Made by a program: the position numbers and the translations under genes. Positions 1 to 64,000 of a stretch of DNA of 64,000 nt are shown here, in pieces. The DNA is taken from the NCBI GenBank assembly GCA_039028615.1, contig JBCCHT010000045.1, positions 1 through 64,000 on the forward strand. The letters are read 5' to 3'. How positions within the stretch are numbered: the first letter of the stretch is position 1; each line of letters begins with the position of its first letter. This stretch comes from Myxococcota bacterium (lineage in GTDB: Bacteria > Myxococcota_A > Polyangia > Nannocystales > Nannocystaceae). The notes below the pieces were generated by a model. It was not told the DNA's origin. It saw nothing but the letters and a program-made list of their open reading frames with translations, and did no database searches.

Positions 1-435
1 AACGGCTTTTGCTCCGACGAGCAGTACCAGGCCTTCAGCCGCCAGGTCCCCGAGTTCGAGCACATGCTGTACGAAGACGGGCTGCACATCATCAAGTTCT
101 GGTTTTCCATCTCCAAGAAGGAGCAGGCGCGCCGCTTCGAGTCTCGGCGCGACAACCCGCTCAAGCAGTGGAAGCTCAGCCCCGTCGACCACCGCGCCCA
201 GGACCTGTGGGATCGCTATACCCACTACAAAGAGGAGATGTTCGCGCGCACGCACAACTCCTTCAGTCCGTGGATCATCGTCAAGGCCAACAACAAGAAG
301 CGCGCTCGCCTGGCCGCGATTCGCTATGTGCTGGGGCAGTTCAACTACAAGGGCAAGGGAGACGCGAAGGTGCACCTGGTACCCGATCCGAACGTCGTGG
401 GGCGCTTCCATCGCGGGGGCAAGAAGCTGGACTGA
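1..435 (+). CDS. ppk2: Polyphosphate kinase 2 (3' part; 5' end outside window)
   Basis: Frame is open from base 1 (NGFCSDEQY...). Motifs IKFWFSISKKEQARRF, PLKQWKLSPVD and PWIIVKANNKKRAR are typical of PPK2. Confidence 0.92.
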   Translation, partial: NGFCSDEQYQAFSRQVPEFEHMLYEDGLHIIKFWFSISKKEQARRFESRRDNPLKQWKLSPVDHRAQDLWDRYTHYKEEMFARTHNSFSPWIIVKANNKKRARLAAIRYVLGQFNYKGKGDAKVHLVPDPNVVGRFHRGGKKLD

Positions 436-448
436 GGCCGTCGACGAA

Positions 449-477
449 CAAAGGCCCGGCGAAGTGCCGGGCCTTTG
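449..477. terminator. Probable bidirectional intrinsic terminator
   Basis: Perfect 12-bp stem CAAAGGCCCGGC-gaagt-GCCGGGCCTTTG between convergent genes. Confidence 0.75.
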
Positions 478-501
478 CGTCTCGAGGGACTCGGCGGTGC
501 G

Positions 502-1968
<1,467 letters not shown>

Positions 1969-2200
1969 TCGAAGCCTACCCAGCGAAAGAAAAACGCACG
2001 CGAAGCCGAAGCCTCCCGGGGTCGACCTCGTAGCGCGCGGTTTCGCGGAGAGCCAAAATTCGTCTCGCGGGATTCGTCGATGCTCGATGCCGCGCGCGAC
2101 TCGAGGCATCGACGTCATCCGCATCACACAAACCGAGTGATGAGAACTCGACGCGAAGTCTCCCGATCACGACGTCGCCCGCGCCGCCCGAATCCTTTGT

Positions 2201-3448
2201 TCAGCCTACGCGGATGCTCTCGACCGGCTCGCCTTGCCCGGCCCGCCACGCGGGCAATAGTCCCGACAGCAGCGTCGTCACGACCACGACCACGGCGATG
2301 AGCGCGAGGTGATCGGGGTAGATGTCCGGGTAGATGACGGGGTCGAAGGTGATGCCGGAGACCTCGCTACCCCCTTCACCCATCATCTCGGACAGATCGA
2401 GCCCGTTGGCGTTGAGGTACAGGTACGGACCCACGGTGACCAATGCGCCCGAGATCAGCCCGAGCAGCGCGAGCCACAGGCTCTCCCACATGACCAGCAC
2501 GAACAGCCGCAGCGGGGTGTAGCCCACCGCCATCATGATGCCGAACTCGCGGGTTCGCTGGACCACGCTGACGTAGAGGCTGTTGAAGATGCCCGCCGCG
2601 ATCACGATGAGGATGATGGTCTCGAATACGATGGCCCCCGAGCGGTCGACGGTGATGAAGCCGGCGAGCTCAGGCTGGGTCTGCTTCCAGGTGAGCACGG
2701 CGGCGCCCTCGGGGACGGCCTGGCCCAGGCGCTTGGCCAGCTCCGCGCTCTTGCGGGCGTCCTTGGCGTAGACGGCCACCTGCGTGGCGACGTCGTCGTC
2801 GTAGCCCAGCGCCTTGGCGGCGGTGCGGAAGGGCAGCCAGCACAGCGTGGCGTCGAGGCCCGGGGTCCCCGTGTCGACGATGGCGCGCACCTTGGCCAGC
2901 CCGGAGACGATTTCGCCGTTGATGTCGGTGACGGTGTAGACGACCTTCTTGCCCAGCCGCACGTCGAGGTTCTCGGCCAGCGTCTTGCCGAGGATGATGC
3001 CCTTGCCTTTGGCTTTGTCGAAGAACTGGCCCTTGGCGATCGAGTCGAAGCCGGCGAGGGTGTCGACGTCTTCGGTCTGGGGGTCGATGCCCATGAAGAA
3101 CGCCCCGCTGCTGTTGGCGGCGGTGGCGAGCATGACCGGACCGGTGATGCGGGTGACCACGCGCTCGACCTGCGGATCGGCCAGGGCTACCTCGCGCAGC
3201 TCGTCGACGCCGTGCACCGTCTTCTTGAGCGAGGGCGTGTCCTGGTAGTCGGGGTGCTGGATGGTGACGTGGCCGCTTCCCATGCGGGCGGCCAGGTCGA
3301 TCATCTTGGCGTAGGTGCTGTCGCCCATCCCGGTGAAGATCACCGACAGCAGGATGCCGAAGGCGATGCTCGACAGGGTGATCGCAGTGCGGCGGCGGTG
3401 CCGAATCAAGTTGCGCCAGGCGAGGGTGGGGAGGCTGCCGCGAAACAT
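2201..3448 (-). CDS. ABC transporter permease, FtsX/LolE-like
   Basis: LAWRNLIRHRRRT N-terminus, large periplasmic loop, QRTREFGIMMAVG, C-terminal PAWRA. Confidence 0.88.
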   Translation of the reverse strand: MFRGSLPTLAWRNLIRHRRRTAITLSSIAFGILLSVIFTGMGDSTYAKMIDLAARMGSGHVTIQHPDYQDTPSLKKTVHGVDELREVALADPQVERVVTRITGPVMLATAANSSGAFFMGIDPQTEDVDTLAGFDSIAKGQFFDKAKGKGIILGKTLAENLDVRLGKKVVYTVTDINGEIVSGLAKVRAIVDTGTPGLDATLCWLPFRTAAKALGYDDDVATQVAVYAKDARKSAELAKRLGQAVPEGAAVLTWKQTQPELAGFITVDRSGAIVFETIILIVIAAGIFNSLYVSVVQRTREFGIMMAVGYTPLRLFVLVMWESLWLALLGLISGALVTVGPYLYLNANGLDLSEMMGEGGSEVSGITFDPVIYPDIYPDHLALIAVVVVVTTLLSGLLPAWRAGQGEPVESIRVG

Positions 3449-3451
3449 GGG

Positions 3452-4669
3452 TCAGTCCTGCCTCATGGCCAGCGCGGGGGAGATGAGCGCGGCCCGGATC
3501 GCGGGGTAGATGACGGCGAGCATCACGATGAACACCATGGTGCCGATGGGCACGACGAAGGTGTCGGGCCCGATCACCGCCGTCCAGATGGGATCCCAGG
3601 CGATGCCCGCGATGGAGACGTCTTGGCTGATGGCGCTGAGATCGATGCCGCTCGTGCTCAGGTACCACAGCCCGGGCAGGCTCAGCGCGACTCCGGCCAG
3701 CGTCGCGACCCCGGTCATCAGGGCGCTCTCGATCATGATGAGCTGGAAGAGCTTGCCCGGCCCCACGCCGATGGCCTTGAGCACGCCGAACTCGCGGGCG
3801 CGCTCGAGCACGGCCATCAGCATGGTGTTGAGGATCAGCATGCCGATGCCGATGTAGATGATCACGTACATCGCCATCACGGCGCCGCGGGTGCTCTCGA
3901 GCATGCGGGCCATGGTGGGCACGAGCTGCTTCCAGGTCTTGGCCTCGGCCTCGCCCGCCGCCTGCTGCACGACGGACAGCGCGTCGGGCAACAGCACGGT
4001 GGCCGGCTTGCGCACGATGATCTGGTGAGCGCCCTCGGGCACGACCATCAGCTTGCGGAAGGCGGTCTCGGTCATGTACACCCCGGCCCGGTCGACCCCG
4101 TCGGCGACCCCCTTGAGGATGCCGCGGACCTCGTACTCGTCGTTGGCCATCGAGCCGTCCGCGCCCTGGCCCAGCAGCAGCACCGAGTCACCGACGGAGA
4201 CGTCGAGGATGCGGGCGAGTCGGCGGCCGATCACGATGGCGTTGTGCTCGTTCGGGTCGAGCCACTGGCCCTTGGCCACGTGCTCGTAGATTTCGCTGAC
4301 CTCGGCGTCCTTGGTGGGGTCGAGGCCTCGCATAGCGACGCCGGCCGAGACATCCCCCGCTGCCGCGAGGGCCGGACCCAACAGCCGCGCGGACGCGGGG
4401 TAGTCGGCCTCGGACAGGGCGGCCAGGACCTCGCGATCGTCTTCGAGCCGCTTGTACAGCGATGGCTTGGTCCGATACTCGGGGTGATGGATCTGGAGGT
4501 CGCCCATCTCCAGGTCGAGCACGTTGCGCTCGAGCCCGCGGAGGTAGCCCTCGACCAGGCCTGCGTAGAGGATCATCATCACCAGGCCGAAGGTCATGGC
4601 CCCCATGGTGACGAGCGTGCGACGGCGGCTTCGCCAGATGTTCCGCCACGCCATGGCCCAGACCCGCAT
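3452..4669 (-). CDS. ABC transporter permease, FtsX/LolE-like
   Basis: MAWRNIWRSRRRT, ERAREFGVLKAIG, YPAIRAA; paralog of the adjacent gene. Confidence 0.88.
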   Translation of the reverse strand: MRVWAMAWRNIWRSRRRTLVTMGAMTFGLVMMILYAGLVEGYLRGLERNVLDLEMGDLQIHHPEYRTKPSLYKRLEDDREVLAALSEADYPASARLLGPALAAAGDVSAGVAMRGLDPTKDAEVSEIYEHVAKGQWLDPNEHNAIVIGRRLARILDVSVGDSVLLLGQGADGSMANDEYEVRGILKGVADGVDRAGVYMTETAFRKLMVVPEGAHQIIVRKPATVLLPDALSVVQQAAGEAEAKTWKQLVPTMARMLESTRGAVMAMYVIIYIGIGMLILNTMLMAVLERAREFGVLKAIGVGPGKLFQLIMIESALMTGVATLAGVALSLPGLWYLSTSGIDLSAISQDVSIAGIAWDPIWTAVIGPDTFVVPIGTMVFIVMLAVIYPAIRAALISPALAMRQD

Positions 4670-4723
4670 CGCGGCGCCACCATAGCATTGGCCGATGGGC
4701 CTACGCCGGGCCGCCGCCCATGC

Positions 4724-5956
4724 TCAGCCGAGGGTTTCGGAGAGTGCCTCGGTGAGGCGATCGACTTCGGCGAGCGTGTTGTAGTGCACCATGCTCACCC
4801 GAACGACGCCCTCGGTCGCGCTCAGGCCCAGGGCGTCGATGGCTCGCTTCGCGTAGAAGTGGCCCCAGCGCACCGCGATGTGACGTTCGTCGAGGGGCGG
4901 GACGACTGCGGACGAGACCATGCCATCGACCACGAAGGCGATGGTGGGGGCTCGGACGGCGCGATCGGGGGAGGTGGGCCCGATGACGCGGCAGCGCGGG
5001 TGGCCCTGCAGGAAGTCGAGCAGCTTGGCGGCCAGGGCTTGCTCGTGGGCGGCGAAGAGGTCGAACACCCCGCGCCAGCGATCACGCCGGGTGATGTCCT
5101 TGATCTTGTGGTGCTCGGCCACCCCGTCGAGATAGGCCCCGATGCCGGGCAGGCCCGCGGCGAGCTCGTGCGTGACGTTGCCCGGCTGCAGCTTGTAGGG
5201 CAGCGCGTCCTCGGGGACGAAGAAGTGGTTTTGCCCGTGCACCCGCTCGAGCAGGCTGCGGCGCACATACATCGCCGACAGATGCGGGCCGTAGACCTTG
5301 TACAGCGAGACCACGTAGGCATCGACGTCGAGAGCGGCGACGTCGACGAAGCGGTGCGGGGCGTAGGCGACCCCGTCGACCACCACGATGGTGTCGGCCC
5401 GGTTGGCACGGATGCGACGGACCATACCGGGCACGTCGATGATCTCGCCCACCACGTTGGCGCAGTGAGTGAACGCCACCAGCCGGGTGCGGGGAGACAG
5501 CAGCGCCTCGAGCTGGGCCGGGTCGAGGGTGGCGCGCTCGCGATCAACGGCCCAGGTATGGACCTTGACCCCGTGCGCGGCCAGCTTGCGCCACGGACCG
5601 ATATTCGACTCGTGATCGAGATCGGTGACGATGACCTCGTCGCCTTCGCTGAGCAGGGGCTGGATCGCCCGCGACAGCGTGGCCAGGTTGGCGGTGGTGG
5701 AGGGGCCGACCACGGTCTCGGCCGGGGTCGCGCCCAAAAGCTCGGCCGCGGTGGCTTCGCCTCGTCGGACGCGGCCCTCGGCTTGCTGAGACAGGCCGTA
5801 GCTGGCGCCCAGCTGCACTTGGTAGCGCTCGAGATACTCGACGATTCCCGAGGTGACCGCCTGCGTGGTGACGCTACCCCCGGCATTGTCGAACAACGCC
5901 CAGCGCTCGTTGAGCGCGGGGAACCATGCCCGGACAAAGTCGAGATCGAGATCCAC
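4724..5956 (-). CDS. Cysteine desulfurase-like protein (aminotransferase class V, PLP-dependent)
   Basis: FDNAGGS, LDHESNIGPW, VDGVAYAPH, SLYKVYGPH (PLP Lys), VRVSMVHYN. GTG start chosen. Confidence 0.88.
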   Translation of the reverse strand: MDLDLDFVRAWFPALNERWALFDNAGGSVTTQAVTSGIVEYLERYQVQLGASYGLSQQAEGRVRRGEATAAELLGATPAETVVGPSTTANLATLSRAIQPLLSEGDEVIVTDLDHESNIGPWRKLAAHGVKVHTWAVDRERATLDPAQLEALLSPRTRLVAFTHCANVVGEIIDVPGMVRRIRANRADTIVVVDGVAYAPHRFVDVAALDVDAYVVSLYKVYGPHLSAMYVRRSLLERVHGQNHFFVPEDALPYKLQPGNVTHELAAGLPGIGAYLDGVAEHHKIKDITRRDRWRGVFDLFAAHEQALAAKLLDFLQGHPRCRVIGPTSPDRAVRAPTIAFVVDGMVSSAVVPPLDERHIAVRWGHFYAKRAIDALGLSATEGVVRVSMVHYNTLAEVDRLTEALSETLG

Positions 5957-6085
5957 CTGCCCCGATGGTAGCGCGCTCCCGCGCGAAGCCCAATGGCCTA
6001 CCGTCACCTACCTACGACCACGGGCCGCGAGTGGCCCGAAGGATGTAAGGGGTCCGAGTACGAATCGAGCCCGCAGCCGGACGCT

Positions 6086-8653
6086 TCACAGCGGTGCGAT
6101 GTGGAATCGACGGACGCGGGCCCGCTGCTTTTCTTCCTCCAGCCTGTCGCGGGCTTGTTCACGGGCCGCATCGTCGGGCCAGTGGCTCTCGGCGTGCAGC
6201 AGCCGGCTCTCCGCCTCTTCGAGCTTGTTCTGGTCGATGAGTACGTTCACCAGGTTGTACCAAGCCTGTGAAGACTCGGGGTCCTTGCTGATCGCGGCCA
6301 GGAAGCGCTGCTCGGCCTGCTGCGGATCGTTGGACTCGGCCGAGATGCGACCCAGGGAGTTGAGCGCGGGGGCGTAGCTCGGGTCCTTGTCGTTGCTGCG
6401 TTGGTACAGGGACTCGGCCTCGTCCATGTTACCTGCGTCGTGGGCCCGGTTGCCTCGCTCCCACAGCTGTTTGGCTTCGGCCCGTCGGGTGGGGGTCTGG
6501 AGCTGCTTGAGGACATCCTTCGCGATTCGGACGTCGCCTGCCTTTTGGGCCTCGATGCCCGCCCGCTCGCGCAGTTGTTCCTGCTCTTCCGGGCTGGCGG
6601 TCTTGCTCCAATGAAAGAGTAGACCCGAGAGGTTGGAGTGCGCGACGGCGTAGTCGGGATTGAGCTTCAGCGCGCACTCGTAGTACTCGCGCGCGGTGTC
6701 GAAGCGAACCTGGTCGAGCTCGTCGTTACCGACGATGCGTTGGCCCATCGCTCCCAGCGAGTTGTACGCAGGAGCGTAGGACGGACACGCCTCGATGGCC
6801 TCGTTGTGCAGCGAGATCGCCTGCGATGTCTTGTACTGATCGGCGCGCGCCCGCGCGGCGTTCCACTTTTGCTTCGCGCGTCGCTTTTGCGCGTCGGTGC
6901 ACTCGTAGTCGACGGGGCACTCGTCGCCCAGACGTGCGATGCCTCGCTCCTCGAGCACCGACTCGAGGGCTTCGTGGGCGCGCACGACCTCGCCTTGGAT
7001 CTCGTTGAGCTCGCCCTCGCGCCGTTCGAGCTCGAGCTGCGCCGCGTCGTTCTCGCCGGTTTTCTTCACCACCTCTCGTTGGGTGAGCGCGAGTTCCTCG
7101 GCGGTGTTCTCGAGCGCGGACTGCTGGTTCTCGAGTTCGTGCTTGGTGTCCTCCAGCTCCTTTTGGGCGGAGGCCAGGGTCTCTTCGCGGCGGGCGTCGA
7201 CCCAAATCCAGATCCCGGGGGCAGCGATGACCAGCAGGGCCACCGCGGCCATGATCCAGCGGCTTCGCTCCGCGACGGCGACTCGCTCGGCGGCCCGGTT
7301 CGAGCGCAGGATGGGCTCGATCAACGCGTCATGCGTCAGCTCGTACCAGCTCGCGCCCGCCCGTTTGACCGGTCGAATCAACCCATTGGCATCGAGGGCC
7401 TCGACCGCATCGGCCTTCATCTTGGCGGAGTGGGTCTCGCCGCGGAACACGGTGCCGCGGGTGTGCCCCTCGGTGATCAAGTGCTCCTCGACCCACAGTC
7501 GCAGCGCCAGCGGTCCCACGCTGCCCTTCTTGGCCGCGTGGGTGATGGCGTGCTCGTAGAAGCGCTCGAGCCCGTTGCCCACGGGGTCGATTTGTTGCAC
7601 GCGCTCGGTGGTGACGGAGCCGACGTCGTGGAGGGTGTCGCGCCACAGCGTCATGCAGGCGATCTGCAGGTGCGTGGGCTCGATGAACTCGCCCGTGGGT
7701 AGCTCGCCGCGCGGCATCGAGTCGGAGGCCTTGGCCGCGGCCCGTACGGTGGCGAGACGAGAGACGAGGTCGTCGACCGGCTCGTCGTCGAGGGGGCGCT
7801 CGGCGGCTTCGAAGGGGCCGGCGATGGCGGCTCGGGCCTGCTTCTGCCGCAGCGGATCCATGCGGTGCCGCGAGAGCATGTCGCTGCCCAGCGCGGTCGA
7901 GTAGCTCTCGACCCGGGCGAGGTAGTCCTCGCGCATGGTGAACACGAAGCGGACGTCCTGGGTGTCGCGCCAGTCGAGGTAGGGCTCGAGGACGGGCGGC
8001 GTGGAGCCGCGCGCGGGGTTGTCGGCCTTCCAGGCGTCGAGGGCCTCGGGGAGGGCGGGGTCACGGGCGGCGAGCTCGGCCAGCGCTTCTTTGGCCTCGG
8101 AGCGATGCCAACCCGCGGGTCCCAGGTCTCGCAGCAGCTCGGCGTGCTCCTTGAGCTCGGCTCGACCCACGCCCAGGGCGGCGGCGACCTGCTCGAAGAG
8201 GTCGAAACGGTCGGCCCAGCGCTCGGGATAGTAGGTGGTCAGCTCCTCGAACTGATCGAAGATCACCACGCAGCCCCGTCGGGGGGCCCGCGCTCGGTGC
8301 TCGGCGATCGCCCGCTCGATGGTCCAGTCGGCGACCTCGGCCGCCTTCTTCTCGGGGTGCCACCACAGCGCTGCGTTCTGGACGTAGACGTTGGGCACCG
8401 AGTCGGGGGGCGAGCCGGGGCCGTTGACGCGAGCGACGGGCAGCACCAAGAAATCGCGGCGCTCGAGCTCCGGGATGACCCCGGCGTTCATCAACGAGGT
8501 CTTGCCCGCGCCCGAGCGGGCGTACACGAACACGCAGCGGCGGCTGGCGATGAGCGAGGTGAGCTCGGCGCTCTCCCGCTCGCGCCCGAAGAAGTAGGGC
8601 GAGGCGCCGCGCTCGAAGGGTCGTGGCCCCAAAAATGGGTTGCTCACTGCCAT
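6086..8653 (-). CDS. STAND-class (nSTAND1-like) NTPase with transmembrane helix, coiled coil and C-terminal TPR repeats
   Basis: NPFLGPRPF..FFGRERE; Walker A ARSGAGKTS; Walker B VVIFDQFEE; TMREDYL; LQIAC; YELTHDALI; TM WIMAAVALLVIAAPGIWIWV; TPRs (PSYAPAYNSLG, PDYAVAHSNL, PESSQAWYNL). Confidence 0.85.
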   Translation of the reverse strand: MAVSNPFLGPRPFERGASPYFFGRERESAELTSLIASRRCVFVYARSGAGKTSLMNAGVIPELERRDFLVLPVARVNGPGSPPDSVPNVYVQNAALWWHPEKKAAEVADWTIERAIAEHRARAPRRGCVVIFDQFEELTTYYPERWADRFDLFEQVAAALGVGRAELKEHAELLRDLGPAGWHRSEAKEALAELAARDPALPEALDAWKADNPARGSTPPVLEPYLDWRDTQDVRFVFTMREDYLARVESYSTALGSDMLSRHRMDPLRQKQARAAIAGPFEAAERPLDDEPVDDLVSRLATVRAAAKASDSMPRGELPTGEFIEPTHLQIACMTLWRDTLHDVGSVTTERVQQIDPVGNGLERFYEHAITHAAKKGSVGPLALRLWVEEHLITEGHTRGTVFRGETHSAKMKADAVEALDANGLIRPVKRAGASWYELTHDALIEPILRSNRAAERVAVAERSRWIMAAVALLVIAAPGIWIWVDARREETLASAQKELEDTKHELENQQSALENTAEELALTQREVVKKTGENDAAQLELERREGELNEIQGEVVRAHEALESVLEERGIARLGDECPVDYECTDAQKRRAKQKWNAARARADQYKTSQAISLHNEAIEACPSYAPAYNSLGAMGQRIVGNDELDQVRFDTAREYYECALKLNPDYAVAHSNLSGLLFHWSKTASPEEQEQLRERAGIEAQKAGDVRIAKDVLKQLQTPTRRAEAKQLWERGNRAHDAGNMDEAESLYQRSNDKDPSYAPALNSLGRISAESNDPQQAEQRFLAAISKDPESSQAWYNLVNVLIDQNKLEEAESRLLHAESHWPDDAAREQARDRLEEEKQRARVRRFHIAPL

Positions 8654-9504
8654 CGCGACATCAGCTCCTCGATGAACGCGTCGGCGGTGCCGAAGAACAC
8701 GTCGACCCCGAGCTTGTCGAGGTATTGCCGCACGAAGTCGGCCCCCGCTCCGCCCGGATCGAGCTGCACCGCGACGCTGCGCTCCTGCCCGGACAGCGCC
8801 TGGTCGAGCACCAGCGCGCGGTGGATCACGCGGAAGTTCCAGTCTTCGAGGCCGTAGCCCAAAAACAGCAGCCCGGTATCACTCAGGCGCTCGCGGATCT
8901 GCGGCGGCAGGGTCTCGGTTTGGTTGCGCGCGCGCTTGTCGGCATCGCGGGTGAGGCTCACCAAGAAGTCCACGTAGTCCGACTCGGTGAGGACGATGGA
9001 GCGGAAGTCGTCCCAGTAGCCGTGCAGGTGGAAGACCAGCGGCTCGGTCACCGAAAAGTCGGGGATGGGCTCCGCCTTGCGCCCGTTCCACGAGCAGCGC
9101 GAACGACTCGGGCTCTTGGGCGTGGGCGCGACCCGCAAGAAGTGGTCGATGGCCGGATCGTAGTTGGTGGTGACGAAGCAGGAGATCGGCAGGCCGCAGA
9201 GGCGGGCGAGCGGGTGGTCGGCCCCGACCTGCTGTTGGTCGAGCTTGTCCTGCCAGGCCGCTTGCAGCCGGTCGACGACGTGGGCCTTGGTGTTGGTGGG
9301 GCTGCCCGTGGTGACCTCTTGGAACTGGGTCACCCGCGGCAGGTTCCAGGTGTCGTCGAAGGGGTAGCCCCATTCCTCGGCCAGGTCCTTGGCGAGCTGG
9401 CCCCCCAGAGGCAGCAGGGGATAGTTGGCGCCTGCACCGATGAACGGGGTGCACAGATCCCGCTTGATGCTCTCGATCACCCGCGCCCAGGCGTTGTCAT
9501 CCAT
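8644..9504 (-). CDS. SIR2-like (SIR2_2 family) domain protein, putative NADase/effector
   Basis: PFIGAG, VTTNYD, FHLHG, VLTESDY, LLFLGYGLEDWNF motifs. Confidence 0.85.
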   Translation of the reverse strand: MDDNAWARVIESIKRDLCTPFIGAGANYPLLPLGGQLAKDLAEEWGYPFDDTWNLPRVTQFQEVTTGSPTNTKAHVVDRLQAAWQDKLDQQQVGADHPLARLCGLPISCFVTTNYDPAIDHFLRVAPTPKSPSRSRCSWNGRKAEPIPDFSVTEPLVFHLHGYWDDFRSIVLTESDYVDFLVSLTRDADKRARNQTETLPPQIRERLSDTGLLFLGYGLEDWNFRVIHRALVLDQALSGQERSVAVQLDPGGAGADFVRQYLDKLGVDVFFGTADAFIEELMSRWQ

Positions 9505-9569
9505 GACCGTTTGCAGTCGTACCCGAAAGCGGCGCCGCGTCGCAAGGACGGGGGCCGGAGGGGGGACGC

Positions 9570-11690
9570 TCAGCGGCGGCCCAGCTGCTCGTAGATCCGC
9601 TTGGCGAGCGAGGGGCCGATGCCTTTGACCTCGGCGAGCTGCTCCGCGTTGGCGGCTCGAATGGCCGAAATTGAGCCGAAATGCTTCACCAGGGCGCGTT
9701 TGAGCGCGGGGCCGACTCCCTCGATGTCATCGAGGCTCGAGCGTAGCTGTCGCTTGGCGCGACGCTTGCGGTGGTGCGTGATGGCGAAGCGGTGCGCCTC
9801 GTCGCGGACCCGCTCCATCAGGTAGCGCTCGGAGCTTCCGGGGCGCAGGCGAATCGGGTCCTTGACGCCAGGCACGAATACTCGCTCCGGCTTGACCTGC
9901 ACGCCCTCGCCGGAGGCGGAGTCCGTCTCGGTGGCCACGATGTCCTCGTAGCTCCGGGTCTCGCCTTCTTCCTTGCGGCGGCGGTCGAGCTCGCGTTTGG
10001 CCGCGCGCCCCCGGCCCAGGGCTTCGCGGCGTTCCTTGGCCAGGGCGACCACGTCGACGCCCTCGGCGCCCACGCCGATGCCGAGGTCCTGCATGGCGGT
10101 GACGACCCGCGACAGCTGGCCCTTGCCGCCGTCGATCACGATGAGGTCGGGCAGGGCCCAGGACTCTTCGTCGGCCTGCAGCGCCCGGCGGAAGCGACGA
10201 CCGAGCACCTCGTACATGCTCGTGAAGTCGTCGTTTTGGAACGCGCCCTGGCTGAGCAGGGCCTCGTCGTCGCGGGCGCCCGTGCCCTTGATCCGAAACG
10301 AGCGGTAGCGGGCCTTGTCGGCCACGCCGTCGACGAACACCACCATTGAGGCCACGGTGTCGCTGCCCTGGATGTGGCTGACGTCGAAGCACTCGATGGT
10401 GCGGGGCAGCTTGCTCAGCCCCAGGCGCACCTGGAGTCGGCCGAGGGCGGCCTCGCTGTCCTCCCGCTTGTTGCGGCGGGTCACGAAGTTGGACGCCGCG
10501 TTGCGCTCGGCCAGCCGCGTCAGCTTGCGACGGTTGCCGCGCTCGGGCGTGGCCAGCACGACCTTCTTGCCCTTGCGCTCCCGCAGCCACGCCGCGAGCG
10601 GGACCTCGTCGTCCTCGGCGATGGGGGAGGGCAGCAGGATTTCGTCGGGCAGCAGCGGCGACTTGGCGTAGTAGCTCGAGACGAAGTCGGCCAGCACCTC
10701 GGAGTCGGGGTGCTCGAGGCCCTTGGCGGAGTACGCCTCGCTGCCCAGCAGCTTGCCCTGGCGGATGTGCATCACCGTGAACTCGACCTGGCCGCCCTGG
10801 CGATACATGCCGATGGCGTCCTGGTCGAGCGTGGCCGTGCCCACCACTTGCTGCGAGGTCAGCGTGGTCTCGATGGCCTTGAGCTGATCGCGGAGCCGGG
10901 CTGCGACCTCGAAGTGCATGCCATCGGCCGCCTCTTGCATGCGGGTGCGCAGGCCGTCGGTGAGCTCGCGGTGACGCCCGGACAGAAACAGCCCCACGTC
11001 TTGCACCTGCGCCGCGTAGGAGTCGGGGTCGACCTCGTACACGCAGGGCGCGGGGCAGCGGTCGATCTGGTACTGCAGGCACGGGCGGGTGCGCCGCTCG
11101 AGCACGAAATCGGTGCAGGTGCGCAGCTTGAAGTGCCGGTTCACCACCCGCAGCGTCGAGCGAGCGGAGCTGGCCGAGTGATAGGGCCCGAAGTGCTGCG
11201 CGCCGTCCTTCTTCATCGAGCGCACCAGCTCGAGCCGAGGCCAGCGCTGCTTGGGATCGAGGCGAACGACCAGGTAGTTCGAGTCGTCGCGGAGCTTGAC
11301 GTTGAAGCGGGGCCGATGCTCCTTGATCAGGTTGTTCTCGAGCAGCAGCGCTTCTTTGTTGTTCGCGGTGACGACCGTCTCGATGTCGCCGACGATCTTG
11401 GCGAGCAGCGGAACGAAGGCTCGCGTGTCGTGACCGTTGAAGTACTGCCGCACGCGGGCTCGCAGGCGGCGGGCCTTGCCCACGTAGATTACGTGCCCCT
11501 GCCGATCTCGCATGACGTAGACCCCGGGCTCGTCGGGCAGCCGAGTGAGCGCCTCGTCGAGGGCCGCGGTGTCGGTGATTCTTGGACTCCAGTCGGCAGG
11601 AACCGGCGGCTGCGCACTCGGGCGGCGCGTCGACGCGACCGAGGTCCCGTCGTTTTCTTTCGCCGCGTCGCGCCTGCGTCCCTTCGCCAT
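9570..11690 (-). CDS. uvrC: Excinuclease ABC subunit C
   Basis: GIY-YIG (PGVYVM...IYVGKA), UVR domain, ECFDVSH, IDGGKGQL, RDEAHRFAI, C-terminal HhH. Confidence 0.96.
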   Translation of the reverse strand: MAKGRRRDAAKENDGTSVASTRRPSAQPPVPADWSPRITDTAALDEALTRLPDEPGVYVMRDRQGHVIYVGKARRLRARVRQYFNGHDTRAFVPLLAKIVGDIETVVTANNKEALLLENNLIKEHRPRFNVKLRDDSNYLVVRLDPKQRWPRLELVRSMKKDGAQHFGPYHSASSARSTLRVVNRHFKLRTCTDFVLERRTRPCLQYQIDRCPAPCVYEVDPDSYAAQVQDVGLFLSGRHRELTDGLRTRMQEAADGMHFEVAARLRDQLKAIETTLTSQQVVGTATLDQDAIGMYRQGGQVEFTVMHIRQGKLLGSEAYSAKGLEHPDSEVLADFVSSYYAKSPLLPDEILLPSPIAEDDEVPLAAWLRERKGKKVVLATPERGNRRKLTRLAERNAASNFVTRRNKREDSEAALGRLQVRLGLSKLPRTIECFDVSHIQGSDTVASMVVFVDGVADKARYRSFRIKGTGARDDEALLSQGAFQNDDFTSMYEVLGRRFRRALQADEESWALPDLIVIDGGKGQLSRVVTAMQDLGIGVGAEGVDVVALAKERREALGRGRAAKRELDRRRKEEGETRSYEDIVATETDSASGEGVQVKPERVFVPGVKDPIRLRPGSSERYLMERVRDEAHRFAITHHRKRRAKRQLRSSLDDIEGVGPALKRALVKHFGSISAIRAANAEQLAEVKGIGPSLAKRIYEQLGRR

Positions 11691-11812
11691 TCGCTTCGTT
11701 TTCGCATATCGACGTCGGTTCGCCGATGCCTCACGCATGCATGCTGACAGCGGGGGGATATTTCAACGGTAATTTCAGCTAAATTAGCGGCGCGCACTCG
11801 CACCCCCACGCG

Positions 11813-12235
11813 ATGACCGAGTTCACTCCCATTTCATCCACCGTCGGCGGCATTCTCATCGGTCTGTCCTCCCTCTTGATGCTCGGCTTCAACGGCCGAA
11901 TCGCAGGCATCAGCGGCATCGTGGGGGGGATTTGGGGCGCATCGTCCTCCGAGCGAGCGTGGCGGGCCGCGTTCCTGTTCGGCTTGCTCGGCGGCGGCTT
12001 GTTGGTCTTCGCGGTGGCGCCTCGAGCGTTCGGCGATGGTTCGCCGACATCGTTGCCATGGCTGGTGGTCGCCGGATTGCTGGTGGGCTTCGGGACACGG
12101 ACCGGCAACGGCTGCACCAGCGGTCATGGCGTCTGTGGCATGTCGCGGCTGTCCCCGCGTTCCATCGCCGCCACCCTCGTATTCATGGCCGTCGCTGCGG
12201 CCACCGTGTTCGTCACCCGCCACCTCGTCGGCTGA
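11813..12235 (+). CDS. YeeE/YedE-family sulfur-compound transporter subunit
   Basis: GRIAGISGI and GNGCTSGHGVCG motifs; hydrophobic. Confidence 0.88.
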   Translation: MTEFTPISSTVGGILIGLSSLLMLGFNGRIAGISGIVGGIWGASSSERAWRAAFLFGLLGGGLLVFAVAPRAFGDGSPTSLPWLVVAGLLVGFGTRTGNGCTSGHGVCGMSRLSPRSIAATLVFMAVAAATVFVTRHLVG

Positions 12236-12245
12236 GGGCCTCGCC

Positions 12246-12665
12246 ATGAATCGCACCATCGTCTCGTTGTTCAGCGGCCTGCTCTTCGCCATCGGTCTCG
12301 CCTTGGCCGGCATGACCGACCCGCTCAAGGTCATCTCGTTCCTCGATTTCACTGGGGCATGGGACCCCTCGCTCGCGTTCGTGATGGGCGGCGCGATCCT
12401 GGTCTACGCGCCGGTCTATCGCCTCATCACCCGGGCCTCGGAGCCCCGCTTCGACTCCACCTTTCACCTGCCTACGCGCAAGGACATCGACCTGCGCCTG
12501 GTGGCCGGGGCCGCGATGTTCGGCCTGGGCTGGGGCCTCAGCGGCTTCTGCCCCGGCCCGGCGCTGGTCAGCGTGATGAGCTTCGGCACCGATGCCCTGG
12601 TGTTCGGCGCGTCGATGGCGGTGGGGATGGTGGCGTTCGGCATCTGGCAGCAGCGCCGCGCCTGA
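12246..12665 (+). CDS. YeeE/YedE-family partner subunit
   Basis: GMTDPLKVISFLD, WDPSLAFVMGGA, FGLGWGLSGFCPGP. Confidence 0.88.
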   Translation: MNRTIVSLFSGLLFAIGLALAGMTDPLKVISFLDFTGAWDPSLAFVMGGAILVYAPVYRLITRASEPRFDSTFHLPTRKDIDLRLVAGAAMFGLGWGLSGFCPGPALVSVMSFGTDALVFGASMAVGMVAFGIWQQRRA

Positions 12666-12687
12666 GCGCGAGCCGAGGGCCTTCGAA

Positions 12688-13893
12688 TCAGCTCGGGGCC
12701 GGGCCGAGCACGGTCTCGTTGCCCAGCTCGGGATGGCGCGGCACCAGCTGGCTCAACGCCAGCGACACCACGGCCAGGCCGGCACCGACGTAGAACACGG
12801 CGGAGGGGTGGACGAGCCACAGGTAGCCGAGCGCGACGGGGAGCAGCACGGCGGCGATGTGATTGATGGTGAACGATACCGCCGCGGTGGGGGCGACGTC
12901 GGCGGGGGAGGAAATCTTCTGGAAGTAGGTCTTGATGGCAATGGCCAGCGCGAAGAACAGGTGGTCGACGACGTAGAGCCCGGCGGCGAGTCGGCTGTCT
13001 TCGACGACGCTGTAGCACAGGAACACGAGCACGAGGCCGGCGTACTCGAAGGTCAGCGAGGTGCGCTCGCCGAAGCGGGCGATGACCTTGCCGATGGCCG
13101 GGGCCAGCCAGATGTTGGCGGCGTAGTTGACCAGAAACAGCAGGGTGATGTCGGCGACCGAGTAGCCGAACTTCTCGACCATCATGAAGCCGGCGAAGAC
13201 GGTGAAGATCTGCCGTCGGGCGCCCGCGAGGAAGGTCAGCGAGTAGTACAGCCAGTAGCGGCGGCGCAGCACGAGGCGTTTGTGCTGCGCGACCTTCTGG
13301 GGAAAGGTGGGAAAGACCAGCGCCGCGACCACGACCAGGACCACCGTGGTGCCGCCGCTGACCAGGTACACGAGCGAGAAGCTCGTCTCCAACAGCTCGA
13401 AGGCGACCCAGATGAGGGCGTAGGCGACGAGCGAGGCCCCGCTGGCGGCGGCGATGACCCGCCCGAGCACGATGGGGGCGCGGTCCTTGGCGAGCCACTG
13501 CAGGGCGAGGCTCTGCTGCATGGTCTCGCCGTAGTGGAAGCCCACCGACATCAACACGGTGGTGCAGTACAGGCCCACGACGGTGGGGAACCACCCGGCG
13601 ATGGCGGTGCCGATGCCCAGCAGCGCCACGGACACGAGCGCGAGCCGTTGTTCTCGCACCACTCGCAGCAGGAAGATCGCGGTGAAGGCCAGAAACCCGG
13701 GGACCTCCCGCAGGCTCTGCAGGGTGCCGATCTCCGCGCCCGTGAAGTCGGCATGCTCGATGGCGAAGTTGTTGAGCAGCGCTCGCCAGCTCGAGAACGA
13801 CAGGGCAGCCACCGCGCCCAGCAGGATCAACAAGCTGGCGGGGTTGTCACGCCAAGAGCGAGGGGCCGCGGCGCTGTCGGACGGCGAAGTCAC
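12688..13893 (-). CDS. MFS transporter
   Basis: About 12 hydrophobic segments; LQSLREVPGFLAF, GARRQIF, SFTINHIAAV. Confidence 0.85.
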   Translation of the reverse strand: MTSPSDSAAAPRSWRDNPASLLILLGAVAALSFSSWRALLNNFAIEHADFTGAEIGTLQSLREVPGFLAFTAIFLLRVVREQRLALVSVALLGIGTAIAGWFPTVVGLYCTTVLMSVGFHYGETMQQSLALQWLAKDRAPIVLGRVIAAASGASLVAYALIWVAFELLETSFSLVYLVSGGTTVVLVVVAALVFPTFPQKVAQHKRLVLRRRYWLYYSLTFLAGARRQIFTVFAGFMMVEKFGYSVADITLLFLVNYAANIWLAPAIGKVIARFGERTSLTFEYAGLVLVFLCYSVVEDSRLAAGLYVVDHLFFALAIAIKTYFQKISSPADVAPTAAVSFTINHIAAVLLPVALGYLWLVHPSAVFYVGAGLAVVSLALSQLVPRHPELGNETVLGPAPS

Positions 13894-13955
13894 GATGCCG
13901 GGACCTTAGCAGCGGGGGACGAACGCCGCTGGGCGGTGTCTGCGATCCCCGGCGA

Positions 13956-15905
13956 TCAACCGTCTTGAAGCGCGGTGAAGCTCGGCTTCGATCCTTCCCA
14001 CGTCACCAGCATTGGCTCGCCGGACTCGTCCTCGTCCTCGTCCTCGTCGTACTCGGTGTCATAGACGAACTCCATGACGCCGTCGCCGTCGATGTCGACC
14101 AGCCCGCTGAGCGACTGAGTCGGCGCTCGCAGCGGCTCGATCTCGGCCGTGATCGTGCCCGCCGCGTCGCCCAGCAGCAGGGCGTGCTGAGCCTGCTTGG
14201 GCAGGTGGATCTCGATGATGGCGGCATGGGGCGCGGGCAGCTTGGCGGGGAAAACCCTGAGGTTGGAGGCCTTCAGCGTGACCTCGAGCTCGCGGTCGAC
14301 GAACGCCTGAGCGGCGGGGAGATACGTGGCGACGGCGGCCTTGGAGGGCTTTGGGGTCTGCAGGGCGCTGGGCTTGGGCCCGCCCGGGAACACGACGAGC
14401 GCGGAGCCTCGATCGAGCTCGGGCGCCTCGAGCATCAGGTCGAGCTGGAGGCCATCGTCGTCGCTGCTCCAGATCCAAAAGCCGGTGGAGCGAGCCTCGA
14501 ACACCCCTTCGTCTGCCGCGACCCAGAACGTGGCGGGGTCGGAGAAGCGCGGCGGGAGGTTGGGAGTGTCCAGCGCGATGCGACCGCTGTGCTGCCGTAT
14601 GGCGCGTGCGAGGGCGGTGTATTCGTCGTCGCTGAAGTCGTTGATGGACACGTGCATGACGCCCTTGGAGGCGAAGGTCCAGCCGTAGACCTGGCGTTCA
14701 TCGAGCGGCGGGGCCTCGATCGGCTTCACGCCGAGCACGCTGGGGTAGGTGGCGCCATCACATCCGCAGGTCTCGAGAGAACGGAGCGCGCCTTTGTCCG
14801 CCCGCGACAGCCACAGCACGCGGGAGCCCACCGCGACGGTCGGACCGGTGCTGCCGTCGGTCGTCAGCCGGCGCCCGGCGAGGGACCGGGGATCGAAGCG
14901 CGTCCAGCCCTCGTCCTCGCCCCAGAGGATGGACGACCCACTGACCGAAAACTCCATGGACTCGATGAAGTTGGCGACGACCTTCCTGGCTCCGCCGGCA
15001 TGCGGCATACGCCACAGCTCGTCGTCCTCGAGCCAATACACGTGGTCGCCGAGCAGCTCGACATGCAACGCCGAGAAGTCCTCGACGATGGTCTTCACGG
15101 TCTTGGTGCGCAGCTCGAAGCGGTGGAGCGATCGCGGCTGGTCCCAGACCACGAAGCGGTCATCGGCCGCGAGCTGGTTGGGGCTCACGTTGAGCCGATG
15201 GAGTCGCTCGGCAGGCCCACCCAACAGCGGTGCGCGGGAGAGCCACTCGTTGGCCCAGTCTTCGCGCTGGATGAAGTACAGCTGGTCATCGCTGATCGCG
15301 AGCTCGCACTTGGCGGTGACGGCCATCTCGGTCGGGGGATCGCCCGCCTTGGGAATGCGAAGGATGAGCTTGTTCAGGCCGCGAGCCTCGCGGCACGCAT
15401 AGATCGCGTCCTTGCTCTGCACGGCCGCGGCATCGATCTCCTCGGCGAGCACGCGGGGAGCCCCGCCCTCGAGCGGCACCGACCACAGCTGATCCTGGGA
15501 CACGTAGTAGGCATGGGTCTCGTCGGCGAGCAGGCTATGCGGATACTTCGCGACGGCGAGCGTCTTCGGCTCGCACGGGGTGTCGCAGGTCGGGGGCGGA
15601 GCGGCCGGGGGCTTCACCGGGGTCGAAGCGGCTGGCTCCGAGGGCTCGGCCGTCTCGGGAGCATCCGATGCGACCTCGGTGGGAGTGACCTCCGCGGGCG
15701 CTGCCTCCTTGCTCGGCGTGGCCTCGGCCGAGGCGGTCGGTATCGCGGGCTCGGCCGCCTCGATCTCGGGGGCGACGGGCGCTTTGGCGCTCGACTTTGG
15801 GCTGGGCGTCGCCGCGGGCCCGGATGCCGACTCTCCACCCGGACAGCCGAGTAGCAGCAGCGCCAGCAGTCCCGCGGATTTTCGTGTGCTCGCACCGCTC
15901 CCCAT
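13956..15905 (-). CDS. Hypothetical lipoprotein: Pro/Ala-rich linker, beta-propeller-like repeats, C-terminal DxDGDG motif
   Basis: Lipobox LLLLGC; repeated 'D.thvYW'-like blades; DIDGDGVMEF. Confidence 0.65.
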   Translation of the reverse strand: MGSGASTRKSAGLLALLLLGCPGGESASGPAATPSPKSSAKAPVAPEIEAAEPAIPTASAEATPSKEAAPAEVTPTEVASDAPETAEPSEPAASTPVKPPAAPPPTCDTPCEPKTLAVAKYPHSLLADETHAYYVSQDQLWSVPLEGGAPRVLAEEIDAAAVQSKDAIYACREARGLNKLILRIPKAGDPPTEMAVTAKCELAISDDQLYFIQREDWANEWLSRAPLLGGPAERLHRLNVSPNQLAADDRFVVWDQPRSLHRFELRTKTVKTIVEDFSALHVELLGDHVYWLEDDELWRMPHAGGARKVVANFIESMEFSVSGSSILWGEDEGWTRFDPRSLAGRRLTTDGSTGPTVAVGSRVLWLSRADKGALRSLETCGCDGATYPSVLGVKPIEAPPLDERQVYGWTFASKGVMHVSINDFSDDEYTALARAIRQHSGRIALDTPNLPPRFSDPATFWVAADEGVFEARSTGFWIWSSDDDGLQLDLMLEAPELDRGSALVVFPGGPKPSALQTPKPSKAAVATYLPAAQAFVDRELEVTLKASNLRVFPAKLPAPHAAIIEIHLPKQAQHALLLGDAAGTITAEIEPLRAPTQSLSGLVDIDGDGVMEFVYDTEYDEDEDEDESGEPMLVTWEGSKPSFTALQDG

Positions 15906-15930
15906 GACCGACTACGAATATCATGTCCGT

Positions 15931-18075
15931 ATGCCTGCGCCCTCGATCTCGCGGTGGACTCTCGCGCTCGTATTCGCGGCGGGATGTCGTCCGGGGACCC
16001 GAATCGACCTCCCCGAGTCCGAGCCCGAACCCACGGCGGCCTCGTCCGACGAGACGGGGGCCGATTCGGTCACGCCCTCCGACGAGCTGCCGGCCGAGCC
16101 CACGCATCCGCTGGAGATGGTGCCCGCGCGGGGCAAGGGCCTGATCATGGCCAAGAGCCTCCAGCGCGTCGCCGAGATCTGGGAGCGCGAGCGACTGGTC
16201 GGGCTTCATCCCGAGTTCTACGCGACGATGGCCGAGCCCTTCGTCTCCGAGTTCGGGCACGACCTGCTGGACCCGGCCGAGACGACGAAGATCGGCGTGG
16301 ATCCTACGGCCCCGGTGGGCATGGCGTTGCTCGACCCGCACGACTCGGCCTTCATGGTGTTCGGAGGTCTCACCGACTCCGCCCTATTCATGGCGGCGTT
16401 CGAGCGCGTGACCGAGGAGCCGCTGGTGGTGAACGACGTGGGGACGGCCAAGGTCATCCCGCTCAGCCAGGGCTTCGAGAAGATCTCGCTGGTCCTTCGC
16501 GGCGACATGTTTGCGCTGGTGTTCTTCGCCGACGGTGACTTCGACGGGGTTCACCCCTTCGATTATGCGCGCGAGGTGGCGACCGTCAGCCCGAGCGGAT
16601 CGCTGGCGCATGCGCACTCCATGAAACGAGCCCATGCCGTCTTGTCCGATGACGCCGACTTCGTGGGGCTGCTCGATCCGGCCGGGCTCTTCTTCGGGGA
16701 GATCGAGTGGAGTCGTCGGCGGAGCCGAGAGGCACTATCCCAGGCCGAGGTCCAGCTGGCCGAGGCACGGAGGCGCGGTGCCTCGTCCGACGAACTCCGC
16801 GGCCTGCAAGAGGTGGTCAACGTCACCCGGGCCGACCTCATGGAACAGGAGCGCGAGTTTCAGATCATCAACCTGTTGCTCTCGCGCACGGTGGGCTCGA
16901 TCGAGGGCGTGGGGATGTCCGTGCAGTCGGGCGAGGAGGGGCTCTTGGGAGGGATTCACATCGCGCTCACTCCCGACTCGGTCTTACGCGACCTGCTGAT
17001 CTCGGACGAACGACCGCCCCGTGCGTTGCTGGCCGCCGACCTGCAGCCGTTATTCGCGGTCGCCGGCCGGCTCGACGTGGGCCTGGCGATCGAGTTGTTC
17101 GCTCAGCTGGCCTTGGCCACCGGGTCGTCGTATGCCGAGCTCAACGCGGAGATCGAGCGCGACATCGAACTCGACTTCGACCGTCAGCTACGGCCGCTGC
17201 TCGATGGGCGCGCCGCGCTGGTGGTGGTCGACGGCGAGCCGGTCGCGAGCGACGACGCCAACGACTTCGACGACTGGTTTTCGGGGGCGATCACGCTGGG
17301 GGTCCACGACGAGGCCAAGGCGCGGGCGCTGCTGAGGTCACTGTCGCCCGCGCTGATGTCGGTCGGCTGGCAGAAGACGATCGGTTTCGATGGCTACAAT
17401 CGAACAATGCGCTCCGCCCCCGAGCAGCTGTGGCTGGCGGTGGTCGGAGACCAGATCGTGCTCTCGACCGACCTGCCGACGCTGCAGCGCATCGCGGAGG
17501 GCAAGCCGGGGACGGCGTCGACCACGATGCCGAGCCCGGCCGCCTGGGCCCGGCTGGCCGAGGGCGCCACGGCGGCCCGTGCCGCGGTGGCCCACGGCGC
17601 GCTCGCGATGACCTTCTTCGGGTTCGCGTGGGACACACGCGAGACCGCTGCCGTCGCCGACCAAGACGACTTCGCGTTCGAGGGCATCCCGCCGGGGATC
17701 AGGGTGCAGCAGGCATCCCAGGACGTCCACATCCTGGGCCAAAAGATCTTCCGGCTCGAGCAGCGGCAATCCTCGGAGCGCGCGCGCGAAGGCTGGAGGC
17801 GGATGACGGCGCTGGGCATGACCATCGGTGCGGCCCGGATGACGGAGACCGGGATCCTCATCGAGGGCGGCCACTACATTCGCGGCGGCATGGGCAAGTA
17901 CATCGAGACCTTCATGGGGCTCGGGAACCTCGACGAGGCGCCCACGAGCGTGGATGACCGCCTCGAGGAGCTCCGCAACGACCAACGGAAGGCGCGCGAA
18001 CGATTCAACCGCTTGCGCCAAAAGGAGATCGACAAAGCGCGACGCAGTCGACCGAGGCGACGCGCTCGTCAGTGA
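15931..18075 (+). CDS. Hypothetical lipoprotein
   Basis: Lipobox VFAAGC; long open frame with GC3 bias; basic coiled-coil-like C-terminus. Confidence 0.65.
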   Translation: MPAPSISRWTLALVFAAGCRPGTRIDLPESEPEPTAASSDETGADSVTPSDELPAEPTHPLEMVPARGKGLIMAKSLQRVAEIWERERLVGLHPEFYATMAEPFVSEFGHDLLDPAETTKIGVDPTAPVGMALLDPHDSAFMVFGGLTDSALFMAAFERVTEEPLVVNDVGTAKVIPLSQGFEKISLVLRGDMFALVFFADGDFDGVHPFDYAREVATVSPSGSLAHAHSMKRAHAVLSDDADFVGLLDPAGLFFGEIEWSRRRSREALSQAEVQLAEARRRGASSDELRGLQEVVNVTRADLMEQEREFQIINLLLSRTVGSIEGVGMSVQSGEEGLLGGIHIALTPDSVLRDLLISDERPPRALLAADLQPLFAVAGRLDVGLAIELFAQLALATGSSYAELNAEIERDIELDFDRQLRPLLDGRAALVVVDGEPVASDDANDFDDWFSGAITLGVHDEAKARALLRSLSPALMSVGWQKTIGFDGYNRTMRSAPEQLWLAVVGDQIVLSTDLPTLQRIAEGKPGTASTTMPSPAAWARLAEGATAARAAVAHGALAMTFFGFAWDTRETAAVADQDDFAFEGIPPGIRVQQASQDVHILGQKIFRLEQRQSSERAREGWRRMTALGMTIGAARMTETGILIEGGHYIRGGMGKYIETFMGLGNLDEAPTSVDDRLEELRNDQRKARERFNRLRQKEIDKARRSRPRRRARQ

Positions 18076-18099
18076 TGGCGGACGGGGCCGATTCGCGCG

Positions 18100-19410
18100 T
18101 TACTGCGTGGCCTGGTCGCCGCCGCGATTGCGATTTCGGCTGCGGTTGCGGTTGCGTCGGCGTCGGGACCGACTCTTCGAGCCGCCTTCGGTCTCTGGCT
18201 TCGCGTTGGCCGTTTCGTCGGTCGTGGGCCGCGGGTTGCTCGAGCCGGGCTTGGCCCCTACCGTCGGCTTCGAGCCCGAGTCTCGGCGGTCACGGGCCCC
18301 GGTCGCGGGTTTGGGGCCCGAGCCGGAGGAGCGTCGCACGATGATCTCCGGGCCTTTTCCTCGACCGGAACTGGACCCCGAGCGCCGCGAGCGGGAGCGC
18401 TTGGACGGCGCGGGCTCGTTGCCCTGACCGCGGGGGCGCTCACGGTCGGGCGAGGTGCCCTCCCGGTTCGGCCCTCGGGAACGACCGCGCTTGGGCGAGG
18501 GGCCCTCGTTGCTCGAGCCGCGGGAACGACCGCGTTTGGGAGCACCCGACCGCGGTGCGTTGGCGTCGTTCCCCGAGCCCGTGCCCGCGCGTCGTCGTCG
18601 CTCGTCGCGCTCCGCATCGCCGATGAGGTCGAGCACATCCTTGGTGTTCGCCTTGCGTCGACGATCGCGAAAGCGACCGCTCAGTTGCGTCTGTGGCGTC
18701 AGCTCGCTGCGCTCGAACAGCTCCCACATCTCTTGGGCGTAGGGGGCACGCGGGTGACGGGTGACCTGGCTGAGGAAGCGATGCAGGTTGTCGACGTCTC
18801 GGATCAGCAAGCGCCGCGCGCCCGAGTTGGTGGTGGGATCGACCGCCTGGGGAAAATCGATGATCACGGGCCCGTCGGCGCCCATGAGGATGTTGAATTC
18901 CGAGAGGTCGCCGTGCACCACGCCTGCACACAGCATGCGCACGACCTCCTGGATCACATGGTCGTAGACCTGTCGCGCCTGCTCGGGCGTGAACACCAGG
19001 TCTCCCAGCCTCGGTGCGGGCAGGCCTTGCTCGTCGACGACCAGCTCCATGAGCAGGACCCCCTCCATGAAGTTGTGGGGGACGGGCACGCGGACGCCGG
19101 CCGCCTGCAAGCGGTAGATGACGTCGACCTCGGCCGAGCGCCAGGCCGCTTCGTCTCGGGCCCGACCGTGCCGGGTGCCCTTGGCGATCGCCCGTCGGTC
19201 GCGGCTGTTTCGGACCTTGCGGCCGTCGGTGTAGTCGTCGCGACGCTTGAAGCTGCGCTGGCTGGCGTCCTTGTAGACCTTGGCGACGCGCTGCTCTCCG
19301 CCCGACTCCACCAGATAGAGCTGCGCCTCCTTGCCGCTCATCAACGGGCGCACCACCGACTCGATGATGCCCATGTCGAGCAAGGGAAGCAGAGAGGGCG
19401 GAACACGCAT
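18100..19410 (-). CDS. RIO1-like protein kinase with basic low-complexity C-terminal tail
   Basis: LMSGKEA, AKVYK, VHGDLSEFNIL, IIDFPQAV. Confidence 0.9.
   Translation of the reverse strand: MRVPPSLLPLLDMGIIESVVRPLMSGKEAQLYLVESGGEQRVAKVYKDASQRSFKRRDDYTDGRKVRNSRDRRAIAKGTRHGRARDEAAWRSAEVDVIYRLQAAGVRVPVPHNFMEGVLLMELVVDEQGLPAPRLGDLVFTPEQARQVYDHVIQEVVRMLCAGVVHGDLSEFNILMGADGPVIIDFPQAVDPTTNSGARRLLIRDVDNLHRFLSQVTRHPRAPYAQEMWELFERSELTPQTQLSGRFRDRRRKANTKDVLDLIGDAERDERRRRAGTGSGNDANAPRSGAPKRGRSRGSSNEGPSPKRGRSRGPNREGTSPDRERPRGQGNEPAPSKRSRSRRSGSSSGRGKGPEIIVRRSSGSGPKPATGARDRRDSGSKPTVGAKPGSSNPRPTTDETANAKPETEGGSKSRSRRRRNRNRSRNRNRGGDQATQ
18385..18545 (-). repeat. Degenerate 45-nt (15-aa) tandem repeat in the RIO1 kinase tail
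   Basis: CGGGAACGACCGCG(C/T)TTGGG at 18476 and 18521; protein PKRGRSRG/PKRGRSRG/PDRERPRG/SKRSRSRR. Confidence 0.6.
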
Positions 19411-19532
19411 GGCGGTTACAAAACCTCGTATCACGGAACTAGGCGCAGGTGCGGTGCCGATGGGCGGGAAAAACCGTAGTGAGGGCCTCCGTACTGGCAA
19501 TTCCGCTCTTCGTGGGCTGTGATGGGGTGCCG

Positions 19533-21752
19533 ATGCCTGCTCGTCTTCGCCGGCTTCATCCGTTCATCGTCGTCGCGTTGGGGGCCGTGGCCTCCGTGCA
19601 CTGTCGCTCGCCCGAGCCCACCCCGCCGGTCGAGCTAGGCCCGGCAGAGGCAGGGCCGTCGTCGGACGCGCCGCGCGTCGATGACTGGACCGACGTGTCG
19701 GAGCAATTCGGTGAGCGCCGAGTGCTCAGCACGGGCACGGTGACGTTCCACAGCGGCACCATGGCGCTCGTGCGACCGCCGCAGGGACGGGCGCAACTAT
19801 GGGACCTGCGGAGCGTGCCGCCGCGTCGACAGGATCTCGAGGCGGGGCCGAACCCCGACGACGCGAAGTGCGAGAGGCTGCGGAGCGTCAGCCCGCACGG
19901 TGACCTGGTCGTCGGTGACGGGGTCTTGTGCACCATCGATGAGCCACGTCCGGGCGCCCCGGGGATTCGCTCGATGCGGGCCGTGAAGTCGGCACGGCAA
20001 GGGCGGTTCGGGTTCTGGCGCTTCGGCCCGGACGACGTGCGCGTGATCGAGTCGGCCAACGACCGCAAGACGTGGAAGCTTCGCCAGCACCTGCCCCCGC
20101 CCGAGGGTCCGCTCGCCGACGGAGTGGAGCTGGACATCGATGGCGTCACGATCGGGCGGGACTCCGCGTCCGGGATCTTGTGGTGCACCCCGCGGGCCTG
20201 CAAAGAAGCGCCCCTGCTCGATGCGATCGAAGGTCGGTGGCAATCGCGTCCGGTCGGGCTCCACGCCCATCGAATCCAGCGCTACTGGTGGCTCGACGAC
20301 ACCCTCATGCTCGTCGACAACGCGATGCAGCCCCCCCGAGTCTTGCGGGTGACCTCGGAGCCCGACGAGCCTGCCGTCGAGGAACTGTGTCGCTTCGGTC
20401 GCGAGCCGTCCTGGAACGTGGAGACCTGGAGCGTGGAGGGCGTCCATCGGGTCGTCACCCTCAGCACCATGGATAGCCCGGTGGTGTGGCGAATCGAATC
20501 GGGCCGATGTGTCCTCGAGCAAACTCTCCCCGCCGAGGGGCAGTGGTTTCGGTCGGTGGCGTATGTGCCCGAGATTCGTGGCCTCGGCGACGTTCTGTGG
20601 CTGGGCGCCCATGCGCCTTCGGGCGAAGATACGGTCGTGCTTCGGGCGCTGCCGATGCGGACCGGGCAGCTGCAGGTCGGCGCACAGAATGAGGCGGCCG
20701 CCGTGGTGGATTGGTCGCCTGCGCCCTTCGAGCAGCTCGGGATGTCGGGCCCTGCGTCCGAGGAGCAGTGGCCGCAGCTCGTGGGGACCGCTCGGCTCGA
20801 TACCGACGAGTCGTTTCAGCTCGACGTCGATCTGCGCAACGTCGGGAGCGCGGACAGCTGGTGGACTCGCGTGCGGGTGACCAGCACCCCTGCCGATGCG
20901 CTCCCCGACGGGTTCTTCGAGATCCCGGTGGGTCGACTCGAGCCCGGGGAACATCGGACGATCGAGGTCCCGCTGCCCATCCGCTCCGGCTGGCGGGAGC
21001 ACGAGGTCGGGTTCGTCGTGCGCTGGTCGGATGCCCACGAGCGCTCGACCGGCGGGGCTCGGTTTTCGTGGTGGCCGGATCTGGTGCAGAGCGCGGACGA
21101 CGAAGACCGCCTGGCGCAGAGCATCATCGAGGCCGGGGCCCGGGTGCTCGACCAGGTGACCGGGGAACCGCAGCGGGTGCGAGGCTCGAGCCTCGATCCC
21201 CACGAGTACGGCTTCTACACCTCGTACGGCGGCCGCGTGCACTACCAGCGCATGCACGGCATGGAGCCGACCCCGCTCGCGGTCAATCGCGAGGTGTGGC
21301 AGGCGAGGTCGGCCGACGAGCTCGAGCGACTGGTGGTGCCCATGCAGTGGTGGCTGCTGCCCCACGAACTCGGTCATACCCGGGTGCAGTGGGGCGGCTG
21401 GGACGAGGAGTTCCTGGCGGCGTGGGTCGGCGTGCTGCTCACCCGGCGCCTGCTCGGCGACGACCCCGAGTCCCTCGTTCGGCAGGGCTCGATGGTGCGG
21501 TTCTACGAGCAGGTGGTGCGGCGGCTCGATCCGCAGATCGACCCCGCGCTGGCCGAGCGGGTGCGGCTATTCCTCGCGGCACGAGGCAAGCAAGAGCCCC
21601 CGGGCGGCCTGTTCCAGCGGTTTACGCCGTCGACGGTGCTGCGAGACGACCCGGCCACCTACGTGTGGTTTCTCGGTCGGGTGAGCCTGTGGGCGCTCGA
21701 GCAGCCCGAGACCCTCGAAGACCTGCTCGGAACGGCCACCGAAGCGCCCTAG
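19533..21752 (+). CDS. Hypothetical exported protein with C-terminal HEXXH metalloprotease-like motif
   Basis: Signal/lipobox ASVHC; CARDB/Ig-like LRNVGSAD segment; PHELGH..DEE. Confidence 0.6.
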   Translation: MPARLRRLHPFIVVALGAVASVHCRSPEPTPPVELGPAEAGPSSDAPRVDDWTDVSEQFGERRVLSTGTVTFHSGTMALVRPPQGRAQLWDLRSVPPRRQDLEAGPNPDDAKCERLRSVSPHGDLVVGDGVLCTIDEPRPGAPGIRSMRAVKSARQGRFGFWRFGPDDVRVIESANDRKTWKLRQHLPPPEGPLADGVELDIDGVTIGRDSASGILWCTPRACKEAPLLDAIEGRWQSRPVGLHAHRIQRYWWLDDTLMLVDNAMQPPRVLRVTSEPDEPAVEELCRFGREPSWNVETWSVEGVHRVVTLSTMDSPVVWRIESGRCVLEQTLPAEGQWFRSVAYVPEIRGLGDVLWLGAHAPSGEDTVVLRALPMRTGQLQVGAQNEAAAVVDWSPAPFEQLGMSGPASEEQWPQLVGTARLDTDESFQLDVDLRNVGSADSWWTRVRVTSTPADALPDGFFEIPVGRLEPGEHRTIEVPLPIRSGWREHEVGFVVRWSDAHERSTGGARFSWWPDLVQSADDEDRLAQSIIEAGARVLDQVTGEPQRVRGSSLDPHEYGFYTSYGGRVHYQRMHGMEPTPLAVNREVWQARSADELERLVVPMQWWLLPHELGHTRVQWGGWDEEFLAAWVGVLLTRRLLGDDPESLVRQGSMVRFYEQVVRRLDPQIDPALAERVRLFLAARGKQEPPGGLFQRFTPSTVLRDDPATYVWFLGRVSLWALEQPETLEDLLGTATEAP

Positions 21753-21816
21753 ATCCGTTTCCGAGGTTTTTCGCGCCGAGGGGGAATCGAAGGGCGGCGG
21801 CCCGTCACACGTGGGT

Positions 21817-23058
21817 ATGTCTCATCGACGATTTGGAGTTCGGGGGGTCGCCGCTTCCGTGTTGATCGCCGGCTGTGCCGCGGACCCGCTAGAGCTCGAG
21901 CACGACGCGGGATCGACCGGCGGCGCGACGGGGGATGCGAGCGAGACCGGGGCCACGGGCAGCGACGAGGGAGAGGTCGGAGAGGTCGGCGAGACCCCCA
22001 ACACGGGCGGCGAGGCCACGCCCAACGCGGAAGCCTGCCTGCTGGGCCTGGCGTATACCGATGCGCTCCATGGGGTGAGCTCGGGGGCGATCGACTGTGA
22101 CGATTGTGATGACCTCATCCTCGAGAGCGTGCTGTGGGACGTCGAGCCGATGACGGGCGCGCGCGACGAGTTTGCGACGAGCGAGCACGACGAGGTCTTT
22201 CGCACCATCACCGCGATGCCCGACGGAGGCTTCGTGGTCTCCGGGGAGCTGGCGGCCCACCCGGTGGAGTCGTCACGGATGTGGCGGTATTCGGCCGCGG
22301 GCGCGCTGGAGTGGAGCGTGGAGGTCCCGGGAGGTACGCCCTATGACGTCGCCGTGCGGGGCGACGAGATCCTCGCGGTCAACTCCAACCGGGACTTGCT
22401 GGCGCTGTCGGGGGCGGACGGGGCCGTGCTGTGGGACAATACGGTGGGGCAGGGGGTGCCTCGGCATATCGAGGTCGACGCCACGGGAGCGATCTACACC
22501 GCCGGTCGCATCACGGAGTCTGGCGGCCGTCCCATCGCTCCCGCCGTCTTCGTTCGAAAGTATGAGGCCGATGGCCAGGTCGCCTGGGAGGCGGTGGAAT
22601 CTCCGCCGACGGACGACGGCAGCCTGGCACCGAGTGGGCTCGTCCTCGACGAGGCGGGAGGCGTGATCTTCGGGTTCTCCCCGGTCGATCTCCAGGCCGA
22701 CGACCTGATGGAGAGCTTCCGCAAGTACGACGCAGGCGGCAATGAGCAGTGGACCGTGGACTACGACGCCGACGGAGACCCGGCCGTGCCGACGCTCAGC
22801 ACCGTCACGCAGATGCACCCGCGCCCGGGCGGTGGCTTCATCGCGGCCGGGACGAGCTGGACGACCCGCGGGGCCACCTTCGTCGCGGCCTTCACCGCGG
22901 ACGGGGCCGAGTCGTGGACGAGCCTGGATGCGTACGGGCAGTACGACAACATCCAGATCCCCGCGCTCACGGTGGCGGGAACCACGGTCTACGCGAGCGG
23001 CTGCGGTCAGCGACCCGACGGCGGGGACGACAGCTGGTTGCTGGTGTTCGACCTGTAG
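21817..23058 (+). CDS. Lipoprotein with beta-propeller (PQQ-like repeat) domain
   Basis: Lipobox LIAGC; repeated RKYdA.G...W blades. Confidence 0.7.
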   Translation: MSHRRFGVRGVAASVLIAGCAADPLELEHDAGSTGGATGDASETGATGSDEGEVGEVGETPNTGGEATPNAEACLLGLAYTDALHGVSSGAIDCDDCDDLILESVLWDVEPMTGARDEFATSEHDEVFRTITAMPDGGFVVSGELAAHPVESSRMWRYSAAGALEWSVEVPGGTPYDVAVRGDEILAVNSNRDLLALSGADGAVLWDNTVGQGVPRHIEVDATGAIYTAGRITESGGRPIAPAVFVRKYEADGQVAWEAVESPPTDDGSLAPSGLVLDEAGGVIFGFSPVDLQADDLMESFRKYDAGGNEQWTVDYDADGDPAVPTLSTVTQMHPRPGGGFIAAGTSWTTRGATFVAAFTADGAESWTSLDAYGQYDNIQIPALTVAGTTVYASGCGQRPDGGDDSWLLVFDL

Positions 23059-23132
23059 CGCGGGCAGCCCGGTGGGTCACCGTCCGCGGTGGCCCGCGAG
23101 CCAGCGAGTTGCGGGCTTCGACCTCGCCCGCG

Positions 23133-24263
23133 TTAGAGCAGGCTCTTGATGTCGCTCACCGTGATCACCGCGATGAGCAGCAGCAGCGCCAGCATGCCGT
23201 AGCCGTGCACCAGCTCTTCGATGCGGGGGCTGGCCTTGCGGCGGCTGATGGCCTCGTAGCCGAGGAAGGTGAGCCGGCCACCGTCGAGGGCGGGCAGGGG
23301 CAGCAGGTTGAACATGCCCAGCAGGGTGCTGATGAGCGCCGCCGTCTTGAGGAAGGTGATGAGGCCGCTCTTCACGGAGCTGGCGATGTGGGCGACGATC
23401 TGGACGGGGCCGCCGACCTTGGCCTCGAGCTGCCCGGTGATGAGGCGGTAGAGCCCCACCAGCTGGACCTGCGTGACGCGGAAGGGCTCGCCGACGGCGA
23501 GGGTGGCCGCCTCGCCGGTCCCCACTTCGCGTCGGTCGGACCCGGTGGCGAGCATGGCCCCGAGCGCGGGCTCGTCCTCGTCGGCGTTGGGGGTTACGGG
23601 GATGACCAGCTGCTCTTCGCCGCGCTGGACGGTGATGTCGACCGTCTGGCCGCGGAAGGGCTTGGTCACCGAGACGACGCCCGGGGTGCCTTCGGCGGGG
23701 TCGATGGCGGTCTCGCCCACCTTGATGATGTGGTCGCCGACCTCCATGCCCGCGGTGGCAGCGGGCTGGCCGTCGGTGAGCTGGGTGACCTCGACGCGAT
23801 TGACGGGTCCGTCGACGCCCGCGGCGATGAACACCACGAAGAAGAGGATCATCGCGGTCAGGTAGTTGGCGATGGGCCCGCCCGCGAGCACGGCCGCGCG
23901 TGCCCACAGCGGCTTGTCGCGGAAGTTGTGCGAGCGCTGCTCGGCCTGGCTGGCCGCGCGCGCCTTGGCCCACGCGTCCTTGTCGAGATCGTCGAGGTCT
24001 TCGAGATCTTCGCCGTCGACGACCGCCGGGCCGTGTCCAGGCTCTGGCTCCATGCCCCGGATGAGCACGTAGGCGCCGAACGGAATCGCGCTGACCACGA
24101 ACTCGGTGCCGCGCCAGGTCCCCAGCTTCAGGATGGCCGGGCCGATGCCGAAGACGCTGAAGCGGTCGACCTTCATCCCGGTCCACACCGCGGCCAGGTA
24201 GTGCCCCAGCTCGTGGAGGATGATGACGACGCAAAGCGCCACGATTGCGGCCAGGACCGACAT
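23133..24263 (-). CDS. rseP: Site-2 intramembrane zinc protease (M50, RseP-like) with PDZ domain
   Basis: HELGH, AIPFGAYV, LAGGPIAN, PDZ (PAATAGMEVGD), FNLLPLPALDGG. Confidence 0.88.
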   Translation of the reverse strand: MSVLAAIVALCVVIILHELGHYLAAVWTGMKVDRFSVFGIGPAILKLGTWRGTEFVVSAIPFGAYVLIRGMEPEPGHGPAVVDGEDLEDLDDLDKDAWAKARAASQAEQRSHNFRDKPLWARAAVLAGGPIANYLTAMILFFVVFIAAGVDGPVNRVEVTQLTDGQPAATAGMEVGDHIIKVGETAIDPAEGTPGVVSVTKPFRGQTVDITVQRGEEQLVIPVTPNADEDEPALGAMLATGSDRREVGTGEAATLAVGEPFRVTQVQLVGLYRLITGQLEAKVGGPVQIVAHIASSVKSGLITFLKTAALISTLLGMFNLLPLPALDGGRLTFLGYEAISRRKASPRIEELVHGYGMLALLLLIAVITVSDIKSLL

Positions 24264-24314
24264 GGCGCGACTATAGCAGCCCCCGCGCGCAGCGCAGCCG
24301 AGCGGCCGTTTGCG

Positions 24315-24920
24315 CTAATCGAGGATGCCGGGTCGATCGAGGCGACCGAGTCCGAGGCGCCCCAGCTTGCCGCGGACGAACAACCGCGCCCGATGAGCCG
24401 CGCCGCGCTTGGTCGGTGGGCTCCACACCGGCTGGATGTTTTGTCCGCGCAGGTGTCGAGTGACTGCTTGTTGAGCGGAGACGAGGCCGCCCGAAAGCCG
24501 CGGGAGCACGGTGATGCCGAGCGGTTGATCGACCACCAACATCTCGCCGGGAATGATCGCCGCGCGGTGTCCGCCCAGGACTTGTCCCATGCCCCACGCA
24601 CCGAGTTCGGGATCGAGCGGGCGGTCCATCACCAGCCAGACCGACCCGCGGGCCAGTCGGGATGCGCGACGGATGGCGTGTCCGGGTTCCACGTCTTGTA
24701 CGGTACGGAGCCCGGAGATCTTGCTGTGGAGCAAGCTCAAGACACTCAGCGTGTTGTCGCCCGACCGCTGATCGAGCGCCAAGATCTCCGTCTCGAGATC
24801 GCCTCGACCGGTGGGAGGCGGGAGCCGCTCGCTGATGGATGCCGCGGCACGGACCGTAGCGGCGATCTGGGTCTCTTGGTCCCGCAGGGGGATGATCAGC
24901 GTAACGTCGATCTCGCTCAC
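24315..24920 (-). CDS. Short glycosyltransferase family 2-like protein
   Basis: VTLIIPLRDQETQI and EILALDQRSGDNT resemble the GT2 N-terminus; GTG start. Confidence 0.55.
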   Translation of the reverse strand: MSEIDVTLIIPLRDQETQIAATVRAAASISERLPPPTGRGDLETEILALDQRSGDNTLSVLSLLHSKISGLRTVQDVEPGHAIRRASRLARGSVWLVMDRPLDPELGAWGMGQVLGGHRAAIIPGEMLVVDQPLGITVLPRLSGGLVSAQQAVTRHLRGQNIQPVWSPPTKRGAAHRARLFVRGKLGRLGLGRLDRPGILD

Positions 24921-25151
24921 GATTGGGCCACTTTTTAGCTTCCAATGAGGATCGCCCGCGGTCAAGTGCGTGCCGGTGTTCACGCTTCGGCCGGAGGTGG
25001 ATCGATAGCGCCATGCCCGCAAAAAAAGGGCCGGCGCGACGCAACGCACTAGGGCCCGGGGTCGAGATCCACAGCGCTCTTTCGTACTCTGTGCAACCCT
25101 TTTCGCGCGTATACCGCCCGGACGGCGGCGCGCCTCAGGAGCCCAACCGAC

Positions 25152-25808
25152 ATGGCGGGTATCAACAAGGTCATCATCATCGGCAACCTCGGGCGGGATC
25201 CCGAGTTGCGGTACACGCAAGGCGGATCCGCGGTGTGCAACCTCTCCGTTGCAACCACCCGGTCCTACAACAACCAACGCACCAACGAGCGCGTCGAGGA
25301 AACCGAGTGGCATCGGATCGTCGTGTGGGGCAAGCAGGCGGAGTTCTGCAACCAATACCTGTCCAAGGGTCGGCAGTGCTACGTCGAGGGTCGTCTTCAG
25401 ACCCGTAGCTACGAAGACAAAGAAGGTATCAAGCGCTACTCCACCGAGATCGTGGCCGACACGGTGCAGTTCCTCGGCGGTCGCGGTGGCGGCGGTGACG
25501 ACCGTGGCGGTGGCGGTGGCGGTGGAGGCTACGGCGGCGGTCGTGGTGGCGGCGGCGGCTACGATGGTGGCGGCGGCGGTGGCTACGACGGTGGCGGCGG
25601 CGGTGGAAACTACGGCGGCGGTGGCGGTGGCGGTGGCTACGGTGGCGGCGGCGGTGGTGGAAACTACGGCGGCGGCGGTGGTGGTGGTCGCGGTGGCCCC
25701 GAGCAAGGTCCTTCCGGTGGCGGCGGAGGTGGTGGTGGTGGTGGCGGCGGAGGCGGCTACGACAACAACTACATCCCCGAGCCGGCCGACGACGACATCC
25801 CGTTCTAG
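25152..25808 (+). CDS. ssb: Single-stranded DNA-binding protein
   Basis: [40 protein letters not shown]-terminal DDDIPF. Confidence 0.97.
25476..25760 (+). repeat. GGC/GGT low-complexity tract encoding the Gly/Tyr-rich SSB linker
   Basis: Poly-Gly runs punctuated by Y, YD and NY. Confidence 0.85.
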
Positions 25809-25815
25809 GGAACGT

Positions 25816-26838
25816 ATGGTCGACCACGCTGCCAACCGGGCTCGCCCACGCTTCGGCCGTTGGGCGGGCGTGGGAGCGTGGTTGTTGGCTTCGTGTTCGC
25901 CGGCCAACCCCGCTTCGGTGGCGCCGGTCGAGCCCGCCGTGTCTCCGGCCGAGCCCACGGGTCCGGTCGGTCTCGTCTTACCCACGCGGTTCGAGGCCGA
26001 TCGCATCTTCCTCGAGCTGAAGACGGCGCAGGGCGAGCCCCTGCGCATGTACACCGATACGGGCGGCGGCCTGTATCTGCTCGACGCCGTGGCGCAGCGG
26101 CTCGGGCTTCCGCTCGAGGCCGCGCGTGGTGAAGGCGACGAGGCGATCGAGGTGGTCACGCTGCCCCCGCTCGATCCTTCCACCGCCATGCCTCCCGTGC
26201 TCGTGCTCGACGGGCGCTTGCCGGTCGCTCGCCAGGCGCCCTTCGGGGATATCTTCGGCGACGGCATGCTGGGCGCGGGTTGGTTTCGCGATCGGGTCTG
26301 GACCTTCGACTACGACGCCGAGACCCTGGTGCTGCACGAGGCGTCGCTCCCCTGCGACGGCAGCCTGCTTCCGCTGGGCTTCGCCGAGTACGAGGGGCGA
26401 CGCACCGCTCACTACCCGCGGGTCCAGGCCACCATCGATGGCCGGGTGCACGACTTGCTCTTCGACAGCGGGGCCACCGTGCTGCTCACCGAGCCGGGCC
26501 TGGCCGGGCTGAACGACGGCGGTCCCACCGAGCGGGCCACGAGCTTCATCGTGCGCAGCATCTTCGAACGCTGGCGGGCGGCGCATCCCGACTGGCGCGT
26601 CATCGAAGGGGCCGACCGCATGGGGGGCGACCCGATGATCGAGGTCCCCGAGGTCACCTTGGGCGAGCTGGTGGTGGGCCCGGTCTGGTTCACCGCTCGC
26701 GAAGACCCCAACTTTCGCGAGTTCATGTCGCAGTGGATGGACCGCGAGATCGACGGGGCGCTGGGAGGCTCGGCGCTCGCGTACTTGCGGGTCACGCTCG
26801 ACTATCCGCGCGCGGAAGTCTGCCTGAGCGCGCCCTAG
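25816..26838 (+). CDS. Lipoprotein, bilobed aspartic protease-like (pepsin/retropepsin fold)
   Basis: Lipobox LLASC; two catalytic-type motifs YTDTGG and LFDSGA, each followed by a DG(M/A)LG motif. Confidence 0.7.
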   Translation: MVDHAANRARPRFGRWAGVGAWLLASCSPANPASVAPVEPAVSPAEPTGPVGLVLPTRFEADRIFLELKTAQGEPLRMYTDTGGGLYLLDAVAQRLGLPLEAARGEGDEAIEVVTLPPLDPSTAMPPVLVLDGRLPVARQAPFGDIFGDGMLGAGWFRDRVWTFDYDAETLVLHEASLPCDGSLLPLGFAEYEGRRTAHYPRVQATIDGRVHDLLFDSGATVLLTEPGLAGLNDGGPTERATSFIVRSIFERWRAAHPDWRVIEGADRMGGDPMIEVPEVTLGELVVGPVWFTAREDPNFREFMSQWMDREIDGALGGSALAYLRVTLDYPRAEVCLSAP

Positions 26839-26905
26839 CGGCCGTGGTGGTCGGGCCGAACTCGGTGCCTACGCGGCCTGCGTTTTCGCGGGTACCATCG
26901 CTTCG

Positions 26906-28108
26906 ATGATCGCCCTGCGTCCCTGCCTCGGTATCGGAATCCTCGTGACCATGGCCGTCGCCTGTGACGGAGCGAAGAAGGACCCGGCCCCGAACGCGGA
27001 TGCCAAGACCAAGGCGGCGCCCAAGGCCGACGCCGACGAGGCCGACGGGGACGCGAAGGCCGACGACAAGGCGCCGGACGAGAAAAAGGCCGAGGCCAAG
27101 CCGGCGGTGCACCTCGAGGCGGGGAGCCCGGTGGCGAATCCCGATGGGGCACCGCCCGCCTTCGGCCCGGGCGGTGCCGAGGGGCCGACCGGGGTGCATC
27201 CGCGACTGTCGGTGCTGCCCACCCCCGACCTGGCGGTGGTCATCAACGACCGCGGGGTGGTGGCGCTCGATGCCACGGGCAAGGAGGTGGGCCTGCTGAC
27301 CTCGACCAAGCCCGAGTGGTGCCGGGTCGATCCGCGCGCCAACGTCCTGTGGATGCTCGGCGGTGACATTCGGACGCTGTCCATGCTCGACCTGCAGAGC
27401 GACGAGCCGGCGGTGGAGCTGCTCGAGAGCGCTCCCGACACGGTGGTCATCAAGTATCCCGACGAGCAGCTCGGCCAGCCCGAGGGACACACCTATCGCG
27501 AGGGCGTGGTGGTGAACATGTCCGACCCGCCGCGGCTCGAGTCCACCGTGGGCTGCGAAGGCGACATGAGCTGGTACTGCTTCGAGGGCGAGGACAACGA
27601 CGAAAAGGCCCGCAAGCGGCTGATCGCCGACCTGAACAAAGAGCTCGCGGGGACCAAGCTCCCGGTGGAGGCGATGTCCAAGATCATTGCGCGCAGCGTG
27701 GGGGGCAAGGCGACCATCCCCGATCCGGGGCGGACCCCGACGCCGACCAAGGTCAGCATCCCCACCGACGGGTGCAAGGAAGCCCCGGACGCGTGCGGCG
27801 AGGCCAGCCCCCTGCCGGGCACGCGCTTTTGGAAGGTCGTGGTGGCCAACGACCGCGGCGATTTCTACCACGAGGACTTTCAGCTCTTCGATCCGCTGGC
27901 CAAGGAGTTCTTCGATCCCGCCGATCCGAAGGGGCGCTCGAAGGGGCCGCTGGCGCTCGACCGCGAGGGGGCCTTCGTGCCCGAGGTGGTGGCGCCGTCG
28001 GGAACGCTGGCGCTGAGCTACGACTCGCTCGTGCAGCTGAGCGGGGGCGTCGTCGCCAAGGGGCTCGCGGGCAACTGCGGCTTCTGGGGCGGCGGCTGGG
28101 AGCTGTGA
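26906..28108 (+). CDS. Hypothetical lipoprotein
   Basis: Lipobox MAVAC; Lys/Ala/Asp linker; Cys pairs. Confidence 0.7.
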   Translation: MIALRPCLGIGILVTMAVACDGAKKDPAPNADAKTKAAPKADADEADGDAKADDKAPDEKKAEAKPAVHLEAGSPVANPDGAPPAFGPGGAEGPTGVHPRLSVLPTPDLAVVINDRGVVALDATGKEVGLLTSTKPEWCRVDPRANVLWMLGGDIRTLSMLDLQSDEPAVELLESAPDTVVIKYPDEQLGQPEGHTYREGVVVNMSDPPRLESTVGCEGDMSWYCFEGEDNDEKARKRLIADLNKELAGTKLPVEAMSKIIARSVGGKATIPDPGRTPTPTKVSIPTDGCKEAPDACGEASPLPGTRFWKVVVANDRGDFYHEDFQLFDPLAKEFFDPADPKGRSKGPLALDREGAFVPEVVAPSGTLALSYDSLVQLSGGVVAKGLAGNCGFWGGGWEL

Positions 28109-28142
28109 GGTCGAAGCCTCGCGGGCGTGCTACACCGACGCC

Positions 28143-28703
28143 GTGCCCCGCGCTCGCGAGTTCGACGTGGACGAGGCCCTCGACGCGGCCGTCGACGTCC
28201 TGTGGCGTCAGGGCTACGCCGCGACCTCGGTGCGGCAGCTGTGCGAGGCCATGGGCATCCAGGCGGGCAGCTTCTACGCCGCCTTTCAGAGCAAGGACGA
28301 GTGTTTTCGGCGCTCGCTGGCCCGCTACGTCGAGGTCCAGCTTCCGCGGCTTCCGCCCGGTCCGCAGGCGGTGAGCGCCTGGCTGTGGGCCATCTCGTCG
28401 CCTGCGCGGCGCGGCCAGGGCTGCTTGCTGGTCAACTCGGCGGTGGAGCTTCCCGGGCTCGATCCCCAGAGCCAGGCGTGGGTGGCCAAGCGGCTGCGGG
28501 CGCTCGAGGCCTTCTTCGCGCGCTGCCTCGAGGGCCGTGAGCACGGCAAGCGCGACGCCGAGTTCCTCGCGGCCACCGTGGTGTCGATCCACGTGATGTC
28601 GCGCAGCGGCAGCAGCCCCGCCAAGCTGCGCCGCATCGCCGCCCGAGCGCTTTCGGTCTCCGGCCTCGAGATCCCGTCTGGAACGGGCATTCGGCCCGAC
28701 TGA
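28143..28703 (+). CDS. TetR/AcrR-family transcriptional regulator
   Basis: MPRAREFD..ALDAA..LWRQGYAATS, SFYAAFQSK, GCLLVNS. Confidence 0.92.
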   Translation: MPRAREFDVDEALDAAVDVLWRQGYAATSVRQLCEAMGIQAGSFYAAFQSKDECFRRSLARYVEVQLPRLPPGPQAVSAWLWAISSPARRGQGCLLVNSAVELPGLDPQSQAWVAKRLRALEAFFARCLEGREHGKRDAEFLAATVVSIHVMSRSGSSPAKLRRIAARALSVSGLEIPSGTGIRPD

Positions 28704-28797
28704 CGCGCGCCCGACACACCATTTCGCGCCCGCGCCCCGGGAGCCGTGTGCAGACCCTCATGGGGCGCGCTGACGGCGACATCGATTTGTCCTCGAC

Positions 28798-28823
28798 AAT
28801 ATTTGAACGATCGTTCAAATATT
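28798..28823. promoter_or_regulatory. Perfect 26-bp palindrome, probable TetR operator
   Basis: AATATTTGAACGATCGTTCAAATATT, 5 nt before the DUF1304 gene start and just downstream of a TetR gene. Confidence 0.75.
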
Positions 28824-28828
28824 AACTC

Positions 28829-29176
28829 GTGATCGGACTTTCTCTCGCAGTCTTCGTCGCGGTGGCGCACGTCGGGTTCATGGTGCTCGAGACCTTCCTG
28901 TGGACGACGCCCGCCGTGCGTCGGCGGTTCCAGCAGTCGCCCGAGGACGCGGAGACCACCCGGGTGCTCGCCGCCAACCAGGGCGTCTACAACGGCGCGC
29001 TCGGGGCCGCGTTGCTGTGGTCGGTGTTCCGCGGCGAGACGGCGAGCATCACCGTGCTGCTCGCCTTCGTCGTCGTGGTGGGTCTTTACGGGGGCTATAG
29101 CGCCAAGCGCAGCATCTTGGTGATCCAAGCGCTGCCCGCCGCCATCGCGCTGGGCCTCGTGCTCCAGGGCATCTAG
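28829..29176 (+). CDS. DUF1304-family membrane protein
   Basis: H.GFMVLETFLW, LAANQGVYNG, IQALPA. Confidence 0.88.
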   Translation: MIGLSLAVFVAVAHVGFMVLETFLWTTPAVRRRFQQSPEDAETTRVLAANQGVYNGALGAALLWSVFRGETASITVLLAFVVVVGLYGGYSAKRSILVIQALPAAIALGLVLQGI

Positions 29177-30367
29177 TCACCGCGGTGGTCGGCGCAAGGG
29201 AGGCAGCCGCAGCCCCACCACGCGCATCTCGAGTGACTTCCGCACGGCCCGATCGGCGGCGACTCGCGCTCGCATCGACCAATCGGCGGCGACGGTTCGC
29301 TCCGTGAGCCGAGGTCCGAGGGACCGAGCTTCGCTCAGCCGAGACGCCATGTCGTCGATCGCCCGCTGCAGGCCGGCCGTGCGTCGGCCGTGGAACGAAT
29401 CGGCCTCGGGTTCGCGCAAGGCTCGTTCGAGATCGGCGCGGTCGTTGCTCTCGAGGGCATGGACCGCGGTGAGCAGCTGCGCTCGCAGGCGCTGCGCTCG
29501 GTCTTCGCCCGGCAGGATGAACGCTCCGTGGGGCGTGCCGAGGGTGCTGAAGACATAGGCGCGTTGGGGGCCCATGTCGGAGGTGAAGTACCAGCGCTGC
29601 CCGGGGTCGTGGAGGAAGGTCCAGATGTCGTTGACGCGCTGGCCTTCGCTGCGCTCGAGGAAGGCATCGGTGGGAAGGCCGTAGCGCAGCTGGTGGCGAG
29701 AGCGGTCGAGCGTGCGCTGGTCCATCAGCGCGAGCGGGCGTGTGCACTGCTGCAGCGGGATCCACACGTTGAGCAGCTGCATGGGGGAGCGACGGTTGAT
29801 CCCGCCCGGCGACTCGTGGCGAAACACCCAGGGCGCGACGCCGCGGAGCATCTGCCGCAGCGGCGTGCCCGTGACGTCTTGGTCCGCGTGCACGGCCATG
29901 GCCGCGTCGTGGCCGCTCGCCCCGCGGTGGGTGGCCCGTTCATTGACCGACGAGCCATTGGGTCCGGCCTGACGCATCAGGAAGCCCTCGGGGGCGATCA
30001 GCAGCAGCCACAGACGCCCGCCGTCGGCCAGCGGCAGCATGGCGCCGCGAAGCAGCCGACGGATCGTGGCTTCATCGGATGCGCTGAGCGTACCGGCGAC
30101 CCGGACCCGTTCGAACGCGGCCTGGAGCGGTGGGCGTGCCGACAGATCGGCGGTGGTGAAGCCGTGCGTGCGGAGGGCGGGCACGGCCTCACCCTGGCTC
30201 CGGCAATCGGTGATGAGGCAGCGATGGTGATCGTAGGCGCGGCGACCCAGCAGGGCATCGGGCTCGAGCGTGCGGGCGCGCCATCGATGCGGCTGCTCCG
30301 GGTCGGCGCTCACGTCCGCGGGGCGGGTGAACGACAGCTCGGCTTCGACGGCGGAGAGGTTCGGCAC
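29177..30367 (-). CDS. CmcJ/NvfI-like Fe/2-oxoglutarate-type oxidoreductase
   Basis: VHADQ, NVWIPL, PLALMD, PGQRWYFTSDM, TPHGAF, RKSLEMRV. Confidence 0.6.
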   Translation of the reverse strand: MPNLSAVEAELSFTRPADVSADPEQPHRWRARTLEPDALLGRRAYDHHRCLITDCRSQGEAVPALRTHGFTTADLSARPPLQAAFERVRVAGTLSASDEATIRRLLRGAMLPLADGGRLWLLLIAPEGFLMRQAGPNGSSVNERATHRGASGHDAAMAVHADQDVTGTPLRQMLRGVAPWVFRHESPGGINRRSPMQLLNVWIPLQQCTRPLALMDQRTLDRSRHQLRYGLPTDAFLERSEGQRVNDIWTFLHDPGQRWYFTSDMGPQRAYVFSTLGTPHGAFILPGEDRAQRLRAQLLTAVHALESNDRADLERALREPEADSFHGRRTAGLQRAIDDMASRLSEARSLGPRLTERTVAADWSMRARVAADRAVRKSLEMRVVGLRLPPLRRPPR

Positions 30368-30370
30368 CGC

Positions 30371-31957
30371 TCACGCCCTACGACGACGGCGCAGGCTGCC
30401 GACGGCGAGGAGCAGCAGTCCCCAGCCGAGGCCCGAGTCCCGGCCCGAGGTCGTGCATCCGCAGCCTCCGGGATCGGTGCCGACCCCGGCCTCGTCGCCG
30501 CCGCTGCTGCCCGAATCGTCGTCGCTGCCCGCGGTGCCGGCCGGGGGCGTCGGCGGGGGCTCCGTGCCGGATTCCTCCCCGCCACCCGAGGTGGTCGCGC
30601 CTTGGCCTCCGCCCGTGCTGTCGCCGGGCTCGCCCGAGGTGGAGGTGGTCTCGTCGCCGCCCGGGTCCCCCGTGGTGCCGTCGTCGTCTCCCGGACCGGG
30701 GCCATCGCCCCCGTCGCTGTCTCCCGGCGTGCCCGGGCCGAGCACCAACGAGGAATCGATGACCTGGGCGATCGCGGCGACCAGCTCGTCACCCGTGGGC
30801 ACGATGTCCTCGGGGCCGAGCAGGAAGCCGGGCTCTTCACCCGGCCCCGGGCGTAGCTCGATGGTGATCGAGTGCAGCCCATGGACGCCGTACGTCCAGT
30901 CGATGACGTTGCCCGCGGCGGGATAGAGCTCGGACGACTGGATCGGCTGGTACCACGTGGAATCCACCTGGAACATGGCATCGGACATGTCCTGGGCCAG
31001 ATCGACGTAGAGCGCATCCGCGGGCGGGTTGTCGAAGCCGTAGCCCCACGGGTACAGCAGCAGCTGGCCGAAGCTGTGGACGTCGAGCAACGCGATCATG
31101 TTGGGATCGGCGTTGATGAAGTCCCGCATCGCCACCGTCTCCGGCTCGGAGAACGCGTTGGGGCCGTGGTAGTTCGGCGCTTCGGGCTCGTCGCTGGCCC
31201 CGTCTCCGCCCCAGGCCACGCCCCAGTTGCGGTTGAGGTCGACCCCGATGCCATCGCGTCGGTTCTTGCGCCACAGCCGTTCGTCCTCCCACGAAAACGT
31301 GTAGCCGTCGGGATTGACCACGGGGACGACGACGAGCACGACCTGGTCGAGCTGGTTGTCGAGGTAGCCCCCGCTGCTGGCGCTGGCGTATTGCTCGGCG
31401 GCGTAGATGGAGGCGGCAGTCGAGATCCACTCACGGGCGTGCTGCGTGCCCTGGACCAGGATGACGGGGCGATCGGCGGGGCCCGGGTTGGTGATCGACA
31501 GCCCGCGGATCGGCCTCCCCTCTAAAGAGGTGCCCACCTCGACGATGGTCGTGCGCTCCGACTCGGCCGCCGCGATGGCAGCGATGCGATCGAGGGTGGT
31601 GTCGAAGTCGCGATAGTCGTCGTGGTAGTTGGCCGGCAGCCCGCCGGGCAGGGGCCCCGGGCCGCCCGCGAGCCGAGTGGCTTCGGCGTCCAGGCGTGTA
31701 CCGAGATCGGGGTCGACGATGGTGTACGACCACCCGGTGGCATCGAGCGTGGCCATCTGCTGGGGCGTCACGCGAACCATCGCCCCTCGCTGCGTGCTGC
31801 GATGGGTCCACACGTCGAGACCCATGTCGTGCAGCGTGTCGGTCGAGGCGTCGATGTAGAGCAGGGCGTCACCGTAGTGACTGTCCGAGGCCTGCGCCAT
31901 GGCGGGAAACACCGCGAGCGCGGCCGCAACTACCAGTGGATTCCAACGAAAGCCCAT
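30371..31957 (-). CDS. M14 zinc carboxypeptidase with MYXO-CTERM sorting signal
   Basis: HAREWI, NPDGY, WRKNR, DLNRNW, FSEPET, DVHSFGQ; C-terminal GCGC..TM..RRRRRA. Confidence 0.92.
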   Translation of the reverse strand: MGFRWNPLVVAAALAVFPAMAQASDSHYGDALLYIDASTDTLHDMGLDVWTHRSTQRGAMVRVTPQQMATLDATGWSYTIVDPDLGTRLDAEATRLAGGPGPLPGGLPANYHDDYRDFDTTLDRIAAIAAAESERTTIVEVGTSLEGRPIRGLSITNPGPADRPVILVQGTQHAREWISTAASIYAAEQYASASSGGYLDNQLDQVVLVVVPVVNPDGYTFSWEDERLWRKNRRDGIGVDLNRNWGVAWGGDGASDEPEAPNYHGPNAFSEPETVAMRDFINADPNMIALLDVHSFGQLLLYPWGYGFDNPPADALYVDLAQDMSDAMFQVDSTWYQPIQSSELYPAAGNVIDWTYGVHGLHSITIELRPGPGEEPGFLLGPEDIVPTGDELVAAIAQVIDSSLVLGPGTPGDSDGGDGPGPGDDDGTTGDPGGDETTSTSGEPGDSTGGGQGATTSGGGEESGTEPPPTPPAGTAGSDDDSGSSGGDEAGVGTDPGGCGCTTSGRDSGLGWGLLLLAVGSLRRRRRA

Positions 31958-32043
31958 CGACGTCGGCGATGCTACCACGCGAAAACCGTGCGCCGAGCGG
32001 GGCATGTCGCCCCATCGGTCGCGCGCATGGTCACGCGTGGGGG

Positions 32044-32955
32044 TCAGTCGTCGCTGGTAGCGCGGGCCCAGTCGGGCAGCGGCGCGCGTAGCTCGATGGG
32101 CTCACCGCTCAGCGGGTGATCGAAACGCAATCGATCCGCATGCAAGAACAATCGCGAGGGGCCCTCGCCTTCGGACTCGCCGTACTTGCGATCGCCCAGC
32201 AGGGGGTGCCCCAGCTCTTTGGCGTGGACACGGATCTGGTGGGTCCGCCCGGTCTCCAGGCTGGCCTCGAGCAACGCGGTGGCGTGGCCTTCGACGGCCG
32301 CCTCGACCGGCTCGAGTCGGCGCAGGTCGGTGGCTGCGCTCCGGGCCCGCGGCTCGCCATCGCGGGCGACCCGAACCAAGCCGTGCTTGAGCTCGACCAA
32401 GGGCGCCTCGCAGCGCATCTGGGCCGGGGGCTCGCCCATGACCCGCAGGCGATAGCGCCGCTCGATGGTGTGCGCGGCGAACTGCTTGTGCATGCTCTTG
32501 TTGGCGACGCCGCGAATGGTCATGAGCACCAGCCCCGACGCGCCCTGATCGAGACGGTGCACGACGCCGACGTAGGGACGCAGCACGCCCTCTTCCCGCA
32601 GGACCCGGCGCACGGCTTCACTGAGGGTGCCGCGGGCGCTGTCGCGGGTCTGGGCTACGGGCACACCGGGGGGCTTGTCGAGCACCACGAAGGCCGGATC
32701 GCGATGGACGAAGCGCACGGAGTCGGGCGTGAGCTCCTCCTTGTCGAGCGCCTCCGGGTACACGGTGATGCGCTCTCCCGTGGTCACCCGGACGGTGGGG
32801 ATGCGCATGCGCAGGTGCCCCATGTACACCGCGCCGCTCTTGACGAGCTGCTTGGCCTCGTCGGTGCTGACCTTGCCCAGTCGACGCGCGAGCAGCTGGA
32901 AGAGCATGGTGCCGTCCTCGGACTCGACGACGCGAAAGCGAGTGGGACGGCTCAT
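32044..32955 (-). CDS. RluA-family pseudouridine synthase
   Basis: DKPPGV, VHRLDQGASG, LETGRTHQIRVH, GHPLLGDRKYG. Confidence 0.92.
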   Translation of the reverse strand: MSRPTRFRVVESEDGTMLFQLLARRLGKVSTDEAKQLVKSGAVYMGHLRMRIPTVRVTTGERITVYPEALDKEELTPDSVRFVHRDPAFVVLDKPPGVPVAQTRDSARGTLSEAVRRVLREEGVLRPYVGVVHRLDQGASGLVLMTIRGVANKSMHKQFAAHTIERRYRLRVMGEPPAQMRCEAPLVELKHGLVRVARDGEPRARSAATDLRRLEPVEAAVEGHATALLEASLETGRTHQIRVHAKELGHPLLGDRKYGESEGEGPSRLFLHADRLRFDHPLSGEPIELRAPLPDWARATSDD

Positions 32956-32957
32956 GG

Positions 32958-33848
32958 TCAGCTCCGTTGGGTGCGCAGGTCTTGGGCCAGAGCCCGCAGA
33001 GCCGCTTCGTCGAGGGTATAGGCGTCACCGCAGTAGCTGCAGCGAACGTCGGTGCTGCCTTGCTCGGTGGCCAGAGCATCGATGTCGTCGGCACCGAGCG
33101 TCGAGACGACCGCGCGTGCGCGCTCGGGGCCGCACTCGCACGCGAAGCTGAGCGGGGCCGACTCGGACGCGTGGTACTCCCCGCCCTGCAGCGCGAAGCC
33201 CATGAGGTCCTCCACGCTTCGTTCCTGACGCAGCACATCGGCCAGGCCCTCGTCGGCGACCGCACGGCGAACCGGGTCGAGCAGGGAGGGGTCGGAGCCG
33301 GGGAAGGTCTGGGCGAGCACCCCCGCGGCTCGCAGGACCTGGCCATCGGAGTCCAGCGAGACCTGGCAGCGCAGCACCGAGGGCAGCTGTTCGCTGGTGG
33401 TGAGGTAGTGCTCGAGGTCTTCGTCCAGCTCGCCCGAGGTCAGCTCCACGATGCCCTGGTAGGTGTTCTCGAGCCCGAGGTCGCGCGTGATCTGCAGCTG
33501 ACCGGCGCCGACATACGAGCCGACCGCACCACGCCCCGGCTGGGCCGGCAGGTTCATCTGGCTGACGCGCTCGGTGGTGAAGCAGCCGCGAACCGTGCCT
33601 TGCCCGCGCGCGTCGACGAGCATGCGCCCCAGGGGGCCGTCGCCCTTCATCGCGATGCGCACCCGCTCGTCGTCACCCTTGGTCAAGGTGGTGAGCAGGC
33701 AGCCGGCGGTGAGCCCTCGCCCGAGGAGGATCGCCGCGCTGCTGCTGACTCCGTGGCGTCGAACGCCCTCGCGGACCACGTCGGTCGTGATCGCTGCGAC
33801 GAGTCGGATCGCTTTGTTGCCGTCGAGACCTCGGAGGATTCGATCCAC
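32958..33848 (-). CDS. hslO: Redox-regulated chaperone Hsp33
   Basis: GDGPLG, YQGIVELTSGE, YLTTSEQLPS, zinc site CEC...CSYC; GTG start. Confidence 0.92.
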   Translation of the reverse strand: MDRILRGLDGNKAIRLVAAITTDVVREGVRRHGVSSSAAILLGRGLTAGCLLTTLTKGDDERVRIAMKGDGPLGRMLVDARGQGTVRGCFTTERVSQMNLPAQPGRGAVGSYVGAGQLQITRDLGLENTYQGIVELTSGELDEDLEHYLTTSEQLPSVLRCQVSLDSDGQVLRAAGVLAQTFPGSDPSLLDPVRRAVADEGLADVLRQERSVEDLMGFALQGGEYHASESAPLSFACECGPERARAVVSTLGADDIDALATEQGSTDVRCSYCGDAYTLDEAALRALAQDLRTQRS

Positions 33849-34132
33849 GGCCGGACCATACCTTCGCGACCTGCGCCGGCCAATAGCCCGAGCGTCGGCC
33901 GGTCCCACGTGCGCCCACGATCGTCGTCGAACGGCGGCCACGATGCCACGCGCCGTGGTGCGCCGAGCGAGAGGAGTCGCATGCCGCCGACCCGCGTTCC
34001 TTTGCACGCGAGCGCCGTGCTCATCGATCACTCGATCGACGTCGACGATGACCGCGCCGCGGGGTCGGAGTAAGTGCATGTCGCCTTCCGTCGGAGATTG
34101 ACCTATTCGCGGCCGTGGTAGGCTGGACAAAG

Positions 34133-36172
34133 ATGGTTGGGTCGCGAGCGCTTGGATTATTCGTGCTTGGGTTGGCTCTCGGAGCCTGTAGAGAAGACAC
34201 CACCGCGGCGACCGGAAGCGGTGGCTCGGGGACGGAGGGCGAGCCCACCGCGGGCGGCTCCGCGGACGAGGGGCTCGACTCCACGGCCGAGGGCGGAGCA
34301 ACCGAAGGCGACGACGTGGGCGGGGCCTGTGTCAGCGATGCCGATTGCGAAGACGACGACCCGTGTCGGCCGCAAAGCTGCAACGCGGGCACCTGCGAGG
34401 CCGGTGAGTTCCAGGTCTCGCTGGAGTGTCGGCCGCAGATCGAGGTCGAGTTCCCGCCGCGTGCGGCCACCCTGCAGGCCGACTCGCCCACCGTCACCGT
34501 CACGGGGCGCGTGCACAGCCCGGCCGGGCCCATCGAGTTCCTCAGCCTCAACGGCGAAGACGTCACGGTCGACGACGACGGCAGCTTCAGCCACGACGTG
34601 GTGGCCCAGACCGGCGGCAATACCCTGGTCTTCGAGACCGCCGACTCGGAGAAGACGCCGCGCAAGCGCGTGCAGTCGTTTCTGTGGTCGACCAACTTCC
34701 GGCTCCCCACCACCGCGCCCGAGGGCATCGCGGACGACGGCTTGGCGCTCTACCTGTCGCAGGAGACCCTCGACGACCAAGACCGCACGCCGCCCATCGA
34801 CGACGTCGCTTCGCTGCTGAGCCTGGCGGTGGAGAACTTCGACATCAATTCCTTCATCGACCCCACCACGTCGATCGCCAGCTCGGCCGGCTACGACGTG
34901 TACCTCACCAGCATCGACTACGAGTCCACGTCGCTGGCGATCAACGCGATCGACGGAGGCATGGAGGTCGTGGCGCGGCTCAACGACATCACGGGCGATC
35001 TCGACTTCGACTGCACCAACGCGGCGTGCTTCTTCGCGGGGGGCGACGGCAGTGGAGGCTTGTCCGTCAACTACATCGAGGTGCGCTCCGACTTGATCGT
35101 CGAGGTCGGCCCCGACAACCAGCTCGAGGTCACGCCCACCGGGACATCCACCAACGTCAACTCGCTCAACATCTGGTCCAACAACCTATGGACCAACTTC
35201 CTGCTGGCGATCATCGAGCCCTTCATCATCGGCGGGGTGGTCAACGACCTCGAGAACGAGCTCACCTCGCAGATCAACGGCTTGCTCGGGCCCGCGCTTT
35301 CCGAGGCGTTCGGGGGCCTTGCGCCCAACACCAACCTCAGCTTCCCGAACCTCGGCGATCCCAAGGCGCCGATCGACGTGCAGCTGGTGGCCGACTTCCT
35401 CGACACCGATTTCCACGATGGCGGGGCGCCGCCCGATCCCTCGCCGCCGCAGGGGGGCATGATCCTCATGCGGGGCGGGGGCTATGCCGTCACTCCCGTC
35501 GCGCCGCACAAGAACCTCGGCATTCCCGACCGAGCGGGCTGTGGTGACGGTACCAGCGGGCTCGACCTGCCGCGCGAGGCCCTGCTGGAGCTCGGCCTCG
35601 GCGACGACATGCTCAACCAGCTGCTCCACGGGGCGTGGACGGGCGGGTTGCTCGAGTTCGATCTGCCGCCCGAGCTGCTGGGCGAAGGCGGGCTGGTCAG
35701 CGACCTCGACATCCACATCAGCGGCATGCTCTCGCCCACGGCCTCCGACTGCTATCCCGACGGGCAGATCCGGGTGCACCTGGGCGACATCCAGATCGAA
35801 GGCGGACTCACCCTCGGCGTGCTGCCGATGACCTTCGTGGCCTACACCAGCTTGGTGGCGGGCCTGGAGCTGTCACCGACCAAGAGCGGGGTGGGCATCT
35901 CGATCACCGAGGTCGAGATGGTCGACACCGAGCTGACGGTCGGCGAAGACGAAGCGCTCGAGCAGGAAGCCCTGGTGGCGGCCACGCTCGAGGGGCAGCT
36001 GGTCAGCGCGCTCGTCGATGCCATCGGCGGTGGTGGGTTGGGGGGCATCGACCTGCCGCCCATCGACCTCAGTGCGACGCTGGGTCTACCGCCGGGCACC
36101 GCTGCGCTCACCGTGGTCGCCGAAGAAGTGCACCGCGAGCCGGGCATCACCGTGATCAGCGGCCGCCTGTGA
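34133..36172 (+). CDS. Lipoprotein with Ig-like domain and putative BPI/LBP (TULIP)-like C-terminal region
   Basis: Lipobox ALGAC; Cys-rich motif; Ig-like VTVTGRV..LNG..GGNTL; GDDMLNQLLHGAW segment. Confidence 0.6.
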   Translation: MVGSRALGLFVLGLALGACREDTTAATGSGGSGTEGEPTAGGSADEGLDSTAEGGATEGDDVGGACVSDADCEDDDPCRPQSCNAGTCEAGEFQVSLECRPQIEVEFPPRAATLQADSPTVTVTGRVHSPAGPIEFLSLNGEDVTVDDDGSFSHDVVAQTGGNTLVFETADSEKTPRKRVQSFLWSTNFRLPTTAPEGIADDGLALYLSQETLDDQDRTPPIDDVASLLSLAVENFDINSFIDPTTSIASSAGYDVYLTSIDYESTSLAINAIDGGMEVVARLNDITGDLDFDCTNAACFFAGGDGSGGLSVNYIEVRSDLIVEVGPDNQLEVTPTGTSTNVNSLNIWSNNLWTNFLLAIIEPFIIGGVVNDLENELTSQINGLLGPALSEAFGGLAPNTNLSFPNLGDPKAPIDVQLVADFLDTDFHDGGAPPDPSPPQGGMILMRGGGYAVTPVAPHKNLGIPDRAGCGDGTSGLDLPREALLELGLGDDMLNQLLHGAWTGGLLEFDLPPELLGEGGLVSDLDIHISGMLSPTASDCYPDGQIRVHLGDIQIEGGLTLGVLPMTFVAYTSLVAGLELSPTKSGVGISITEVEMVDTELTVGEDEALEQEALVAATLEGQLVSALVDAIGGGGLGGIDLPPIDLSATLGLPPGTAALTVVAEEVHREPGITVISGRL

Positions 36173-36197
36173 GGCGGCCGGAACCCCCCGCGCGACA

Positions 36198-36686
36198 CTA
36201 GGGCGCGGGGAGTTCTTCGAGGCGCTGCACGACGCACTGGCCGGGGCGATCCAGCGGAGCCCCGTCGGGACCGATGGGCGCGGATTCCTGGGGGTCCGGC
36301 GGCGTCGCCTCCTGCGGGATGCAGCCCACCCGCACTGTTTTGCCCGCCGCGGCCTCGAGCGCTTCGTGAGTGACGGCCTCGGATGCCCCGAGGACGGTCT
36401 CTTCGCCGTCGGCGTGGTGCAGGGTGAACTCCACCCCCATGTAGGCCTCCATGCTCTTGGTCTGAGGCAGAGGCGTGTACTCGAGCGTGCCCTCGTGCTC
36501 GACGCTGCCGTCGGCGGGCTCGGTCTCGTCGGAGCCATCGGGCAGGGGCCACTGTCGCCCCGACCCTTCGTCACCCGGGGGGGTGGTGCCCGGGGTCGTC
36601 GGTGTCGGCTCGGCGCAGCCGGTCCATGCCACTCCGGCGGCGCTCAGGGTGAACACGAAGGGAAGACAGCGGCACAACGATTTCAT
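36198..36686 (-). CDS. Small hypothetical lipoprotein
   Basis: Lipobox WTGC; globular C-terminus. Confidence 0.65.
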   Translation of the reverse strand: MKSLCRCLPFVFTLSAAGVAWTGCAEPTPTTPGTTPPGDEGSGRQWPLPDGSDETEPADGSVEHEGTLEYTPLPQTKSMEAYMGVEFTLHHADGEETVLGASEAVTHEALEAAAGKTVRVGCIPQEATPPDPQESAPIGPDGAPLDRPGQCVVQRLEELPAP

Positions 36687-36846
36687 CGGCGCCGCGATCG
36701 TAGCCAAATGCGTGAGCAAGCGGGGGCCCACGATGAGCCAGTGGCCACGACGCCCGTTTCGGAGGCAGCGGTTGTAGCCAGGGCACGGGTGTCAGGCCGC
36801 GGACCTAAGTGCCCGTGGTGACGTCATTTTCCCTCCAGGTCGAAGA

Positions 36847-36862
36847 TGGCAGCCCACTTGCT
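36847..36862 (+). promoter_or_regulatory. Sigma54 (-24/-12) promoter
   Basis: TGGCAGCCCACTTGCT matches TGGCAC-N5-TTGCW with the exact GG-N10-GC spacing. Confidence 0.65.
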
Positions 36863-36872
36863 CTTATGGCGG

Positions 36873-37042
36873 GCGCACACACACTCCAAATCACGAGCGC
36901 CGCGAATGGTCGCGGTGGTCGAGATTCCACGAGTGATGCGAGGCCGGGGGCGGCTTCGCACCGTGATCCTCGTGGGGCCATGACATCGGGGGCGTTGTCG
37001 TGGCTCCGCGAGGACCACCCCTTTTCAGGGGTGGGCCTTTTT

Positions 37043-37043
<1 letters not shown>
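36873..37043 (+). ncRNA. Candidate sigma54-dependent small RNA (~170 nt, four stem-loops)
   Basis: Promoter and terminator both face + while both flanking genes are on -. Stems at 36889-36926, 36927-36975, 36976-37005 and 37011-37038. Wobble pairs are G-U on the + strand. Confidence 0.6.
37011..37043 (+). terminator. Intrinsic terminator, + strand
   Basis: AGGACCACCCCT-tttc-AGGGGTGGGCCT followed by a T-run. Confidence 0.75.
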
Positions 37044-38350
<1,307 letters not shown>

Positions 38351-38550
38351 GGCAGGGTCCTCGAGCGAGACGCTGGGTAGACCCAACGTACCTGCGGCGG
38401 GGGCGGTCTGTTCCCGGACGGGCCGGGGGCCGGAGATCCACCGGCCTAGGCATCGTTTGTCGACCAGATCGAGCCCCCTCGCAAGACCAGGCCTGCTCGC
38501 GGGCTGCGCGGCGCGGCGCGGGCGCGTCCATGTTATATCTGCCGCCGAAC

Positions 38551-40587
38551 ATGGCGGGAAACGGCAACGATCTCGGTCCCTGCCCCTTTTGCGGTGAGCA
38601 CCACCCCGACACGGTGTTGCTGTGTCCCAATGCCGAGAAACTGCTGCCCCTCGAGGGCCGGGTTCTCGATGGCAAGTTTCGCTTCGTTCGCATGCTGGGC
38701 GAGGGCGGCATGGGGGCGGTCTGGAAGGCCGAGAACACCCTCGTCAAGAAGACCGTCGCCATCAAGCTGATGCACGTCCAGTTCTCGAAGGACGAGGGCG
38801 TGCTCGCTCGGTTCCGCAACGAGGCGACGGCGGCCGGACGCATCGGCAGCGAGCACATCTGCGACATCCTCGACCTCGGGCGCAGTGATCTCGGCCCCTA
38901 CATCGTCATGGAGATGCTGCGAGGCCGAGACCTCGCCGGTTTCCTCCAGCAACGCCAGGGCAACGTGGTGCCCGGCCTCACCGTGCTCATCATCCGCGAG
39001 GCGCTCAAGGGCCTCGCCGCGGCGCACAAGGTCGGGATCATCCACCGCGACCTGAAACCCGAGAACATCTTCTTGCACGAGCCCAAGCCGGGGCAGCTGC
39101 TGGTCAAGCTCATGGACTTCGGGATCTCGAAGTTCACCGAGGGCTCCGAGGCGGGCAAGACCGGCATGGGCGTGCTGATGGGGACGCCGGAGTACATGTC
39201 GCCCGAGCAGACGGAAGGCGCGGCGTCGGTCGACCTGCGCACCGACATCTGGGCGATGGGCGTCATCATGTACTGGGCGCTGTCGGGGCGGAATCCGTTC
39301 CTCGGCCCCACCATGGCCGCGACTCTGGTCAACGTCAGCACCCGCGAGCCGCCGCCCTTGCAGGCGCTGTCCGGCACGCTCGACCCGAACCTCGTGGCGA
39401 TCATCGCCAAGTGTCTGCACAAGAACCCCGCCGATCGCTGGGCCTCGTGCGACGAGCTTTCGGCTGCGCTGGCGCCCTTCGAAAACCGCAACAACGGCGT
39501 GTACACGGTGGCCACAGACGGGAGCAGCCCGACCGGGCCCGGTCGCACGGTGGCCTCGGCGAGCACGCCCACGCCTCCGCCGGGGTCGACGGTGGCTTCG
39601 CCCTCGGGCATCCCGATGAGCCCCACCGGTATGCCGTCGCCGACGGGTGCTCCTCCTTCGCCGACCGGCAGCGGGGCGTCGCCCACGGTGGTCGGTGGTT
39701 CGCCCACCGGACCGGGCGGCGGAGGCCAGACCTGGGCGCCCGGGTTCCAGGGCGCGGCCCCTTCGGCACCCACCGTGGGCGGGGCTTCTTCGTTCTCGCT
39801 CTCCGATGATCAGCTCGATCGCCGACCCGACAGCTCCCTCGGGGGCAGCAGCAAGACCGGGATGATCGTCTTGATCATCGTCCTGCTCGGGATCCTCGGC
39901 GGCGGTGGTTGGTTCGCGTATCAGAAGTTCGGCAAGGGCGGCACAGACACCGCCGCCAAGGTCGAGGAACCGGCGGCCGCGGATGCGGGCGCCTCGGCTA
40001 CGCCGGCCGGCGGCGATGCCCCGGGTGAGTCCGGTTCGGCCGCGGTCGCGGGCGGGACCGGAGGCGCGGCGGAGGCCAGCGGCGGTACCCCCGCGGGCAA
40101 CGACGAGGCCGGGGCTGGCTCCACGAGCGGCGCTGCAGCGGGAGAGACTGCGGCCGGCGAATCCACGGGCGGAGTTGCACCAGCCGGCGACGACGCGGCC
40201 GCCGACACGGGCGCGGCCGCAGACGACGGAGGCAGCGCGGACGACGGGGGAAAGACCACGGGAGGCGGGGGAAACAACCGTCCGCCCAAGCCCCAGCTGT
40301 CCAAGGTGCAAAAGTCGGGATCGCTGTACGGCACGAAGCGAGGCCGCACGGCGCGGTCACATTCGGCCGCCAAGGGGGTGTGCAGCTCCCTTCGGTCGAA
40401 GAAATTCGCCAATCTCCGCCGTTGGCGTCTGCCGAACCTCAGCGAGGTGAAGCGGTTCACGCGATCGGCGGGCTCGGGTCGCTACTGGCTGTCCGACGGC
40501 CGCCTGTACAACACCCAGACGGGCAATGCAGGGAAGGCACTACGGCTGGGCGGCTCGGGCGGCTCGGCGCTGTGTGTGTCGTCCTGA
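38551..40587 (+). CDS. Transmembrane Hanks-type Ser/Thr protein kinase
   Basis: LGEGGMGAVW, VAIK, HRDLKPEN, DFGISK, GTPEYMSPEQ; TM helix; C-terminal WRLPNLSE. Alternative start at 38530. Confidence 0.93.
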   Translation: MAGNGNDLGPCPFCGEHHPDTVLLCPNAEKLLPLEGRVLDGKFRFVRMLGEGGMGAVWKAENTLVKKTVAIKLMHVQFSKDEGVLARFRNEATAAGRIGSEHICDILDLGRSDLGPYIVMEMLRGRDLAGFLQQRQGNVVPGLTVLIIREALKGLAAAHKVGIIHRDLKPENIFLHEPKPGQLLVKLMDFGISKFTEGSEAGKTGMGVLMGTPEYMSPEQTEGAASVDLRTDIWAMGVIMYWALSGRNPFLGPTMAATLVNVSTREPPPLQALSGTLDPNLVAIIAKCLHKNPADRWASCDELSAALAPFENRNNGVYTVATDGSSPTGPGRTVASASTPTPPPGSTVASPSGIPMSPTGMPSPTGAPPSPTGSGASPTVVGGSPTGPGGGGQTWAPGFQGAAPSAPTVGGASSFSLSDDQLDRRPDSSLGGSSKTGMIVLIIVLLGILGGGGWFAYQKFGKGGTDTAAKVEEPAAADAGASATPAGGDAPGESGSAAVAGGTGGAAEASGGTPAGNDEAGAGSTSGAAAGETAAGESTGGVAPAGDDAAADTGAAADDGGSADDGGKTTGGGGNNRPPKPQLSKVQKSGSLYGTKRGRTARSHSAAKGVCSSLRSKKFANLRRWRLPNLSEVKRFTRSAGSGRYWLSDGRLYNTQTGNAGKALRLGGSGGSALCVSS

Positions 40588-40724
40588 GCACGGACTCGGC
40601 ATGAGCCGATCTCCCGCGTTAGTTCGCCAGCGCGCGTTGAGAAGGTCGGCAAGAACACGGAGCCTCGTCACGAACGCGTGACGGGGGGCGGCCGGTGGGC
40701 CGTGCTACCGTTCGCGTCGCCTCT

Positions 40725-42206
40725 ATGTCTGTCCGAGCTTCGCTTTTCCCCCAGTTTTTGGCTTTGGCCGCGGCCGGCCTCGCTCTCTCCGCTTGCCCGG
40801 GTGACGACGGCAGCGCCACCGGTGGTGGCTCTGGCACCAGCGCGACCTCGTCGAACGGAACCTCGACTCCGTCGGCGGCGACCGACAACGCGACCTCGAA
40901 CGTCGACACCACCGTCGCGGCCGAAGGTTCGGGCACCGAAGCGACCGCGACCGATGCGACCGCGACGGACTCGACCACCACGGGCCAGCCGATGGAGTGC
41001 CCGTACACCGAGGTCGAAGGACAGCCGGCCGTCGGCCTCCAAGAGATCGCCAATGGCTTCGACCGTCCCGTCATCGCCATCGGTCACCCCACCGAGCCCG
41101 ACCGCATCTTCGTGGCGGAGCAGGGCGGCACGGTTCGCATCCTCGAGCCCGGGGAGACCAGCGCGCCCGCCGGGACCTTCCTCGACATCGGCGTCTCGAG
41201 CCAGAACTTCATCGGGGCCGAGTTCGGCCTGCTGGGCTTTGCCCTGCACCCCAACTTCCCCGAGGACGGCCGCGTCTACGTCAACTTCAACCCGCCGGCG
41301 GGTAGCGCCGCCGAGCTCCGCACTCGGGTCTCCGAGTTCACCGTCGACGCGGGCAACCCCAACCAGGTCGACCCGAGCAGCGAGCGGATCATCATCGATC
41401 TGGACCAGCCCGAGGCCAACCACAACGGCGGCATGATCATGTTCGGTGCCGACGGGTACCTGTACATCGGCATGGGCGACGGCGGCGGCCAGAACAACCA
41501 GTTCGGGGCGGCCCGCAACACGTCCGTCCTGCAGTCGAAGATCCTGCGCATCGACGTCGAGCCCGACGGCAACGACGACAACCCCGAGGCCTGTGCCGGG
41601 TGCGCCGTCCATGGGCCCTTCGACTACACCATTCCCGCCGACAACCCCTTCGTGGGCAACGCGGCCTTCGCCCCCGAGATCTACGCCTGGGGCGCGCGGA
41701 ACCCCTGGCGCTTCGCCCAGGACCCCGAGACCGGCCTCATCTACATGGGCGACGTCGGCCAGAACCAGATCGAGGAGATCACCCTCATCAACGCGGGCGC
41801 CGACCTCGGGTGGGACTCGATGGAGGGCACCGACTGCTTCGACGATCCGGGCTGCGACCAGTCCGCCGGGCCCAACGAGGTCAACGCCGACGGCATCACC
41901 ATGCCGATCTTCGAGTACAACCACACCCAGGGCCGCTGCTCGGTGACCGGGCTGTCGGTCTACCGCTCCTGCGAGGTGCCGGCGTGGGACGGCGTGTACT
42001 TCTACGCCGACTACTGCTCGGGTGACATGTACGCGATGGTCTGGGACGGCACCAGCACCACCGACCTCGGCAACGTGCTCAGCACCAACGAGCATGTCGT
42101 GGGCAACGGCTGGAACGCCTACGGCGACGTGCTGGTGACCACCATGGTCGGCCCCATCGGCACCCCGCCGCAGGACGGCGTGCTCTACCGCGTCGCGCCG
42201 AACTGA
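40725..42206 (+). CDS. PQQ-dependent sugar dehydrogenase (GSDH) family lipoprotein
   Basis: GLLGFALHPNF, NHNGG, DGYLYIGMGDGG, IPADNPF, GARNPWR, GDVGQ. Confidence 0.9.
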   Translation: MSVRASLFPQFLALAAAGLALSACPGDDGSATGGGSGTSATSSNGTSTPSAATDNATSNVDTTVAAEGSGTEATATDATATDSTTTGQPMECPYTEVEGQPAVGLQEIANGFDRPVIAIGHPTEPDRIFVAEQGGTVRILEPGETSAPAGTFLDIGVSSQNFIGAEFGLLGFALHPNFPEDGRVYVNFNPPAGSAAELRTRVSEFTVDAGNPNQVDPSSERIIIDLDQPEANHNGGMIMFGADGYLYIGMGDGGGQNNQFGAARNTSVLQSKILRIDVEPDGNDDNPEACAGCAVHGPFDYTIPADNPFVGNAAFAPEIYAWGARNPWRFAQDPETGLIYMGDVGQNQIEEITLINAGADLGWDSMEGTDCFDDPGCDQSAGPNEVNADGITMPIFEYNHTQGRCSVTGLSVYRSCEVPAWDGVYFYADYCSGDMYAMVWDGTSTTDLGNVLSTNEHVVGNGWNAYGDVLVTTMVGPIGTPPQDGVLYRVAPN

Positions 42207-42235
42207 GCGCCCGACCCCTAGCGCTCGCGCGCTTC

Positions 42236-42272
42236 GAGAACGTCGCCCGGCTTCGGCCCGGCGGCGTTCTTT
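42236..42272 (+). terminator. Probable intrinsic terminator with C(UUCG)G loop
   Basis: GAGAACGTCGCC-c-GGC-ttcg-GCC-c-GGCGGCGTTCTT downstream of the GSDH gene. Confidence 0.55.
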
Positions 42273-42315
42273 CGTTGGTGGGCAAAGGAACCCGAGCCGG
42301 GCTCGTGCGTTACCA

Positions 42316-43317
42316 ATGGATGTGCTCCCGCGTCGTGCGTTCGTCCTCTTGGCTCTATCCGGCTGCCTGCCCCGCTCCGGGCGGCCCGAAGAGCAGCTCG
42401 CCGTCGACCGTGAAACGCGGTCCAAGCCGCGCTCTCGACCCGCCGCCGGCCCTCAGGCGCGTGGGTCGATGAACTCGGCGGGCAGTGCCAAAGGTGGGGC
42501 GCCGCCGCACATCGATTCCGAGGACGTCACGCCGCCCACGGCCGAGAACCTCGAGGCGCGGGCCGAGGCGCTGCGTGAACGTTACGGCTCCTACGGCTTC
42601 TCCGTGGTGGTCGAGCGCCCCTTTGTGGTGCTGGGCGACCAGGGCCCCCGGGAGCTGCGGCGTCGGGCCGAGGGCACCATTCGCTGGGCGGTGAAGCGGC
42701 TCGAGCAGGACTACTTCGACGAGGCGCCGCGCGACATCGTCGAGGTGTGGCTCTTCGGCGACGACGAGAGCTACCGCAAGCACGCGCGGGCCATCTTCGA
42801 CGACGAGCCCGACACGCCCTACGGCTACTTCACGCCCACGCACCAGGCGTTGATCATGAACATCTCCACCGGGGGCGGCACGCTGGTGCACGAGCTGGTG
42901 CACCCTTTCATCGATAGCGATTTCCCGGCCTGCCCTTCGTGGTTCAACGAGGGCCTGGCTTCGCTGTACGAGCAGTGTCGCGACCAGGATGGGCACATCT
43001 GGGGGCTGACCAACTGGCGCTTGGCGGGGCTCCAAGAGGCGATCGAGGCCGGTCGCCTGCCGTCGTTCTCCACGTTGATGTCCACCACCCGCGACGAGTT
43101 CTACGACGAGGACCCGGGCAGCAACTACGCGCAGGCGAGGTACCTGTGCTACGCGCTCCAAGAGCGCGGGCTGCTGCGTTCCTTCTATCGAGACTATCGG
43201 CGCGACGTGGGCCGCGACCCGACCGGCCTGGCGACCCTGCGGGCACACGTTGGCGACGACCTCGAGAAGTTCCAACGAAAGTGGGAACGGTGGGTCATGA
43301 CGCTTCGGTACGGGTGA
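42316..43317 (+). CDS. Lipoprotein, gluzincin/peptidase MA-like
   Basis: Lipobox LSGC; TLVHELVH..WFNEGLA..E; YAQA. Confidence 0.8.
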   Translation: MDVLPRRAFVLLALSGCLPRSGRPEEQLAVDRETRSKPRSRPAAGPQARGSMNSAGSAKGGAPPHIDSEDVTPPTAENLEARAEALRERYGSYGFSVVVERPFVVLGDQGPRELRRRAEGTIRWAVKRLEQDYFDEAPRDIVEVWLFGDDESYRKHARAIFDDEPDTPYGYFTPTHQALIMNISTGGGTLVHELVHPFIDSDFPACPSWFNEGLASLYEQCRDQDGHIWGLTNWRLAGLQEAIEAGRLPSFSTLMSTTRDEFYDEDPGSNYAQARYLCYALQERGLLRSFYRDYRRDVGRDPTGLATLRAHVGDDLEKFQRKWERWVMTLRYG

Positions 43318-43439
43318 ACACGGGCGTGCTCGGTACGCCTCGTGCCGCCGGAATCGATGGTTCCCGGTCGGCGTTCACATGTGACGCTCGGTCGTGAATT
43401 CGCTACCGAGCCCGTCGCCTTTCGTGATAGCGCGATTGC

Positions 43440-43994
43440 ATGGCTCGTCGACGTACCTCGTCGTTTCGTCACCTGTTGGCGCTCGTGTTGGTGGGCGGGC
43501 TCGGGGGCTTCGCCGTGGGGGTGGGCTGTCACCACGACGACCCCTGCCGCGAAGGCTCGTGCGGGTGCCGAGGCGGAGGCGACTGCGTGCTCGATTGCCA
43601 GGTCTCGCCTTGCGACATCGAGTGCGGCGAGCTCGACCGCTGCGATGCGACCTGCGTCGACGATTGCCAGGTCGACTGCCACGACCTCGACGACTGCAAC
43701 CTCGCCTGCGACGAGGACTGCGACATCGAGTGCGATCGCCTGAGCAACTGCGACGCCAGCTGCGGGGCGCGGTGCCACTACGCATGCAGCGACGTGTCGT
43801 CGTGTGAGGTGCAGGTCGGCCCCGACAGCGAGGTCGAGTGCCGCTCGGTGGGGGAGTGCCGCGTCGATTGCCACGGAGCGTGCCGGGTCGAGTGTGACAA
43901 CGTCGGCGGCTGCGACGTGCGGTGCTTCGACGAGCAGGGCGAGTCGCTCGGGGATGCCCGCGAAGACGAGCGCGGCGACCGAATCTGCGACTGA
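43440..43994 (+). CDS. Small Cys-rich lipoprotein
   Basis: Lipobox GVGC; repeated C-x3-C-x3-C-x5-C pattern. Confidence 0.7.
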   Translation: MARRRTSSFRHLLALVLVGGLGGFAVGVGCHHDDPCREGSCGCRGGGDCVLDCQVSPCDIECGELDRCDATCVDDCQVDCHDLDDCNLACDEDCDIECDRLSNCDASCGARCHYACSDVSSCEVQVGPDSEVECRSVGECRVDCHGACRVECDNVGGCDVRCFDEQGESLGDAREDERGDRICD

Positions 43995-44083
43995 GGCCCG
44001 CCGGGGGAAATTTCAGGTGCTTTAAGACGTCAGGGACCGCTTCGCGGGCCATGCTCCACCGCATGTTCGCTCCGCGCTCCTCG

Positions 44084-44779
44084 ATGACGCACTCTGGCCC
44101 GATCTGCAGCTACAAGCCGGTCTACGGCCGATTTGCGCTGTGGGCCGCCCTGTTGGTCGCGGGCCCCGCGTGCTTCAATCCCGGCCCCAAGCCGCCGTTG
44201 GACGAGGGCGGGGACGCGAGCACGGGTGACGGGCAGGAGCCGGGGGCGGAGGATGGCGGCTCGACCTCGGGCAGCTCGGATGGCGGCGCACCCTCGCAGG
44301 CGGAGGCGTGCGAGGCCTACTGCAGCCTGATGGGCGACGTGTGCGATGCCACGCTGCCGCAATACTCGAGCGAGCTGTCGTGCCTGGCCGTGTGCGAGCG
44401 GATGAACCTCGGGACACCCGAGGACGTGCTCGGCAACACGGTCGGCTGCCGTACGCACCACGGTCTGCTCGCCTCCGAGAGCCCCGACCCGCACTGCATG
44501 CACGCCGGCCCGACGGGCGACGGGACCTGCGGGGCGCCGTGCGAGAGCTTCTGCAGCCTCGCCCTCACGACGTGTACCGGGGAGCTGTTCCCGTGGCTCG
44601 ACGCCGAAGATTGCATCGCCGAGTGTCGCGAGTGGCCGGAGGAACCGCGCTACGAGGCCAACGTGCCCGACGACGCGACCTATGCGTGTCACATGAAGCA
44701 CCTGACGCTGGCCGCATTGCAGCCCGAGGTGCACTGCAATCACATCGGTCCCGACACTCCGGTGTGCGTCGCTCCCTGA
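44084..44779 (+). CDS. Cys/His-rich lipoprotein with a duplicated domain
   Basis: Lipobox GPAC; two copies of C..(Y/F)C....C...C...C...C..HH/KH...HC.H.GP. Start uncertain (44051, 44063 or 44084). Confidence 0.7.
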   Translation: MTHSGPICSYKPVYGRFALWAALLVAGPACFNPGPKPPLDEGGDASTGDGQEPGAEDGGSTSGSSDGGAPSQAEACEAYCSLMGDVCDATLPQYSSELSCLAVCERMNLGTPEDVLGNTVGCRTHHGLLASESPDPHCMHAGPTGDGTCGAPCESFCSLALTTCTGELFPWLDAEDCIAECREWPEEPRYEANVPDDATYACHMKHLTLAALQPEVHCNHIGPDTPVCVAP

Positions 44780-45031
44780 GAGCGTCGGCCGTTCACGCCG
44801 GCCTGCCGAGTGTCACTGTCGGGGGCGAAAATGGGGCGTGTTTTCGGGTCTTGCGGGGCCCGAACGCGGCCCTCCCGTGATCGCTCGAATCGCCGAATGA
44901 GGGCCAAATACGCGGTTCCATGAGGTGATGCGTCCATGCATCGGCCGCTCGCGGAAGCGCATCGGAGCAAGGGCGGCGCATGGGGAATTCGGGGGTTAGG
45001 CTCAGCTCGTCTTCAGCCGAAAAGGGCGAAC

Positions 45032-45430
45032 ATGGACGAGAAAAAGATACCGACTTGGCTCAATGGGATGACCGTCGCCGTGCTGGCGATGAACTTCGCG
45101 GTTTTCGGGGTCTACGCGTTCTTCAGCCCGTTCTCGATCTTCCCCGATCTCAACGATGCGGGCGCGTACCCGGTGCGATTCTTCGCCATTCGGCACATCG
45201 CATTCTCGCTGCCGCTGCTGCACGGGCTCCTCAAGCAAGACCGCACCGTGCTCGGCACCATGTACCACATCTTCTTGGTGATGGCGGTGCTCGACGTGGT
45301 GACCATGCCGGTCTACGGCTACGCGTTCCCGTTCCTCGGGCAGTTCTCTCCGGTGGTGACGGCAGTCATGGGCACTTGTGTGTTCGTCATCCCGATGTTC
45401 CTCGCGGTTCGTGCCCTCCGGTCCGAGTAG
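45032..45430 (+). CDS. Small integral membrane protein
   Basis: Four hydrophobic segments; purine-rich SD-like upstream sequence. Confidence 0.65.
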   Translation: MDEKKIPTWLNGMTVAVLAMNFAVFGVYAFFSPFSIFPDLNDAGAYPVRFFAIRHIAFSLPLLHGLLKQDRTVLGTMYHIFLVMAVLDVVTMPVYGYAFPFLGQFSPVVTAVMGTCVFVIPMFLAVRALRSE

Positions 45431-45456
45431 GGACGACAAAGAAAGGGAGGCCCGTG

Positions 45457-45924
45457 ATGCACGTGCACATCGAATCCGAGATCTCCGCGCCCGCGCAGCA
45501 GGTCTGGAACATCCTCGCTCATCAGTTCGGCGACATTGCGACCTGGTCGTCGACGGTCGAGACCTCGCGCTCGGTCGACCAGGCCGAGCTCCCCGAGGGC
45601 GTCGTGGCCGACCCCCGAGCGCCCGTCGCCGCCCGCGAGACCAAGTCCGCCTTCGTCACCGCCCGCGAGTACTTCGTGCAGTTCGACGACGACGGCATGG
45701 TCTTCACCTTCGGCGCGCTCGGCTTGCCCTTCTTCCTGCGGAAGGCGGAGAACACCAGCCGGGTCGAGTCGATCGACGATGGCTCCTGCCGGCTCGTCTT
45801 CGACGTGGAGATGGACATGTGGGGGCCCTTCGCTCTGCTCTCGCCGCTGATGAAGAAGCGCTTCACCAAGGCGATGAACACGGTCCACGCCGATCTCAAG
45901 GCCTACGCCGAGCAGGCGAACTGA
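45457..45924 (+). CDS. SRPBCC (polyketide cyclase/dehydrase-like) family protein
   Basis: ISAPAQQVWNIL..FGDIATW...LKAYAE; SD GGGAGG upstream. Confidence 0.82.
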   Translation: MHVHIESEISAPAQQVWNILAHQFGDIATWSSTVETSRSVDQAELPEGVVADPRAPVAARETKSAFVTAREYFVQFDDDGMVFTFGALGLPFFLRKAENTSRVESIDDGSCRLVFDVEMDMWGPFALLSPLMKKRFTKAMNTVHADLKAYAEQAN

Positions 45925-45966
45925 CGCTCGCCTGCCCGCTTCGGTCTCACCCCCGCCGTCGTCGTC

Positions 45967-47826
45967 TCAGTGGCGACGGCGGCGTCGCAGCATCAGGCCC
46001 AGGGGCGCGAGCAGCCACCACGCGGCGTTGGAATCGCCCGTGCTCGAGCAGCCGCAGCCGCCTCCGCCACCGTCGTCGTTCTGCCCCGGATCCGTCTCGG
46101 TCTCGGTGCCTGCGGCCGTGCTGGCGGCGGCGGTGGTCTCGTTGCCGCCATTGGTGGTGTCGCTGGGACCCGCCGTCTCGTCGGCCGCGGTCGTCGACCC
46201 GCTGGGCGCCTCACCGAAGCCCACGATCATCAGCGAGCGGGTGTCCTCGGCGAGCACGATCGGCTCGGCGCCGCCGAGATCGTCGAACATCATCTCGACG
46301 TCATTGCCCGCCTCGTTGGTCTTGTTCTCGTCGGCGAGGAACTCGATGTACTCGGGCGTATTGATGAGATAGAGCAGCCGCACCGAGACGTCGAGCGTGT
46401 CGTCGTTGTCGTCGCCCGGGGTGGCGTCTTGGACCTGTGGCGCGCTCTCGAAGGTGTAGCTGGTCACGTCGAAGTTGGGCCAGGTGCCGTCCTCTTGGAG
46501 CGTGTAGCGATCACCGACGGGATCGGTCTGCGGGTTTTGGGCGAGCCCGAGCGGCGGGATGCGATTGTCGACGACCCAGTGGTCGTTGAGCAGCAGGTGC
46601 AGGGTGGTGCCCGACGACCACTCCTGCGCCACGCCCTCGTAGCTGCGCAGCTGGTCGTCTGCGGCGGGGCCCTTGGCGTTGCCCGCTTCCCACTGCCCGG
46701 AGCTCCAGACCACCTCCTCGCCGTAGCGAGCGACGACCTCGATCCACATGATGCGACCCTCGGAGTAGCCGGAGGGCAGCTTGTGACCGGTGTTGTTGGT
46801 GACCGTGACCTGGAAGTCGCCGAGGCCCTCACCGAGGTCGACCGTGCCGGGGGCGTCGACCTCGAGGGTGGCCGCGGTGGCCAGGAACTCGTCCATGCGC
46901 TCGAGGCTGAGGTCGAAGAAGAAGTTGTCGACCTCTTGGGTGCCGTCGTTGCCGTACTCGGCGCGCAAAAGCTCCACCATCGAGCGGTTGGCCCCGACCA
47001 GATCGTGGCGGCGGCCCCCGGTGGGGTGCGAGAACTCGTCGACGTTGTCGTTGCAGCCCGGCATGTCGGTGACGGCGGGCATGTGGCAGTCCTGGCAGGA
47101 GGCGAAGCCCTCGCCGGGCTGGGCGTAGGCGCTGCCGAGCCACTCCGAGTAGGTGCGCTGCTCGTTGAAGAGCATGCCGACCTCGTTGCCCTCGTCGTCG
47201 ACGCGCTGGCGATCGGTGGTGACGTCGTGGCAGGTGCCGCACAGCTCCGAGCTGCCGGTGAAGGGGTCTTGGACCCACTCGTGGGCGGGCGCGCCGAGGC
47301 TGCCCTCGACGTAGCTCCAGGGTCCGTGGCGCGAGACGGTGCCGGTGGGGCCGAGGATGTCGTCGAGCGCATATTGGGCGTTGCCCATCAGGCCCTCGTC
47401 CGTCATCCGGTGGCACAGCTCACAGGCCACGCCGTCGAAGTCGGCCGGCATCAGCTCGTCGATCGACGTCGCATTGCCGCGGCCGTTGAGGAACGCACGG
47501 GCGGAGTGGCAGCGGATGCAGACCTCGGTCTCGCCCGGGTGATCTTGGTCGGCGATGGCCACGCCCGCCCAGAACACGGGGTCGCGGGCGGCATTGGCCA
47601 TGAGGGTGCCCTGCCAGCCGAAGAACGGAGCGTAAGGAGCATCCGATCCGTGGGCGAAGGCGTTGGGATAGCTGTGGCAGTTTTGGCACGAGGCCGACTC
47701 GGCCAGGTCGTTGGTCAGCGTGCCTGGCTCGGTGGGAATCGCTTGCCCCGTACGCGGCCACAGGGCGAGGGCGGCCAAGGGGAGGAGCGTCGTAGAAAAA
47801 AGGCCAAAACTGCGCCGTAGGGGCAT
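45967..47826 (-). CDS. Pentaheme c-type cytochrome with MYXO-CTERM sorting signal
   Basis: Signal peptide; five CxxCH motifs (CQNCH, CIRCH, CELCH, CGTCH, CQDCH); GHKLPSG; C-terminal GCGC..TM..RRRRRH. Confidence 0.88.
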   Translation of the reverse strand: MPLRRSFGLFSTTLLPLAALALWPRTGQAIPTEPGTLTNDLAESASCQNCHSYPNAFAHGSDAPYAPFFGWQGTLMANAARDPVFWAGVAIADQDHPGETEVCIRCHSARAFLNGRGNATSIDELMPADFDGVACELCHRMTDEGLMGNAQYALDDILGPTGTVSRHGPWSYVEGSLGAPAHEWVQDPFTGSSELCGTCHDVTTDRQRVDDEGNEVGMLFNEQRTYSEWLGSAYAQPGEGFASCQDCHMPAVTDMPGCNDNVDEFSHPTGGRRHDLVGANRSMVELLRAEYGNDGTQEVDNFFFDLSLERMDEFLATAATLEVDAPGTVDLGEGLGDFQVTVTNNTGHKLPSGYSEGRIMWIEVVARYGEEVVWSSGQWEAGNAKGPAADDQLRSYEGVAQEWSSGTTLHLLLNDHWVVDNRIPPLGLAQNPQTDPVGDRYTLQEDGTWPNFDVTSYTFESAPQVQDATPGDDNDDTLDVSVRLLYLINTPEYIEFLADENKTNEAGNDVEMMFDDLGGAEPIVLAEDTRSLMIVGFGEAPSGSTTAADETAGPSDTTNGGNETTAAASTAAGTETETDPGQNDDGGGGGCGCSSTGDSNAAWWLLAPLGLMLRRRRRH

Positions 47827-47846
47827 GATGAGCTATCGTACCGTCG

Positions 47847-48416
47847 ATGCTGCGAGGGCGCGAACCCGCCGGGACCATCAGATCCGCGCTAGGGGCCCGT
47901 TTTCGCGGGAATTGGGCGCGTTCGTGCGTATTTGGAATCGCTCTATGTGCGCCGGTTGCGATGAGTTGCTCGGGTCGAGGCGACGGCGCTCCCAGCGAAA
48001 CGCAACGACCACCCGGTGAGCGAAAACGTGGACGGGTGAATCCCTTCTCCGACGTCGTTCCCGACAGCATCGGCCAGGTCGGCAACCAGGTGCGGGGCAT
48101 CGAAGCCATCCCCGACTACGACGACCAGGCTCGGGAGCTGCGAGAGCGCGTGCAGCCGATGCTGCCCGACCCGCTGCCGGCCCAGCTCGCCGCCTGCGTG
48201 ACCATGCTCGACGCGGCGCGGCAGTACTACGACGACACCGAGGGCATCTATGCGCTGTCGACCAAGACGATGGTCGCCACGCGCTCCAAGGATCTGGCCG
48301 CGTGCCAAGAGCAGACCAGCCCCGCGGCGGCGTCCTGCGTCGCGGTGCTCATGGCCAAGCACGAGGGGGAGTTCCCGTGGGTGCTCGATCAGTGCAGCCG
48401 GGCCTTCCCCCAGTGA
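47847..48416 (+). CDS. Hypothetical lipoprotein (true start probably downstream)
   Basis: VAMSC lipobox-like; helical Cys-containing C-terminus; stop overlaps the next start (GTGA). Confidence 0.55.
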   Translation: MLRGREPAGTIRSALGARFRGNWARSCVFGIALCAPVAMSCSGRGDGAPSETQRPPGERKRGRVNPFSDVVPDSIGQVGNQVRGIEAIPDYDDQARELRERVQPMLPDPLPAQLAACVTMLDAARQYYDDTEGIYALSTKTMVATRSKDLAACQEQTSPAAASCVAVLMAKHEGEFPWVLDQCSRAFPQ

Positions 48417-49708
48417 GCCGGGGTCGCGTGGGGCCTCGAGGCTGGCTGGGCGCGTTGCTGGCCGCCAGCGTGCTGACCTGTGTGCCGACGTCCCGTGAGG
48501 GGGCGGTCGAGCCGGTCGCGGACGCTCCGCAGCCGCGGGCGAGCGTCATCGTGCCTGCGCCGCGGGTCGCCATGCCTGCGCCCCGGCCGAAGGCGCCGCC
48601 CAAGGCTCGACCCGAGACACCGGAGCCGATGGTGCTGGCGGCGGTGGCCGAGCCCGAGCCGCCGGAGCCGATGTTGCCCGTGCGCGCGCCGTCGTTCGAG
48701 ATGACCTTCGTGGGCGACGTGATCTTCGGTCGCTACCGCGAGACGGGTTACGACCCGATCCCCAAAGGAGACCATCCGGTCTTCGAGGAAGTGGCGGAGC
48801 TTCTGCGCTCGGACCTCCTGGTGGGCAACCTCGAGACGCCCTTGGTCCGCGAGCTACCCACGGGCAGCCCCATCGTCTCGAGCTATCGCTTCGGGGCCGA
48901 CGAGGCGCTGGCCGAGCACCTGCGGCGCGGCGGCTTCGGGGCGGTGAGCCTGGCCAACAACCACGCCTACGACATGCGGGCGGCGGGGATCGAGCAGACG
49001 CCGCAGATCCTGCAGGAACTCGGGGTGCAGGCCCTGGGCGCGGCGCGGGCCGAAGGCGACCCGGTCCGCGTAGAGACGGTGGAGCGCGAGGGCTGGCGCG
49101 TCGGCTTCGTGGCCATCACCACGCGTAGCAACATCAGCTCCCTGCCCGGCGTGGCCGCCATTCCGCGGGTGGAGCTGGCCGACTTCGAGCACGGGGTGGC
49201 GGCGCGGGTCGAAGATGCCCGGGCCAGCCACGATCTGGTGGTGGTGTTGGTGCACTGGGGCGAGGAGTACGCCGACGCGCCCTCGTATCTCCAGCGCAAC
49301 GCCGCGCATGCCCTGGTCGAGGCCGGGGCGGACCTGGTGGTGGGCCACCATCCCCACGTGCTCCAGGGCATCGAACGCTACGGGCACGGGCTCATCGCGT
49401 ACTCGATGGGCAACTTCTTGTTCGAGAACGTCAAAGAGGTGCCGCGCCAGACCGGGGTGCTGCGGACTCGCTTCGACGCGAGCGGCTGCCTCGAGGCGGT
49501 CGTGTTCCACCCTGCGTTCGTCAAGAGCGTGCCCACCAAGCATCCCGCCCCCGCCGTGGGGTTCATGGGCGGCAAGGTCAAGGAGCGGGTGCGCGCATTG
49601 GGGCAGCGCTTCGGGACGCAGTGGCGCGACGAGGGAGAGTCGCTGGCGTTGGAAGGCACTCACTGTCCAGCAGGGCGAGGCCCTCGGACAGCTCTCGCTG
49701 CACCTTGA
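48413..49708 (+). CDS. CapA-family (poly-gamma-glutamate synthesis-like) metallophosphoesterase
   Basis: FVGDV, GNLETP, SLANNH..D, VHWGEEY, GHHPHVLQ, YSMGNF. Confidence 0.9.
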   Translation: MSRGRVGPRGWLGALLAASVLTCVPTSREGAVEPVADAPQPRASVIVPAPRVAMPAPRPKAPPKARPETPEPMVLAAVAEPEPPEPMLPVRAPSFEMTFVGDVIFGRYRETGYDPIPKGDHPVFEEVAELLRSDLLVGNLETPLVRELPTGSPIVSSYRFGADEALAEHLRRGGFGAVSLANNHAYDMRAAGIEQTPQILQELGVQALGAARAEGDPVRVETVEREGWRVGFVAITTRSNISSLPGVAAIPRVELADFEHGVAARVEDARASHDLVVVLVHWGEEYADAPSYLQRNAAHALVEAGADLVVGHHPHVLQGIERYGHGLIAYSMGNFLFENVKEVPRQTGVLRTRFDASGCLEAVVFHPAFVKSVPTKHPAPAVGFMGGKVKERVRALGQRFGTQWRDEGESLALEGTHCPAGRGPRTALAAP

Positions 49709-50669
49709 CCACGGTGAACAGCCGCTCGATGTCCTCGAAGGCGGGGGCCCCGAGGCGCAGCCACTGCTTCACGCGTCCGAGGCTGACCTTTTCCGGGGCA
49801 CCCCCGGCGAGCAGTCGTCGGGCGTACTCGATGAGCAGGGCGCGGAAGCGCCGCGGCTCGTACTCGGGCTCGTCGTGGCCACGCGCCTGACGGAAGAGCC
49901 AGGGGCGTCCCATCGAGCCGCGGCCGATCATGAAGGCGTGGCAGCCCGATTGCCTCGCACACGCACGCAGGGCATCGACGGAGAACAGGTCCCCGTTGGC
50001 GACGATGGGAAAGGACGTGGCCTCGCGGGCGCGACCGAGTGCCACCCAGTCGACGGGCGGGCGGTACAGCTGCAGCCGCGTGCGAGCGTGGACGGTGAGC
50101 CAAGCCCCGCCGCCGGCCTCGGCCGCCTGGGCGATCTCGACGAGGTCGGAGGCGTCGGCCCAGCCCAGGCGAATCTTCACCGAGACCGGGATCGACGAGG
50201 GCACGGCACGGCGCACGGCGGAGACGATCGTCTCGACCCGCTGCGGGGTCTTGAGGATCGTGGCCCCGCCGTCGTGGTTGTTGACCGTCTTGGCCGGGCA
50301 CCCGAAGTTGATGTCGATGCCGGGGGCGCCCATCTGCGCCGCCAGGGCGGCGCTGTCGGCCATGGGCTCGGGGTCGCCGCCCAGCAGCTGCACGAACACC
50401 TCGACGCCTGCGCGGGTGCGGCCCCCGGTGTCGAGCTCGGGGCAGTGCCGGCGTAGTACCTGGGGCGCGACGCAGCGCCGGGTCACCCGCACGAACTCCG
50501 AGACGCACAGGCTGATGCCGCTGTCGCCATCACCCAGATCGGTGAGCAGGTCGCGGTAGACCCAGTCGGTGATCCCGTCCATGGGGGCGAGCGCGAGGAA
50601 GAGCCCGGGTTGGTCGGGTCGGGCGGCGATCTGGTCGCGGTGGTCCCACGCGCGCTCGAACGCGTTCAC
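49578..50669 (-). CDS. tRNA-dihydrouridine synthase (Dus family)
   Basis: LAPMDGITD, SEFVRV, VQLLG, DINFGCP, VSVKIRLG, TVHART, ANGD, MIGRG. Confidence 0.92.
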   Translation of the reverse strand: MNAFERAWDHRDQIAARPDQPGLFLALAPMDGITDWVYRDLLTDLGDGDSGISLCVSEFVRVTRRCVAPQVLRRHCPELDTGGRTRAGVEVFVQLLGGDPEPMADSAALAAQMGAPGIDINFGCPAKTVNNHDGGATILKTPQRVETIVSAVRRAVPSSIPVSVKIRLGWADASDLVEIAQAAEAGGGAWLTVHARTRLQLYRPPVDWVALGRAREATSFPIVANGDLFSVDALRACARQSGCHAFMIGRGSMGRPWLFRQARGHDEPEYEPRRFRALLIEYARRLLAGGAPEKVSLGRVKQWLRLGAPAFEDIERLFTVVKVQRELSEGLALLDSECLPTPATLPRRATASRSAAPMRAPAP

Positions 50670-50971
50670 GGCTCGTCCTCGACCAGCTCGAGGTCGAGCT
50701 GCTGATCGAGGTCGGCGGACCACGGCACGAAGAGCAATTCGTAGCAGCGGACCTGCTCGATGTTGCCCTTGGCGCTCTTGCGACGAACCCGACGGCCGAC
50801 GTAGCCGCCCGGGGTCAGCCGGCGCTGGCCCAGCAGCGACCAGAACTCTTGCTCGATCTGCTCGACGACGAAGCCCCGATCCTCGAGCGCGTCGACGACC
50901 TCGCCCATGGTCACGCCGCGTTCATCGGCGTCCTGGGTGAACTCGAGGATGGCGAGAGCGAGCGGGGACAT
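50666..50971 (-). CDS. Small hypothetical protein (possible winged helix)
   Basis: Compact ORF whose stop overlaps the dus start (GTGA). Confidence 0.55.
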   Translation of the reverse strand: MSPLALAILEFTQDADERGVTMGEVVDALEDRGFVVEQIEQEFWSLLGQRRLTPGGYVGRRVRRKSAKGNIEQVRCYELLFVPWSADLDQQLDLELVEDEP

Positions 50972-51041
50972 GCGGGGCGCAGCATGGATCCTGGCGGCAC
51001 GCGGCACAAGAGCGCGTCCGGCAGCAGGGCAAACGCCTCGC

Positions 51042-51851
51042 TCAGGGCGAAAAGGCCGGATCGTTCGTGATCAGCACCCGGGCCACGGCGGCGACGTCCC
51101 CGATGTCTTGCCCGTCGACCTGGTGGTCGCCGGACTCACGATTGGTCATGTGGAACAGGTGCGTGCCCGGCTCCAGCGTCACGCTCACCGTGGATGGGCT
51201 GAGGCAGAACTCGTTGTCCATGGCGCGAAGCCACCTCCACGTGGACCCGCTCTTGCTGATGTCGGACAGCTCGCACCCGTACAGCCAGTTGACGAAGGAG
51301 TTCGCGTTGAAGGCGACGCGAAACGAGTCGGGGTCGCCGCGAACTCCTTGGGATCCGATGCCGGTGCTCGGGTCGTGCACGTAGGCCCAGGCGTAGTACT
51401 CACCGGGGCACTGGACTTGGAACTGGAAGCTGGCCGTGCCCGCGAGCTCAGACTCGGAGTATGCGTACGCACCGACGCCGGGGACGCTGCCGAGCATCAT
51501 CTCGGCGTTGCGCATGGCGTCCGCCGCCCCGACTTCGAGCATCACCGTGGGGGCGGGGTCGCAGGGGTCGGCGGGAGGTCCGGTGGTGGACTCTTCCGAG
51601 CTGGAGCCCTCCGCCGTTTCGTCCGCGCCGGTCGTGGTCGAGGGCTCGAGGGTCGTCGTCCCGCTTGCACCATCGTCTCCGGTGGGGACGGTCGCGGGGC
51701 CCGTGCTCCCGGTGGCCGCGGTGTCGTTGGTGTCGGTCGCCGAGGCCTCGGGCGTCGAGCCGGTGGCCGTGCCGAAACCGGAGGTATTGGGCCCGCACGC
51801 CATGCTCCCGACCGCGACGAATCCCGCGGTGATGGCCATGAACTTCCACAT
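51042..51851 (-). CDS. Hypothetical lipoprotein with Thr/Ser linker and beta-sandwich-like domain
   Basis: Lipobox SMAC; PGEYYAW, DSFRV, LEPGTH..TNRE. Confidence 0.65.
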   Translation of the reverse strand: MWKFMAITAGFVAVGSMACGPNTSGFGTATGSTPEASATDTNDTAATGSTGPATVPTGDDGASGTTTLEPSTTTGADETAEGSSSEESTTGPPADPCDPAPTVMLEVGAADAMRNAEMMLGSVPGVGAYAYSESELAGTASFQFQVQCPGEYYAWAYVHDPSTGIGSQGVRGDPDSFRVAFNANSFVNWLYGCELSDISKSGSTWRWLRAMDNEFCLSPSTVSVTLEPGTHLFHMTNRESGDHQVDGQDIGDVAAVARVLITNDPAFSP

Positions 51852-51959
51852 CGGCGCGAGCAGCGTACCACGCGGCGGCGACCTTGCGCGGCTTCGCTCC
51901 ACGAGGATGACCCCTCGGACTGGACGCCACGCGCATACACCACGATGATCGATGGACCC

Positions 51960-53342
51960 ATGGTGGACCTGTCCCCCGCGGTCCCCTCGATGTCGTTGCT
52001 CACGGTGTCGCTGGGACTGGCGCTGTCGCTCGGATGTAGCGGGTCGTCGCTCGATGAAGCGGTCGCGCTCCCCGGCGTCGGCACCGACGAGAGCACGACG
52101 ATGGGGGCAGACGACGGCGTCGCGATGAGCACGGGAGGCGCCGAGTCCGGGGCGGAGGATCCAGTGCCGGGGGTCTGTGCCCCCGGTTGCCAGATCACGC
52201 TGCCCCCGGATTGGGTCTACGAAGGCGACGATGATCCCAACCGCTTCGAACCGGGGACGCATCGGGTGCCCGGCCTGCTCCGCGATCCCGACGGCAACTT
52301 GCTCGTGGCCGATCAACGCGGCGACTGGTCGACCTTGATCAGTCTCGATCCGCAGGGGCGCCTACGATGGCACCGGCCGCTGCCGCTGGGTTGCGACCTG
52401 TGCACCTTGAACGGGATGTCGTGGCACCCGGAAGGCGAGCTGATGCTCAGCGCGACCGGCTGGGCGATCGACGGCGGCTTCTCGCTGTTGGCGGGACGCT
52501 ACGACGTCGAGGCGGACGCCCTGGTGTGGGAGACGACGTCGCCGCTGTTCTTCCACGACGGCACGGCCAATCGCGGCGGAGAGATCACCGTCGTCTCGGA
52601 CATCCTCACCGCGCAGATCTTCCAGTGGCGCCCGGCGGGGGCGGGCAAGCAGCAGATCACGTCGTTGATGATCTACGGCGTCGATGGGGTGGCGATCGAA
52701 AGCCCGGTGCTGAGCAGCGACATCAACCAGCAGGTGCACTGGCCATTCATGGTGCGGACCACGGGCGCGGGCGATGTCGTCGCCGCGTACCCGCGGGGCT
52801 TCGACACCAACGCCTACGGGGTCATCGAGCGCATTCCGGTGCCGTTTTGGGGGGCGGGCTTCAACAGGAGCGTCGCCGATCCCTTCGACGACATCGAGAT
52901 CGACGACCGAGACCACACGCTCGAGCTGTTCCATACCTTCGACGGCGAGGCGATGCGGGCGGTGCTGCTGGACCGGGAGTCCACCGACTTCGAGACGACG
53001 TGGGCGGCCACGGTGAAGATTCCCAGTCGGGTCGATGGTCGCGGCAGCCTGGCGATTGGGCCCCAGGGAGAGCTCTATGCCGTCTATCAGAGCTACCAGG
53101 CGGTCGAGGTTCCCCCCGAGACCCCGCCCGAGCTGTCACCCGAGCCGCTGTCGGGCCTGACCTTCGTGCGCTGGAGCCCGCAGGGTGACCAACGCTGGGT
53201 CACCACCGTGCTCATGGATCTGACGTGGAGCCCGTCTCCGCCCGCGATGCTCGTCGACGACGACGGCGGCATCGTGGTGGCCTCGATCGTCGACGACCGG
53301 CTGCGGGTCGAACGTCGCACGCAACGGTGCGCATGCCCATGA
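51960..53342 (+). CDS. Lipoprotein, tandem paralog 1 (beta-propeller-like)
   Basis: Lipobox SLGC; CAPGC; CDLC; C-terminal CACP. Start uncertain (51945-51990). Confidence 0.7.
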   Translation: MVDLSPAVPSMSLLTVSLGLALSLGCSGSSLDEAVALPGVGTDESTTMGADDGVAMSTGGAESGAEDPVPGVCAPGCQITLPPDWVYEGDDDPNRFEPGTHRVPGLLRDPDGNLLVADQRGDWSTLISLDPQGRLRWHRPLPLGCDLCTLNGMSWHPEGELMLSATGWAIDGGFSLLAGRYDVEADALVWETTSPLFFHDGTANRGGEITVVSDILTAQIFQWRPAGAGKQQITSLMIYGVDGVAIESPVLSSDINQQVHWPFMVRTTGAGDVVAAYPRGFDTNAYGVIERIPVPFWGAGFNRSVADPFDDIEIDDRDHTLELFHTFDGEAMRAVLLDRESTDFETTWAATVKIPSRVDGRGSLAIGPQGELYAVYQSYQAVEVPPETPPELSPEPLSGLTFVRWSPQGDQRWVTTVLMDLTWSPSPPAMLVDDDGGIVVASIVDDRLRVERRTQRCACP

Positions 53343-54628
53343 TGCGCAGGCGGGCGTGGGCGTGGGCGTGGAGCCTGGCCGGTCTGCTGGGCTGCGGCGA
53401 TGCCTCCCTCGATGGGACCGCGTCCGCGACCGCTTCGACCTCGTCCGGCGCGAGCGAGTCGAGCGGAGGCGAGTCGAGCACGGGCACGCCGCCCGTCGAG
53501 ATCTGTGATCCCGGCTGTCGGCCGCGGCTGGACCCGACCTGGAGCTTCCAGGGGGAGCCCGGGACCCAGGGGGTGGCCGCGCTGCTGCTCGGGGCGGACG
53601 GGGCTCCGCTGACCGCCGTGCAGCGGTCGAACGGGACCCTCGAGCTCGTGAGCCTGGGGGCGGACGGGGCGTTGGATCGAATCTTCGCGCCGCAGCTGCC
53701 CTGCGATCAGTGCGTGCTGGGGGACATGGCGCTGCACCCCTCCGGGGACTTGATCCTCAGCGTCACCGACCTCGACTCGCCGTGGAACTCGTCGGCGGTG
53801 CTCGCTCGATTCTCGGCCGAGGAAGGGGCGCTGCGATGGGCTCGCAACACGTTCTTCAGCGACCAGGGGACGGGGCGGGGGCGCGCGGGAGGGCTGGCCG
53901 TGCTCGACGACGACCGCCTCGTGCAGCTGATGCTCAGCGAGCAAGGCGACAGCGAGCTGATGTGGCTCCACGAGTCCGATGGCGAGGGGCAGTTCCGGCT
54001 CTCGCGGACCGTGTTCAACCAGATCCCGACCCAGCAGTGGTGGCCGATGCTCGCCGCGGCCAGCCCGGGTGGAGAGCTCATCATCTCGCATACCGGGTTG
54101 GACCTCGACTTCGAGGTCCCGGTCACCATCGGCCGGACGCGGCGGCTGCTGCCCCCCAACTACGATTTCCTCAGCGAGCGGCGGCTGCCGTTTTGGCTCG
54201 ATGACCTGAAGCTCGACAGCCGAGGCAACCGGCTCGAGATGGCGCGCAGCGAGGATGTCGAGACCATCACGTTGTTGCTCACCAGTCGCAGCGCCTCGGA
54301 TGTCGAGCGCTGGGATCTGTCTCTGCCCCTGGTGTCGACGTCCAGCACTCGGGCCATGCTCGCGGTGGGGCCCGACGACGACGTCTACATCGCTGCTCGG
54401 ACTTCGCCCCGAGGGGCCTCCCAGGACTTCTTCGTCGTCGAGCTGTCGGTGACCCGGATCTCGAGCGACGGAGAGATTCGCTGGCAGGCCTCGCTGCCCT
54501 TGGACATCCGAGCGAGCGTGGATCCGCTGCGCGTCGCCATCGACGACGAAGACGGCATCGTGGTGGCCACGGTGGTTCAGGGGCGCCTGTCCGTCGCTCG
54601 CTTCGAGCAGGGGTGTGCATGCGAGTGA
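53339..54628 (+). CDS. Lipoprotein, tandem paralog 2
   Basis: Lipobox LLGC; CDPGC; CDQC; C-terminal CACE; ATGA overlap with the previous gene. Confidence 0.72.
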   Translation: MMRRRAWAWAWSLAGLLGCGDASLDGTASATASTSSGASESSGGESSTGTPPVEICDPGCRPRLDPTWSFQGEPGTQGVAALLLGADGAPLTAVQRSNGTLELVSLGADGALDRIFAPQLPCDQCVLGDMALHPSGDLILSVTDLDSPWNSSAVLARFSAEEGALRWARNTFFSDQGTGRGRAGGLAVLDDDRLVQLMLSEQGDSELMWLHESDGEGQFRLSRTVFNQIPTQQWWPMLAAASPGGELIISHTGLDLDFEVPVTIGRTRRLLPPNYDFLSERRLPFWLDDLKLDSRGNRLEMARSEDVETITLLLTSRSASDVERWDLSLPLVSTSSTRAMLAVGPDDDVYIAARTSPRGASQDFFVVELSVTRISSDGEIRWQASLPLDIRASVDPLRVAIDDEDGIVVATVVQGRLSVARFEQGCACE

Positions 54629-55962
54629 AGCGGAACGTCTTGGCGGCAGCCGCGAGCGTGGGGCTCTTCGCGTGCGGGGACCACTCGCTCGATGCCACCT
54701 CCACCGCGGGGTCGGAGAGCACGGGCGCGACGGTGGGCGCCACGGACTCGAGCTCGTCGGGGGTGACGGTGAGCATGGAGGGCGGAACGCCCGACCTGCC
54801 GCCCCCGGACGCGGGTTTCTGCCCTCCCGGGTGCGACGTGGAGCTGGACACGCGGTGGACCTTCCGCGGAGAGTTTCCCGATCCGCAGCGCCGCGAGACG
54901 GTCATCCATCAGCTGCACGCCATGACCTCGGTCTTCGACGACACGCTGATGGTGGCCGAGGGGCGGGGCCCGGACGTGTGGATCTCTCGCATCTCGCGGG
55001 CGGGGAACCTGCTGTGGTCCGAGCGCTTGCCCGTCAGCTTCCCTGCCCAGATCCGGGACCTGAGCGCGGGGCCGAGGGGCACCATCTGGTACAGCGGCAC
55101 GGCGCAGCTGGGCTTCACCGGGGGCATCCCGGTCATCCTCTACGGCCAGTTTTCCTTCACCGACATCTTCGACAGCGAAAACCACTGGACGCAGCTACAA
55201 GGGATCCCCGAGGTGCTGCCGCGGGTCGGGTCGATCGTGCCCTTCAACGAGCAGCGGGCCGGGCTCGCCATCATCGACCGGCTCGGCTTCGACGGTCGAT
55301 CGGGCACGGAGCGCATCGACGTGCTCGACCTCAACCGTAGCGGTGCCATCGACAACATCCGCTTCATCACGTCGCAATCGGAGACCAACCCGCACGGCGA
55401 TCCGGTCGCGGCCCCGGTCGGCGAGAACTCGGCCATGGCCTACCCGTCGTTCACCGGGCTCCAGGACCAGGGCTATGCGGTGTGGATCGAAAACGCATTC
55501 CTCGCCGTTCGTGATGCGGTGGCCTTGCCGGGGGCGCCCGACGACATCGCGGCGACCCCCACCGGGCGGGCGGTCGTGGTCAGCCACCAGTGGAACGGGG
55601 CGCAGCTCGAGGTCTTCGTCGACGAGACGGCGCTCGAGCTGCCCTTGCAGTGGGAGTTCCGGGCGGTCATCGACTCCACCGTCGAGGGGCGCTCCGAGAT
55701 CGTGGTCGACGAGGACGGCACCGTGATCGTGGCCGTGCCCGCGACCCGCCGCGTGAACGGAGAGCTTCGCTCCCGGGTCGAGTTCATCGCGTTGACGCCC
55801 GACGGCCAGGTGTACTGGAACGAGACGCTCCCCTTGCCCTTCTTGCCGGGGGAGCGCCCCATCTCGCTGGAGCTGTCGGCCGACGGCCTGCTGCAGCTGG
55901 GCGCGACCGTCAACGATCGCGTGCGCGTCGATCAGGTCGAGCCCCTCTGCGTCTGCGAGTGA
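54625..55962 (+). CDS. Lipoprotein, tandem paralog 3
   Basis: Lipobox LFAC; CPPGC; C-terminal CVCE; GTGA overlap with the previous gene. Confidence 0.72.
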   Translation: MKRNVLAAAASVGLFACGDHSLDATSTAGSESTGATVGATDSSSSGVTVSMEGGTPDLPPPDAGFCPPGCDVELDTRWTFRGEFPDPQRRETVIHQLHAMTSVFDDTLMVAEGRGPDVWISRISRAGNLLWSERLPVSFPAQIRDLSAGPRGTIWYSGTAQLGFTGGIPVILYGQFSFTDIFDSENHWTQLQGIPEVLPRVGSIVPFNEQRAGLAIIDRLGFDGRSGTERIDVLDLNRSGAIDNIRFITSQSETNPHGDPVAAPVGENSAMAYPSFTGLQDQGYAVWIENAFLAVRDAVALPGAPDDIAATPTGRAVVVSHQWNGAQLEVFVDETALELPLQWEFRAVIDSTVEGRSEIVVDEDGTVIVAVPATRRVNGELRSRVEFIALTPDGQVYWNETLPLPFLPGERPISLELSADGLLQLGATVNDRVRVDQVEPLCVCE

Positions 55963-55981
55963 GCCCGACCTTCACTGCTGG

Positions 55982-57946
55982 CTAGTCTACCGACCACCCG
56001 CAGGTGCGGCCCTTGTTCTGCTCGGCGAGGTAGCCGGCCAGGGGCTCGAAGTACTCGATGAGCGCCGAGGCATCCATCTCGCGGGTGCCGGTCAGCTTCT
56101 CGAGGGCGTCGGGCCAGGGCTTGGAGGCACCCATGGCGAGCATGGCCTGGAGCTTCTTGCCCGCCTCCTTGCTCTCGTAGATCGAGCACTCGTGCAGCGG
56201 ACCGGTATGCCCCGAGGCCTGGCACATGGCCTTGTGGAACTGGAACTGGAGGATGTGCGCGAGGAAGTAGCGCGCGTACGGGGTGTTGGCCGGGATGTGG
56301 TACTTGGCGCCCGGATCGAAGTGCTCTTCGCCACGGGGGCTGGGAGCGCCCACGCCCTGGGCCTTGGCCCGCAGCGTCCACCAGTCGGCGTTGTAGGTCT
56401 CGGGCGTGGTCTTGCCGGAGAACACGTCCCAGCGCCACTGGTCGATGATCATGCCGAAGGGCAAAAACGAGATCTTCTGCAGTGCGTCCTGCATCTGCTT
56501 GTTGATCACGCCCTTGTCGTTGCTGCTGATGGTCGACAAAAGGCCGATCTTCTTGAGGTAGGCCGGGGTGATCGACAGCGCGATGGCATCGCCGATGGCC
56601 TCGTGGAAGCCATCGTGGGCGCCGCTCTGAAAGAGCGCGGGCATCGTGTAGTAGTTGTTGTAGTAGTAGTGATGCCCGAGCTCGTGGTGCACGGTCACGA
56701 AGTCTTCGTGATCGATCTTGATGCACATCTTGATGCGCAGGTCGTTGTTCATGCCCACGTCCCAGGCGCTGGCGTGGCACACCACCTCGCGGTCCTCGGG
56801 CTTCTTGAACAGCGAGCGCTCCCAGAAGGTCTCCGGCAGGGAGTTGAGGCCTAGCGAGGTAAAGAAGCTCTCGCCCGCGCGGACCATCTTCAGCTCGTCG
56901 TAGCCGGCGCCCTGCAGGGCCTTGGTCACGTCGAGGCTGGGCTCGCCGGGGTAGGGCTCGAGCCAGGGGTACAGCGCGGCCCAGTCCTGCGCCCACATGT
57001 TCCCGGTGAGGTGGGCGGGGATGAGGCCGTCCTCGGGCACCTCGTCGCCGTACTTTTCGTGCAGCTGGGCGCGGACGTGGCAGTGCAGCGCGTCGTACAG
57101 CGGCTTGACCTGGTCCCACAGTCGCGCGACCTCCTGCTCGAAGGCCTCGGGGCTCATGTCGTAGCGCGAGCGCCACAGCTCACCGACGTCGGCGTAGCCG
57201 ATGGCCTTGGCGCCCTCGTTCCCCAGCTCCACGAAGCGCTGGTACTTGTCGCGCATCGGCACGGAGACGGTGCGCCAGCGCTCCCACGCGTCGCGCTGCG
57301 CCTTGGCGTCGGTCGCCTTGCCCGCCTCGTCGCTGAGGATCGCGCTCAGCGCTCCGAGGTCCTGGCAGGTGTCGGGCTTGGACTCGTCCTCGCACCACTT
57401 GCCCTTGCCGTACATGCCCTCGAGGTTGGCGCTGATGGTGGCCAGCTCCTTGCGCTTGGCCTCGTTGTCGGGGGCGGGCAGCGTCGAGGTCAGCTTCAGC
57501 AGCTTGATCTGCCGCAGCACGTCCTCGTCGCCCTCGGTCATCCCGTCGTAGCGCGTGGCCAGCTGGATCGCCTGGGTCTCGTAGGCCATGGTCGCCGCGT
57601 TGGCCTCGGCGGCCGCGGCCTCGTGCTCGTCGGTGATGTCGGTCGCCTTGGTCCACTCGGCCTCGGCGCCCTTGGTCCACAGCTCGCGGAGCTTGGCGTC
57701 GACGTCCTGGGCGAACTTCTTCGCGTCGTCGGCCGTGGGCTTGGGGGCGGCGTCGACCAACGCCTTGGTGTTGATCTTGAGCTTCTCGGACTCGTCGACC
57801 GCGTCTTCCCCGGCCTTGGCCGTCTTTTTGGCGTCTTTGTTGCCCTTCCCGGCCTTGCCTCCCGCACCGCCACAGGCGACGGAGGACAACGCGAACAGGG
57901 CGAGGGTCACCGAGGAGAACGTTCGAGTCGCGCGATTCACCGACAT
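55982..57946 (-). CDS. M2-family metallopeptidase (ACE-like peptidyl-dipeptidase A), lipoprotein
   Basis: IPAHLTGNMWAQ, VCHASAWD, HHELGH, GFHEAIGD, FDPGAKYH, QFQFH. Confidence 0.94.
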   Translation of the reverse strand: MSVNRATRTFSSVTLALFALSSVACGGAGGKAGKGNKDAKKTAKAGEDAVDESEKLKINTKALVDAAPKPTADDAKKFAQDVDAKLRELWTKGAEAEWTKATDITDEHEAAAAEANAATMAYETQAIQLATRYDGMTEGDEDVLRQIKLLKLTSTLPAPDNEAKRKELATISANLEGMYGKGKWCEDESKPDTCQDLGALSAILSDEAGKATDAKAQRDAWERWRTVSVPMRDKYQRFVELGNEGAKAIGYADVGELWRSRYDMSPEAFEQEVARLWDQVKPLYDALHCHVRAQLHEKYGDEVPEDGLIPAHLTGNMWAQDWAALYPWLEPYPGEPSLDVTKALQGAGYDELKMVRAGESFFTSLGLNSLPETFWERSLFKKPEDREVVCHASAWDVGMNNDLRIKMCIKIDHEDFVTVHHELGHHYYYNNYYTMPALFQSGAHDGFHEAIGDAIALSITPAYLKKIGLLSTISSNDKGVINKQMQDALQKISFLPFGMIIDQWRWDVFSGKTTPETYNADWWTLRAKAQGVGAPSPRGEEHFDPGAKYHIPANTPYARYFLAHILQFQFHKAMCQASGHTGPLHECSIYESKEAGKKLQAMLAMGASKPWPDALEKLTGTREMDASALIEYFEPLAGYLAEQNKGRTCGWSVD

Positions 57947-58186
57947 GTCGCGCGGACGCTAACTCTCCAAAACTGCCCTTGGCAAACGACTCGAGCACAA
58001 ACCGGCCCAGGGCCGATCATCGGGGCCGCGCGGCGCTTGGTCGGCGCACGTTCTCCACTGCGAAGCGAACCTCGCAGGGGGCCGCGAAGACCGATGATGC
58101 CTATATCGACGGCACCATTGGTATCCGCGGTCACCCATTGACCCTCGCTCAGCCGCGGCCTCGGGCGCCGAGGGCGGAAGCGGAGC

Positions 58187-59002
58187 CTAGTACTGCTCCC
58201 GGTAGGCGTTGCGACAGATGCCGAAGTGGGTCCCGTTGTTGTCCGCGGAACCGCAGCCGTTGACGGTGATCTCGTACTTGTCGTCGTGGCTGTCCCAGCG
58301 TGCGTGTGTCGTGATCTGCTTGTAGCTGCCTCGGTCGTACCAGCAGACCTCCCCCGGGTTCTTGCTCTCCATCGTCTGGATGATCCCCGAGTTGTTGATG
58401 GTCAGCGTGTTCACGCCCGTGTTCGCACACAGCACGTCGGCCTTGACCTGCCACCACACGCCCAGCCAGTCGCGGTGCTGGAACTTCGATTGCGTCCATG
58501 CCTCGCGGTCCCCCGACCACGGCGTGGTGATCCCGTGGCGGACCCTGAGGCGGTTGTCGCCCTTGGTGCGCGTCGACCAGTTGGAGGTCCCGCGAAACGA
58601 GATGTCCTCGTCGTCGGGCTCGTAGACCTCCATCGCCTCGGCAATCAGGCCGAGGGTCTGCGCGTTCATCTCCTCGAGCGAGACCCCCTCGCGGGCCAGC
58701 TCCACCTGCTGGCCGCTGATCTCGATGGCCGCGTCTCGACCGACCTGATCGCAGAAATCGCCGTACAGGCCGCACTCGAAGGGAGCGGTGAGGCGCTCCC
58801 GGGTGAGCTCGAGGTCGCCGTTGGCCACGTAGGTCTCGTGGAACGCGACGAGCTCTTCTTCGTCGAGTTCGAACATCAGCTCGCCATCGCGTGGCGCCTC
58901 GTCTTCGACGGGCATCGGGTCGCAGGCGAGGGCTCCGGCCGACAGCACAGCCGCGCCGAGATACCAAGAGAGGAACGAACGAATGGGGGCACCGTGAGTC
59001 AT
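58187..59002 (-). CDS. Hypothetical lipoprotein (acidic N-half, Trp-rich C-half)
   Basis: Lipobox ALAC; GC3-biased frame. Confidence 0.65.
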   Translation of the reverse strand: MTHGAPIRSFLSWYLGAAVLSAGALACDPMPVEDEAPRDGELMFELDEEELVAFHETYVANGDLELTRERLTAPFECGLYGDFCDQVGRDAAIEISGQQVELAREGVSLEEMNAQTLGLIAEAMEVYEPDDEDISFRGTSNWSTRTKGDNRLRVRHGITTPWSGDREAWTQSKFQHRDWLGVWWQVKADVLCANTGVNTLTINNSGIIQTMESKNPGEVCWYDRGSYKQITTHARWDSHDDKYEITVNGCGSADNNGTHFGICRNAYREQY

Positions 59003-59187
59003 ACCGGCCCATTGGCGGTGGTCGTCTCGGTGATGACGGGGGCTCGGATGTTTTTTCCTCCGTGCGAGAGCCCGCACGCGGCGCTCGACGGGCGAATCCC
59101 GGGGGGAAACGACCGCGTGTCGCACCTGGGCGCAAACACGGGGCTCGCCTGGCTGAGAGGCGGTCGGCCATGCGACGTTTGCCGGGC

Positions 59188-60333
59188 ATGACCGAGGCAT
59201 CGCGGATCTACGTTCTGTACACCGGAGGCACCATCGGCATGGACGGTCACCCGCTGGCGCCCATGCCCACCTCGCGGTTCGAGGCACTCATGGCCACGAT
59301 GCCCGGCTTCAACCCGCCGTGGCTGACGCTACAGACCTTCGCCAACCAGGACATCCGGGTCAGCTACGAGCTCGATGCGTTCGAGGAGCCCATCGACAGC
59401 TCCGCCATGGTCCCGCGGGACTGGGTCCGCATCGCCCGGCGGGTGCTCGACAACTACGACCAGTTCGACGGCTTCGTCGTCCTGCACGGCACCGACACCA
59501 TGGCCTGGACCGCCTCGGCGCTGTCGTTCTTGCTCGAGGGCCTGGCCAAGCCGGTCGTGGTGACCGGATCCCAGGTGCCCTTGGCCCAGACCCGCAACGA
59601 CGGCCTGCGCAACCTGGTGTCCGCCATGCAGATCGCCGCCACCACGAGCGTGCCCGAGGTCGGCCTGTTCTTCGACATGGCGCTGTACCGCGGTTGTCGG
59701 GCGGCCAAGGTCAGCACCAACGCCTTCGAGGGCTTCGCCTCGCCCAACGCGGGGGCGCTGGCCGACGTGGGCATCGGCATCGAGATCAACGAAGGCATGG
59801 TGCGCTTGCCTCCGCCCGTCGAGATCAGCCTCGAGGACCCGGCCAATCGCGAGCGGATCTCCGCGCGGCTCGACACCATCGAGCGGGCACTGCCGAACTT
59901 CTCCGTGCTCTCGCTGGCCCTCTTTCCGGGCATCCAGCAGTCCAACGCGGTGGACGTCATGCTCTCGTTCACCGAGCCGCCCGTGCGCGGGGTCGTGCTC
60001 CAGGCCTTCGGCGAGGGCAATGCCCCCTCCACGCCCTCGTTCATCGACGCCCTACGGCGGGCCCACGAGCGCGGCGTGGTGATCGTGGACGGCACCCAGG
60101 TCATGCAGGGCTCGGTCAACGTCGATGCCTATCAGTCCGCCTCGGGGCTCGAGCAGGCGGGGGCCATCAGCAGCTACGACATGACGCCCGAGGCCGCTCA
60201 GGCCAAGCTGACCTACCTCATCGCGCTCGGCCTTCAGCCCAAAGAGGTCGAAACGCTGATGCAGCGGAACCTGCGGGGCGAACTCGAGGCGCAGGCCGGG
60301 CCCACGCAGGGGCTGACCTTCGTCGATCGCTGA
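59188..60333 (+). CDS. ansA: L-asparaginase, type I (cytoplasmic)
   Basis: YTGGTIGM, IDSSAM, HGTDTM, VTGSQ, DMTPEAA..KL. Confidence 0.9.
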   Translation: MTEASRIYVLYTGGTIGMDGHPLAPMPTSRFEALMATMPGFNPPWLTLQTFANQDIRVSYELDAFEEPIDSSAMVPRDWVRIARRVLDNYDQFDGFVVLHGTDTMAWTASALSFLLEGLAKPVVVTGSQVPLAQTRNDGLRNLVSAMQIAATTSVPEVGLFFDMALYRGCRAAKVSTNAFEGFASPNAGALADVGIGIEINEGMVRLPPPVEISLEDPANRERISARLDTIERALPNFSVLSLALFPGIQQSNAVDVMLSFTEPPVRGVVLQAFGEGNAPSTPSFIDALRRAHERGVVIVDGTQVMQGSVNVDAYQSASGLEQAGAISSYDMTPEAAQAKLTYLIALGLQPKEVETLMQRNLRGELEAQAGPTQGLTFVDR

Positions 60334-60558
60334 GGCCTCCTCCCCCTGTGCCGTCGGCGCCGAAGTCGGTTCGGTCCTTCGGCGCAATGAACGGTATTCA
60401 GTCCGTAACTGTCCGTCCGGGGATTGCATACCGCCCTCTAGTCGAGACGGCGACGCCCGCGACCCCTGCGGCGCGGAGTCGCGCGCGGCGGGGAGGGATG
60501 GATGCGACGCTGGAAGGAGCGACGACGGATACGGCCACGGTGGCGTCCTGGTGGGCCC

Positions 60559-62109
60559 ATGGCGGGCGGTGGACTGGTGGCGATTGCCGGCGTGTTCGCG
60601 TGCACGCGGGCCAACCCGGCGTTCGACGCCAGTGAGTCCGCTGCGGAGGCATCCGAGACCTCTGCGGTTGGCGAAGGGACCACGGGTGTCTCGGGCTCCG
60701 TCGACGACTCCGATGCGGAGGACACTGCTCTCCCGCCCGAGGCGACGACCAGCGGGGGGCTCGACTCGACCTCGAGTCCCTTGGATGACACCTCTTCGGG
60801 CGACGAGTGCACGAGCGACGAGGAGTGCCCGGAGGGCATGGTGTGCGACTCGAGCTGCGTGGCGGTATGCGGTGACGGCCTCGTGCTCGCATCCGAGGCG
60901 TGCGACGACGGCAACGACGTCGATGGCGACGGCTGCGACGTCGATTGCACGCCGACGGAGCTCGTCGTCGGAGCGTCGTTCGTCAACACCTGCGTCCTCA
61001 TCGAGGGCGGCCGCGCCCGCTGCTGGGGAGAAAACGGCTACGGCCAGCTCGGGCTGGGTCACACCGACGACACCAGTCAGTACGAAGCCTGGCAGGGCGG
61101 AGACCTCCCCTTGCCTGGGCCGCTGCGGCAGCTCGGGATGGGAGACAACCACTTCTGTGGCGTGCTCGCGGCCACCGATGACGTGATCTGCTGGGGCGAA
61201 GCCGAGGGCGGGATGCTCGGCTACGCGAACACCACCGCGTTGTTTGCCCCGCCCGCCGCCGCGGTGGAGGTCGGGTTCCCCGTGCGCTCGATGGTCGGCG
61301 GTCAGTACCACTCGTGCGCGCTCGGGCTCGGCGGGGAGGTGGCCTGCTGGGGCTTCGGGCCCGAGCTCGGGTACGGACACTTGCATGCGATCGGCGACGA
61401 CGAGTCCCCATCGTCGCAAGGCACGGTCCTCGTGCCCGCGGGGGCATCGATCTCCGCGGGAGTGCAGACGACCTGCATCGTCGACGACTTCGGCGCCATC
61501 CTGTGTTGGGGGGCGAACGACAGCGGACAGCTCGGGGTCGGCCACCTCGAGCCGGTGGGGGACAACGAGACCCCGAACGACCTGTTGTTCTTCGACCAGC
61601 CCGCGCTCACCGTCGAGGCCGGCTACCACCACACCTGCGCCCTGTTCGCGGGAGGGAGCGTGCGGTGCTGGGGCAGCGCGGTGTTCGGCCAGCTCGGCCG
61701 CGGCGACGAGCAGATGCTCGGCCACATCGAGCCCGTGACCACGATCGAGCCGGTCGAGTTCGGAGAGCGGAGCCTGGTCGTCGATCTCACCGTCGGCGAT
61801 CGCCATAGCTGTGTCCTGTTCGAGGATGGCCGGGCCAAGTGCTGGGGCCTGGGGCTATCCGGGCAGCTCGGCCAGGGGGGATTCGACGACATCGGCGACG
61901 ACGAGCGGCCGTCGGAGATCCCGACGATCGACCTGGGCGGCCAGCGAATCCTCCAGATCGAGGCGGGGGGTGACCACACCTGCGCCGTGGTCGAGGGCCA
62001 CCAGCTGTACTGCTGGGGCGAAAACGACAGCGGCCAGCTCGGCCTCGGGCACACGCTCGACGTCTCGAATCCGCTGGACGGGTGGGTGCCGGTCCACGAT
62101 CCCGCGTAG
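60559..62109 (+). CDS. Lipoprotein with Cys-rich repeat and RCC1-like repeats
   Basis: VFAC lipobox; CGDG..EACDDGN; repeated HTC...CWG.N..GQLG.G. Start uncertain. Confidence 0.85.
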   Translation: MAGGGLVAIAGVFACTRANPAFDASESAAEASETSAVGEGTTGVSGSVDDSDAEDTALPPEATTSGGLDSTSSPLDDTSSGDECTSDEECPEGMVCDSSCVAVCGDGLVLASEACDDGNDVDGDGCDVDCTPTELVVGASFVNTCVLIEGGRARCWGENGYGQLGLGHTDDTSQYEAWQGGDLPLPGPLRQLGMGDNHFCGVLAATDDVICWGEAEGGMLGYANTTALFAPPAAAVEVGFPVRSMVGGQYHSCALGLGGEVACWGFGPELGYGHLHAIGDDESPSSQGTVLVPAGASISAGVQTTCIVDDFGAILCWGANDSGQLGVGHLEPVGDNETPNDLLFFDQPALTVEAGYHHTCALFAGGSVRCWGSAVFGQLGRGDEQMLGHIEPVTTIEPVEFGERSLVVDLTVGDRHSCVLFEDGRAKCWGLGLSGQLGQGGFDDIGDDERPSEIPTIDLGGQRILQIEAGGDHTCAVVEGHQLYCWGENDSGQLGLGHTLDVSNPLDGWVPVHDPA

Positions 62110-62124
62110 CCGCCGAGCCCACGG

Positions 62125-62158
62125 AAAAGGGCCCGAGGTCGGATGACCGCGGGCCCTT
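62125..62158 (-). terminator. Intrinsic terminator between convergent genes
   Basis: AAGGGCCCG-a-GGTC-ggat-GACC-g-CGGGCCCTT, with an A-run that gives a U-tract on the - strand. Confidence 0.65.
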
Positions 62159-62181
62159 GGGGTTCCGGCTTCAGGGGAGGC

Positions 62182-63747
62182 TCAGGCGCCCGAGCCGTCG
62201 CACCAGGCCTCGTCGAGGAGGAAGGCCGGGGTGGCGTCGCACATGCGCTCGCCGAAGCGGACGATGCACTCGCCCCAGCACTGGTCGCTGTTGTCACAGG
62301 CGGCGCCGGAGCGGCGCAGCTCGGTGCAGATGCCGTCCACGGCGCCCATGGGGGCCTCGCAGAAGGAGCCGACGATGCAGGGCTCGGTGGTGCCGTCGGT
62401 GCGGCACGGAGCTCCGATGACGGCACCGCTGGTGCACTCGCCCATGTAGCAGGCGAGCGACTCGCACTCGGCTCCGCTGTTGCAGAGCACGCCGTTTTGG
62501 AAGGGCGGGCGCAGGCAGACGGCGTCGCGACAGACGAGGTTGTCGTCGGGGTCGCACTCGGCATCGGAGTTGGGGCAGGGCCCGTTCTCACCCGAGTACG
62601 CCTGACACGTCGGCATGGCCGGGTCCATGTTGCAGAAGCCACCCTGGCACTCGGCGTTGTCGAAGCTGGGGCAGGGCTGCCCGGCGCCGAGCGAGGGGCT
62701 GCACAGGCCGCCCTGGCAGAAGCCGGACTCACACTCGGTGTTGTCGTTACACGGGTCGCCGGTCGGCGCCAGGTTGGCGCAGAAGCCCCCGTTGATCACG
62801 TCGCAGAAGTTGGACGAGCAGTCGTTGTTCTTCGTGCAGACGGTGCCCTCGCCACCCGGCTGCTGGCAGCTGGCGGCGGTGTCGAAGTTGCCCTTGCAGA
62901 AGTAGGTCTCGGGGCAGTCCGAGTCCTCGATGGTGTCGAAGCAGGGCGATCCCGGCGAGCAGAAGCCGCCCGCGCAGACCTGGGCGACGGGGTCGCAGGT
63001 CAGGCCCGCGGCGCAGCGGATGGTCTCGGTGCCGGGGATGGGGTTGAGCGGGTCGGCGAAGGCACAGCTCTCGCCCGACAGCGCACCCGGGGCACAGGTG
63101 CCGCTCTCCCAGTCGCAGATGAGGCCCTCGGCACACTCGGCGTCCGCGAAGCAGTTCTCGTTCTCGCGCGCCCGCAGGGCACAGACCCCAGCGATGCCGA
63201 AGTCGATGCAGCGCAGGCCCTCTTGGCACTCCCAGGGGCCGTCGCACTCTTCGCCGACCGCTTGCCGGCCGCGGAACATCTCGTTGGGATCGCAGGGGTC
63301 GGCCTCGACCTCCATGGCGCTCGGCGTGCAGCGGCCCACCGGGCCCACGACCACGGGGACGTTGCACTCGCGGTCGGCGGTGGCGTCGGCACACTCGCGG
63401 ACGGCGGTGGAGTTCACGTCGACGCGACCCTCGTTGATCGACAGCGCCAGCACCAGCAGACCCTCGGCCGGGTCGTTGCTCAGCTCGTTCTGCTCCAAGT
63501 CGAGCGGGACGCCGGTCGAGATGGCGTCGAGCATGCGCTCGCTGCAATCGCCCGCGTCGACGGTGAAGTCGCCCACCTGGTAGACGAGCTCATCCGGGGT
63601 GCAGCAGCCGAACATCCAGTCGCACGCGGCGTCGACCAGCGGCGTCATGTTGCTGCGGGCGGTATCGATGCCCGAAGTCTCCTCCTCGGCGCAGCCGGAC
63701 AGCAGCATCAGGGCGACGGAACCGAACAGGGTCGCTTTACGGAACAT
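62182..63747 (-). CDS. Cys-rich repeat lipoprotein (Dickkopf-like repeats)
   Basis: Lipobox LSGC; many G..C.....C..G..C repeats. Confidence 0.8.
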   Translation of the reverse strand: MFRKATLFGSVALMLLSGCAEEETSGIDTARSNMTPLVDAACDWMFGCCTPDELVYQVGDFTVDAGDCSERMLDAISTGVPLDLEQNELSNDPAEGLLVLALSINEGRVDVNSTAVRECADATADRECNVPVVVGPVGRCTPSAMEVEADPCDPNEMFRGRQAVGEECDGPWECQEGLRCIDFGIAGVCALRARENENCFADAECAEGLICDWESGTCAPGALSGESCAFADPLNPIPGTETIRCAAGLTCDPVAQVCAGGFCSPGSPCFDTIEDSDCPETYFCKGNFDTAASCQQPGGEGTVCTKNNDCSSNFCDVINGGFCANLAPTGDPCNDNTECESGFCQGGLCSPSLGAGQPCPSFDNAECQGGFCNMDPAMPTCQAYSGENGPCPNSDAECDPDDNLVCRDAVCLRPPFQNGVLCNSGAECESLACYMGECTSGAVIGAPCRTDGTTEPCIVGSFCEAPMGAVDGICTELRRSGAACDNSDQCWGECIVRFGERMCDATPAFLLDEAWCDGSGA

Positions 63748-64000
63748 ATGCCAAAAGGCGTATCACTCCGAACCCTCGTTTGCCCAGAAGGTGAGTCACA
63801 ATCACCCGATTTTGTGCCCAGGAGGGCCCATGTCGGGCCTGGGTGTCTCGTTCGCGTCGAGAGGCAGATAAAGCCCACATTGGCCGCAATCGTGCGGCCG
63901 GATCGCGGCGGCCCGACGCCCGATGGGGGCGGGCTCGGCTGCCACCGCGGCCCGGTACTGCTACCGTGGAAGGGTCGATGGGATGGAAGGCGAACGCGGG

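Follow-up and report, generated by a model that had tools for sequence, protein, structure and literature searches.

A predicted sigma54-type small RNA gene, probably an orphan, in a variable slot behind htrA of a marine myxobacterium

In a 64,000-nucleotide stretch of DNA from a marine myxobacterium (hereafter ‘the window’), we see a sigma54-type promoter, a stable body of three hairpins and an intrinsic terminator following one another on the plus strand; together they form a single-copy unit of ~170 nt, located in a variable slot behind an htrA-like gene. A stand-alone, plus-strand unit of sigma54 type had been proposed from the letters alone (the ‘sequence-only reading’), and promoter-type motif, fold and dedicated terminator are all present at the locus. 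The unit has the general attributes of a sigma54-dependent, trans-encoded small RNA (sRNA): its own -24/-12 promoter match, an intergenic position, an intrinsic terminator and no credible open reading frame. We put the probability that this predicted sRNA gene is real at roughly 0.65; the fuller account that we prefer, in which a young sRNA, specific to its lineage and under sigma54, acts in trans with no need of Hfq, we would place somewhat short of even odds. Judged on its sequence, the unit is unusually clean and sRNA-like, and is probably an orphan rather than a form of the known myxobacterial RNA Pxr.

The source is a metagenome-derived genome of 12.3 Mb (68% GC, 97% complete), whose origin in the Myxococcota is indicated by proteins encoded nearby (MYXO-CTERM; Atlas taxa), with the RNA located on a 98-kb contig (C45). 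Judging by size, GC content and habitat, it probably falls within the Nannocystis-type family; the sequencing runs listed as containing the sequence include no RNA run. As first described, the gap is flanked by two minus-strand genes (intergenic 36687–37042; Table 1), and there is no plus-strand gene at the locus to feed the terminator. A contig from the probable source run (probably the same data as the assembly, and so not independent of it) spans 35500–37529 with a single differing letter, at 37167 and outside the unit, indicating that no local assembly error underlies the sequence.

Table 1. Coordinates of the predicted RNA unit and its surroundings (window positions)
Feature	Position	Strand	Basis or remark
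Gene for a 685-aa protein of Myxococcota, bordering on the left the slot of variable content with lipoprotein gene and RNA	34115–36172	+	
Lipoprotein-like gene, without known family, divergent from the RNA	36198–36686 (/36731)	-	ORF calls, homology search
Palindrome TGACGTCA with an inverted repeat, ahead of the promoter	36783–36829	.	Candidate activator or lipoprotein-promoter site
Sigma54 (-24/-12) promoter match, GG-N10-GC	36847–36862	+	Motif counts, position weight matrix (PWM)
Predicted start (36873) and largely unpaired CA-rich leader	36873–36881	+	Start inferred from sigma54 spacing
Hairpin H1; core 36889–36926, equal to SL1 of the sequence-only reading	36882–36935	+	Ensemble fold
Hairpin H2, 10 bp, G-run tetraloop; GGGGGCG at 36946–36952	36937–36960	+	Ensemble fold
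Hairpin H3, 19 bp plus weak 2-bp tip, G-run loop; GGGGGCG at 36988–36994	36967–37014	+	Ensemble fold
Intrinsic terminator, 8-bp core 37015–37034, T6 37038–37043	37015–37043	+	Fold
HtrA/DegP-like protease gene, convergent with the RNA	37043–38386	-	ORF calls, homology

The promoter element noted in the sequence-only reading is present and scores like genuine sites. Counted over the whole genome, the strict form of the motif (TGGCA-N6-TTGCW) occurs 32 times against 12.6 expected, a count that alone proves little since a control motif with a spacer of 4 likewise reaches 32. Looking instead at position (on crude gene calls that leave 15% intergenic), 25 of the 32 spacer-6 motifs are intergenic and 15 have a start codon no more than 150 nt away, where the nine other spacers give 3–7 and 0–2, respectively; the motif at this spacing is strongly intergenic, in the manner of true promoters. 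Simple arithmetic on the spacer counts leads us to expect about one in five of the intergenic strict motifs by chance. A PWM built from 23 other sigma54 sites of the genome gives the window promoter a score of 21.6, which falls among the scores of its own training sites (14.5–29.1, scored in-sample) and is reached by 1 of 52 coding controls. The locus contains no sigma70-type promoter match. Judged by sequence motifs, the genome encodes one RpoN-box protein and 26–32 enhancer-binding proteins (26 GAFTGA proteins), with no gene of the GAFTGA type found on the 98-kb contig.

On either side of the promoter there are two further elements. Upstream, the TGACGTCA palindrome has 130 copies genome-wide (both strands) and precedes 0/23 other sigma54 sites; it may belong to regulation of the lipoprotein gene rather than to the RNA. 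The same palindrome (window 36818–36829) is also found upstream of a lipoprotein homologue in a related genome (L072, G071). Downstream, the CA-rich leader was correctly recognised as such and is followed by an anti-SD-like CUCC word (36884–36887). CA-rich predicted 5′ ends like that of the window RNA also open sigma54 mRNAs in three relatives (L122, L124 and L125; G006, G022 and G071), and the leader may therefore not be a seed.

The plus strand of the unit (36873–37045) folds at -103.8 kcal/mol (z -8.29), with 0/200 shuffles as good, and the minus strand at -86.3 kcal/mol (z -5.14). That plus-strand transcription is favoured by G-U wobbles, an argument made from the letters alone, agrees both with this difference and with the five G-U pairs seen on the plus strand. 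When all 3,795 windows of 172 nt that end in at least five T were ranked against GC, and the best 45 z-scored, the window RNA tied for fourth to fifth among those 45, a ranking that favours it because the length of the screen was taken from it; it is outranked by one long inverted repeat and by a repeated element that appears in two copies. A GG-N10-GC match of any kind accompanies only 2 of the 30 top-folding windows listed.

Within this fold, the four back-to-back hairpins of the sequence-only reading (SL1, SL2, SL3 and terminator) each form when folded singly (-21.7, -29.7, -18.1 and -18.5 kcal/mol) but do not coexist in the full-length RNA, where their combined fold reaches -91.6 kcal/mol, 12 above the minimum. 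The outer pairing of SL2 has a probability of ~0 from 10 to 65 °C, its stem being displaced as H3 extends to 19 bp; over the same range, the predicted fold shows no RNA-thermometer behaviour. The loops of the three hairpins read AUGG, GGGG and GGGG, and the basal 5 bp of H1 cover most of the CUCC word. The terminator, with its T-run, holds up on the plus strand only, though the stem drawn at 37011–37038 contracts to the 8-bp core; the final T of the run overlaps the htrA stop codon. As the SL1/SL2/SL3 arrangement is the minimum only for prefixes of 103, 110 and 133 nt, it is at most a folding intermediate, and may arise co-transcriptionally; in that nascent fold, nothing pairs with the CUCC word, and the stem of the terminator is able to reach the U-run.

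Searches for homologues of the RNA, including the search of the syntenic region that the sequence-only reading had suggested, drew a blank both at the htrA site and elsewhere. We found none with blastn in 60 relatives or in 400 phylum genomes, none with a one-sequence covariance model (R1) in 72 family genomes (10 searched deeper), and no match to the model of the window RNA in 89 htrA loci (80 metagenome, 9 genome) or to the RNA in plasmid and phage records. Exact patterns (59 GTDB-contig and 18 viral-contig loci) and phylum blastn hits, when rescored, gave partial hairpins only (best 17.7 bits), and none of the 30 loci fetched and folded from among 139 strict sigma54 sites in five same-genus genomes resembles the window RNA. 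The sensitivity of these searches is limited by reliance on a single-sequence model, by scoring of the top 38–150 candidates per genome only, and by the distance of the closest relatives, just 68–80% identical in HtrA. It follows that there is no covariation on which the window RNA could draw; by the measure of conservation in relatives, which the sequence-only reading itself adopted, the claim of a conserved regulator is weakened.

Several apparent leads were rejected along the way. Weak model matches in four genomes (G005, G007, G089 and G071) turned out on inspection to be coding DNA or tandem repeats, and a promoter-plus-ACACAC pattern found in 6 other genomes marks mRNA starts in every case. 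The double G-tip pattern is not a homologue signal, occurring in 15 of 400 class genomes as compared with 22 for a reversed control; the best R1 score in that search, 13.9 bits, lies away from any pattern site.

The most serious challenge to our reading is that there is no separate RNA, the hairpins belonging either to the minus-strand htrA mRNA, as its 3′ untranslated region, or to a two-way terminator by which the inserted genes are insulated, with the sigma54 motif a product of chance. The unit begins right at the htrA stop codon, its minus strand also folds well, the block is without conservation, and stacked long hairpins close other transcription units in this genome. Saying this, the U-run and the better fold are both on the plus strand, the promoter match has a score typical of real sites and is positioned directly ahead of the folded block, and close relatives terminate htrA without any such hairpin block; we consider this explanation unlikely, if worthy of attention.

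Turning to known families, the window RNA belongs to none in Rfam, as had been supposed, with nothing near cut-off at the locus or elsewhere in the window (best score at the locus 21.5 bits against a cut-off of 50). The sequence-only reading had suggested an analogy with Pxr, an RNA that blocks fruiting-body development in Myxococcus, is processed to long and short forms, and comprises three stem-loops with a C-rich first stem-loop region, encoded directly downstream of the NtrC-like pxrR/pxrK pair. In the accessible portions of the relevant reports, Pxr is ~108 nt in length, sits behind its activator gene pxrR and is confined to the Cystobacterineae (PMC5684412, PMC5568312, PMC10217877, PMC8538405, PMC11928866); a C-rich segment is evident in the probe quoted in PMC5568312. 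As far as those sources extend, the two RNAs have in common a myxobacterial host without Hfq, an intergenic location, a predicted sigma54 promoter and several stem-loops (PMC5684412, PMC5568312, 10.1101/2025.09.11.675593). They differ in length (~170 versus ~108 nt), in their G-rich as opposed to C-rich tips or segments, and in their neighbours: htrA and a lipoprotein-like gene for the window RNA, its own activator pxrR for Pxr. The Pxr model (RF01812) finds no match at the locus. With model, length and adjacent activator all failing, the proposed analogy does not stand beyond promoter type; in that respect the window RNA may operate as Pxr does, but it is not a member of the Pxr family. Elsewhere in the genome, the best score for the Pxr model is 26.9 bits against a cut-off of 80 (C22:186043–186147 (+); L111), a full-length but weak match among hairpins at the end of a gene, lacking an activator gene beside it and probably due to chance. 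No sRNA from a Nannocystis-type family appears in the literature searched, whose reach mostly stops short of subscription papers, and in the accessible parts of that literature the sRNAs described come from the Myxococcus branch of the myxobacteria only.

Two other types of regulatory RNA merit comparison. The CsrB/RsmZ sponges are, like the window RNA, multi-hairpin RNAs with a terminator, and the host genome encodes CsrA; the RNA was rejected as a CsrA sponge, having one GGA and no ANGGA. The CsrA gene itself (C44:13342–13491 (-); L437) lies behind an NtrC-like gene, with CsrA found in 63/73 family genomes; the ORF that follows it we take to resemble FliW, which points to protein antagonism of CsrA. 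GlmY of Enterobacteriaceae, for its part, is described in the available text of PMC4152352 as a sigma54-transcribed, highly structured RNA of 184 nt that acts as a decoy for the look-alike GlmZ, and neither the GlmY nor the GlmZ model of Rfam matches the window RNA.

Screening the 32 sigma54 promoter matches for terminators brought to light another RNA, on contig C7, which is better supported than the window RNA. It lies at C7:93800–94080 (+), convergent with a TraB-like OmpA gene, and contains two copies of a 16-bp hairpin with the loop ...UUUGGGGGCG, followed by a U-run (C7:93840–94075). The same RNA, likewise convergent with a TraB-like OmpA gene, is found in 7 other genomes, namely 5/5 of the same genus (relatives’ loci include L168 1501–1780 and L093 5800–6080) plus G017 and G013, and in 0/149 sampled class genomes, a set without a positive control. 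Over 14 units of the hairpin, 224/224 cells are paired and 4 pairs are changed on both sides (0/500 shuffles), a statistic overstated because the rows are related; the loop GGGGGCG is invariant. Rfam provides no match for the C7 RNA. Its sigma54 match is only partly kept, and a sigma70-like TTGC-17/18-CASGAT is kept in 6/6 genus loci. A weaker third copy (L217 3647–3723 (-); G017:C144; 35.9 bits) takes the form of a terminator-like hairpin behind an Asp-rich gene; with its tip matching the C7 loop, it is possibly a member derived from a 3′ end.

The C7 RNA, with its covarying hairpin and invariant loop, raises the question of whether the window RNA mimics it under sigma54 induction, or is its diverged paralogue, titrating a partner (protein or RNA) common to both in the way that GlmY acts for GlmZ. 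The window RNA alone of 3,795 windows carries GGGGGCG at two hairpin tips, and look-alikes of the 5′ words of the C7 unit occur within it in the same order (2 chain matches against 0.43 expected; block score exceeded by 28/2,500 windows), the chain patterns having been drawn up after both RNAs had been seen. A model of the C7 family (R2), however, gives H3 just 13.6 bits (E 0.15), ranking it behind an unrelated hairpin of the window, as compared with 70–90 bits for members; a profile HMM of C7 ranks the window RNA 3,042 of 3,527, and its local alignment to C7 is exceeded by 52–382 of 1,500 background windows across six scoring schemes. Moreover, intergenic hairpins with G5 tips are common in the genome (198, versus 150 with C5 tips) and single GGGGGCG tips (22) are no commoner than those of control words (21–29). 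A family link is only hinted at by the sequences (p ~0.01–0.25, one test negative), and we regard the mimic or paralogue as quite unlikely. GlmY, also sigma54-type, structured and of similar size, supplies with GlmZ the functional analogy for such a link, but those two are clearly homologous and conserved together with GlrK/GlrR, whereas the likeness of the window RNA to C7 is marginal and comes with no linked activator. Going one step further, an undescribed class of G-run-tipped hairpin RNAs might be envisaged, the C7 RNA being constitutive and the window RNA a recently born mimic, inducible through sigma54, that competes for the C7 partner (a protein or a C-rich RNA) by titration; this is a long shot, though if true, GlmY/GlmZ logic would have evolved independently in an Hfq-less predator. 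Within the window, the top R2 match (17.4 bits) is a hairpin with a short U-run at 42214–42281 (+), located behind a glucose/sorbosone-dehydrogenase-like gene and looking like an ordinary terminator.

Two exclusive folds would also permit a cis-acting antisense switch, whereby sigma54 transcription collides with htrA and the choice of fold decides between termination and antisense read-through into htrA. The unit converges on htrA with zero gap, and nucleotides 37011–37013 have two possible partners, one within the basal part of H3 and the other at 37036–37038 beside the U-run, being freed in the nascent fold and not in the final one. Against such a switch, the alternative fold lies 12 kcal/mol higher, with an equilibrium probability of ~0 that is unaffected by temperature, no ligand-binding family is matched, and the arrangement is missing behind htrA in the relatives examined; we find it very doubtful.

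What lies behind htrA varies. No such RNA is present in 29 related htrA loci or in 80 metagenome loci; more distant relatives (G011, G006, L229 and L230) have hslO close behind htrA (tblastn), and within the genus the 685-aa gene and a variable cargo intervene. In G003, that cargo is PtuA/PtuB, a Septu-like system (PADLOC); three other close relatives (G002, L226 and L227) have look-alike ORFs there, and G005 has other genes. The slot (L130 5884–7819, L129 10855–12801, L226 and L227) is a cargo hotspot, which in the window is occupied by the RNA together with the lipoprotein gene. Homologues of the lipoprotein occur in 18/72 family genomes, and the idea that the RNA travels with this gene was rejected, the block being absent at 20/20 homologue loci having upstream DNA. 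Taken together, the lack of a homologue, the variable slot and the RNA-less lipoprotein homologues suggest that the unit arose, or was acquired, not long ago.

Were the unit left over from a palindromic repeat or a small mobile element that entered the slot alongside the lipoprotein gene, without a selected RNA function, this would sit well with the differing cargo that close relatives hold between the 685-aa gene and htrA. The window RNA is nevertheless single-copy in 12.3 Mb (on which ground a REP/MITE-type repeat was also dismissed), has an ordinary GC content (65% versus 68% for the genome), is unmatched in plasmid and phage records, and accompanies none of the 20 lipoprotein-homologue loci; a remnant is accordingly most improbable. 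Least credible of all is a short mRNA for a 25-residue peptide, whose open frame would start with the AUG of the H1 loop and close at 36981–36983, given that no SD-like word precedes the start codon, which is at the tip of a stable hairpin, that a longer version (45 aa) begins within the promoter, 27 nt ahead of the predicted transcript start, and that GC3 is 0.70 compared with ~0.85–0.9 in real genes.

Under the preferred reading, of a young sigma54 sRNA acting in trans, an enhancer-binding protein encoded elsewhere in the genome would switch the RNA on in response to some signal. Hfq was not found in the genome (97% complete), and the RNA would be expected to act without it. Given a real sRNA gene, base pairing in trans with mRNAs would be the most likely mode; we rank it first because Hfq-free pairing near SD sites is reported, in the accessible part of 10.1101/2025.09.11.675593, for both Pxr and MXnc1 in M. 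xanthus. With few bases left unpaired, the exposed ‘handles’ would be the CA-rich 5′ leader with its CUCC word and the two G-run tips, the CUCC word being free in the predicted nascent fold and mostly paired in the final one, while the long stems might serve as protection against nucleases. Target scans over 9,146 crude gene calls, run without a shuffled control, produced no standout mRNA (best 9-mer 3 versus 1 genes).

Were this reading correct, the wiring of an enhancer-binding protein to an sRNA would have arisen more than once in myxobacteria, and the window would have caught an sRNA gene soon after its birth, in a slot that elsewhere holds defence genes. The window RNA, an orphan whose host is apparently uncultured, does not in itself open a question; of the two RNAs, that on C7 is easier to pursue. 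The genome contains other strongly folding elements besides. An intergenic block at C58:17625–17800 (-) (z -8.5), closing with two long hairpins, both with CUGGGCGGG tips, and then a U-run, is by its predicted fold another candidate sRNA or 3′ end. A very long inverted repeat at C28:83030–83202 (+) (z -18), and two near-identical, long rod-like elements at C9:260845–261016 (+) and C3:130628–130800 (-) (z -11 and -10), are probably the ends of mobile elements.
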